Positions 1 through 64,000 are shown, counted from the stretch's first letter. The stretch is 64,000 nucleotides of DNA from Haliotis rubra (GCF_003918875.1 NW_025767489.1:434001-498000), one strand, 5' to 3'. Notes: generated by a model not told the origin, from the sequence alone. Numbers and translations: made by a program.

Positions 1-1025
1 AAATGAAGTCATGAATCATGAATATTTTCGGAAAGACTTTCTTTGCAGTGAAGACTGGCTTCCTATAAAATTGTACGGTATATGTACATAGTTTATGACC
101 CCTAAACAAGTTTGCTCAATATGTTAATTGCTCAGTGTAATAGTATAATTATTAATGAAATGTAGTGATGATAAACTGTTCACCAAATGTTTGTGATTGT
201 TAAAAGATTGGGCCGAAATATTCGATATTTGTCAAAGTCCAATAAAATTGTTATGGCTGACAAAGACATTAGCCGACCCAACATCTTGCTTCAACCGACT
301 ATTGCAGAGTGCGGGCTTCTCTTGACATACAGTTAGTCGCATCTGTTGAATGTGGTCAATACCTGCGCGATTCTTGAACACAGAGCCAACATGCCTACAC
401 TTAAATGGAAGTCAGAGCTGCCTTCGCGGGACAGTATGTAACAAACGTCGTAACATGTCGACGGGTGCTTTCTTGATACAAGTGACTTGAAATATGGACA
501 TGACCAACCATCATGTGGATTCAACACCCTCAAGTGAGTAAAGGCAGTCTGAGCTGTATACTCCCCAGAAAGTTGAGAATCTTATATGACTCCACATTGA
601 TCAGTGTGGAGTTCTGATCATACATTGAGGCTTGGATACTTTCTCCTGAGCTGACTGTGATATACTATTGCGTTGCTGGGTGTGAATAACACAGCTAATG
701 CCCAGCTACGATTGACAGCTTACGTTCTATTGCTATGAAAGATAACTTGAATCAAGTGGAACGTGGGCATTGCACCAATTTCCAAACAACTTGTAAAATG
801 TTAAAGTAGAACATACAGAAGGGTAAAAGTATAATTATACATATTTATTCAAAAGATAAAACAGTGAAAACAACAAAAATGTACATGAATGTTTACCGAT
901 GCGGCCTCCAACATCACATAGTTTCTGAGATTGCACGAACATTGTCGATATTGCTAGATTGTGTCCAAGCAGGATTTCCATGTCACCATGTAAAGTACGA
1001 TATTGCAACACTAACTCAAATATCT

Positions 1026-2715
<1,690 letters not shown>

Positions 2716-2770
2716 ATTGATAGAATAGTGTTGGAGCAAGTATCGTTCCTTGTTGCACGCCGGCTGAGGA

Positions 2771-2858
2771 CTGAATGACTCTACATCTTCAACAGTTGTA
2801 TTTATGTGGGCCGATCAAAGCACTTCTCGGAAACCAGCGACAAAACTTCCTTATAAGG
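2771..2858 (-). promoter_or_regulatory. Actin A core promoter: CArG box, TATA-like element, initiator
   Basis: Perfect CArG CCTTATAAGG at 2849-2858; CATAAATA (minus) at 2799-2806; TCATTCAG Inr-like motif about 30 bp downstream (2771-2778); same layout upstream of B, C and G. Confidence 0.75.
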
Positions 2859-4137
2859 CAATATCATGCTGCATGTAGGGAGGCCTGTGGAGCGTGACAA
2901 TAGCTGTGCGCGAGCGCGTCTTTCGAGGAGGGAGGGGCACGATGGGGAAAGCAGGTAGAACAGGTGACTCCTTTCAATGCAATGAACGTTTGCCACAGAA
3001 GGAGGAGTGTTGTAGTGACCTTGTTCATCTCCGAATTCAAACGTGTTTGCCATTGAGAGTCTTTACCTAAATAAAGTTTATGTGTTTATTCATATATTTG
3101 ATTTTTATGTATTACTTATATCTAAATGCACATTGTGTATAAATCTCAAAGTTATCGAGCATGCCTGTTATGTACCATGTGTTTATTTGCGTATCCATAT
3201 TACAGCATTTTGTCTGATTATGCAACATCTACTATCCATGCCACCAGCTGCCGACCATACACATGTGGCCAGTCTTCTCACAGTAACCGTGTTACATTAT
3301 TTTGCCCTTCCCTCAACCCTGTCCGCTTTGCAAAAGCCGAAACAAGGCTACACTTTCCGGTTCTGGTCAAAATATATTTATATATGATGTACTTGTTACT
3401 CTGTGAATCTGTATGCTTACTCTACACCCTGTGTATATATGGAGATATATATGACAGACAGATTCACGGGAAAAGAGTAAGCATACAAGCGTTAGTCTAA
3501 CATCTGGCCACTTGCACATACTATTTACACAGTTAACACATTGTGTTCATATTTTATTGATATGCCTTTCGGACTTACTATATCGAAGCATATGTGGTCA
3601 CTGGTATCATCCCAGATGTGTAAGGACTATATTTATTAATGCTAGAAATGTACCTTATCATTGTCGTTTACTCATATAGCAAGTTAGACCGGCCCTAAAC
3701 TGTGACCAACAAAAGCTAATGGTTGTCACACTAAACCCTGCCATATATAGCGAGGTAGGTATCCGTGAGATTGTGTGAAACGGCGAGCTGACGTTGTCAC
3801 ATGTTACAGCAGCTTGTCTCGTCGATATCGTTTATACAGGCTGTCACAGGTTAATTGTGTCACATACATATATTCGGTGTATAGACACAGACAAATATAT
3901 ATATAGAATATTTTATCAGGAGTCAGCACAGAATATGTGCATCTAGACGTGCCTGTGAAAATTTGTATGTGAGTGAGTGTGTACATTTGTGTGTACAAGT
4001 GTGAGACTGAAGACGTGTGTGTAAGCATGTGTGTACATGTGCACATGTGTGCTAGTATACTGAAATATTGCTGAGTGTCGAAAACAAAGAAACGCATGCA
4101 CAAAATGTAGTTGGAATCGACTATCGAGAGATTTCTC

Positions 4138-4345
4138 ATGTGTGTGAGTGTGCTTTCGGTGGTCATGTGTGTGAGTGTGCCTTCGGTGGTCAAGTGTGTG
4201 AGTGTGCTTTCGGTGGTCATGTGTGTGAGTGTGCCTTCGGTGGTCATGTGTGTGAGTGTGCCTTCGGTGGTCATGTGTGTGAGTGTGCTTTCGGTAGTCA
4301 TGTGTGTGAGTGTGCCTTCGGTGGTCATGTGTGTGAGTGTGCTTA
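4138..4345. repeat. 27-bp minisatellite (about 7.5 copies) inside a TG/CA-rich low-complexity tract (about 3950-4630)
   Basis: Tandem unit CATGTGTGTGAGTGTGC(T/C)TTCGGTGGT. Confidence 0.9.
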
Positions 4346-4729
4346 TGTGTGTTTGAATGTATAAATGTTCTTGTATGCGCGTGCTGTTCATGCGTGTAGA
4401 TGTGCTTTGAGTGAGTATGTGTGTTTGAATGCTTAAATGTCTGTGTTTGTGCGCGCGCGTGTGTGTGTGTACACAGGAGAGTGTGTATGAGCATAAATGT
4501 GTGTGTTGAGTGAATGTGTACTCCCTTTTAAATGAGTACAAAGCAAATACTACTTTACAGTATTTATGGCTGGCATACTGATGAAGACTGCGCGTGCATG
4601 TTTCTGTGTGTGTGTGTGCCTTCAACAAGTGCATTATTACGCTTCCTGTCTGTATACTCGTTGATAATCAGAACTTCCCCTTGTCTAAAGCGACGCAGCC
4701 TCAATGTAACAGATGAAGCCGGAACAAGA

Positions 4730-4795
4730 TGCATGTTTTCGTCACGATATGACATTGCCGATGTTGCGTTAAATATTAACTCACTCACTCACTCA
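4730..4795 (+). mobile_element. SINE 3' tail fragment
   Basis: TCGTCACGATATG...GCCGATGTTGCGTTAAATATTAACTCACTCACTCACTCA; similar tails at about 42841-42905 and 55998-56060. Confidence 0.6.
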
Positions 4796-4855
4796 TACGT
4801 TAAGGGTTCATCTGACGGAGCAGGTGATGCTGTGTATGTTGATGTCAAACATGAA

Positions 4856-5194
4856 GGGTGAGGTGAGGTGAGGTGAGGTGAAATTGGGTTTAACGTCGTG
4901 CTGGAGAATATTTCGCTCATATGACGACGTGCATACGTGTGTATGTGTATGTGCGGCTGCTTGTACTGGCCCAGACTTAAGCTGGTTTTATAGTGCTAGC
5001 CCACTGAGATACCATGCCGCAGTGAAGCATGAATACCCCACTCAGACACATTATACTGACTCCGAGCCGAGCGCAAGCCAGGGACCAACAAGTACCATAT
5101 TTTAACGTCTTTTGGTATGACGCGGTCGGGGATCGAACCTGTGACCTTCCGCTCTCCGGGCGGACGCTCTAACCACTACACCACGGAGGCGGTC
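4856..5194 (-). mobile_element. Full-length tRNA-derived SINE with 10-bp target-site duplication
   Basis: Minus-strand head has A box (TGGTGTAGTGGTTAGAGCG) and B box (GGTTCGATCCC), a central domain and a (TCACC)n tail; flanked by CAAACATGAA at 4846-4855 and 5195-5204. Confidence 0.9.
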
Positions 5195-6141
5195 CAAACA
5201 TGAATGGATAAGTGAAGAGAAAACACACTTTTAAAGCATATTTGAATTAGGTTTTGAGGTTACCTTTGTTTTGCCTTTTCATATTTATAGATCTTTAGGA
5301 GGAGGGTCTAGCGAGTGTCTTTTAGGGGTTTGTTTGTGTTTGTTTGGTAGGATATTCATTAATTGATTCAACAACGAAACAATTCAAATTGTGTCTTCCC
5401 ATCATGTTCACCATTAACACGATACACACATGTGATATACGTACTACTAAACCATCTGCCTATCAACACCATTAGCTTTCCTGCTGATTCATGGTTCTGA
5501 ACGTGACCCCCCATGCATCTTCTCGGGGGGAGGTGGATTATCGATCAGACATTCACTATACATCGATATACCTTCGTTACGTCACACGGCATAACGTGTG
5601 TACCTCGAGTTGCAAACGCTAATAATCACCTTATTATTATTACGTGAACGACATAGCATCTCGCTGTGGGGTCTCACTGGTTACTTTCTTCTGAAACACG
5701 TGTGTGTGTTATCAGGAAATGATTTAAGGATCCGATATTCAGTTTCAGCAATCCTACCACATTACTATTCGAATACATTTCCAACAGTTAGCAAAATCTT
5801 TTTTCAGTATTCTTTGTGACAAATCCCTCATAGACTCTCGGGATGATGGTCTAGCCTAGTGCTTAAGGCGTTCACTTTTCACCCGAAAAACTAAACTCAT
5901 AGACTCTCGTTCGTTGCTGGCTAGGGGCATGCTGGGTAGTGGCACTGATCAATGGGTAATAGGTAACAGTATTTATGACAGATAGATAGACTGATGCAAT
6001 ACGGGTGATAATTGACTACGTCAGTCGGTCGATCAGCTGCTTATACTTTGACTGAGGGCCTATCTTCTCGTGTCTGTTGTGTCGTCTGTCTGTCTATTAT
6101 CTCCTTGTCAGTCAAACTTCGTACTATTGTATCTGTATATA

Positions 6142-6143
<2 letters not shown>

Positions 6144-6197
<54 letters not shown>

Positions 6198-6220
6198 GTC
6201 TCTCTTTCTTTCTCTCTCTG
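6144..6220. repeat. Compound microsatellite (TG)n(TA)n(TC)n
   Basis: Direct reading. Confidence 0.95.
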
Positions 6221-8854
6221 ACTCGCTCACTTTCTTTCTCTCAAACGTTTGTCTAACTTTCTATTGCGTTTTTCCTTGTGTGTATAGATCTAAGAAAAGC
6301 AGCCTTAAAGCGAAGAATTCGATTGATTTACAAGAGTGCAGGGGTTACCTCCCTTATCGTTCAAGTTACGTAAGGCTGGCTGTGCATGGTTCACCATGTC
6401 ATACGATGTACCATGGGTCTATGGCCCACTTATGTACCGAATAAGAAAATAAGTAGAATGGAAAGCAATCACACCGATTGTTATTCTGATATATTTCCCA
6501 TTATAAATATTACAAGGAATGTATTCAGTACTTTGGCCACATGGCGTATTGTACAACTACACGACAGAATACAATTTAGTCACGTGTGGGACCTGGTATT
6601 AAACACATATTTTAGATATAATGCAACAGATTTAGTAACGTTCATATTTGTACTATTTAACAAATTTATCATACTTTGAGCAGCAATGACAGACTTGATT
6701 GGCAAAAATCTCCTCCTTAGAGATGAACATTTACTACAAACAAGTAACACATGAAGGTCATCTTCCCTACCACAATAACAATGAGGACTGATTGTATTTA
6801 AGTGTCTTACACCATTCAAACACCTTTCCCTGTTTATAGCAAAATCGTGGAGTGATATTCTCATTTTACAGAAAGCTCTTCTCAGGTCTCTCGTGAAGCG
6901 AAATTAACGTGCTTATAATATTAAAGTTTTTGTATGCATGAAAACACCTTTGTGGGCCTCAAAGACCCAGGGCATACGTTTGAGGGTTAACTATGCATGT
7001 ATGGATTGGCTTCCTCGCTTGATAGGCTAACGTTGAAGTTGTGTCTATCTTCTTGACCTGTCTGTTTATCCTGTTTATTTAACGTGTTTTTCCACACGTG
7101 TTCTATATGGAAAAGAAATACAAAGGCGAGTCCCCATATCATCGTCACCCGTACGTGAAGGAAGCTGTATGCGTGTAGGGGGCACAATATTGTCCTGACA
7201 ACTCAGATACGCGAAAATAAATATCTGTTTTTCCATATGTAATCTATGTTTAAGATAACCTTATTCAGTGTGTCAGCGATTAAGAACGGCTGGTGACGGA
7301 TGACGACAGAGGGTACATGAACATATTAGCTCCATTATTTCTTTATGCGGTGCATAAAGTCGTGGATGCACAAATACAGGATAGCATAGAAGAATATCCA
7401 CGTTGGCCGTCATCAACGAGCTTGATCAAACGGAGAATACAGCGGAATCTGTCCAAACCAAACGCCTGAGCAATAAGGTTGTGTGTGACAAATATTATTA
7501 ATAAAGGTCGGTAAATAACACTTCTTCCCAGACTTCACAATAACACAGGCGATAACATGCCGTTACATATCACCTGTCGGATCAGTATCAGTGTAAGTAT
7601 CATGTAGGTAACACACCGAAGGTGTTTAATGTTCTGTTTTGCATGGATACTCTGTTACAGCTGAATCACCATATCGGCTTCCCTCTGTACCAAGTTGTAT
7701 TCACAAAACATCCTTGTATTCACATGTCAATCTGCTGACTGCATATGTCATTGAAGTTTCTTCCGAATATGAACATAAAAATACTGGATATTTTCTGATG
7801 CATTTTTATATGGAAGCTCATTAGTGCCACACACTTACAAGAATACCTTTTTATACGCGTATTTATGTTTCTGTTATAATATACAGATCGGAAAAATAAA
7901 TCTACCTTTGAATTATCGACCGTGGTGGCAATATTGTCAGTTTTTATGTTACTTGTAACTCGACTCATGGTGACCGATTATTTGTTTACTTTTTTAACCT
8001 GACATGTCTATGAAAGGTGCTATTTATATAAACATTAGATATAGTCTTCATTTAGATGTTTTAAAGTGTTATTTAATTAAAATGATTCAATTTTTGCATT
8101 ATGTTTTTGGCAATTCGAAATAATTGTATTAAAATTCCCCTGAAGTTATTAAAATACCCCTCAAGGCCAATTGAAAGTTAATGACCAACAAGCTGCCAAA
8201 CATATTAATATTCTGTATGAACTATATCCTGCGTTTGTATGAACTATATCTAAGGAGACAACTTCAAAAGACAATATCAGGTCTTAGTGACGATACACAA
8301 TATTATGATATCTTATATGGAGATGAAAATGTCTTCTACATATTTTAAATATTATATACGTATATGTTCATACAATCTACGAAGACAAAAGTATGGTCTA
8401 CGTCGGTGCTTACATGTCCATGTAACTATCAATATGCGTGTTGCTTCATACTGAAACAGTTTGAAAACAGTTCGTCACAATTGCCCAACACAGCCTTTCG
8501 GTCAGCGCAACGGCATTTCTTACAATGCCTTTATTTGCTGATCGAATTCAGGCTGCACATTAATGTGAACTCTGCTGTAGTGAAATTGCTACCTCTCACT
8601 CAGTGTAACTTTGGAAAGTAGCCAATAGAATAGACCCAGGAGAGTAAAAATACATTTAATACACAACGAAAAGTATGAATGCCCAAAGAGAAAGACAATG
8701 TGCGACAAATACATAAAGATTCAAGCCATGATCAGCAGCCCTGATGAGATGTATTTTGTCATTTAAACAGTTCAAACGATGAGGAGAACAATGACAAATA
8801 GTAGCCTTCTCAATGATTAAAAGTGTCTCCTTAAATTGTATACACTGTCAGTCA

Positions 8855-10657
<1,803 letters not shown>

Positions 10658-11699
10658 CAATATCATACTACATGTATTGAGGCCTGTGAAGCGTGGCAAT
10701 AGCTGTGCGAGTCTTTCGAGGAGGTAAGGGCACGGAATAGAAAACAGGTAGAACGGGTAAAGGTTCTCAGTGATAGGTAGGTAGGTTTGACACAGAAGGA
10801 GAGTTGTTGCAATGACCATGTTCATCTGTAGATTGACACATTTTGGCATTTTTGGGCCTTTGACTGAATAACGATTGTGTTTTTATTTATAGTTTTCTGT
10901 ATTACGTATTATTTCCATCTAAATGCACATCATGCAACTTCGTCTCCACTGAAAAGTATTGGATGTACCTGTATTTTCCATGTGAATATTCGCGTTCCCA
11001 TACTTCATGATTTTCATCTGATTATGTATATAACATGTACCATCCACACCATCACTATACACACCAGGTGTCATAAATGGCTTGTTTGGATTCATATTCT
11101 ATTTCCCTGCTTTCAGAATTGTTTATATCGGAGCATGTATGCATATAAGCATATATTTTCCGAATGTGTCAGGACTATTTCTGTCTATACTAGAAATGTT
11201 ATTTATCCCTGTCGGTCACTCATATAGGGACTGCAACCCCAAGGTTGTGCACAACAAAAGGTAAAGCACACAACCTCCCGCCATATATTGCCAGGTAGGT
11301 ACACCTGTGATACGCCCAGCTGACGTTGACATATGTTACACCATTGATCTCGTTAGAGGTGGGTGAATAAGTGGGAGAATATTGCTAACGCTGCACCAGC
11401 TATTTGCGGTGAACCAGGCCCCTGAACCGGTAACAGCAGTTTTATATGTGCAATCATTCATATACTACTGAAAGAAGAATCCTATGCTGTTTAACCTCTT
11501 TCAGCAGTATATGCGAATCCTTGTGTTCAGGTCATGCGTGTTGTTAAATTAGCATTTACTGCATCCTAAATATGGGAGCTCACTCACACTCTGTGAATAT
11601 GCGAGCTCATTCACACATTTTAAAACTGAGAGCTCATTCACACATTCTAAATATGTGAGCTTCTGCATCTAGAAAATTTTTTTTACAGGGGCAAACGTT

Positions 11700-12035
11700 T
11701 GATTGGTTTGTTTATTGGTTTGTTGTTAAACACCCCGCTCAGTAATGTTCCAGGTGTATGGCGGCGGTTTGTAACCGCCTGGTCTGAACCAGGTTAATGT
11801 TTGATGATAATGACTGGATATCTGACAAATAATCGTGTTGTTTCTTTATTGTTTAACGTCGCAGTCAGCAATATTCATATCTCTGTGTATAAGAGAGTCT
11901 GGACCAGACAACATCACGAGCATTGGTCTTCGTAAGTCTGATACAATGACAGCAAATACGAAAATACAAAATATAAAAGTCAGCGAGCCTGAACATCCGA
12001 TCCCGTTAGGCGCCTCCAACCACATGCATGGGTTA
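11700..12035 (-). mobile_element. Degraded or composite SINE (family 1), co-duplicated at about 15690-16020 and 19225-19500
   Basis: Contains CTCAGTAATGTTCCAGGTGTATGGCGGCGG and AAGTCAGCGAGCCTGAACATCCGATCCCGTTAG, matching the reverse complement of the SINE at 25163-25410. Confidence 0.7.
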
Positions 12036-12143
12036 ATTAAGAACAATTGTAACCCGACAAATATTACAGGAAATATAGACACACAACCACACTGAAGGTG
12101 AGTCCATAGAATATGTGTGCGCACACACGTGCGTTGTAATATA

Positions 12144-12308
12144 NNNNNNNNNNNNNNNNNNNNNNNNNNNNNNNNNNNNNNNNNNNNNNNNNNNNNNNNN
12201 NNNNNNNNNNNNNNNNNNNNNNNNNNNNNNNNNNNNNNNNNNNNNNNNNNNNNNNNNNNNNNNNNNNNNNNNNNNNNNNNNNNNNNNNNNNNNNNNNNNN
12301 NNNNNNNN
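12144..12308. other. Assembly gap (N run)
   Basis: N bases; same homologous position as the gap at 16132-16309. Confidence 0.99.
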
Positions 12309-13754
12309 GCGCCTCTTCAGTACATCAATTTTCTGGATCGGATGGGCAGTAACATCAATCACTGATGCCAGGCAAAACGCTTATACCAGTTCCGATACTT
12401 ATCGAGAAGTTAATTTCCTGACTTGACCCCCACAAATACTGCACACAGAAGGATTGATTGATCCAGTGTGTAATGATCACTGTAAGTAATATGTAGGTAA
12501 CAGGTGTAGGTGTTTAATCTTATGTTATGTACGGATACTCTGTTCCAGCTGAGTCACCATATCGGCTTCCCTCTGTACCAGGTTGTATTCACAAAACATC
12601 CTTGTATTCACATGTCAATCTGCTGACTGCATATGTCATGATTGAATTTTCTTCCGAATATGAGCATAAAAATACTGGATATTTTCTGATGCATTTTTAT
12701 ATGGAAGCTCATTAGTGCCACACACTTAAAAGAATACCTTTTTATACTCGTATTTATGCATCTGTTATAATATACAGATCGGATAAATAAATCTACCTTT
12801 GAATTATCGACTGTGGTGACAATATTGTCAGTTTTTATGTAACCTGTAACTCGATTCAGAATGACCGATCATTTCTTTACTTTTTTAACCTGACATGTCT
12901 TTGAAAGGTGCTACTTATATAAACATTAGATATAGTCATCATTTAGACGTTTTATAGACGATTCAATAAAAAATGTTTCAGTTTTTGCATTATGTTTTTG
13001 GCAATTCGAAATGATTGTATTAAGTTATTAAAATTCCACTCAAGTTATTAAAATACCCCTCAAGGCCAATTGAAAGTTAATGACCAACAAGCTGCCAAAC
13101 ATATTAATATTCTATATGAACTTTATCCAACGTTTGTATGGACTATATCTAAGGAGACAACTCCAAAAGACAATATCAGGTCTTAGTGACGATACACAGT
13201 ATTATGATATCATATACGGAGATGAAAATGTCTTCTACATATTTTAAATATCATATACGTATGTGTTAATATAATCTACGAAGACAAAAGTATGGTCCAC
13301 GTCGGTGCTTACGTGTCCATGTAACTATCAATATGCGTGTTGCTTCATACAGAAACAGTTTGAAAACTGTTCCACGCAATTACTCAACACAGCCCTTTGG
13401 GTCAGCGTACCTGCATTTCTTAAAATGCCTTTATTTGCTGATCGAAATTCAGCCTGACGTATATATGAACTTTGCTGTAGCAAAATTGCTACCTCTCACT
13501 CAGTGTAGCTTTAGGAGGTAGCCAATAGAATAAACCCAAGAGAGTAAAAATACATTTAATACACAACGAAAAGTATCAATGCCTAAAGAGAAAGACACTG
13601 TGCGACCAATACACAAAGATTCAAGCCATTATCAGCAGCCCTGATGCAATGTATTTTGTCATTTCAACAGTTCAAACGATGAGAAGAACAATGACAAATA
13701 GTAGCCTTCTCAATAATTAAAAGTGTCGTCTTAAATTGTATACAATGTCAGTCA

Positions 13755-15497
<1,743 letters not shown>

Positions 15498-16131
15498 CTA
15501 CACAGCTCATTTTATGTGCGCCGATGAAAGCACTTCTCGGAAACCAGCAACAATAGTCCCTTATAAGACAATATCATACTACATGTATTGAGGCCCGTGA
15601 AGCGTGGCAATAGCTGCGCGAGTCTTTCGAGGAGGTAAGGACACGGAATAGAAACAGGTAGAACTGGTAATTTTTCTACAGGGGCAAACGTTTGATTGGT
15701 TTGTTGTTTTACACCCCACTCAGTAATGTTCCAGGTGTATGGCGGCGGTTTGTAACCGAGTCTGATCCAGGTGAATGTTGATGATACTTTGATGATAATG
15801 ACTGAATATCTGACAAATAATCGTGTTGTTTCCTTATTGTTTAACGTCGCAGTCAGCAATATTCATATCTCTGTGTATAAGAGAGTCTGGACCAGACAAC
15901 ATCACGAGCATTGGTCTTCGTAAGTCTGATACAATGACAGCAAATACGAAAATACAAAATATAAAAGTCAGCGAGCCTGAACATCCGATCCCGTTAGGCG
16001 CCTCCAACCACATGCATGGGTTAATTAAGAACAATTGTAACCCGACAAATATTACAGGAAATATAGACACACAACCACACTGAAGGTGAGTCCATAGAAT
16101 ATGTGTGCGCACACACGTGCGTTGTAATATA

Positions 16132-16309
16132 NNNNNNNNNNNNNNNNNNNNNNNNNNNNNNNNNNNNNNNNNNNNNNNNNNNNNNNNNNNNNNNNNNNNN
16201 NNNNNNNNNNNNNNNNNNNNNNNNNNNNNNNNNNNNNNNNNNNNNNNNNNNNNNNNNNNNNNNNNNNNNNNNNNNNNNNNNNNNNNNNNNNNNNNNNNNN
16301 NNNNNNNNN
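16132..16309. other. Assembly gap (N run)
   Basis: N bases. Confidence 0.99.
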
Positions 16310-17792
16310 ACCTCTTCAGTTAACATCAATTTTCTGGATCGGATGGGCAGTAACATCAATCACTGATGCCAGGCAAAACGCTTATACCAGTTCCGATACT
16401 TATCGAGAAGTTAATTTCCTGACTTGACCCCACAAATACTGCACATATCCCCACAAATACTGACAGAAGGATTGATTGATCTAGTGTGTAATGATCACTG
16501 TAAGTATCATGTAGGTAACACACCAAAGGTGTTTAATCTTATGTTATGTACGGATACTCTGTTCCAGCTGAATCACCATATCGGCTTACCTCTGTACCAG
16601 GTTGTATTCACAAAACATCCTTGTATTCACATGTCAATCTGCTGACTGCATATGTCATGATTGAATTTTCTTCCGAATATGAACATATAAATACTGGATA
16701 TTTTCTGATGCATTTTTATATGGAGGCTCATTAGTGCCACACACTTAAAAGAATACCTTTTTATACTCGTATTTATGTATCCGTTATAATATACAGATTG
16801 GAAAAATAAATCTACCTTTGAATTATCGACTGTGGTGACAATATTGTCAGTTTTTAGTTAACCGGTAACTCGATTCATAATATAATGACCGATTATTTGT
16901 TTACTTTTTTAACCTGACGTGTCTTTGAAAGGTGCTACTTATATAAACATTAGATATAGTCATCATTTAGACGTTTTAAAGTTTAGTTCAATTAAAATGT
17001 TTCAGTTTTTGCATTATGTTTTTGGCAATTCGAAATGATTGTATTAAGTTATTAAAATTCCACTCAAGTTATTAACATACCCCTCAAGGCCAATTGGAAG
17101 TTAATGACCAACAAGCTGCCAAATATTTTAATATTCTGTATGAACTATATCCAACTTTTGTATGAACTATATCTAAGGAGACAACTCCAAAAGACAATAT
17201 CAGGTCTTAGTGACGATACACAGTATTATGATATCATATATGGAGATGAAAATGTCTTCTACATATTTTGAATATCATATACGTATGTGTTAATATAATC
17301 TACGAAGACAAAAGTATGGTCCACGTCGGTGCTTACGTGTCCATGTAACTATCAATATGCGTGTTGCTTCACACAGAAACAGTTTGAAAACTGTTCCACG
17401 CAATTACTCAACACAGCCCTTTCGGTCAGCGTATCTGCATTTCTTAAACTGCCTTTATTTGCTGATCGAATTCAGCCTGACGTATGTATGAACTTTGCTG
17501 TAGTGAAATTGCTACCTCTCACTCAGTGTACTTTAGAAGGTAGCCAATGGAATAAACCCAAGAGAGTAAAAATACATTTAATACACAACGAAAAGTATGA
17601 TTGCCCAAAGAGAAAGACACTGTGCGACTAAACACAAAGATTCAACTTGGAGGCCATTATCAGCAGCCCTGATGCAATGTATTTTGTCATTTCAACAGTT
17701 CAAACGATGAGAAGAACAATGACAAATAGTAGCCTTCTCAATGATCTCAGTGATCTCAATGTGTCGGCTTAAAGTGTATACACTGTCAGTCA

Positions 17793-18792
<1,000 letters not shown>

Positions 18793-20204
18793 TTAGTGAT
18801 GTATGAGTAATTTGCTGGGATATTCAGTTTACCTTCTATCTTTATATTCATTTTCACCCTATAACTCTTTCGCCCACTTAATTACAAAACATTGAATCAT
18901 AATTGTGTTTTCACAGAGATAATAAGACATTATTTGCGAAGAGTAAAGTTCTATAGCAGGTTGACTCAGACGGTACATATTTATTTTTACACTTTTAATT
19001 TCAGGACAAAGAGATGACAAAGAATTATGCAGCATTAAATGTTTTGTCAATTGATGATTGTCTTGAAATCATGTTTACACTCTCTAAATACAACTGTGTA
19101 TATGCTTAATATACCCTTGATAGAAACGTATTTTGAAACAATACCCAAACATTAAAATAAATCCATATAGTTCATTCTTCTACATCATAAATGATAAATG
19201 CCAAACCTATGTATAGGATATCATATTCCAGCTGTATGGCGGCGGTCTGCAACTAATCGAGTCTGAACCAGGTGAAGGCTGGAAAACTACATTGATGATA
19301 ATGACTGAATATCTGACAAATAATCGTGTTGTTTCCTTATTGTTTAACGTCGCAATCAGCAATATTTATATCTCTGTGTATAAGAGAGTTTTGACCAAAC
19401 AACATCATGAGCAAAAAGTACAAACTACACAAGTCAGCGAGCCTGAACATCCTATCCCGTTAGGCGACTCCTAAGACATGCATGGGTTGCTGAAGAACAA
19501 TTCTAACTAGACAAATACACAAACACACTGAAGGTGAGTCCAGAGAATGTGTTCGCACACACGTGCACGTACATGTATCTGTGTGTGTGACATGCACATC
19601 TGTACATGTATCAGTGTACATGTGTGTGTGAAGCATCCGTGATATCCGATGTCATTTCTGTTATGCCTATATAATTTGTGGATTGTGCACATATCAGTGT
19701 CACCAATCAGTAAAATAAACATGTTGTTCACAGTCCGGACGGATGTTCACGAACCGTATATGTTTACTTAATTAACTGGCCAACTGAGTTGTTTTAATTA
19801 CATATCCTGACTGAAGATACTGTACATTTAGGATTGACATCTGAATACAAAGGCGTGGATGACAAGTGAGCTGTTTTGTGATTGCACATATCAGATGTAA
19901 ACGTGTAGTGATTTTGCATTATGTATGTGTGTGTCACAATTGGGCAAATGTGACTAAATACCACGTCTCATATTCAACCGATGGATGTAGGAATAATTCG
20001 ACATTCAGGCATACTACAATAGATCGTTTGTGACATTACCTCCTGTGCTGAGGAAGGACGTGATCAGACACGTCGGATCAACATGCGGATGTCACTCGGT
20101 AAAATTATTGATGTGATGAATTAAGCTTTACATTAAATGCTTATTTGTTTTATCTAGATTCGTGTCGTTTTTGTAATAGTTAGGGAAGCAACTTGGGTCT
20201 CGAT

Positions 20205-20283
20205 TCAGTAGTCCGGACTATTCGCAATCCGGACGAATTTACTGAGAAACGCAACCGTCCGGATTAACGAGGCTTCACTGTAT
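20205..20283. mobile_element. Terminal fragment of a Tc1/pogo-like MITE
   Basis: Repeated TCCGGA motifs ending CGTCCGGATTAACGAGGCTTCACTG-TA; a similar degraded terminus at about 22558-22760. Confidence 0.4.
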
Positions 20284-20284
20284 A

Positions 20285-20768
20285 TGTGTATGTGATTGTA
20301 CACATATCAGTGTACATGTGTAGGAGCATCTGAATGTGTGTGTAATTGGGCACATATCAGTGTAAACGTGTAGGAGCATCTGTATGTGTGTGTAATTGGG
20401 CACATATCAGTGTACATGTGTGTGAGGATCTATATGTGTGTATAATTGGGCACATATCAGTGTACATGTGTAGGAGCATCTGTATGTGTGTGTACTTGGG
20501 CACATATCAGTGTAAACGTGTAGGAGCATCTGTATGTGTGTGTAATTGGGCACATATCAGTGGACATGTGTAGGAGCATCTGAATGTGTGTGTAATTGGG
20601 CACATACCAGTGTACATGTGTAGGGGCATCTGTATGTGTGTGTAATTGGGCACATATCAGTGTACATGTGTAGGAGCATCTGAATGTGTGTGTAATTGGG
20701 CACATATCAGTGTACATGAGTAGGAACATCTGAATGTGTGTGTAATTGGGCACATACCAGTGTACATG
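20285..20768. repeat. 50-bp minisatellite, about 9.5 copies
   Basis: Unit TGTAATTGGGCACATATCAGTGTACATGTGTAGGAGCATCTGTATGTGTG. Confidence 0.92.
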
Positions 20769-22974
20769 AGCGGGTGCCAGTGTTTTTAAACATCAGCTCT
20801 GTCACACTCTGTTGCATATCTTCAAAACTATTTTTTCGTCAGACTTTGACCTCTTTGATTCCGGAGAGGGCTTCACAATCTTAACATGTAGTCCACAATA
20901 ACATATGGGTGTTTCTATATAATATACACCGGTAGTTGTATATATCATTGTATTCATTCACTTCTTCCTGGCGTGCCTGTCCGGAACATACCACCCGTTG
21001 CTTGCTGAAAACTTAAACTAAGAGCAAGTAACAGCATGAAGAAACCAATGATGCTGTACACCTTTTGCAGCATTTGACTGCGTAGATACCATCAGTATAT
21101 ATTCAGTTCGCCTGTACACGGATGCATTTCATGAGGCTGACAGGTGGTGGATGGTTTCTGGGTGTTCATGACCTGTTCATGACGTTTCAGTTCATTCAAA
21201 GGCAGCATCTGTTGTATTTCCTGTTTTACTTATCACCATTATTGCTTATTCAATATGCAAGAATGAAGAAGTAAAGCAAATCGATTCTCTCAAGGTCATA
21301 CATAAAAAAAGATCTATGCATACATGCAGTATTTCATTTTGTCACTGATGATGATCATGCCTGTTGTAGTGCTGAATATATATGAAGCAAAAAGTCACAT
21401 CTTTTGATGTACGGATTAGCCGACAAAACAATATTATTCACATTGTGTCTTCTCCTTACCACATTTTGCTATCAATACAATACAACGCGTTATTTACCTC
21501 TGAAACAACACACATGTGAATGTAATCGCGAAATGTGTTTAGGGTACGATACGGATTCATTTTTGACAATCCCACCACATTATCAAATACGTTTTTAGGA
21601 TTCTGTCTGACTAATCTCTCACAGACTCCCAACACATGCCGGCTGGGGCGTGCTGGGTAGTTTCATTGATCAATGGGTATTGGTCAGCAATATTTATGCA
21701 GCTTATTTCGTACTAATATATTATGGGTGATAATTACAGACGTATTACATGAGCGGTATGGCATCAGGCTGTGATGTATCGTTATGTTCTTACCTAACAA
21801 CACATATGCCTTTCTTATCAGGAAATAAGGGCAGGATATTGATTTATTTTTACATTTTTACCAATTCTAATATATTTAATAAAGTTTATGTTTCATACTG
21901 TCACGGCAAATTATTAACCGTAACAATACATTGCTTCAAAGAGATATCATTGCAATTTTTGTTATGATGCACATGATAACAGCAGTTGATATTCCACAGT
22001 AATATGTTTATTGTACTGTCTGTAATTGAGTGATATTTTACAAAGAAACGAGGTAAAATGTGCACCTTATTCATAAATTCTTATAAAGATTTTGATTCCA
22101 TTAATAGGTCAATATAATGGAGACTTTTAATAAAAAGCGATTGAACACATAATGGTTAAATGTCTCCAGCGCGTATATCAATAGTGTGTGTTTGTGTGAA
22201 AGTTCGGCCTCGGTGTTAGGCAAGGCAGTGTAATAAGTCATCTGTCTTTCGCAATGTTTATTAATGTATATCAGATTGAGTACTTGAATTCAGGTTCATC
22301 CAGATGTAACTTCAGAGACAGTCTTAAAAGGTGTATTGAAGTTTTAGAACAGTGGTGTAATGATTATTCCGTGACAGGAATGTTGGATAATGTGAAACTT
22401 GTTGGGTTTTTTATTGGTTTAAAAAGGTGGTACTCTTGTTAGACACGATACTAAATTTAACATTGAAATGTCTTCAAAACATCCTTCTGTTCTGGGAAAG
22501 CTAGCTATGTTTATCCTCCTTGGTAAGGAACTAATAGAGGTATCTTAAAATAACATATACAATGCACTCTGTCCAACTCGGACTCTGTCTTTCTCGGATT
22601 GCTGTATAAACCGGACTGAACTAACTGTCCCAACGTAATCCTTTTTTGTTGTCATAATGAAAAAGCTCTGTATCTCGAACTCTCATTATTTCGGATTTCG
22701 GACCAAAGTGTCGGCCCGAAAAGGTAGTTACACGTAGTTGCTTTATAATCCGGACTGAGCAGGAAGTCCGCTTGGCCAATAAACCTTGAATAAACAATCC
22801 GTTGATTGGTTTGTGTATTTTGTCTTATTTACTGAGCAGGAAGTCCGCTTGGCCAACAAACCTTAATAATACATTTGCTTCACGGGTATTCAGTGATTAC
22901 CTCCCTTTGTCGTTCAAAATTGCGTGAGAATGTCTGTGCATGATACAAATGACAGTCACTGTTACTCTGCGTAC

Positions 22975-23690
22975 CGACCGACAGAGATAATACACCCACA
23001 GTCACACTGTCGGCTTTTGTTGTGCCAGGAGACTCTCACTGTTACAATGTCCGACAGACAGAGATAATACACACACCCACAGTCACACAGTCGGCTATTG
23101 TTGTGCCAGGGAGACTCTCACTGTTACAATGTCCGACAGACAGAGATAATACACCCACAGTCACACAGTCGGCTATTGTTGTGCCAGGGAGACTCTCACT
23201 GTTACAATGTCCGACAGACAGAGATAATACACACACCCACAGTCACACAGTCGGCTATTGTTGTGCCAGGGAGACTCTCACTGTTATAATGTCTACAGAC
23301 AGAGATAATACACACACCCACAGTCACACTGTCGGCTATTGTTGTGCCAGGGAGACTCTCACTGTTATAATGTCTACAGACAGAGATAATACACACACCC
23401 ACAGTCACACTGTCGGCTATTGTTGTGCCAGGGAGACTCTCACTGTTACAATGTCCGACAGACAGAGATAATACATCCACAGTCACACTGTCGGCTATTG
23501 TTGTGCCAGGGAGACTCTCACTGTTACAATGTCCGACAGACAGAGATAATACACACACCCACAGTCACACAGTCGGATATTGTTGTGCCAGGGAGACTCT
23601 CACTGTTACAATGTCCGACAGACAGAGATAATACGTACACCCACAGTAATACAACCGGCTATCACTGTGCCAGGGAAGCTATGACTGTAA
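22975..23690. repeat. About 77-81-bp minisatellite, about 9 copies
   Basis: Unit CAGACAGAGATAATACACACACCCACAGTCACACAGTCGGCTATTGTTGTGCCAGGGAGACTCTCACTGTTACAATGTCCGA. Confidence 0.92.
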
Positions 23691-23814
23691 ACATTGAATA
23701 ACGATCAGCACCGGTTCTGAATGACGATAGTGTCGGAATGGGGAAAATCTACTGAAATTACATGACGTTACTCAAGGCTAAGTTTGAAATGGGGTTTCAT
23801 ACGGAATATTTCAG

Positions 23815-24036
23815 ACACATGAAGATCCGGGTTAGAATTGGTATTCAGCAACACATGCTTGTCATAAAATGCGACTAACATTATCGGGTGGTCAGGCTCG
23901 CTGACTTAGTTGACATGAAATCGTATCCCAGTTGCGTAGATCGATGCTCATGCTGTTGATCCCTGGATTGTCTGATTATTTACAGACTGCCGCCATATAG
24001 CTGGAATATTGACAGCGGCGTAAAACAACACACAAA
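23815..24036 (+). mobile_element. SINE family 1 copy
   Basis: GAAGATCCGGGTTAGAATT...GGTCAGGCTCGCTGACTT...CCGCCATATAGCTGGAATATTG...GGCGTAAAACAAC; GAATATTT on both sides (probable TSD). Confidence 0.85.
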
Positions 24037-24239
24037 CAGAATATTTGAAAAGTGGGACCTTGTTTTTATTTCCCATTTCTGCTGACATAAAGCGACCCTA
24101 GTGCCTGTCTGTCTCCTCTGACACAACTCAGATCAACATTTATATCCACATAAGAACAAACATAACTGTAGTATGCCTCGTGTTAGGGGATAGTGATTTC
24201 GTGTTCAGTCTTGATTCAGTGCCAATAAATCACTGGGAA

Positions 24240-24299
24240 AGCTTAGTGGTTAAACCGTTACGCCCCGGGTTCGATTCCTCACGTGGGTGCAATGTGTGA
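24240..24299 (+). mobile_element. tRNA-derived SINE head running into a gap
   Basis: TAGTGGTTAA (A box) and GGTTCGATTCC (B box); similar to 42155-42280. Confidence 0.6.
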
Positions 24300-24494
24300 N
24301 NNNNNNNNNNNNNNNNNNNNNNNNNNNNNNNNNNNNNNNNNNNNNNNNNNNNNNNNNNNNNNNNNNNNNNNNNNNNNNNNNNNNNNNNNNNNNNNNNNNN
24401 NNNNNNNNNNNNNNNNNNNNNNNNNNNNNNNNNNNNNNNNNNNNNNNNNNNNNNNNNNNNNNNNNNNNNNNNNNNNNNNNNNNNNNNNNNNNNN
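24300..24494. other. Assembly gap (N run)
   Basis: N bases. Confidence 0.98.
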
Positions 24495-24796
24495 GCCGTT
24501 GTTGCTATTGCGTAAGTTATCGGTAAAGCAATACATGTTGGTTAAAATGTTCACTGGTTGGGGATGGAACCAGCGCACTTTCGCTCTCCGGGCAAGTGTA
24601 CTGTGTACAGCGGTGTAATTAGATTACTTCAGTAACAGCTCGAATATTTAGATTACTGTGTGAGGTTATCATGACACGTGTCCTAGAACCAGATCGAGAA
24701 TTCTAAACCACGACCACATATCCTGGTTATCTAAGTGACGCAACTTGTTCGTGGGTGGATTGTGTCACATGGGTGGATACATCATAATGGCCGTTC

Positions 24797-24913
24797 CCAT
24801 ACATGGCGAGAACATATGACTGTGTGTTCTGAAGCTCGTCACCTAACACACCACGTTGCCGATCTATTGAATGCCATATCAGGTGATTCATTGACAAAAT
24901 AGAGGTATATAAA
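24797..24913 (+). promoter_or_regulatory. Actin E promoter: TATA box with two one-mismatch CArG-like boxes
   Basis: TATATAAA at 24906-24913, about 75 bp before the ATG; CCATACATGG at 24797-24806 and CCATATCAGG at 24874-24883. Confidence 0.6.
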
Positions 24914-24987
24914 CCCGCCCGTCTGAACCGGTGCAGTCAGCGTTACAGAAGAAAGTGGTGATACACGTCTCATATCTTTCTGCCAAA

Positions 24988-27720
<2,733 letters not shown>

Positions 27721-28050
27721 TGACTGATATTGCATAGACAGTAACATTAAAGAATCACTATTAATCACCTAAAGGCCAAAGTGTATAATTGTCCTTCTCA
27801 TCGTCAGAAATGTGTTGTGACTGAAATTACAAAATACATAATGATTGCTTCAGTTATCCTGATAATGGTTGTCGAGCGTTTGTGTATTATTCCAATGTTG
27901 TTTTCTTCTTTTGGCATTGATACATTTTCTTGGCTTATTTATTATATATTACATATCTTGCGTCAATTCTATTCTATTGTCTACTTGGAATAGTTACAAA
28001 GAACGTGCGTTGTTTTGTGCGTTGTGCATGCTGTATGTTTCATGCAATCG

Positions 28051-28172
28051 TTAGTATATACAAAGTTGTACCACGAACTACAGTTACACAAGCTGAAACC
28101 GACATGTCTCGTCAGTATATACAGAGTTGTACCACAAACTACAGTTACACAAGCTGAAACCGACATGCCCCG
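28051..28172. repeat. 60-bp tandem duplication in the actin E 3' UTR
   Basis: Two copies of T(T/C)AGTATATACA(A/G)AGTTGTACCAC(G/A)AACTACAGTTACACAAGCTGAAACCGACATG; single copy in the paralogous H flank (about 53408). Confidence 0.85.
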
Positions 28173-28758
28173 TATGAGTAATTGCATCGTTTTACATGCA
28201 AGCAACACAACGTTTCTTAGTTATTTGTTATTTGTGTTGCACAATTATACAAACACGTAACTTAGGGGGAGCTTTGACTGCATTCAACTCTAAAAAAATT
28301 ATTTTCACATTTTGCAGTGTATGTCTATTGTAAGACTGGTAAATATTCTAGTCCTGCTTGACAGAGACATTGTGTCAAAGTGGGTACTTGTTTTCTAAAT
28401 AAAACATTCCTCATCAGAAAATATCCACCTTAACTTGTTTCTATTTCATATTCGAAAGAAATATCTCGATGAACATAGAGAAATGTTGTGGGGTTTTACT
28501 TTATATACACAGCATTAAACAATCTGTTTCCTGATACGTGAATGTAAAGTTAATGCGCTTATATATAAACCCCTAATTTGACAGACGGAAATACGGTTGT
28601 CGGTTATTATTCTAACTGGTAAAATAGTTCCTTTTTCTCGGTGGTGATGATTCTGTACATGAGATTACCATGTCAAGGAACCAAAGGGACAACAAGCCTG
28701 ACCACCCGATCCTATTATGTGGACTTGTACGAAAAAAATACATTAAACTTATAAGGAC

Positions 28759-28871
28759 CTGGGCCTCGTTCTACAAGGCGATTGTAGTGCAACGAGTGTC
28801 GTAAGTCTATGTTAAAGTGTAGGAGTTACGGTCGTCTTAGGGTTACGGTCGCTTTGAGGAACGGGGCCCAG
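28759..28871. mobile_element. Small palindromic MITE (second copy at 54046-54158)
   Basis: Imperfect TIRs CTGGGCCTCGTTCTACAAGGCGA...TCGCTTTGAGGAACGGGGCCCAG. Confidence 0.75.
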
Positions 28872-30375
28872 TTCTCATTTGCGCTTCACAAGATTTTAGT
28901 CAAAACAAAAGCCCGAAGATTGCGTTATTTTATGCTTTGTTGAAACCAGCTCTGTAAATATTATGTAGGACACCCTATTTCAAACTCAGCCTTGAGTAAC
29001 TTCATGCAAATTCAGTAGTGTCCCCTTTCCGACTCTATGCACTGAGTAAATTTACATCGATCACTTTCTGTAGAGATCAAGGCCCATAACTGTGTATGTT
29101 CAAGATCAAAAAGCATGTAGCAAGGGAAGTAAGTCTTGGAAAGATCATTGGTGGCGCCAGTTTCAGAAGTTTGTCTTCAGTGGTTGACATAAACATGCAC
29201 CTATCCACAGATTCGAATACTAAGCATGTTTGAAGACAAGCAGTAAGTTTGAAAAACTGTTCCGTTGTTGCAGTTCGGGGCCTAAAATCTGTTTGTTCGT
29301 CATATGCTGTGATATTCACCAATTCCTTTCAATGGAACCAAATTATTATTCGAAGATTCCAACATTTACTAAATATATTTGGGGATGCATTGTGATAAAT
29401 CCCTTGTGGTCTTGAGGCACGAGTGGGTATGTCATTAATGGGGTTTTATAACACCAAACAGTATTTATGTAACGGGGATGGCACTTGGTCCTAAAAACTT
29501 CGTTAAGGGGGGTCCGTTTTATTACTACACTGAAGTAATAGACTGTTTTACATGTTACTCAACTATTGGATAATTTGCTTCTAACTTGCGACATGTTATG
29601 AGGCATCAAAAACCATATTGGACCTGTAATTCACCAATTTAACACCATCCAGTCATGGCCTTTAAACCACCAGGCTGGGTTAAAGGCAGCCAGTGAGCAA
29701 GCTTCACACTTTCCTTATGCACCAGTCCTCAGCCAATGTAAACCAATGGTAAGACACTAGACCTGACCTCATTCAGATTTATCTACGTTGCATTGCAACT
29801 ACTTTTGATATATGACCCAGTCTTGGCTATATATGCATCGTATGAAGATATAAACCCTTTCATTGTATATATGTTTCAGGTTTTCTGAAATAATCACAAA
29901 CAATAATAATTAATACAAGACATATTCAAATAGTTTTCCCAAATCGATTTACAGTTGCTTTCATTATTCTGTACTTGATACATTTATGCAACATATTCGG
30001 GCTAAATTCATTCATGTGACATGCTACGCCTCACATAAACTGACATTATATTGCGGCACATTGACATCACTGATATAAATAAATCATTTCCTGATTTGTA
30101 CCAAAATTGTGCTCACTGTAGCCTCAGTTGCATCAGATTACACTGTTCACAGGATTCAAGAAAGAATGTCTACATTTTGTCACTTCGATAATAGAGCTGA
30201 CCTATTTAATACATCTAATAATCAGTGATAAGCTCATATCCCCCATTCGTGCAATACATCTGTTGTAATTGAAAGTTTATTTTTCTTCCCTTTACCTTCC
30301 TTTACGATCCGAATAACAACTAATATTGTCCATGACGGTGAATAAAGGTGTCACCATTGTATTCTAAGTCAGTCA

Positions 30376-32329
30376 CTAAAAACACTTTCTGTGAACAATG
30401 GATGGGCCAGACTCAGCATACTCCTGCTTGCTGATCCACATCTGCTGGAAGGTGGACAGAGAGGCAAGGATGGAGCCACCGATCCAGACGGAGTATTTCC
30501 TCTCTGGAGGAGCGATGACCTTGATCTTCATTGTGCTGGGAGCAAGGTCTGTGATCTCCTTCTGCATTCGGTCAGCGATACCTGAGCACAAGGTGCTACC
30601 TCCTGAGAGAACAGTGTTGGCATACAAGACCTTACGAATATCAACATCACACTTCATAATGGAGTTGAATGTTGTTTCGGGGATACCGGTTGATTCCATA
30701 CCCAAGAAGGATGGCTGGAAGAGGATCTCTGGACAACGGAACCTCTCGTTGCCAATAGTGATGACCTGACCGTCGGGAAGCTCGTAGCTCTTCTCCAGGG
30801 AGGAAGAAGTGGAAGCTGTAGCCATCTCCTGCTCGAAGTCGAGGGCGACATAGGCCAGCTTCTCCTTGATGTCCCTGACGATATTTCGCTCGGCGATGGT
30901 GAAGGAGTAACCGCGCTCTGTGAGAATCATCATCAAGTAATCAGTGAGATCGCTACCAGCAATGTCAAGTTCCATGGTGGCGTGTGGTAAGGCATATCCC
31001 TCATAGATGGGAACAGTGTGGGTGACACCATCACCAGAGTCCAAAACAATACCCGTCGCACGACCGGAAGCGTGCAGAGAAAGAACGGCCTGAATGGCCA
31101 CATACATAGCTGGAGAATTGAAGGCTTCGAACATGATCTGGGTCATTTTTTCACGGTTGGCCTTAGGGTTGAGAGGAGCCTCTGTCAGGAGAACGGGATG
31201 TTCCCCAGGATTCACTTCGAGCTTTTCGAATGTGTGATGCCAGATCTTCTCCATGTCGTCCCAGTTGGTTACAATACCGTGCGAGACAGGGTATGTGAAT
31301 TTGCGAGCATAGTGCCTTGAGCGAGCTTCGTCACCGACGTGGTAACTATTTCCCTGGAATAAATTGACATGACATATATACTCAGACTTAATTGAGACTG
31401 GACCGACAAGAAATAAAGTCACTAAAGATCACGATACAGGACATGGAACATGACTTGCTACCAAGTGAAATCTGAAATGCCATGCTAACATTATTACCTA
31501 CGCCCCTTCAAAGACGAATGCCATAAAACATGGCGTGTCAAAACCAAATATTCCTAATAATAACCTAATAATAAGGATGGTAATATTATACACAGAATTG
31601 AGAGTAAACATTGAGTATATGTAATAAGGATTCAAAATATCTAAGGAATGTACAAAATAATGAATGTTTGCTAATGCTGATGAGTACCTTGTCATCCTTG
31701 GTATCGAAATTTATGTTACAATAGAGATGATGGAAGAGAAGAGGAACACTTAATGGATAGACAACTCAAGTATTTGCGTGATAACTGTGTTGGAATCTAC
31801 ACCGAAACGTCGCACCTATTGCGATAAAGAAGTATCTATCCATAAAGTGTTCCTCTTCATCACAGTAGGTCCTAAATGGCACTTAAGAAAAACAATTATA
31901 CGGATGAAATGACGGGGGGGGGGGGGGGATTTCTTTCTGTAATAGAATTCAGTATATATACTAAAGGATATCCCGAACCTGTGTTATGTGAGAATCATTG
32001 TTCCGGTCCTATATATATGTTTGATTATCTTATTTATGAATTATTTAGTAACATAATTACGATGATTTAAGATCCTCGGACATCTCTGGATCATTCATTC
32101 ATTCATTCATATGACAGTACGACTTTACTCGGAACCCTACCGTCCGTATGAACGAGGTTTTCCTCCAGTGAACAGTCAAAGAACCTTAACAAACATCAAT
32201 TACCTGGCGGGGGCTGCGACCGACGATGGAGGGGAAGACAGCTCTTGGGGCGTCGTCACCGGCGAACCCAGCCTTACACATGCCGGAGCCGTTGTCGATA
32301 ACCAGGGCGGCAACACCTTCGTCGCACAT
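30376..32329 (-). CDS. act: Actin F, divergent D-loop-deleted actin, 367 aa, exons 32204-32329 and 30376-31353
   Basis: [12 protein letters not shown]...GRSPRQ|GTAATT; acceptor TTATTCCAG|GGAAAT at 31354/31353; open frame with three in-frame deletions (7+1+1 codons); ends HRKCF-TAG; AATAAA (minus) at 30276-30281. Confidence 0.85.
31735..31862. mobile_element. Penelope-like terminal-repeat remnant with inverted flanks, in the actin F intron
   Basis: AAGAGGAACACTTAATGGATAGA and TCTATCCATAAAGTGTTCCTCTT inverted arms enclose TGC-GTGATAA-CTGTGT..ACAC-CGAAACGTC-GCA, a degenerate minimal hammerhead layout. Confidence 0.45.
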
Positions 32330-32901
32330 TTTGGCTGAGAGTAATAAGACGTGTTCACTACTGTGAGGAATGTGTTAACCTTGACAGGCGGGTTTGGATA
32401 CCAAAGTGGTAAATGTATCACTTTACAGGGAATGCAGACACTAAAGGACGGCTACACATACATTCACAGGCTTTGGTGGGGTATACAATTAGGCTCTCTC
32501 GGGGAACGTCTAGTGTTGCGGGAAACACACGCATGTTTCCTTAGGAAAATTGAAGACACGTCTACATGTCCACAATATCAGGGCGTCGCCCACAACAACC
32601 TTTCATAATATGACTATTTAAGGCAGCATTGGGCTCAAACATTTACCCAACTTATACAAAATATCAATATAAAGTATTATATCCCTTTGAGATTAACACT
32701 GTTAGGGTGCTATTGATATACAGTATGACCAGAAATTATTGAGAATTTTAGGAATATGTTTAATTCAATTTCTAGTATAAAAAACCTTGACCAGCTATCA
32801 AGTGCTTGGTTTCATTCCGTTAATGTTTTTTCATTAGTTTGTAAAGAGTTATTCCCCTGTGTTTACTTGCTATCAGACGACATTTTCAGTGATCCTCAGT
32901 A

Positions 32902-34187
32902 TGGATGATTTCGAGAAGAGGAAGTTGATTTTAGAGTATAATAACAAGGACATAAGATCAGCTTAAGTGATTTCAAGTAGAACAGGCATCCCTTTTGTCC
33001 ACTGTTTATCGTGTTTTGAAAAATATTGCAAATGGATATGGCATTGAGAACCAGGGAGGCGCAGGTAGGCCCAGAAAATTGACTGTCGGTGACAGGAGGC
33101 GGCTTGGTATTCTTGTTTCTGAAAACAAACGAAGTAGTTTATACTCCTAGGCCAAATTTAGAGATAACATCATTATCAGGTAATATGATACACCAGGCCT
33201 TATCACCCATACTGCATATCCTGATCATGTTGAAGATCAGTGCTTGTCATCGTCCCCTGCGGTTAATACTCATGAAGTTGTTCTATGAACATGTGGACAC
33301 TGTTTCAACAGCGGGGTAAACCTTGTTTGTTTTAGTAAATCTCTGGAGGTGGGAGTTGTCATACCAATTACTGGATAACGCTTTTACTACTGCTGAGAGA
33401 TCCTAAAAGATAGGGACTTTTCTAACATTTGGCCTAGGACTGTTTAGAAAACTTAAGGCTGGATATGATTGATAGAGGAACTGTGGCTGTCTGTAAGGAG
33501 ACAATTAGAACTGAGCTGCATGCAATGGTTTGGCAGAAAAGTCGAGGAATTCCATCACCAATCATGAAACCTGAACAAAAGGAGCGAAGGTTGAACTGGT
33601 GCTTACAGCATAGAAATTTTAACTGGGACAATGTGATTTTCTCAGATGAAAGTTCTGTATGGCTGTTTCCTAATACACTGAAATCCTGGACCAAACAAAC
33701 TGAAAAACCTTTGTATCAGCGCCCAAAGTATAGTCCTAAATTTAACGGGTGGGGTGGCATATCTGTGTTAGGGGCAACGCCCCTCTGTGTATTTGAAGGG
33801 AATATGAACAGTGAGCGGTACACAGATATTCTCGAGGGACATTTACTTCCATCTGATCACCAGTTCTATGGACATTTGTGGATTTTCCAGCAGGGCAACG
33901 ACCCAAAACATCGTTCAAAGCATTCACAGGCCTGGTTTCGGACCCAAAATATGACATTATTAGATTGGCCAAGGTATATCCCTGACCTAAATCCAATAGA
34001 AAATGTTTGGGAACTTATGAAGGAAAATGTCAATAAGAAAAATCTGACAAATATTGCTGAAATGAAAGAAGAGGTGGTCCGATATTGGGACAGCATGGAC
34101 CACGACTTTCTAACTTCTTTGATCAGTAGTATGCCCCGCCGCATTGAAGCCTGCATTGCTGCCTATGGTGACTTGACAAAATGCTAA
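32902..34187 (+). pseudogene. Disrupted Tc1 transposase
   Basis: The N-terminal region has a stop, a frameshift and a 301-bp insertion; the 240-aa ORF 33465-34187 covers the catalytic domain, but the second Asp is mutated (FQQGNDPKH versus the FQQDNDPKH consensus). Confidence 0.85.
33142..33442. mobile_element. Non-autonomous TIR element nested in the Tc1 transposase gene
   Basis: TIRs TCCTAGGCCAAAT(T/GT)TAGA; TTTA duplicated at 33138-33141 and 33443-33446; removing it restores the frame ..KRSSLENLRLDMIDRG.. Confidence 0.8.
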
Positions 34188-34699
34188 CTGTTCACCTGTC
34201 TTTGAATCTGGAGTTATGTTCTGCTAATATTCACATTTAATACGTGAGTAATGAGTGAAAATTTAAAAGAAAATTACAATCTTAAATTCTCAATAATTTC
34301 TGGTTGTACTGTACGTGTCCACTTGTATAAAACAACTGACGTTACAGGTGCGACACATACCGAACTATATAGCCATATAGCCGTGAATACACAATACCGT
34401 ACAGTATACCTCACTATCCACGGTACCAGTTCTACTGGAGAGGAGTTGGGTGGGCGTACAACGGATTCTGTACAACCTGATTCATCAGGATGTGTGTATA
34501 TGCGTCTGACTGCATGTCCGTTGTCCGTTTACTCTTCCGTCAGTCTCAAATGTTCTTTACACGCTGTGACAAGACACGGGCAAACAGCAGACCTTGGTAC
34601 CTGGGAGACTGTATCAGTACATTGTCAAACAGTTAAGACGAAAACACTCTCAGTTACTGTCACAACCAGTAATTATTGCGCTGTATGACTGTCTTAAAG

Positions 34700-35750
34700 G
34701 TTACACAGTCAGCTGTCGTGAGCGTTGTCACTGTTACATAGCCTGCAGCTCTAGATATAACAACCAGGGCCACATAGTCGCCTATTGATGTGCAATGGAG
34801 TCTAACAATGTTAAACATCCCGACAGCTCTAGATATAACACACACGGTCACATAGTCGCCTATTGATGTGCCATTGACACTGTCACTGTTACACAGCCCG
34901 GCAGCCCTAGATATAACATACACGGCCACATAGTCGCCTATTGCTGTGCTATTGACACTGCCACTGGTATACAGTCCGGCAGCCTTAGATATAACACACA
35001 CGGTCACATAGTCGCCTATTGATGTGCCATTGACACTGTCACTGTTACACAGCCCGGCAGCCCTAGATATAACACACACGGTCACATAGTTGCCTATTGA
35101 TGTGCCATGGAGACTGTCACTGGTATACAGTCCGGCAGCCCAAGATATAACATACACGGCCACATAGTCGCCTATTGCTGTGCTATTGACACTGCCACTG
35201 GTATACAGTCCGGCAGCCTTAGATATAACACACACGGTCACATAGTCCCCTATTGAAGTGCCATGGAGACTGTCACTGTTACCCAGCCCGGCAGACCTAG
35301 ATATAACACACACGGTCACATAGTCGCCTATTGAAGTGCCATGGAGACTGTCACTGTTACCCAGCCCGGCAGCCCTAGATATAACACACACGGTCACATA
35401 GTCGCCTATTGATGTGCAATGGAGTCTAACAATGTTACACAGCCCGGCAGCCCTAGATATAACACACACGGTCACATAGTCGCCTATTGAAGTGCCAAGG
35501 AAATTGTCACTGTTACACAGCCTGGCAGCCCTAGATATAACACACACGGTCACATAGTCGCCTATTGAAGTGCCAAGGAGACTGTCACTGTTACACAGCC
35601 TGGCAGCTCTAGATATAACACACACGGTCACATAGTCGCCTATTGATGTGCCATTGACACTGCCACTGGTATACAGTCCGGCAGCCCTAGATATAACACA
35701 CACGGTCACACAGTCAACTATCGTTGTTCCGGGTAGACTGTCGCTGTTAC
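34700..35750. repeat. 78-bp minisatellite, about 13 copies
   Basis: Unit TAGATATAACACACACGGTCACATAGTCGCCTATTGATGTGCCATGGAGACTGTCACTGTTACACAGCCCGGCAGCCC. Confidence 0.92.
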
Positions 35751-36142
35751 GGAAAACATCATATTTATGTTCTGAGATTTCATCAAAGGTGTGTCGTTTG
35801 CAATAAGTTGTTGTTGTGTTCAAACCACGTCCTTGCGTTCCTGTCACCGCACAGTATGACCTCACAGTTCGTGACTGAATGTTCTATCAGCCACTGATCT
35901 ACTACCTCGACTGTTGTTGCGTTGTCTCCTGTTGCATGCAACGTTGAGCCAGTGGGGGAAACATACATTGCTTTTAAGATGATATCGCCACAAAAATGTA
36001 CTAGCGATGTACAGATTTGATCATACCACATTATGAAAAACAACTGACACCTGTTGACAGTAAGCAGCTACTGAATTGTTCATCAGCACGTTTACACAGC
36101 CAGATAATCTAACACCCTTAGGCAGTCTGATGTAGGATAGAA

Positions 36143-36520
36143 ACCAGATGGATACCAGATGGATACCTGATAGATACCAGATCGATACCAGATCGATACC
36201 AGACGGATACCAGATGGATACCAGATGGATACCAGATGGATACCAGACGGATACCAGATGGATAACTGATGGATACCAGATGGATACCAGATGGATACCA
36301 GATGGATACCAGATGGATACCAGATCTATACCAGATGGATACCAGATGGATACCAGATGGATACCAGATGGATACCAGATGGATACCAGATCTATACCAG
36401 ATGGATACCAGATCGATACCAGAAGGATACCAGATCGATACCAGATGGATACCAGATGGATACCAGATCGATACCAGATGGGTACCATATGGATACCAGA
36501 TGGATACCAGATGGATGCCA
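36143..36520. repeat. 11-bp tandem repeat (GATACCAGATG)n, about 34 copies
   Basis: Direct reading. Confidence 0.95.
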
Positions 36521-37950
36521 GGTTTTCAAGAAAGGTTTCAGTCAGACAAACTATGCCAAAATTCGTTTCATTATATAACTAATAAAGTCTGCATCATCGA
36601 GGTTTGAAAAAAGACCCCCAATATTCCAGTTTTAGAAGGAGAAATCATCGCTAGAATAGTCTGCACCTGGTAGGTTAGCTAGATTACCTCGGTTGCTACT
36701 CTGGTCCGAGCAGTGTCCCTGGGGGGTCGCATCTTCAGCCCAGTGGGGAAAAACACATTGCTTTAAGTTTCATATGACATCGAGATTCTTTTAAATATGA
36801 ATAAAAATATATTGAGATAGTTAGACAAAAGTGTGTTTTATTGCGATAAGATGTGCCTACTTTGACAGTGTGTGGGTGTCAAGTAGAGAACAAGAATATA
36901 TACCGTTTTCACTTTAGAAGTAATAAACAACTAAAATATGAAAATCACAGACATCACAGTTCAATACTGGAAGCAATCAGAGCTCCATATGATCTGTGTC
37001 TTTCTGAAAAATACACGACTGAAATCACCATTACCCTAAAATAGTTTTCTTTCTGATGTTTCTAACATCGTTAACAGACTACAACGTGTCCAGATTTCTG
37101 CAGCCAGGATTGTCACTCTCTCTGTCTAGTTATTATGAGCTTTCATTGGCTTCTTCTACAATACAGAATTGTATTCACTGTTCTAAGTTTAACTTTCCAG
37201 TGTTAATCGGTACTGCACCTTGCTATTTGAGGGACTATCCTTCTTCACGCAACATGAGATCGCACTGTCGTCAGCGTCTCTATGTACCAGAAGTTAAACC
37301 TTCTCGGTCGTGGTCAACTCGCCTTTGTTTTTGCAGCAACACACGAGGGTAACTGTGTTCCTCTTGACGTTAAATCTTCAAGCTCCCTTCAGATCTTTAA
37401 GTCTCGCTTCAAAACATTCGACGTGCTTATGCTGATGAAATCTCCAACTGAACCTTTTGGTGCGCTACCAACATACATTGTGCATGGCGATATGTACTGT
37501 AATTATCACAAATAGTTTGTTGCTCGCGTACTGATACGTACTGATAGACCGAAACAGTTAGGCATAATTACTCTAGGTATCCTTTTTAGCTTGTGCTTTC
37601 TTAACATAGCTTTATTGGCTGACGGATACAGGCAACCCGTTCCATGAAGTCAGCTGCAGTGAATACTGCATGAAACCGGTCGTCTCGCTCTCTACTCTTT
37701 TACCATACTAGATCCAAGAGAGTAAAACCATATAAAAGACACAACGCAAGATATCAATACCCAGTGAGAAAGGAAACACGTGATAAAATATTTAAAAGAT
37801 CAAAACTTTATGGAGAGCCCATGAAACCGGGAATTTTGTCATTTCAATGACAACACAGCTCCAGCGACTAGAATACGAAATAGTGGTCTTCTAAATGACT
37901 GAATGTGGTCTCTTCAATGTCACCATCGTATGGAGCTGCAGTGCCAGGCA

Positions 37951-40243
<2,293 letters not shown>

Positions 40244-40297
40244 TTTGATAGAATAGTGTAGGAGCAAGTATTGTTCCTTGTTGCACGCCGGCTGGGG

Positions 40298-40384
40298 ACT
40301 GAATGACTCTGCATCCTCCACAGCTGTATTTATGTGCGCCGATCAAAGCACTTCTCGGGAGCCAACCACAGCTTCCTTATAAGG
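40298..40384 (-). promoter_or_regulatory. Actin G core promoter (CArG 40375-40384, CATAAATA 40327-40334, Inr-like)
   Basis: Intact and homologous to the A and B promoters. Confidence 0.72.
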
Positions 40385-40574
40385 CAATATTATGCTACAT
40401 ATTGTGGAACGTGACAATAGCTGCACAAGTCTTCCGGGTATGGGGCAAGGGTGGGGAAACAAGAAAGAAGAGGGTCTCGTCTCAGTGATATCATGGTTCG
40501 ATACAGGAGGGATGTTGCAGTGTCGGGAACGCAACTCATGATGTTGTGGTTGCATTACATTGTCTCTGTTAACG

Positions 40575-40808
40575 TTGGTTTGTAGTTTAACGCCGTACTC
40601 AGCAATATTCCAAATACGAGTATATGGCTGCCGTCTGGAACGAATGGAGTCTGGACCAGACAATCCAGTGATCGACAGCATTACCATCCATCTACGCATT
40701 TGGGATACGATGACATGTGTCAACCAAGTCAGCGAACTTGACCACCCGATCCCGTTAGTCGCAAGCACGGTTTGAGGAAAACCGATTCTAACTGGGCTTC
40801 TTCATGGG
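40575..40808 (-). mobile_element. SINE family 1 copy
   Basis: GTTTAACGCCGTACTCAGCAATATTCC...CAACCAAGTCAGCGAACTTGACCACCCGATCCCGTTAGTCGC...TTCATGGG. Confidence 0.85.
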
Positions 40809-42152
40809 TCAATTGTATTGTGACACACACACACGAACAGCAAGCATGTGTGTATTGGAAAACTGCAGGTGTACTGACTTTGTAGAATCCAACCGTACCA
40901 CACAAAAATACAGTGACAGGGTAGCTAAGAAATCACAACACATTATGCACAGAGGCGATTTACTAGAATCTGCTTGTCCTGTGTTTGAATCCACGATTGC
41001 CCTTATTCCTGGAATCACGTTTCTCAGGACCCGTATCACTGTAGGTGTTCCTCACACAGCAGGCTGACATTTCCCGATCCTTGGCACGAAGATCTCGTGT
41101 CGGACCCTTAGTTTCGAGTTTTATGTGTTCTTTTGGCCTTATCATTTTACATGCCCATGATATTTGTCACAATCAACTGTAATCTTGACTCGTCCTGAGG
41201 CTGCTAAAGTGTGTGAGTTCTGATGGATGCTTGACATTTCGTTTTGTATTTCCGTCAGTAAATTATTCTTCGTCCTCATACTGTGACAATACACAACTAC
41301 ACAGCAAGCCATCCTGCAAAGAAGACTCTCTGGGTTGATTGTCTGACAGTCAAGGACTGTATGTAACTTTAGACTAGACTAAATACAATAAACGGGGAAA
41401 CGCATACGTGATATTGATGTATTGATGTACGAAATTTCAAAATTTGCGTTTGATTGTTATAATTTGGCTATTTTTAGGCTGGTTTGTGTGCATGGATGAA
41501 AGGACAGCGCAAAAACGAATCTTTGGAAACTTTAATGCAAGTTAACGTTCGAAAGCGTCAAGCAACTTTTCTCAAATACCTTGTCTCATCACCTTTTCTA
41601 AAGTTGTCTATTCTTAAGTTACATACAGTTCACACGTGGTATACTGACAAGGTCCCAGCTTGCAAATGATGAGCGTAATAGCTTACCGTTAATGGACACT
41701 TTTGTCAATTCATCTGAGGCAAACACCGTTCCCGTTCGCGAACACCTGGTGTCAACAATGATTTACAGTGACCGATTCCTATAATTATTACCGCTATTTT
41801 ACATTTTCCCCAAATTGGAGATACATTGTTTCGGTGGTAAAATTCGTTATTCGTAACATCATATGTTTTATGCCTATTTTTATGTGTTGTTAATGCTAAA
41901 ACAACAACGGGTGATACGCAACACCGAGTAATATTTTTCGTAGGCCCTATGTCTGAGTTCTGTTGAAACGCATGTTTCATATTGGCTGAGCCACAAATTG
42001 CAGCGGGAGGAAACAATAGTTGAAATTATACCAATCAAATTTTACATAGGTTTTGGTGATATGAAAAAATACATCTAGTAAATTAACACTGGAATATCCC
42101 AGTGAATAATAATTGGGTCACACTTGAAAGACTTCAGCTTTTTGAGGGAAGG

Positions 42153-42280
42153 TGGGGTAGCCACCAAAGCGTTCACTCGTTGCGCCGAAGATCCGGGTTC
42201 GATTCCCCACATGAGTGACGCCGGTTTCTGGTGTCCCCCTCTTGCTAAAAGCGGCATGAAACTAAATTCACTTACTCAGC
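42153..42280 (+). mobile_element. Short, internally deleted tRNA-derived SINE
   Basis: GGGGTAGCC..AAAGCGTTCACTCG..CCGAAGATCCGGGTTCGATTCCCC head; GCTAAAAGCGGC..AAACTAAATTCACTTACTCA tail. Confidence 0.7.
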
Positions 42281-42574
42281 ATCATGATACATGACGTGCA
42301 CGAGGTTCTTGAAAATGTTTGTTTGGATGCATGTCGATAGAATCTTTGCACTTCATTATCAGAGGACTACAACTTTGGCAACTAAGGATTGAGTCACTGA
42401 ATGCACGTATGGCCCATCAGCATCAAAGATGATAGAAGATGCATACGTTTGCTTGAATGTGGGTCTACAATACGTCACTTTGCAAACGTCTCTGGGATCA
42501 GCCAAAGTGTGATCAGCAGGACACTGAGTCAGTACCAGATGTTTGGATCAGCCATCCAGTGATACACATATGGT

Positions 42575-43323
42575 GGGCAGCCATCCACCAAACAACAGCA
42601 AGGCAGGCGTCTCCAGACTGCAGAAAGACTTCTTCACTTTGTGGTCCCTAGTATGGTGATCTACCTTCTGTTGTTGGCAATCCATAGCCTGGTTTTGTAT
42701 TGTATTGTTCTCTTTAAAAGTATCGTTTTATGACATGCTTGGTTTACTTGAATATCTGTGATACACTGGTAGTTGTACTGTTCTTCGTCAACAGACTTTT
42801 AATTTCTACTTTTATTGTTCTGTAATGCAATAATTAATTGTTCTCGTCACGATAGGGCGGAAATATTGCGGATGTGACGATCAATATTAACTCACTCACA
42901 CTCATCATTGTGACTGTCACTACAGTCAGGCTTTGTGAAAACCTCGATGTAACGAGATGATTTGTTGGAGAATACACACTTATCAAAGTTATATTATTGA
43001 TAAGGTTATCTTTGGTGTTGATGGTGGTTCGTCATCCTCTTTGGAAACGTTTCCAATAAAGCTTAGTTTGACATCTGGTATTAATAAACCTTTATCTGGC
43101 TAAAAACGAAGTGTCCACTCCTCCATAAGTCCGGAAAGGAAGAAACAGATCGTCAGGTTTAAGCCAATCGAACATTCGTGAGACGACCTCGAGAGACGAC
43201 TACGACAACAACAACCCCATCCACACACTGAAGGTAGATCACTATACTAGGGATCACCAAGTGATGAAGTCTTTCTGCAGTCTGGAGACGTCTGCCTTAC
43301 CGTTGTTTGGTGGAAGGCTGCCC
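42575..43323. mobile_element. Element bounded by about 95-bp inverted repeats (foldback or MITE-like)
   Basis: 42575-42668 (GGGCAGCC..CTCCAGACTGCAGAAAGACTTC..GATCTACCTTC) is the reverse complement of 43230-43323. Confidence 0.75.
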
Positions 43324-43573
43324 GTAGTTGATGTTACCATTGCATTATCATTATCTTTGATTGCGTCCATGGGAAGAAGGTGTCAGGCAGGTCTCGATGC
43401 TCTGGGTGGACATACACGTTATTGATAACCGGTGACCATGTCCTTGTTACCTTCACCTGACACAGGCTTGGTTCAACTGAAGACTGTGTACAATTTGGAC
43501 TTTCTTTCTGGTGTCATTCCAGAATTAAATATCATTTCCAAAATCACCAAAATATGCTTTTGTGCTTTTCAAT

Positions 43574-43591
43574 GAGAAGAGAGAGAGAGAG

Positions 43592-43646
<55 letters not shown>
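43574..43646. repeat. (AG)n(TG)n microsatellite
   Basis: Direct reading. Confidence 0.95.
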
Positions 43647-43649
<3 letters not shown>

Positions 43650-44427
43650 CGCGCGATTATACTGTATGTGAATAGAGTTCACGAGCTAGTTGTGTCGTCA
43701 TCCCTTGTGGGACCAATTACTAATGGTATGCGTTGGATCCCCACCCCACCCCCATGTTGTCTTACTAATCACCACGATGTGGTGTACCTATAACAATCAA
43801 GGTGATGGACAAGTGAGGCACTTGATAACCAATAAACCGCCTGGAGCCCTTGGTTGTGTATTTAATGATGTTTTCTTATTTTAAAAGAATTACACTCTAG
43901 TGCAGGTACATTTATGCAGTCACTTTAATGAAAGCTTGCACAGCTTGAACGAGATGTACACACCTTGTGAGTCTAGTTGTAAAAAGGTTGACATTTCAAC
44001 TATGATAAGGAATTGATTTAGAATTATTTAGATGATACAGTGTGGGACTTGTCCCAGATGTTTTTGTGTTCTTGCCTTTAAGTATTGTCAATATTTAAAC
44101 ATGGCAGTTACACTTAAAATGACATTTTAGGCCGTTAAACAGTCGTTTCTGAATAGATCGCTATGGATTTTGGCATGTGCTTTTCAAATAAGGCATACAT
44201 CTGTGTGTCAGATATGACCAGAAACAAACCACCTGCTGCCCTCGATTCTGTTCCACACAAGGAATGCCTGTCAGGGAATAAACAGTCATGTCTGTTTGTA
44301 TGCCACTACATGACTGGGTTATGGATTTCCCCATGCTGGAATCTAAGTATGTAAATTATCCGAATCAGAAATAGTTTTGTCTGTGGGACATAACCCCAAA
44401 CAAACTATCTCCTGCCCTCGATCCTTT

Positions 44428-44436
44428 GAAGAAGAA

Positions 44437-44496
<60 letters not shown>

Positions 44497-44501
44497 GAAG
44501 A
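44428..44501. repeat. (GAA)(GAT)n microsatellite
   Basis: Direct reading. Confidence 0.95.
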
Positions 44502-44629
44502 GGTTAAGTCAGTATAAAAGTCACAGGCCCAAGTACATTCCATAACAAACAATAAATACATACAGCGTGGTGGTGGTATGAAAGTTGTTCAGATGAAGGG
44601 TACACTTTCATAATAGTGACTCTAATAAA

Positions 44630-47600
44630 TTGCACTCACTCCAACAACATCCTGCAACTCCAATAAAATCTTGCACTGACTCCCCTAACATCTTGCACTA
44701 ACTACCTTCACATCTTGCACTAACTCCCTTCACATCTTGCATTAACTCCCTTTTCATCTTGCACTAACTCCGACAACATCTTGCACTCCCTCACATCTTG
44801 CACAAACTCCCTACACATCCTGCACTAACTCCGACAACATCTTGCACTAACTTTAACAACATCTTGCACTAACTCCCTTAACATCTTGCCCTAACTCCCA
44901 TATCATCTTGCAGTAACTCCTTCACATCTTGCACTAACTCCCTTCACAACTTGAAGTAACTCCTTCACATCTTGCACGGACTCCGACAACATATTGCACT
45001 CACTCCAACAACATCCTGCAACTCCCATAAAATCTTGCAGTAACTCCCATATCATCTTGCACTGACTCCTTTAACATCTTGCAGTAACTCCTTCACATCT
45101 TGCAGTAACTCCTTTAACATCTTGCACTAACTCCCCTAACATCTTGCAGTAACTACCTTCACATCTTGCACTGACTCCTTTAACATCTTGCACTAACTCC
45201 CTTCACATCTTGCACTGACTCCCTTCACATCTTGCAGTAACTCCCTTAACATCTTGCACTGACTCCCCTAACATCTTGCACTAACTCCCTTCACATCTTG
45301 CACTGACTCCTTTAACATCTTGCAGTAACTCCTTCACATCTTGCACTGACTCCCCTAACATCTTGCACTAACTCCCTTCACATCTTGCACTGACTCCTTT
45401 AACATCTTGCACTAACTCCCTTCACATCTTGCAGTAACTCCTTTAACATCTTGCACTAACTCCCCTAACATCTTGCACTTACTACCTTCACATCTTGCAC
45501 TGACTCCTTTAACATCTTGCACTCAACTCCCTTCACATCTTGCACTGACTCCTTTAACATCTTGCACTAACTCCCTTCACATCTTGCACTAACTCCCTTC
45601 ACATCTTGCAGTAACTCCCTTAACATCTTGCACTGACTCCCCTAACATCTTGCATTAACTCCCTTCTCATCTTGCACTAACTCCTTCACATTTTGCTCTA
45701 ACTCCTTCACGTCCTGCAACTAACTCCTTCACGTCCTGCACTAACTCCGACAACATCTTGCACTAACTTTAACAACATCTTGCACTAACTCCCTTAACAT
45801 CTTGCCCTAACTCCCATATCATCAGTAACTCCTTCACATCTTGCACTAACTCCCTTCACAACTTGAAGTAACTCCTTCACATCTTGCACGGACTCCGACA
45901 ACATATTGCACTCACTCCAACAACATCCTGCAACTCCCATAAAATCTTGCAGTAACTCCCATATCATCTTGCACTGACTCCTTTAACATCTTGCAGTAAC
46001 TCCTTCACATCTTGCAGTAACTCCTTTAACATCTTGCACTAACTCCCCTAACATCTTGCAGTAACTACCTTCACATCTTGCACTGACTCCTTTAACATCT
46101 TGCACTAACTCCCCCTTCACATCTTGCACTGACTCCCTTCACATCTTGCAGTAACTCCCTTAACATCTTGCACTGACTCCCCTAACATCCTGCACTAACT
46201 CCCTTCACATCTTGCACTGACTCCTTTAACATCTTGCAGTAACTCCTTCACATCTTGCACTGACTCCCCTAACATCTTGCACTAACTCCCTTCACATCTT
46301 GCACTGACTCCTTTAACATCTTGCACTAACTCCCTTCACATCTTGCAGTAACTCCTTTAACATCTTGCACTAACTCCCTAACATCTTGCACTTACTACCT
46401 TCACATCTTGCACTGACTCCTTTAACATCTTGCACTAACTCCCTTCACATCTTGCACTGACTCCTTTAACATCTTGCATTAACTCCCTTCTCATCTTGCA
46501 CTAACTCCTTCACATTTTGCTCTAACTCCTTCACGTCCTGCAACTAACTCCTTCACGTCCTGCAACTAACTCCTTCACGTCCTGCACTAACTCCTTCACA
46601 TCTTGCACTAACTCCTTTACATCTTGCATTAACTCCATTCACGTCTTGCTGTAACTCCTTCACATCTTGCACTAACTCCTTCACATTTTGCTCTAACTCC
46701 TTCACGTCCTGCAACTAACTCCTTCACGTCCTGCACTAACTCCTTCACGTCCTGCACTCAACTCCTTCACATCTTGCACCAACTCCCTTTTACATCTTGC
46801 ATTAACCCATTCATGTCTTGCTGTAACTCTCTTCACATCTTGCACTAACTCCCTTCACATTTTGCAGTAACTCCTTCACGTCCTGCACTCAACTCCTTTC
46901 ACGTCCTGCACTAACTCCTTCACGTCCTGCACTAACTCCTTCACGTCCTGCAATGAACTCCTTCACATCTTGCACTAACTCCTTTTTACATCTTGCAGTA
47001 ACTCCTTCACATCTTGCACTGACTCCTTTAACATCTTGCACTAACTCCCTTCACATCTTGCACTAACTCCCTTCACATCTTGCAGTAACTCCCTTAACAT
47101 CTTGCACTGACTCCCCTAACATCTTGCACTAACTACCTTCACATCTTGCACTAACTCCCTTCACATCTTGCATTAACTCCCTTCTCATCTTGCACTCCAA
47201 CTCCTTCACATTTTGCTCTAACTCCTTCACGTCCTGCAACTAATTCTTCACGTCCTGCACTAACTCCTTCACGTCCTGCACCCAACTCCTTTCAACATCT
47301 TGCACTAACTCCTTTACATCTTGCATTAACTCCATTCACGTCTTGCTGTAACTCCCTTCACATCTTGCACTAACTCCTTCACATTTTGTTTCTAACTCCT
47401 TCACGTCCTGCAACTAACTCCTTCACGTCCTGCACTAACTCCTCACGTCCTGCACCAACTCCTTCACATCTTGCACTCAACTCCTTTTACATCTTGCATT
47501 AACTCCATTCATGTCTTGCTGTAACTCCTCTTCACATCTTGCACCAACTCTTCACATTTTGCAGTAACTCCTTCACGTCCTGCACTAACTCCTTCACGTC

Positions 47601-50600
47601 CTGCACTAACTCCTTCACGTCCTGCACTAACTCCTTCACGTCCTGCACTAACTCCTCTCACATCTTGCACTAACTCCTTTACATCTTGCAGCAACTCCTT
47701 CACATCTTGCAGTAACTCCTTCACATCTTGCACTGACTCCTTTTACGTCTTGCACTAACTCCTTCACGTCTTGCACTCACTCACATCTTGCACTGTCTCC
47801 TTCACATCTTGCATTGACTCTTTCACATCTTGCACAACTCCTTCACATGTTGCACTGACTCGTCACATCTTGCCTCACCTGACAACATCTTGCAACTCCC
47901 ATAACATCTTGCTCTCACTCACATCTTGCACTGTCTCCCTTCACATCTTCCAGTAACTCCTTCACGTCCTGCACTCAACTCCTTTCACGTCCTGCACCAA
48001 CCCTTCACATCTTGCACTAACTCCCTTTACATATCTTGCAGTAACTCCTTCACATCTTGCAGTAACTGCTTCACATCTTGCACTGACTCCTTTACGTCTT
48101 GCACTAACTCCTTCACGTCTTGCACTCACTCACATCTTGCACTGTCTCCTTCACATCTTGCATTGACTCTTTCACATCTTGCACTAACTCCTTCACATGT
48201 TGCACTGACTCGTTCACATCTTGCCTCACTCCGACAACATCTTGCAACTCCCATAACATCTTGCTCTCACTCACATCTTGCACTGTCTCCTTCACATCTT
48301 CCAGTAACTCCTTCACATCTTGCACTAACTCCGACAACATCTTGCACTCCCTCACATCTTGCACAAACTCCCTACACATCCTGCACTAACTCCGACAACA
48401 TCTTGCACTAACTTTAACAACATCTTGCACTAACTCCCTTAACATCTTGCCCTAACTCCCATATCATCTTGCAGTAACTCCTTCACATCTTGCACTAACT
48501 CCCTTCACAACTTGAAGTAACTCCTTCACATCTTGCACGGACTCCGACAACATATTGCACTCACTCCAACAACATCCTGCAACTCCTATAAAATCTTTGC
48601 AGTAACTCCCATATCATCTTGCACTGACTCCCTTTAACATCTTGCAGTAACTCCTTCACATCTTGCAGTAACTCCTTTAACATCTTGCACTAACTCCCCT
48701 AACATCTTTGCAGTAACTACCTTCACATCTTGCACTGACTCTCCTTTAACATCTTGCACTAACTCCCTTCACATCTTGCACTGACTCTTCACATCTTGCA
48801 GTAACTCCCTTTAACATCTTGCACTGACTCCTAACATCTTGCACTAACTCCTCTCACATCTTGCACTGACTCCTTTAACATCTTGCAGTAACTCCTTCAC
48901 ATCTTGCACTGACTCTCTAACATCTTGCACTAACTCCCTTCACATCTTGCACTGACTCTCTTTTAACATCTTGCACTAACTCCCTTCACATCTTGCAGTA
49001 ACTCCTTTAACATCTTGCACTAACTCCCCTAACATCTTGCACTTACTACCTTCACATCTTGCACTGACTCCTTTAACATCTTGCACTAACTCCCTTCACA
49101 TCTTGCACTGACTCCTTTAACATCTTGCACTAACTCCCTTCACATCTTGCACTAACTCCCTTCACATCTTGCAGTAACTCCCTTAACATCTTGCACTGAC
49201 TCCCCTAACATCTTGCATTAACTCCCTTCTCATCTTGCACTAACTCCTTCACATTTTGCTCTAACTCCTTCACGTCCTGCAACTAACTCCTTCACGTCCT
49301 GCACTAACTCCGACAACATCTTGCACTAACTTTAACAACATCTTGCACTAACTCCCTTAACATCTTGCCCTAACTCCCATATCATCAGTAACTCCTTCAC
49401 ATCTTGCACTAACTCCTTCACAACTTGAAGTAACTCTTCACATCTTGCACGGACTCCGACAACATATTGCACTCACTCCAACAACATCCTGCAACTCCCA
49501 TAAAATCTTGTAACTCCCATATCATCTTGCACTGACTCCTTTAACATCTTGCAGTAACTCCTTCACATCTTGCAGTAACTCCTTTAACATCTTGCACTAA
49601 CTCCCTAACATCTTGCAGTAACTACCTTCACATCTTGCACTGACTCCTTTAACATCTTGCACTAACTCCCTTCACATCTTGCACTGACTCTCTTCACATC
49701 TTGCAGTAACTCCTTTAACATCTTGCACTGACTCTAACATCCTGCACTAACTCCCTTCACATCTTGCACTGACTCCTTTTAACATCTTGCAGTAACTCCT
49801 TCACATCTTGCACTGACTCCCCTAACATCTTGCACTAACTCCCTTCACATCTTGCACTGACTCCTTTAACATCTTGCACTAACTCCCTTCACATCTTGCA
49901 GTAACTCCTTTTAACATCTTGCACTAACTCCCCTAACATCTTGCACTCCCTTACTACCTTCTCACATCTTGCACTGACTCCTTTAACATCTTGCACTAAC
50001 TAACTCCTTCACATCTTGCACTGACTCCTTTAACATCTTGCATTAACTCCCTTCTCATCTTGCACTAACTCCTTCACATTTTGCTCTAACTCCTTCACGT
50101 CCTGCAACTAACTCCTTCACGTCCTGCAACTAACTCCTTCACGTCCTGCACTAACTCCTTCACATCTTGCACTAACTCCTTTACATCTTGCATTAACTCC
50201 ATTCACGTCTTGCTGTAACTCCTTCACATCTTGCACTAACTCCTTCACATTTTGCTCTAACTCCTTCACGTCCTGCAACTAACTCCTTCACGTCCTGCAC
50301 TAACTCCTTCACGTCCTGCACTAACTCCTTCACATCTTGCACTAACTCCTTTACATCTTGCATTAACTCCATTCATGTCTTGCTGTAACTCCTTCACATC
50401 TTGCACTAACTCCTTCACATTTTGCAGTAACTCCTTCACGTCCTGCACTAACTCCTTCACGTCCTGCACTAACTCCTTCACGTCCTGCACTAACTCCTTC
50501 ACGTCCTGCACGAACTCCTTCACATCTTGCACTAACTCCTTTACATCTTGCAGTAACTCCTTCACATCTTGCACTGACTCCTTTAACATCTTGCACTAAC

Positions 50601-52096
50601 TCCCTTCACATCTTGCACTAACTCCCTTCACATCTTGCAGTAACTCCCTTAACATCTTGCACTGACTCCCCTAACATCTTGCACTAACTACCTTCACATC
50701 TTGCACTAACTCCCTTCACATCTTGCATTAACTCCCTTCTCATCTTGCACTAACTCCTTCACATTTTGCTCTAACTCCTTCACGTCCTGCAACTAATTCC
50801 TTCACGTCCTGCACTAACTCCTTCACGTCCTGCACTAACTCCTTCACATCTTGCACTAACTCCTTTACATCTTGCATTAACTCCATTCACGTCTTGCTGT
50901 AACTCCTTCACATCTTGCACTAACTCCTTCACATTTTGCTCTAACTCCTTCACGTCCTGCAACTAACTCCTTCACGTCCTGCACTAACTCCTTCACGTCC
51001 TGCACTAACTCCTTCACATCTTGCACTAACTCCTTTACATCTTGCATTAACTCCATTCATGTCTTGCTGTAACTCCTTCACATCTTGCACTAACTCCTTC
51101 ACATTTTGCAGTAACTCCTTCACGTCCTGCACTAACTCCTTCACGTCCTGCACTAACTCCTTCACGTCCTGCACTAACTCCTTCACGTCCTGCACTAACT
51201 CCTTCACATCTTGCACTAACTCCTTTACATCTTGCAGTAACTCCTTCACATCTTGCAGTAACTCCTTCACATCTTGCACTGACTCCTTTACGTCTTGCAC
51301 TAACTCCTTCACGTCTTGCACTCACTCACATCTTGCACTGTCTCCTTCACATCTTGCATTGACTCTTTCACATCTTGCACTAACTCCTTCACATGTTGCA
51401 CTGACTCGTTCACATCTTGCCTCACTCCGACAACATCTTGCAACTCCCATAACATCTTGCTCTCACTCACATCTTGCACTGTCTCCTTCACATCTTCCAG
51501 TAACTCCTTCACGTCCTGCACTAACTCCTTCACGTCCTGCACTAACTCCTTCACATCTTGCACTAACTCCTTTACATCTTGCAGTAACTCCTTCACATCT
51601 TGCAGTAACTGCTTCACATCTTGCACTGACTCCTTTACGTCTTGCACTAACTCCTTCACGTCTTGCACTCACTCACATCTTGCACTGTCTCCTTCACATC
51701 TTGCATTGACTCTTTCACATCTTGCACTAACTCCTTCACATGTTGCACTGACTCGTTCACATCTTGCCTCACTCCGACAACATCTTGCAACTCCCATAAC
51801 ATCTTGCTCTCACTCACATCTTGCACTGTCTCCTTCACATCTTCCAGTAACTCCTTCACATCTTGCACTCACTCCGACAACATCTTGCACTCACTCCGAC
51901 AACATCTTGCAACTCCCATAACATCTTGCTCTAACTCCCTTAACATCTTGCACTAACTCCAATATCATCGTGCCCTCACTCCCTTAACATATTGCACTTA
52001 CTCCCATATCATCTTTCACTGACTCCTTTAACATCTTGGACTAACTCCCTTCACATCTTGCACTAACTCCTTCACATGTTGCTCTAACTCCTTCAA
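44630..52096. repeat. About 7.5-kb satellite of a 21-22-bp monomer with higher-order structure
   Basis: Monomer CATCTTGCACTAACTCC(C)TTCA; a variant block at about 44761 recurs at about 48322 (about 3.56-kb period), with a sub-period of about 0.92 kb (44825 versus 45741). Confidence 0.95.
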
Positions 52097-52100
52097 TAAT

Positions 52101-53092
<992 letters not shown>

Positions 53093-56000
53093 TAGACATT
53101 AACATTAAAGAATCACTATTAATCACCTAAAGGCCAAAGTGTATAATTGTCCTTCTCATCGTCAGAAATGTGTTGTGACTGAAATTACAAAATACATAAT
53201 GATTGCTTCAGTTATCCTGATTATGTTCGTCGAGCGTTTGTGTATTTATTCCAATGTTGTTTTCTTCATTTGGCATTGATACATTTTCTTTGCTTATTTA
53301 TTATATATTACATATCTTACGTCAATTCTACTATTGTCTACTTGGAATAGTTACAAAGAACGTGCGTTGTTTTGTGCGTTGTGCATGCTGTATGTTTCAT
53401 GCAATCGTCAGTATATACAGAGTTGTACCACAAACTACAGTTACACAAGCTGAAAACGACATATCCCGTGTGAGTAATTGCACCGTTTTACATGCAAGCA
53501 ACACAACGTTTCTTAGTTAGTTGTTATTTATGTTGCACAATTATACAAACACGTAACTTAAGGGGAGCTTTGATTGCATTCAACTCTAAAAAAATTATTT
53601 TCACATTTGGCAGTGTATGTCTATTGTAAGACTGGTAAATATTCTAGTCCTGCTTGACAGAGACATTGTGTCAAAGTGGGTACTTGTTTTCTAAATAAAA
53701 CATTCCTTATCAGAAAATATCCACCTAAACTTGTTTCTATTTCATATTCGAAAGAAATAACACGATGAACATAGAGAAATGTTGTGGGGTTTTCACTTTA
53801 TATACACAGCATTAAACAATCTGTTTACTGATACGTGAATGTAAAGTTAATGCGCTCATATATGAACCCCCAATTTTACAGACGGAAATACGGTTGTCGG
53901 TTATTATTCTAACTGGTGAAATAGTTCCTTTTTCTCGGTGATGATGATTCTGTACATGAGATTACCATGTCAGGGAACCAAAGGGACAACAAGCCTGACC
54001 ACCCGATCCTATTACGTGGACTTGTGCGAAGAGAATAAATTGAACCTGGGCCTCGTTCTACAAAGCGATTGTAGTGCAACGACTGTCGTAAGTCTATGTT
54101 AAAGTATAGGAGTTACGGTCGTCTTAGGGTTACGATCGCTTTGAAGAAAGGGGCCCAGTTCTCATTTGCGCTTCACAAGATTTTAGTCAAATCAAAAGCC
54201 CGAAGATTGATTTTTGTATGCTTTGTTGAAACCAGCTCTGTAAATATTATGTAGGGCACCCTATTTCAAATTCAGCCTTGAGTAACTTTATGCAAATTCA
54301 GTTGTGTCTGAAAATACAGGTCCCTTTTCCGACTCTATGCACCTAGTAAAATTACATCGATGACTTTCTGTAGAGATCAATGCCCATAACTGTGTATGTT
54401 CCAAGATAAAAAAAGCATGTAGCAAGGGAAGTAAGTCTTGGAAAGATCATTGGTGGCGGCATTTTCAGAGGTTTGGTTGACATAAACATGTACCTATCCA
54501 CAGATTCGAATACTAAGCATGTTTGAAGACAAGCAGTAACTTTGAAAAACTGTTCCGTTGTTGCAGTTCGGGGCTTAAAATCTGTTCGTCATATGCTGTG
54601 ATATAGACCAATTCCTTTCAATGGAACCAAATTATTATTCGAAGATTCCTACATTTCCAAAATATATTTGGGGACGCATTGTGATAAATTCCTTGTGGTG
54701 TTGAGGCACGAGTGGGTATGTCATTAATGGTTTTTTTATAACACCAAACAGTATTTATGTAACGGGGATGGCACTTGGTCCTAAAAACTTCGTTAAGGGG
54801 GGTGCCGTTTTATTACCACACGGAAGTAATAGACTGCTTTACATGCTACTCAACTATTGGATAATTTGCTTCTAACTTGCGACATGTTATGAGGTATCAA
54901 AAAACCAAATTGCACCTGTAATTCACCAATTTAACACCTTCCAGTCATGGCCTTTAAACCACCAGGCTGGGTGAAAGGCAGCCAGTGAGCAAGCTTCACA
55001 CTTTCCTTATGCACCAATCCTCAGCCAATGTAAGCCAATGGTAAGACAATAGACCTGACCTCATTCAGATTTGGCTACTTTGCATAGCAACTACTTTTGA
55101 TATATGACCCGGTCTTGGCAATATATGCATCGTATGAAGATATAAACCCTTTCATTGACAATTGTATATATGTTTGAGGTTTTCTGAAATAATCACAAAC
55201 AATAAATATTGTTGCAAGCAACGATGAGGGCTCCTTGGCTTGGACAATTTCTAGCCATTTGGTACCTGTCATGCAGATGTCGAAAGCAGTAAAGGCTATA
55301 GCTGATATGGATCATATCACTGTCAGTAATGAGAAATACTTCAGTACTAAACTTTGAATTCTTATGTTTGAGGGTTAGATACAAAGGATTGTGTTGTATG
55401 GTATGGGTAATTGCACATATGGTTTTGGAAACAGCTGTTGGCTTGATTAGAAATTCGAAGAAAAAGAATAATGCACGTTCAATTGCTAATAATTTATTTC
55501 TTTTACTGAATTGATGACATCCTCACCAGTTCTGACAAATTGATGGTGCTGTCTGAAAACATTTTAACTGGAATTACTGGACGTTCTATAAAATTAGATA
55601 ATTTGTTTGCAAAGCTTGAATTGCATTCCTGGATCTGGATTTAAGAATATCATTTGTTGTCTCAGATTTGACAGCTCCTCGTCATTGTCAATTACATCTA
55701 GCGTTGAAATTCACATCGTCTCCCATATCTGCACGTGGACCACGCTTTGCAGTGGTAGTCTCTTTATAGGAGATATTTGTTCTCCCGCGTGAGCGCTCAT
55801 CTGATTGTGAACTACGTGAGGGAAGTTGATCTGTATCATAAATTGTAAATGTGTAATGTGACTAACAAATTGCCTGCTTTTAAATTTAGTGCTATGACTT
55901 TTAGTGTTTTTAAATGACAATGTAATGAATACATGTATATGTTTTTGAAATAAAACTCATTTTGACTCTGTACTTACAATGTCTATTAATGCAGACTTGT

Positions 56001-56204
56001 TCTCGTCACTATATGGCTGGAATAATGCCAATGTGACGTAAAGCCCAACTCAAGTCAACTTATAGGAGATATCATGAGGGGAAAATTAAGCAGGCAAAGT
56101 GGCGCCAAGGCATCCCATGCACATGTTGAGATGTAGATATAGATGTAGATGTCATGAACATGTGACTGAATACTTACCTAATAGTTTTCTATTACTATCT
56201 ATGC

Positions 56205-57354
56205 TGTCACGGTGAATAAACGTGTAGCAGGACTGCGTCAGTCACGCACAGACAACAGACGCTACTTTTGTTGTTCTTCAAAGGCCGATGATTTATTGGA
56301 GATATGGTATAGGTGAAAACGACAACCCTGAAACAATCAGGTGTACAATAAAATAAATGCAGCAATATACACATATCCAAACACAGATATACACATATAA
56401 TTCGTACGTATGTCATAACTTTACAAAATAGTTGCTTCAGTAAACAATTACTGTGTACAAATGTATTTCATTTGATATACATGACATATATACAACATAT
56501 AAACCTACCAGGTGTGTGGGCCTAGGTTTATTTCACACCTGGGGACGCTGCTGTATCTGTATTAAATGTTTGCCTGTAGAGAAAATAACAATAATATATA
56601 CAGACATGCTAATGATGAACATATACAAAAGCATTCTCAGCACTGATACAGTAATCAAACACAAATTTGGCTGTAGCTGAGCAAGATATAAAACAATGCA
56701 AAATAAGACCTCATTCATTCATTCATTCATTCGTGCTTATTTTCATTCACCCATTTATGATTACAAAGCTATACTTGTGTTCATCCATTCATCACATGCT
56801 CACGTGGTTAACCTTGCCTTTTAATAATCATGTTACTAATATTACATTATAATGAATGTAGAGTATTTATCACCAACTTCACAGTACTAATTTAAGACTA
56901 ACACACACTGATACAACTACAAGTTATATCTACAAATGATATACATGAACAATAAATAGATAAAATATCCAAATTACCTTAGACTATGATCCAAAGATAC
57001 GATCCAAAGGTATGTCCAGAAAATGAACAAGACATGTTGACACACTGAAGATTGAATGTGGAGTGACCACAAACCTTGTAATGTGTAAAAAGTGTAAAGC
57101 TACGCTGATTGCCCAAGCTGGCTATAAAGACAAAAGAATGTAGGTGGGGAAGGGCTTATGTTATTGTACTGTGTGGTGAACATGCGGTAAGCATGCTCAG
57201 TGAACTGGCTGTGAGTGATAGTTAGTTAAGGCAGGCTAAGTATCATGATAAAATAAAATGACTAAAGCTGTGCAATGACATTTAAAGCATTTATTTACAT
57301 GAATTCTAATCAATTTACAACATGTTAAAATATACAAAATCTGTTACTGCCACA
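56205..57354 (-). repeat. Probable 3' LTR of the Gypsy element
   Basis: Minus strand: polypurine tract AGGAGGGAAG-TA, then TGTGGC at 57354; putative end GTGACA at 56205 with an AATAAA about 90 bp inside; the distal boundary is inferred because no 5' LTR is in the window. Confidence 0.55.
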
Positions 57355-57385
57355 TACTTCCCTCCTGTGGAAAATGACGTCCACG

Positions 57386-60300
57386 TCATTCTTGGGGTTC
57401 GTCAATGAGTGAAAGAAGTGCTTTGGAAATGCCACTGCTGATGTGACCAATGACGCCGGTAGCAACTAACTGTTCTATGCGTCGACTCTTCTGATGCCAG
57501 TCTGGATCAGAAGTCTGGCACATCACATATTTCCCAGACGTCTGCCATGTCGGTTTCTTAGTTTGGCGTCCAGAACGTCGTGGAAGTGGTGTTGGTCTTG
57601 AGACAACTACAGGAGTTACAGGAGGAGATTCCCTTCCAAATGAGTCTTCTTGCTCTGATGTGTCTTCAGGTTCTGCTTCTGTGCAGTCTTCACTAGTATC
57701 AGTCTGCACGTGGTCGTCACCACCAGAAGCGTTACCATCTGTCTCAGCAGACACCTGGTCGTCACCACTTGTCTGTGAGATAGATGTATCCTTGTCCACA
57801 GTACTCCCACTGATGAAAGTCTCGTCATCAGGAACTGCTGGAATTATCAACAGATCTTCCTCCTCTGACTCATTGTCCTGAGTGTCTTCTGATTCCACTG
57901 ATGATTCGGTGACTGGTTTGGTCGGTTTCCTGGATCTTGGTGCAGGTGTTGGCTTTGGTGTAGCTGGTGCGTTGGAAATGGGAACTGATCCTATAGACGT
58001 CCTGGATCTTGGCGCCGGTGCTGGCTTTGGTGTAGTCGGTGCCTCAGAAATGGCAATTGATCCTATAGGTAAGAGGTGATTCCGATGAAGGGTCCTCTTC
58101 CTCCCCTCTCCCGTTTCTCTCTGCACAACAAACACAGGGATATCCTGGTTTGGCTGCGAGAGAACAACAAACGGATCCTCTTCCCAGCGATCTGCCAACT
58201 TATGTTTTCCATCAAAGGCAAGCGCCTTTACTAGCACTCTGTCTCCAGTCTGAACAATCGCGCCACGCACTTTCAAGTCATAACCAGTCTTCTGTCTATC
58301 TTTGGCTGTCTCTGATGCTCTGGCTGCTAGCTCATAAGCCTCTTGAAGTTTCTTTCGAAGAGAATCACCGTATGATGAAACTGATCCATGTCCCTGGCTG
58401 GTTTCAATGCCAAAAGCCAGATCATTGGCAGGCGAGGCTCTCGACCAAACATCAAGTAAAATGGGGACTGGCTGGTGGATTCATGCCTAGTACTGTTATA
58501 TGCATGGACAAGGGGAGCAACATAGCTCTTCCAATCCGTCTTCTCGTCAGGCTGTAGAGTTCCGAGCATGCTGAGCAGTGTCCTGTTGAAACGCTCAACC
58601 ATTCCGTTGCCCATTGGATGATATGGAGTTGTCCTGCTTTTCTCCATTCCCAAGATGGTACATAGTTCCTTCATCAGACGGCTCTCAAAATTAGCTCCCT
58701 GGTCACTATGTATACGCTTGGGAATGCCATAGTGTAGAATGAAGTTTCTAAAGAACACTTCTGCTGTTGTTTTTGCAGTCATGTTGCGTGTTGGAATCGC
58801 TTGTGCATATCTTGTAAAATGGTCAGTTATGACAAGTACATACTGATGACCTCCTTTAGAAGCTTCTAGAGACAAAAAGTCAAGACAGACTAACTCCAAG
58901 GGCTGGGTGGTAGTTATGTTCATCAGAGGTGAACGAGCATTGGTCGGAGACTTCCTACGTAAACATCGGCCACATCTTTGAATGTAATCCTCCACATCCT
59001 TGTGCATTCCTGGCCAGAAGAAACAGTCACGAGGGAGCTGATAATGTGCGGCCTCCCCAAGATGTCCAATATCATCGTGCAATCCTCGCAATGCATCATC
59101 TATAAAGGCAGAAGGCAATACCAGCTGTTGTCGCTCTTGTCCATCCAGGATAACCTTTCTGTACAGAACTCCACTCTGTAATGTCAAGCTGTCAAAGTGC
59201 CGATAAAAAGCATTATTAGCTGGACATGGTGGATAATCCTGTCGTCTTGGTTTCTTCCTTGCTTTAACCAGCGCTATCCATGGTCTCAGAATGTCATCTG
59301 AAGACTGAGCCATTCTCCAGTCTCGCTGTGTCATTGCTGTGAGATGCTGTCCAGGTGGATCCATATCTGTGACCTCTGGTGATATGGAGAAGGATAGTGA
59401 CTGTATAACAGGGTGGCCTTGCAGAGTATTGCATACTGCTCTAACTGACTCAGCCGGCATCTGGGACTGTTGATGGCAATCCTCTATTCCCGGGAGTCTG
59501 GAGAGTCCATCCGCATCCGCATTATTGAGGCCTGGCCTGTAGACAATGTCGAAGTTGTATGCAGCTAAAGCTGCCAGCCATCGGTGTCCTGTGGCATCAA
59601 GTTTGGCTGTGGAGAGTACATAAGTAAGAGGGTTATTATCTGTGTAGACAGTAAAGCTATTACCATACAGATAATCATGGAACTTTTCAGTCACCCACTT
59701 GAGTGCTAGAAACTCAAGGCGATGAGCCTGAATAGTTACCCTCAAACTTGCTAAGCCCTCTACTTGCGTAGCTGATGACTCTTTTAATTCCTTCCTGTTC
59801 TTGGTACAGAACTGCACCTAGGCCACAGGTGCTGGCATCAGTGTGCACCTCGAATGACTTGCTGTAATCAGCATATCCAAGGACAGGTGGTGAAGTGAGA
59901 AGATCCTTGAGCTGACAGAATGCTGATAGTTGAGACGGTCCCCACAGGAAAGGTTTATCAGCATCTGCAGTTCTTGTATTTCCATGTTTCTTGGGTCTTG
60001 TACTGGGCATTAAGGAAGTTAATGGTTTGGCAATCTTCGCAAAGTCTCGTACAAACTTACGGTAGTATCCTGTAAATCCCAGAAACTTTCGAACTTCCTC
60101 AGGATTTCCAGGAATAGGCCAATCCTTGATCCGTTGTACCTTATCTGATCAGCTTCTATACCATGTGTTCTGAGACGACATGTCCAAGAAATTTGATCTT
60201 AGTCTTGAAGAAGGAGCACTTGTCTGGGGTGAGCTTCATTCCAGTGTCTCTGACTCTTTGAAGGATCTGTTGAAGACGCTCCAGATGTTCGTCATAGGTT

Positions 60301-61730
60301 GTGGAGAACACGATAATATCTTCCAGGTAAATTAGACATATTTTGAGGTGGAGTCCATCAAAACACTCAGCCATGAGCCTCTGATATGTTGCTGGGCTAT
60401 TGCAAAGTCCAAATGGCATACGGTTGTATTCGAAAAAACCTAATGGACCAACGGTGAAGGCTGTTCTCTCCTTGTGGCACTCTTCAGTTTCCACTTGATG
60501 ATATCCGCTTTCATGTCCAAGGTGCTGTAGAATTTGGATCCTGCAAGGGCATCAAACATCTCCTCTATGCGTGGCAGAGCCGAGTAGGAGTCCTTTATGG
60601 TCTGTTGGTTGCTGTCGGAAGTCCACACACATGCGTAATTTTCCGCTTTTCTTACGCACCAATACAACATTAGATGACCAGGGTGAGAAGGAATGACGGA
60701 TGACTCCACTTGTAAAAAGTTGTTGAAGATGTTCCTTCACTTCTTGGTACATGGCGGGTGGAATCCTTCTGTGCCTCTGCTTGAAGGGTCGGTCATCTTC
60801 AAGGTCAATCCTATGTTTCACTGTTGTCACATGTCCAATGTCCTGTTCTTCGCCCGTGGAAAATACATCAAGAAACTGTGAAATGGTTTCCTTTCCAAGT
60901 CTGAGTTGTTCAGGCGTGACATCAGCCTCATTGAAATCCATTAAGTCCATGGCCTGTTGTCCTTCATCCTGGGTAGGTGTTTTGGCTGGGAGATCTTCAA
61001 TGGAGACAACTTGAAGCTCGCATAACAGGGCTCTTGTTGGAATAGATACAGTCCTTGTGGCGACATTAGAAACATGAACTTGAACCATGATCTTTTCATC
61101 GTGATGAAAATCGACAATGGTTGGTGCAATGTCTAGATCAGGTGGAATAGCAGAGTTCTTGGTCGGTTGTACAACAGCACAGGTGTCTTTGTAGACTATA
61201 GGCTTACACAAATATCCCTGGATAACCCTCTCAGTGTTAGGTACAATGGTAAAACGACCATGTTCAGCACTGCGAACCTTACCAAACGAATAGTTATGCC
61301 TTGCCAGTTCCCTCTCTTGTAAGAGCATATTGCGGAATGCCATATACCATGGTGTATGGATATCAGCCTTTTGAAGGAATCGGCTTCCATACTGATTCTT
61401 GCATTTATCCATGTAGCAAGATAAAAATATTTGTGCCTAGCAGCACTGGGACTGTGGGTGTTATACGGGGTATCAGGGACAACAAGCATAATGCAAGGCA
61501 GTTTAGTTGAGGGCTGTGACCTACACCCTGTACTTCAACCTCTATAAACCCATCATAAGGGAGATGCTGGCCATCTGCATAATTTCTATCTTCAGAATAG
61601 CATCTAAGGGCTGTAGGGTGTAGCTGGTAGGAGCGAACGTAAAAACTATGGGACACTGTTGACCCAGTATCCACAAGGCCTCTGCCTCATCCCATTTACA
61701 AAAACTGTTCCTTCATTAGGTTTACCTATC
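57386..61730 (-). pseudogene. pol: Fragmented Gypsy pol polyprotein (PR-RT-RNase H-IN)
   Basis: ORF fragments 61405-61674, 60552-61412, 60156-60494, 59714-60010, 58327-59817 and 57386-58276 in different frames; RT YxDD appears as YLED. Confidence 0.9.
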
Positions 61731-61736
61731 AGGTGG

Positions 61737-63010
61737 CTACCTGCTGACTGCTGTTGCTGGGTGGGCGTTTAGACCAAAGCTGGCTATGGTTTGCCCTGGG
61801 TCCCATAGCGTCTTCCCGTTTAAAGAGAACTTGGAATGATCCAGCCTAACTCGACATCCATACTGTAAGTGTCCTGGCTGCTTCATCTGAAGCAAATAGG
61901 CTCTTAAGTGTCTGGACATCCAGAACGATGCTGGTCCTGGTGGCCCTGAAGTTGGTTGATTCCGCCTTTTGAACCTGTGGTCCTGTCGGGGGCAATGACC
62001 AATGCTGCTCCTGAGATGGTGTTGTGGATGCCAGTGGCGATTCTGACCCAACCACTGTATTAAATCCCCGATGGCCATGTGAGTATTGCCATGGTGTGCT
62101 GTTGTCAGAATATGAAGTGTCCTGTTGCTTCTTCCAGCTCGGCAACTTCAGTTGTTAACTGTTTCAAGATCCCCTTGATCTCCTTCATCTCTGGATCCTG
62201 GACTGCTACAGCGGCCATACTGGGGCTGCAACCTTCTTCCCAGTCCTGTTCTCCTTTGCTGTAAGTCAGCCTCTGCTCGCCGAAGAGCCTCGCAGAAGAT
62301 CTTCATAACTGCTGCCCTGGTCCAATACATGTGCTGTCAGATCCTCACAGATCTGGCTTTTCTTAGATCCCGACCATAGCTGGGTCATCAACATATCACC
62401 CTGGTCTCTAGTGGGATGGATCCCCGTGTGTTGCAGCCTCCGGTTCAGTAGGTGTTCGAGCCTACAATCCCATACAGCAACATCTTCTGGACTCTCCCTC
62501 TGCGTGCACCATGCTACATGCTAACAATGACTGGTTCCCTGTCAACACTGCCGAAAATACTTTCTAACTTTTGAGATGAGCTGTTTTAAATCAGCTTCCA
62601 GCCCTAGGCAACCTAGCAATAGTGGCTGCCTCTCCCGCGTAAAGAATGCTGCACAAAGTATTATTGGCAACAACTTGTTGAGACAACGATTTGTTCTGTA
62701 GCAAACATTCAACTTGATACTTCCAGACTTCGAATGAAGTCTCGCCCTTCTGTTCACCTGAGAAGGGATGGTAACCTTGGGGCTTGTGTCAGTTGTAACT
62801 GGTGACGGAAAACCAGAAGGAGATTGCTTCTGAAATTTTCCTGAACTAACTGCGCCTTGAGGTTCATCTTCAGCCTCTACCTTGGCCTGAGTGTAACTCT
62901 CGTCATCCATTGTACTAAGTCCTCGGGGCTTATCGGACTTTGGCCAGGTCTTGAGCGCCTTGAAAGCTCCAATCAGATTCTTTACTTCTTCTGGTGTTGG
63001 TCTCAGCTCG
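61737..63010 (-). pseudogene. gag: Fragmented Gypsy gag
   Basis: Short frameshifted ORFs upstream of the protease; zinc-knuckle remnant at about 61855-61900. Confidence 0.6.
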
Positions 63011-64000
63011 CAGTGACAGAAACGAGGGAAGTAGTCAAATGTAAACGAAGAAAAGCAGGTGTGGTAACCTGTGTAGGTAAACGTCCAAATGTTCGCGAAA
63101 TGAGCTGGCCATTTGACTTCATGAAAGATGACAAACAAAACAAAAACCCCCAAAACAATTTAGGGCTAAATGCATGAGAAGGTGTTAGTTGTGACTGGAG
63201 TGCTTGGGATGGTCATGAATTGGCTGGGGCAGCAGAGTAAGGGGACACCCATAGGGTATGTCGACTAAACCTAACACAACGACTACCTATCTGTAATGAA
63301 CCACAACATCAAGCCAACAGAAGGAAACACAATTACTCATGATCCATGAAACCAGAAGCCTAAACGCAGAGAGAACAAACCATAACCATAACCTGTTGAA
63401 CAACACAACACCTATTTATGACATTAACGTAGTTGTTGGTCTATTTCACATGAATGGCTAAATGCACTTTATTTTGGTTTACTGCATGGAACTCAAACAT
63501 TCATATAGGTTGGGTATTCCCCATTCACGCACACAATCACCGAGGTTGAGGTATAAACCCCCACCAAATAACAGCTACGTTTATGGAAATCAGTACTGAA
63601 GTGTATGAGCGCTCATTCTAAGTATTCACAACACATGTATGCAACAAGATCTAAATTGGTTAAGAAATATTGTGCACGCAGGCACAACCCGGGTACATGA
63701 TATTCAGAAAATGTACAAGCAAAAATTCCAGAGCATGTTCAAACATTGACTTGCATTAAATAATGAACATGTGTACATGAATTCCGTGTTCAAATAATGG
63801 TTCCTTGAACCGCCGTTTGCAAACGTTGCTATATAACATCAGCACAGATCTGTACATACAGTGTATAATATGTGTAGTTCAACCTCTCACAATCAAGTGT
63901 CTCTATATCTGCAGGTAACAAGATACAAGTTGTATATATCACAGGACAAAAACGCACCTCGCGTCACGTTGTTACCGTTGATCACGTCATGGTTCCGCAG

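What the first reader, a model, noticed from the sequence alone, without database searches (positions are those of the whole stretch)
30376..32329. Actin F: intact-frame actin with subdomain 2 rebuilt and the D-loop deleted
Seen: RPRHQ|[33 protein letters not shown] becomes RSPRQ|[26 protein letters not shown]. All three deletions (7, 1 and 1 codons) preserve frame, and both splice sites and a poly(A) signal remain. ATPase-core residues (D11, S14, K18, Q137, D154, D157, H161, K213, E214, G301-G302) are retained, although 305-307 near the adenine pocket changes to LCS. By contrast, the true pseudogenes D and H carry frameshifts or a stop. F shares the E-type 5' UTR and MATASTSSS segment and lies tail-to-tail with E, so it looks like a diverged E duplicate. 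Inference: a young actin-related protein under selection rather than decay. M44/M47 (MICAL targets) are gone and the context around methylated H73 is changed.
Basis: partly seen in the sequence, partly recalled or inferred. Interest (0 to 1): 0.82.

Follow-up and report, generated by a model that had tools for sequence, protein, structure and literature searches.

The report
Divergent abalone actin copy lacking D-loop
One of eight tandem actin gene copies in this abalone window keeps an open reading frame but has lost the filament-contact loop, many invariant actin residues and its core promoter motifs, so it is either a lineage-specific non-polymerising actin-like gene or a copy on its way to becoming a pseudogene; the sequence alone cannot say which.

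Summary
Actin F (minus strand: exon 1 32329-32204, intron 850 nt, exon 2 31353-30376) encodes an intact 367-aa actin. It has a net 7-codon D-loop deletion, two 1-codon deletions, 49 substitutions against E, GT/AG splice sites and an AATAAA.

- For selection: all indels keep the frame, whereas 4 of 30 local non-coding indels are multiples of 3. There is no stop (P about 0.07-0.11 under neutral simulation). omega_F is 0.25 overall and 0.16 outside subdomain 2, and omega=1 is rejected. Neighbours D and H broke after far fewer changes.
- Against: F is not young, because its intron and flanks no longer align to any copy. Its coding sequence is a gene-conversion mosaic. 13 of 49 changes hit residues invariant in 22 diverse actins, close to random, unlike G or H. 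rufescens P0085 (4 of 40 each). The TATA and CArG boxes of the E-type promoter are destroyed only in F. The rebuilt blocks evolve at omega about 0.6, not different from 1.
- No protein with F's rebuilt segment turned up in two word searches.

Verdict: a relaxed old E-type duplicate in a birth-and-death array. Its frame was probably kept by selection while it was remodelled; its present function is doubtful.

The parts
32204..32329 (-). F exon 1 coding part: ATG to Q42, 42 codons. The last 15 nt (32218-32204) read R-S-P-R-Q instead of R-P-R-H-Q.
   Evidence: The nucleotide alignment suggests +AGC and -CAT rather than 7 substitutions.
31354..32203 (-). F intron, 850 nt, GTAATT...TTCCAG. It aligns to no other copy's intron and holds no D-loop micro-exon relic.
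30376..31353 (-). F exon 2: 325 codons plus stop TAG at 30378-30376. It begins GGA AAT AGT TAC CAC, directly after the site of the net 7-codon D-loop deletion.
   Evidence: Residues 43-330 score 319.8 bits against Pfam Actin.
31282..31323 (-). Scrambled patch R53-S66 of F (actin residues 59-72): [14 protein letters not shown] becomes [14 protein letters not shown].
   Evidence: 18 of 30 nt are mismatched in codons 60-69. omega is about 0.6 for the blocks.
31204..31227 (-). Second rebuilt patch with a 1-codon deletion: YNELRVAPE becomes -EKLEVNPG (actin residues 91-99).
30897..30905 (-). 1-codon deletion in the ACC ACC ACT (TTT) triplet run plus T203I. The run is prone to slippage.
30583..30591 (-). 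L-C-S in place of M-F/Y-P (actin residues 305-307, beside the adenine pocket).
30276..30281 (-). AATAAA, about 95 nt downstream of the stop.
   Evidence: read directly from the sequence.
32393..32400 (-). Degenerate TATA box: TATCCAAA where E has TATATAAA and the H. rufescens copies have TATAAAAA.
32421..32430 (-). Degenerate CArG (SRF) box: CCCTGTAAAG where H. rufescens has CCATATAAGG and E has CCATATCAGG.
32330..32580 (-). E-type proximal promoter and 5' UTR of F. It is 56% identical to E and 66-70% identical to the H. rufescens copies.
24988..27720 (+). Actin E, the intact paralog nearest to F and a partial conversion partner. It lies tail to tail with F.

Best explanation
F is an old tandem duplicate of the E-type cytoplasmic actin gene. 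It sits in a birth-and-death actin array of an abalone; other agents' notes name the species as Haliotis rubra, which I did not verify.

F has escaped conventional-actin constraint. Its pointed-end face was remodelled: the D-loop, residues 59-72, 91-99 and 201-207. Residues of the cleft and of inter-subunit contacts were replaced: Y143H, T148A, R177E, R183S, H275P, D292V. The two phosphate-binding loops and most of the core stay actin-like.

The remodelling happened through several indels that all kept the reading frame. This is best explained by selection on the downstream protein at that time (inferred). The 3' two-thirds of the coding sequence has also been overwritten repeatedly by gene conversion from intact copies (shown), which helps keep the frame open.

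Today the gene lacks the TATA and CArG boxes that every other copy keeps (shown). Its youngest substitutions look nearly neutral (weak evidence). So I read it as a relaxed, probably dying or marginally functional actin-like copy, not as a proven new actin-related protein.

If it is translated, the product should bind nucleotide poorly to normally. It should be unable to insert a D-loop into a neighbouring subunit, so it could not elongate filaments at barbed ends (inferred from established actin structure knowledge).
For: - Intact 367-aa ORF with in-frame indels.
- Local non-coding indels are multiples of 3 in only 4 of 30 cases.
- P(no stop | 40-57 non-synonymous hits) is 0.07-0.20 in neutral simulation.
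- D and H broke after about 5-12 amino-acid changes.
- ML branch model: omega_F is 0.246 for the whole coding sequence and omega=1 is rejected at p=1e-10. Outside codons 36-101, omega_F is 0.16 against 0.05 for A/B/C/E and 0.27 for G/R1/R2.
- The rebuilt blocks have omega_F 0.61, not different from 1.
- 33 of 57 F-unique non-synonymous changes fall in 10.6% of the codons (p=4e-18). The N:S ratio differs between the blocks and the rest (Fisher p=0.0016).
- Conversion mosaic: a 115-nt exact tract with E and a 71-nt exact tract with A/C, and E-type and ABC-type informative sites alternate.
- TATA and CArG are lost only in F.
- 13 of 49 changes fall at sites invariant in 22 diverse actins, against 4 of 40 for G and for P0085.
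- Intron and flanks are unalignable.
- No protein has more than 76% (or 71%) identity in the rebuilt segment.
Against: - A TATA-less promoter can still drive low or tissue-specific transcription.
- F's promoter is no more diverged from the H. rufescens promoters than E's is.
- omega below 1 in the remainder persists after adding six more possible donor copies: 19 N against 25 S, p=1e-4. This fits continuing purifying selection as well as it fits patching.
- The frame-preservation statistic (roughly 0.001-0.01 under pure neutrality, by my own combination) says nothing about when selection stopped, or whether it has.
- The recent-tract count is tiny.
Confidence: 0.5

Rival explanations
1. F is a currently functional, lineage-specific actin-like protein. 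It keeps the actin fold and phosphate loops but cannot polymerise normally. For example, it might dock with its largely intact barbed-end face onto a filament pointed end or onto actin-binding partners and block further growth. Or it might act as a monomeric actin-like subunit, possibly with germline-restricted expression like other young actin-like genes.
For: - The frame is kept through at least 3, and probably 5-6, indel events, and there is no stop.
- omega=1 is rejected for the whole gene and for the part outside subdomain 2.
- Non-synonymous changes are concentrated on the pointed-end face and on known inter-subunit contacts, while P-loops 11-18 and 154-161 are untouched.
- An island V54-A58 and the stretch 74-90 carry only synonymous changes, although the scrambled patches lie on both sides of them.
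- The promoter region is still 66-70% identical to the H. rufescens promoters.
- The neighbours G and P0085 show that divergent yet constrained actins exist in these arrays.
- Precedent: actin-derived, testis-biased D-ActL paralogs in Drosophila (PMC7038667).
Against: - Loss of the TATA and CArG boxes.
- Near-random hits on invariant residues, including L65R, H275P, D292V and residue 306 to C at the adenine pocket.
- omega about 0.6-1 in the rebuilt blocks.
- Conversion patching can mimic constraint.
- No ortholog or annotated protein was found, although H. rubra, H. rufescens and H. cracherodii RefSeq actins are in the database searched.
Confidence: 0.35
2. F has been a plain unprocessed pseudogene since soon after duplication. 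The open frame is luck, helped by repair through gene conversion from intact neighbours. The rebuilt segment is simply the part that is too diverged and indel-ridden to be converted any more.
For: - Rebuilt blocks show N:S of 33:9, close to the neutral 3.4:1, and omega not different from 1.
- Mosaic conversion tracts.
- Promoter motifs lost.
- Substitutions nearly random with respect to invariant sites.
- A 268-codon open but heavily mutated actin fragment in H. rufescens (L001 21945-22751) shows that decaying copies can stay open.
- Actin codon periodicity and the ACC ACC ACT repeat favour indels in multiples of 3.
Against: - All indels inside the unconverted, neutral-looking region keep the frame, where local non-coding indels do so in 13% of cases.
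- No stop: P about 0.07-0.11.
- Perfectly conserved islands sit between the scrambled patches.
- D and H were disabled much sooner.
Confidence: 0.12
3. The rebuilt 5' part of exon 2 was copied by gene conversion from a different, already divergent actin paralog elsewhere in the genome. The scan notes another intact actin with a D-loop 6 residues shorter. On this reading F is a chimera, not a locally evolved variant.
For: - F is demonstrably a conversion mosaic.
- Other notes on the same genome (s1-325446, s1-320435) describe further short-D-loop actin paralogs.
- An unrelated metagenome actin, P0030, shares the N-x-Y-H motif.
Against: - No protein in the 5.8-billion-sequence collection, which includes Haliotis RefSeq sets, exceeds 76% identity over the rebuilt segment.
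- Adding four copies from a second H. rubra cluster explained only 16 of 89 F-unique states, almost none of them in the blocks.
- P0030 is otherwise 68% identical and, once its acceptor is placed, has a full-length D-loop.
Confidence: 0.03

Closest known systems
Lineage-specific actin-like paralogs derived from actin duplicates (Drosophila obscura-group D-ActL1-3; mammalian germline actin-like proteins such as ACTL8)
   Same: - It arose by duplication of a conventional actin.
- It has a long branch with raised omega.
- The nucleotide-binding motifs are largely kept while the surfaces change.
- Some members of that class pseudogenise in some species (PMC7038667; bioRxiv 10.64898/2026.08.21.746286).
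   Different: - Those genes are shown to be expressed (male germline) and retained across species. F has no expression data here and no ortholog was found.
- F is a DNA-level tandem copy that still exchanges sequence with its parents by gene conversion.
- F has lost its core promoter motifs.
Conventional cytoplasmic actins of Haliotis (window copies A, B, C, E; H. rufescens and H. rubra RefSeq actins)
   Same: - Same two-coding-exon structure, with the intron after Q41.
- 86% amino-acid identity.
- Pfam Actin match at 320 bits over residues 43-330.
- E-type promoter backbone, and 5' and 3' UTR starts.
   Different: - The D-loop is deleted and subdomain 2 rebuilt.
- 13 residues invariant across eukaryotic actins are changed.
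- omega is 3-5 times higher.
- TATA and CArG are lost.
Unprocessed actin pseudogenes of the same array (D, H)
   Same: - Same array.
- Relaxed constraint.
- H is also E-type, with MATASTSSS.
   Different: D and H carry frameshifts or a stop and lack exon 1 after few amino-acid changes. F has about five times more amino-acid changes and no disabling lesion.
Relaxed but constrained divergent actins G (window) and P0085, 'actin-2-like', of H. rufescens
   Same: - About 10% diverged and intact.
- Small in-frame deletions in P0085 (D-loop minus 1, near residue 91 minus 1).
- The changed positions overlap with F's (14 observed against 5.2 expected, p=1e-4).
   Different: - G and P0085 avoid invariant sites (4 of 40 each); F does not (13 of 49).
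- P0085 is not F's ortholog: the H. rufescens copies form their own clade.

Membership tests
Actin superfamily fold (Pfam PF00022) | Significant match to the Actin profile over most of its length | tested here: met
   319.8 bits, E=2.7e-95 for F residues 43-330. The equivalent part of E scores 349 bits.
Conventional filament-forming actin | DNase-I-binding loop (residues 40-50) present | tested here: not met
   net 7-residue deletion; no relic or micro-exon in the intron.
Conventional filament-forming actin | Residues invariant across eukaryotic actins are retained | tested here: not met
   13 invariant sites are changed (Q59R, R62H, L65R, L67F, I71V, E99G, T126A, Y143H, R177E, L180I, R183S, H275P, D292V).
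Conventional filament-forming actin | Phosphate-binding loops and catalytic residues (D11, S14, K18, Q137, D154, D157, H161) present | tested here: met
   alignment. The adenine-pocket residues 305-307 are changed to LCS.
Conventional filament-forming actin | Strong purifying selection (omega about 0.05 in this array) | tested here: not met
   omega_F is 0.16-0.25, and 0.61 in the rebuilt blocks.
Ancient Arp subfamilies (Arp1-Arp10) | Orthology to a conserved Arp clade rather than to actin | tested here: not met
   F nests inside the Haliotis actins as sister to E/H. Identity to E is 86.6%.
Lineage-specific functional actin-like gene | Transcribed and correctly spliced | not testable with these tools
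RNA rows hold 0.17 or less of the sampled words, and 27% of F's 31-mers are shared with paralogs, so there is no F-specific signal.
Lineage-specific functional actin-like gene | Retained with an open frame in related species | tested here: inconclusive
   no protein of 60-569 aa has more than 76% identity in the rebuilt segment, although Haliotis RefSeq actins are in the collection. Unannotated loci and fused models over 569 aa were not searched.
Unprocessed pseudogene | Disabling lesion (stop, frameshift, lost start or lost splice site) | tested here: not met
   ATG, GT/AG and the stop are at their ancestral places, and there is no internal stop.
Unprocessed pseudogene | Loss of promoter elements kept by the functional copies | tested here: met
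   TATA and CArG are degenerate in F only.
Unprocessed pseudogene | Neutral substitution pattern (omega = 1) across the gene | tested here: not met
   omega=1 is rejected for the whole gene and outside codons 36-101. It is not rejected in blocks 38-73 plus 91-100.

The most novel reading that the evidence does not exclude
F is an expressed, selected actin-like protein whose pointed-end face has been deliberately ablated. The D-loop is gone, and the contacts at 61-65 and 201-207 are changed. Its barbed-end face and phosphate loops survive. Such a protein could act as a genetically encoded pointed-end terminator or monomer-like decoy, made from actin itself. It may belong to a wider abalone set of short-D-loop actins: two more are noted elsewhere in this genome, and P0085 and G show parallel changes.
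Probability: 0.15. Interest if true: 0.65.

Novelty: new member of a known kind. Interest (0 to 1): 0.35.

Why it matters
Actin is among the most constrained eukaryotic proteins. An intact paralog that has shed the D-loop and many invariant residues is a natural experiment on which parts of actin matter once polymerisation is no longer required. If it is expressed, it would add a mollusc example to the short list of young actin-derived proteins known from flies and mammals.

If it is not expressed, it is a useful caution. In tandem arrays, gene conversion and past selection can keep a dying copy open for a long time, so an intact frame alone should not be read as function.

Tried and rejected
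Local scripts for alignment, codon counting and k-mer overlap did still use the whole coding sequence.

2. The RNA shares are uninformative, because 27% of F's 31-mers occur in the paralogs.

3. P0085 (H. rufescens) as F's ortholog: rejected by the tree. The shared changed positions are parallel, not inherited.

4. P0030, with the same N-x-Y-H motif: it has a full-length D-loop once the acceptor is placed and is 68% identical overall. I treat this as coincidence.

5. A micro-exon restoring the D-loop: none by sequence.

6. Compensated frameshift (-1, -1, +2) in codons 60-67: it lowers the mismatches only from 18/30 to 11/28, so it is not convincing.

7. An exact-protein look-up of the neighbouring transposase ORF, to reach the source annotation: not on record.

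8. A search with G, to see whether this window's proteins are in the collection: inconclusive because of the 90% clustering.

9. Absence of transcript-derived fragments in the protein collection is not evidence. Even the DNA runs that hold F's words contributed no fragments.

10. Structure prediction was not run.

Full report
**What is there.** The window carries eight actin copies:
- A: 2715-1026, minus strand.
- B: 10514-8855, minus strand.
- C: 15425-13755, minus strand.
- D: exon 2 only, from 18774, minus strand.
- E: 24988-27720, plus strand.
- F: 32329-30376, minus strand.
- G: 40243-37951, minus strand.
- H: exon 2 only, about 52103-53085, plus strand.

The intact copies have one intron after Q41. 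F's model is exon 1 at 32329-32204, an 850-nt GT..AG intron, and exon 2 at 31353-30376. It is 1104 nt and 367 aa with no internal stop. D has a 23-nt frameshifting deletion. H has a stop and a +1 insertion, and neither has an exon 1.

**Nucleotide-level anatomy.** A nucleotide alignment suggests more events than three deletions. The end of exon 1 is better explained by +AGC and -CAT than by 7 substitutions in 12 nt. The D-loop change fits -24/+3 (an inserted CAC giving Y-H-V) as well as it fits -21. Codons 59-69 are nearly randomised, with 18 of 30 nt different. Yet they are flanked by an island (V54-A58, 16 of 17 nt identical) and by residues 74-90, which carry only synonymous changes. The intron holds no trace of the lost D-loop codons.

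**Age and origin.** F groups with E and H (bootstrap 89 on exon 2, 98 on the full coding sequence). It shares MATASTSSS and 33 nt of 5' UTR with E, and its upstream 250 nt are recognisably the E-type promoter. But F is not young:
- Its intron and flanks align to no other copy (33-47% identity).
- F-E dS is 0.34, the same as E-A.
- Its branch is 15 times longer than E's.
- Its promoter is 56% identical to E's and 66-70% identical to those of two H. rufescens copies.

The H. rufescens copies in L001 form their own clade. So P0085, which shares several changed positions with F (14 observed against 5.2 expected, p=1e-4), is a parallel case and not an ortholog.

**Evidence for selection.**
- Pairwise dN/dS between F and E is 0.24.
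- My ML branch model gives omega_F = 0.246 for the whole coding sequence. omega=1 is rejected at p=1e-10 and equality with the background at p=0.004.
- Outside codons 36-101, omega_F is 0.16. That compares with 0.05 for A/B/C/E and 0.27 for G and the two H. rufescens copies, and omega=1 is rejected at p=9e-11.
- Non-synonymous F-unique changes are extremely clustered: 33 of 57 fall in 10.6% of the codons (p=4e-18). The N:S ratio differs between the rebuilt blocks (33:9) and the rest (24:28), Fisher p=0.0016. Uniform whole-gene decay does not predict that.
- Neutral simulation from the inferred ancestor gives P(no stop) of 0.07-0.11 for 57 non-synonymous hits.
- Among 30 indels between the non-coding parts of A, B and C, only 4 are multiples of three. 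All of F's indels (at least 3, probably 5-6) keep the frame.
- D and H were disabled after only about 5-12 amino-acid changes.

By my own combination of these figures, pure neutrality since duplication has a likelihood of roughly 0.001-0.01. That rises to a few percent after allowing for the handful of copies inspected and for mutational bias toward 3n indels in codon-periodic or triplet-repeat sequence (ACC ACC ACT at the T202 deletion).

**Evidence for decay.**
1. In the rebuilt blocks (codons 38-73 and 91-100), omega_F is 0.61 and not different from 1 (p=0.43).
2. F's substitutions fall on residues invariant in 22 diverse eukaryotic actins almost at the background rate: 13 of 49, or 27% against 37%, P=0.07. 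G and P0085 avoid such sites strongly (4 of 40 each, P=6e-5), and A, B and C have none. The hits include L65R, R177E, R183S, H275P, D292V and Y143H, plus a Cys at residue 306 of the adenine pocket.
3. The coding sequence is a conversion mosaic. There is a 115-nt exact tract with E (codons 325-363), a 71-nt exact tract with A/C (codons 237-260), and alternating runs of E-type and ABC-type informative sites. Patching from intact donors can hold a frame open and can lower the apparent omega. A second H. rubra actin cluster (L003) shows that unsampled donors exist, though adding six more copies explained only 16 of 89 F-unique states and left 19 N against 25 S outside the blocks.
4. In the tracts that look most recently converted, I count about 6 non-synonymous and 4 synonymous differences from the nearest copy (from the table). 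One of them, Y279F, is also present in the L003 copies. That ratio is close to what neutrality on the F side would give, but the numbers are tiny.
5. The E-type promoter's TATA box (TATATAAA in E, TATAAAAA in H. rufescens) reads TATCCAAA in F (32400-32393). The CArG box (CCATATAAGG) reads CCCTGTAAAG (32430-32421). No other TATA or CArG match occurs within 700 nt upstream. A, B and G keep a perfect CArG, and E and both H. rufescens copies keep near-consensus CArG boxes and a TATA box; only C, like F, showed no exact match in the pattern scan.

**Orthologs and expression.** Two word-index searches aimed at the rebuilt segment found nothing above 76% or 71% identity. They covered candidate lengths of 179-569 aa and 60-192 aa. 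Conventional actins reach about 75% there. RefSeq actins of H. rubra, H. rufescens and H. cracherodii are in that collection. So F is not annotated as a stand-alone protein there, and no annotated ortholog exists. Fused models over 569 aa and unannotated loci were not covered.

The run search found DNA holders (two organism codes, share 0.24-0.42) and RNA rows at 0.17 or less.

**Reading.** The data fit best a copy that left conventional-actin constraint long ago. Its pointed-end face was remodelled while the frame still mattered. It is now kept partly by conversion, has lost its core promoter motifs, and accumulates changes almost freely.

Whether it is still a working gene cannot be decided here. 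My odds are:
- about 0.5 for a relaxed, dying or marginal copy;
- 0.35 for a currently functional actin-like gene;
- 0.12 for a pseudogene from the start;
- 0.03 for a chimera with an unseen divergent donor.

If it is translated, the protein lacks the loop that inserts into the next subunit's cleft and has altered contacts at 61-65 and 201-207. On established actin structure, it should not elongate filaments at barbed ends. A pointed-end-blocking or monomeric role is possible but speculative.

**Comparison and novelty.** F is a member of the actin fold family (320 bits). It is not a conventional actin by four tested features, and it is not one of the ancient Arps, because it nests inside the Haliotis actins. 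The nearest known kind is the lineage-specific actin-derived paralogs described in Drosophila and mammals (PMC7038667, PMC8291977), some of which also pseudogenise. Mollusc actin families are already known to evolve by within-lineage duplication or homogenisation (PMC5440852). I therefore class F as a new member of a known kind, of moderate interest.

Noticed in passing
window 44668-52095: A 22-nt satellite (consensus ATCTTGCACTAACTCCTTCAC) in about 347 copies abuts the truncated start of pseudogene H. Homologous arrays lie just 5' of actin copies in H. rufescens (L001 7254-9321 and 17134-18711).
   Followed up: partly
window 33465-34187 (+): A 240-aa ORF between F and G matches DDE_3 and HTH_Tnp_Tc3_2, so it is a Tc1/mariner-type transposase. 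Its exact product is not on record in the contig collection.
   Followed up: partly
window 29300-29919 and 54589-55218: A 630-nt repeat at 93% identity, in the same orientation, lies downstream of F and downstream of H. It is probably a mobile element.
   Followed up: no
window 37951-40243 (G); L001 10001-14445 (P0085): G and the H. rufescens 'actin-2-like' P0085 are each about 10% diverged yet strongly avoid residues invariant across eukaryotic actins (4 of 40 changes each). That suggests they are constrained divergent actins, unlike F. F and P0085 change the same positions far more often than chance (14 against 5.2 expected) without being orthologs.
   Followed up: partly
L001 21945-22751: H. 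rufescens carries a 268-codon actin fragment that is still open despite dozens of amino-acid changes and a 1-residue deletion. It lies next to a rearranged partial copy (20465-21032). Decaying actin copies in these arrays can stay open for a long time.
   Followed up: no
L002 486-560 (ENA ERZ27247895 contig k141_333014; protein P0030): A divergent metagenome actin has ...NDYHIGDEA..., with the same K50N, S52Y and Y53H states as F. It has a full-length but rewritten D-loop if the acceptor at 484-485 is used.
   Followed up: partly
L003 (H. rubra QXJH01000648.1:386206-415065); proteins P0248-P0258, P0262, P0265: Actin-domain proteins of about 534 aa are conserved in Haliotis, Crassostrea, Mya, Ylistrum, Aplysia and Biomphalaria. 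In H. rubra they lie in a second actin cluster whose actin exons are about 92% identical to the window copies. The extra roughly 160 residues were not examined.
   Followed up: no
window 31917-31930: A run of about 14 G (plus strand) sits inside F's intron.
   Followed up: no
window 23855-24037, 25202-25391, 40574-40762; L001 2988-3174 and others: An element of about 190 nt recurs upstream of E, inside E's intron and upstream of G. It also occurs several times in the H. rufescens cluster at 80-87% identity. It is either a short mobile element or a conserved regulatory block.
   Followed up: no
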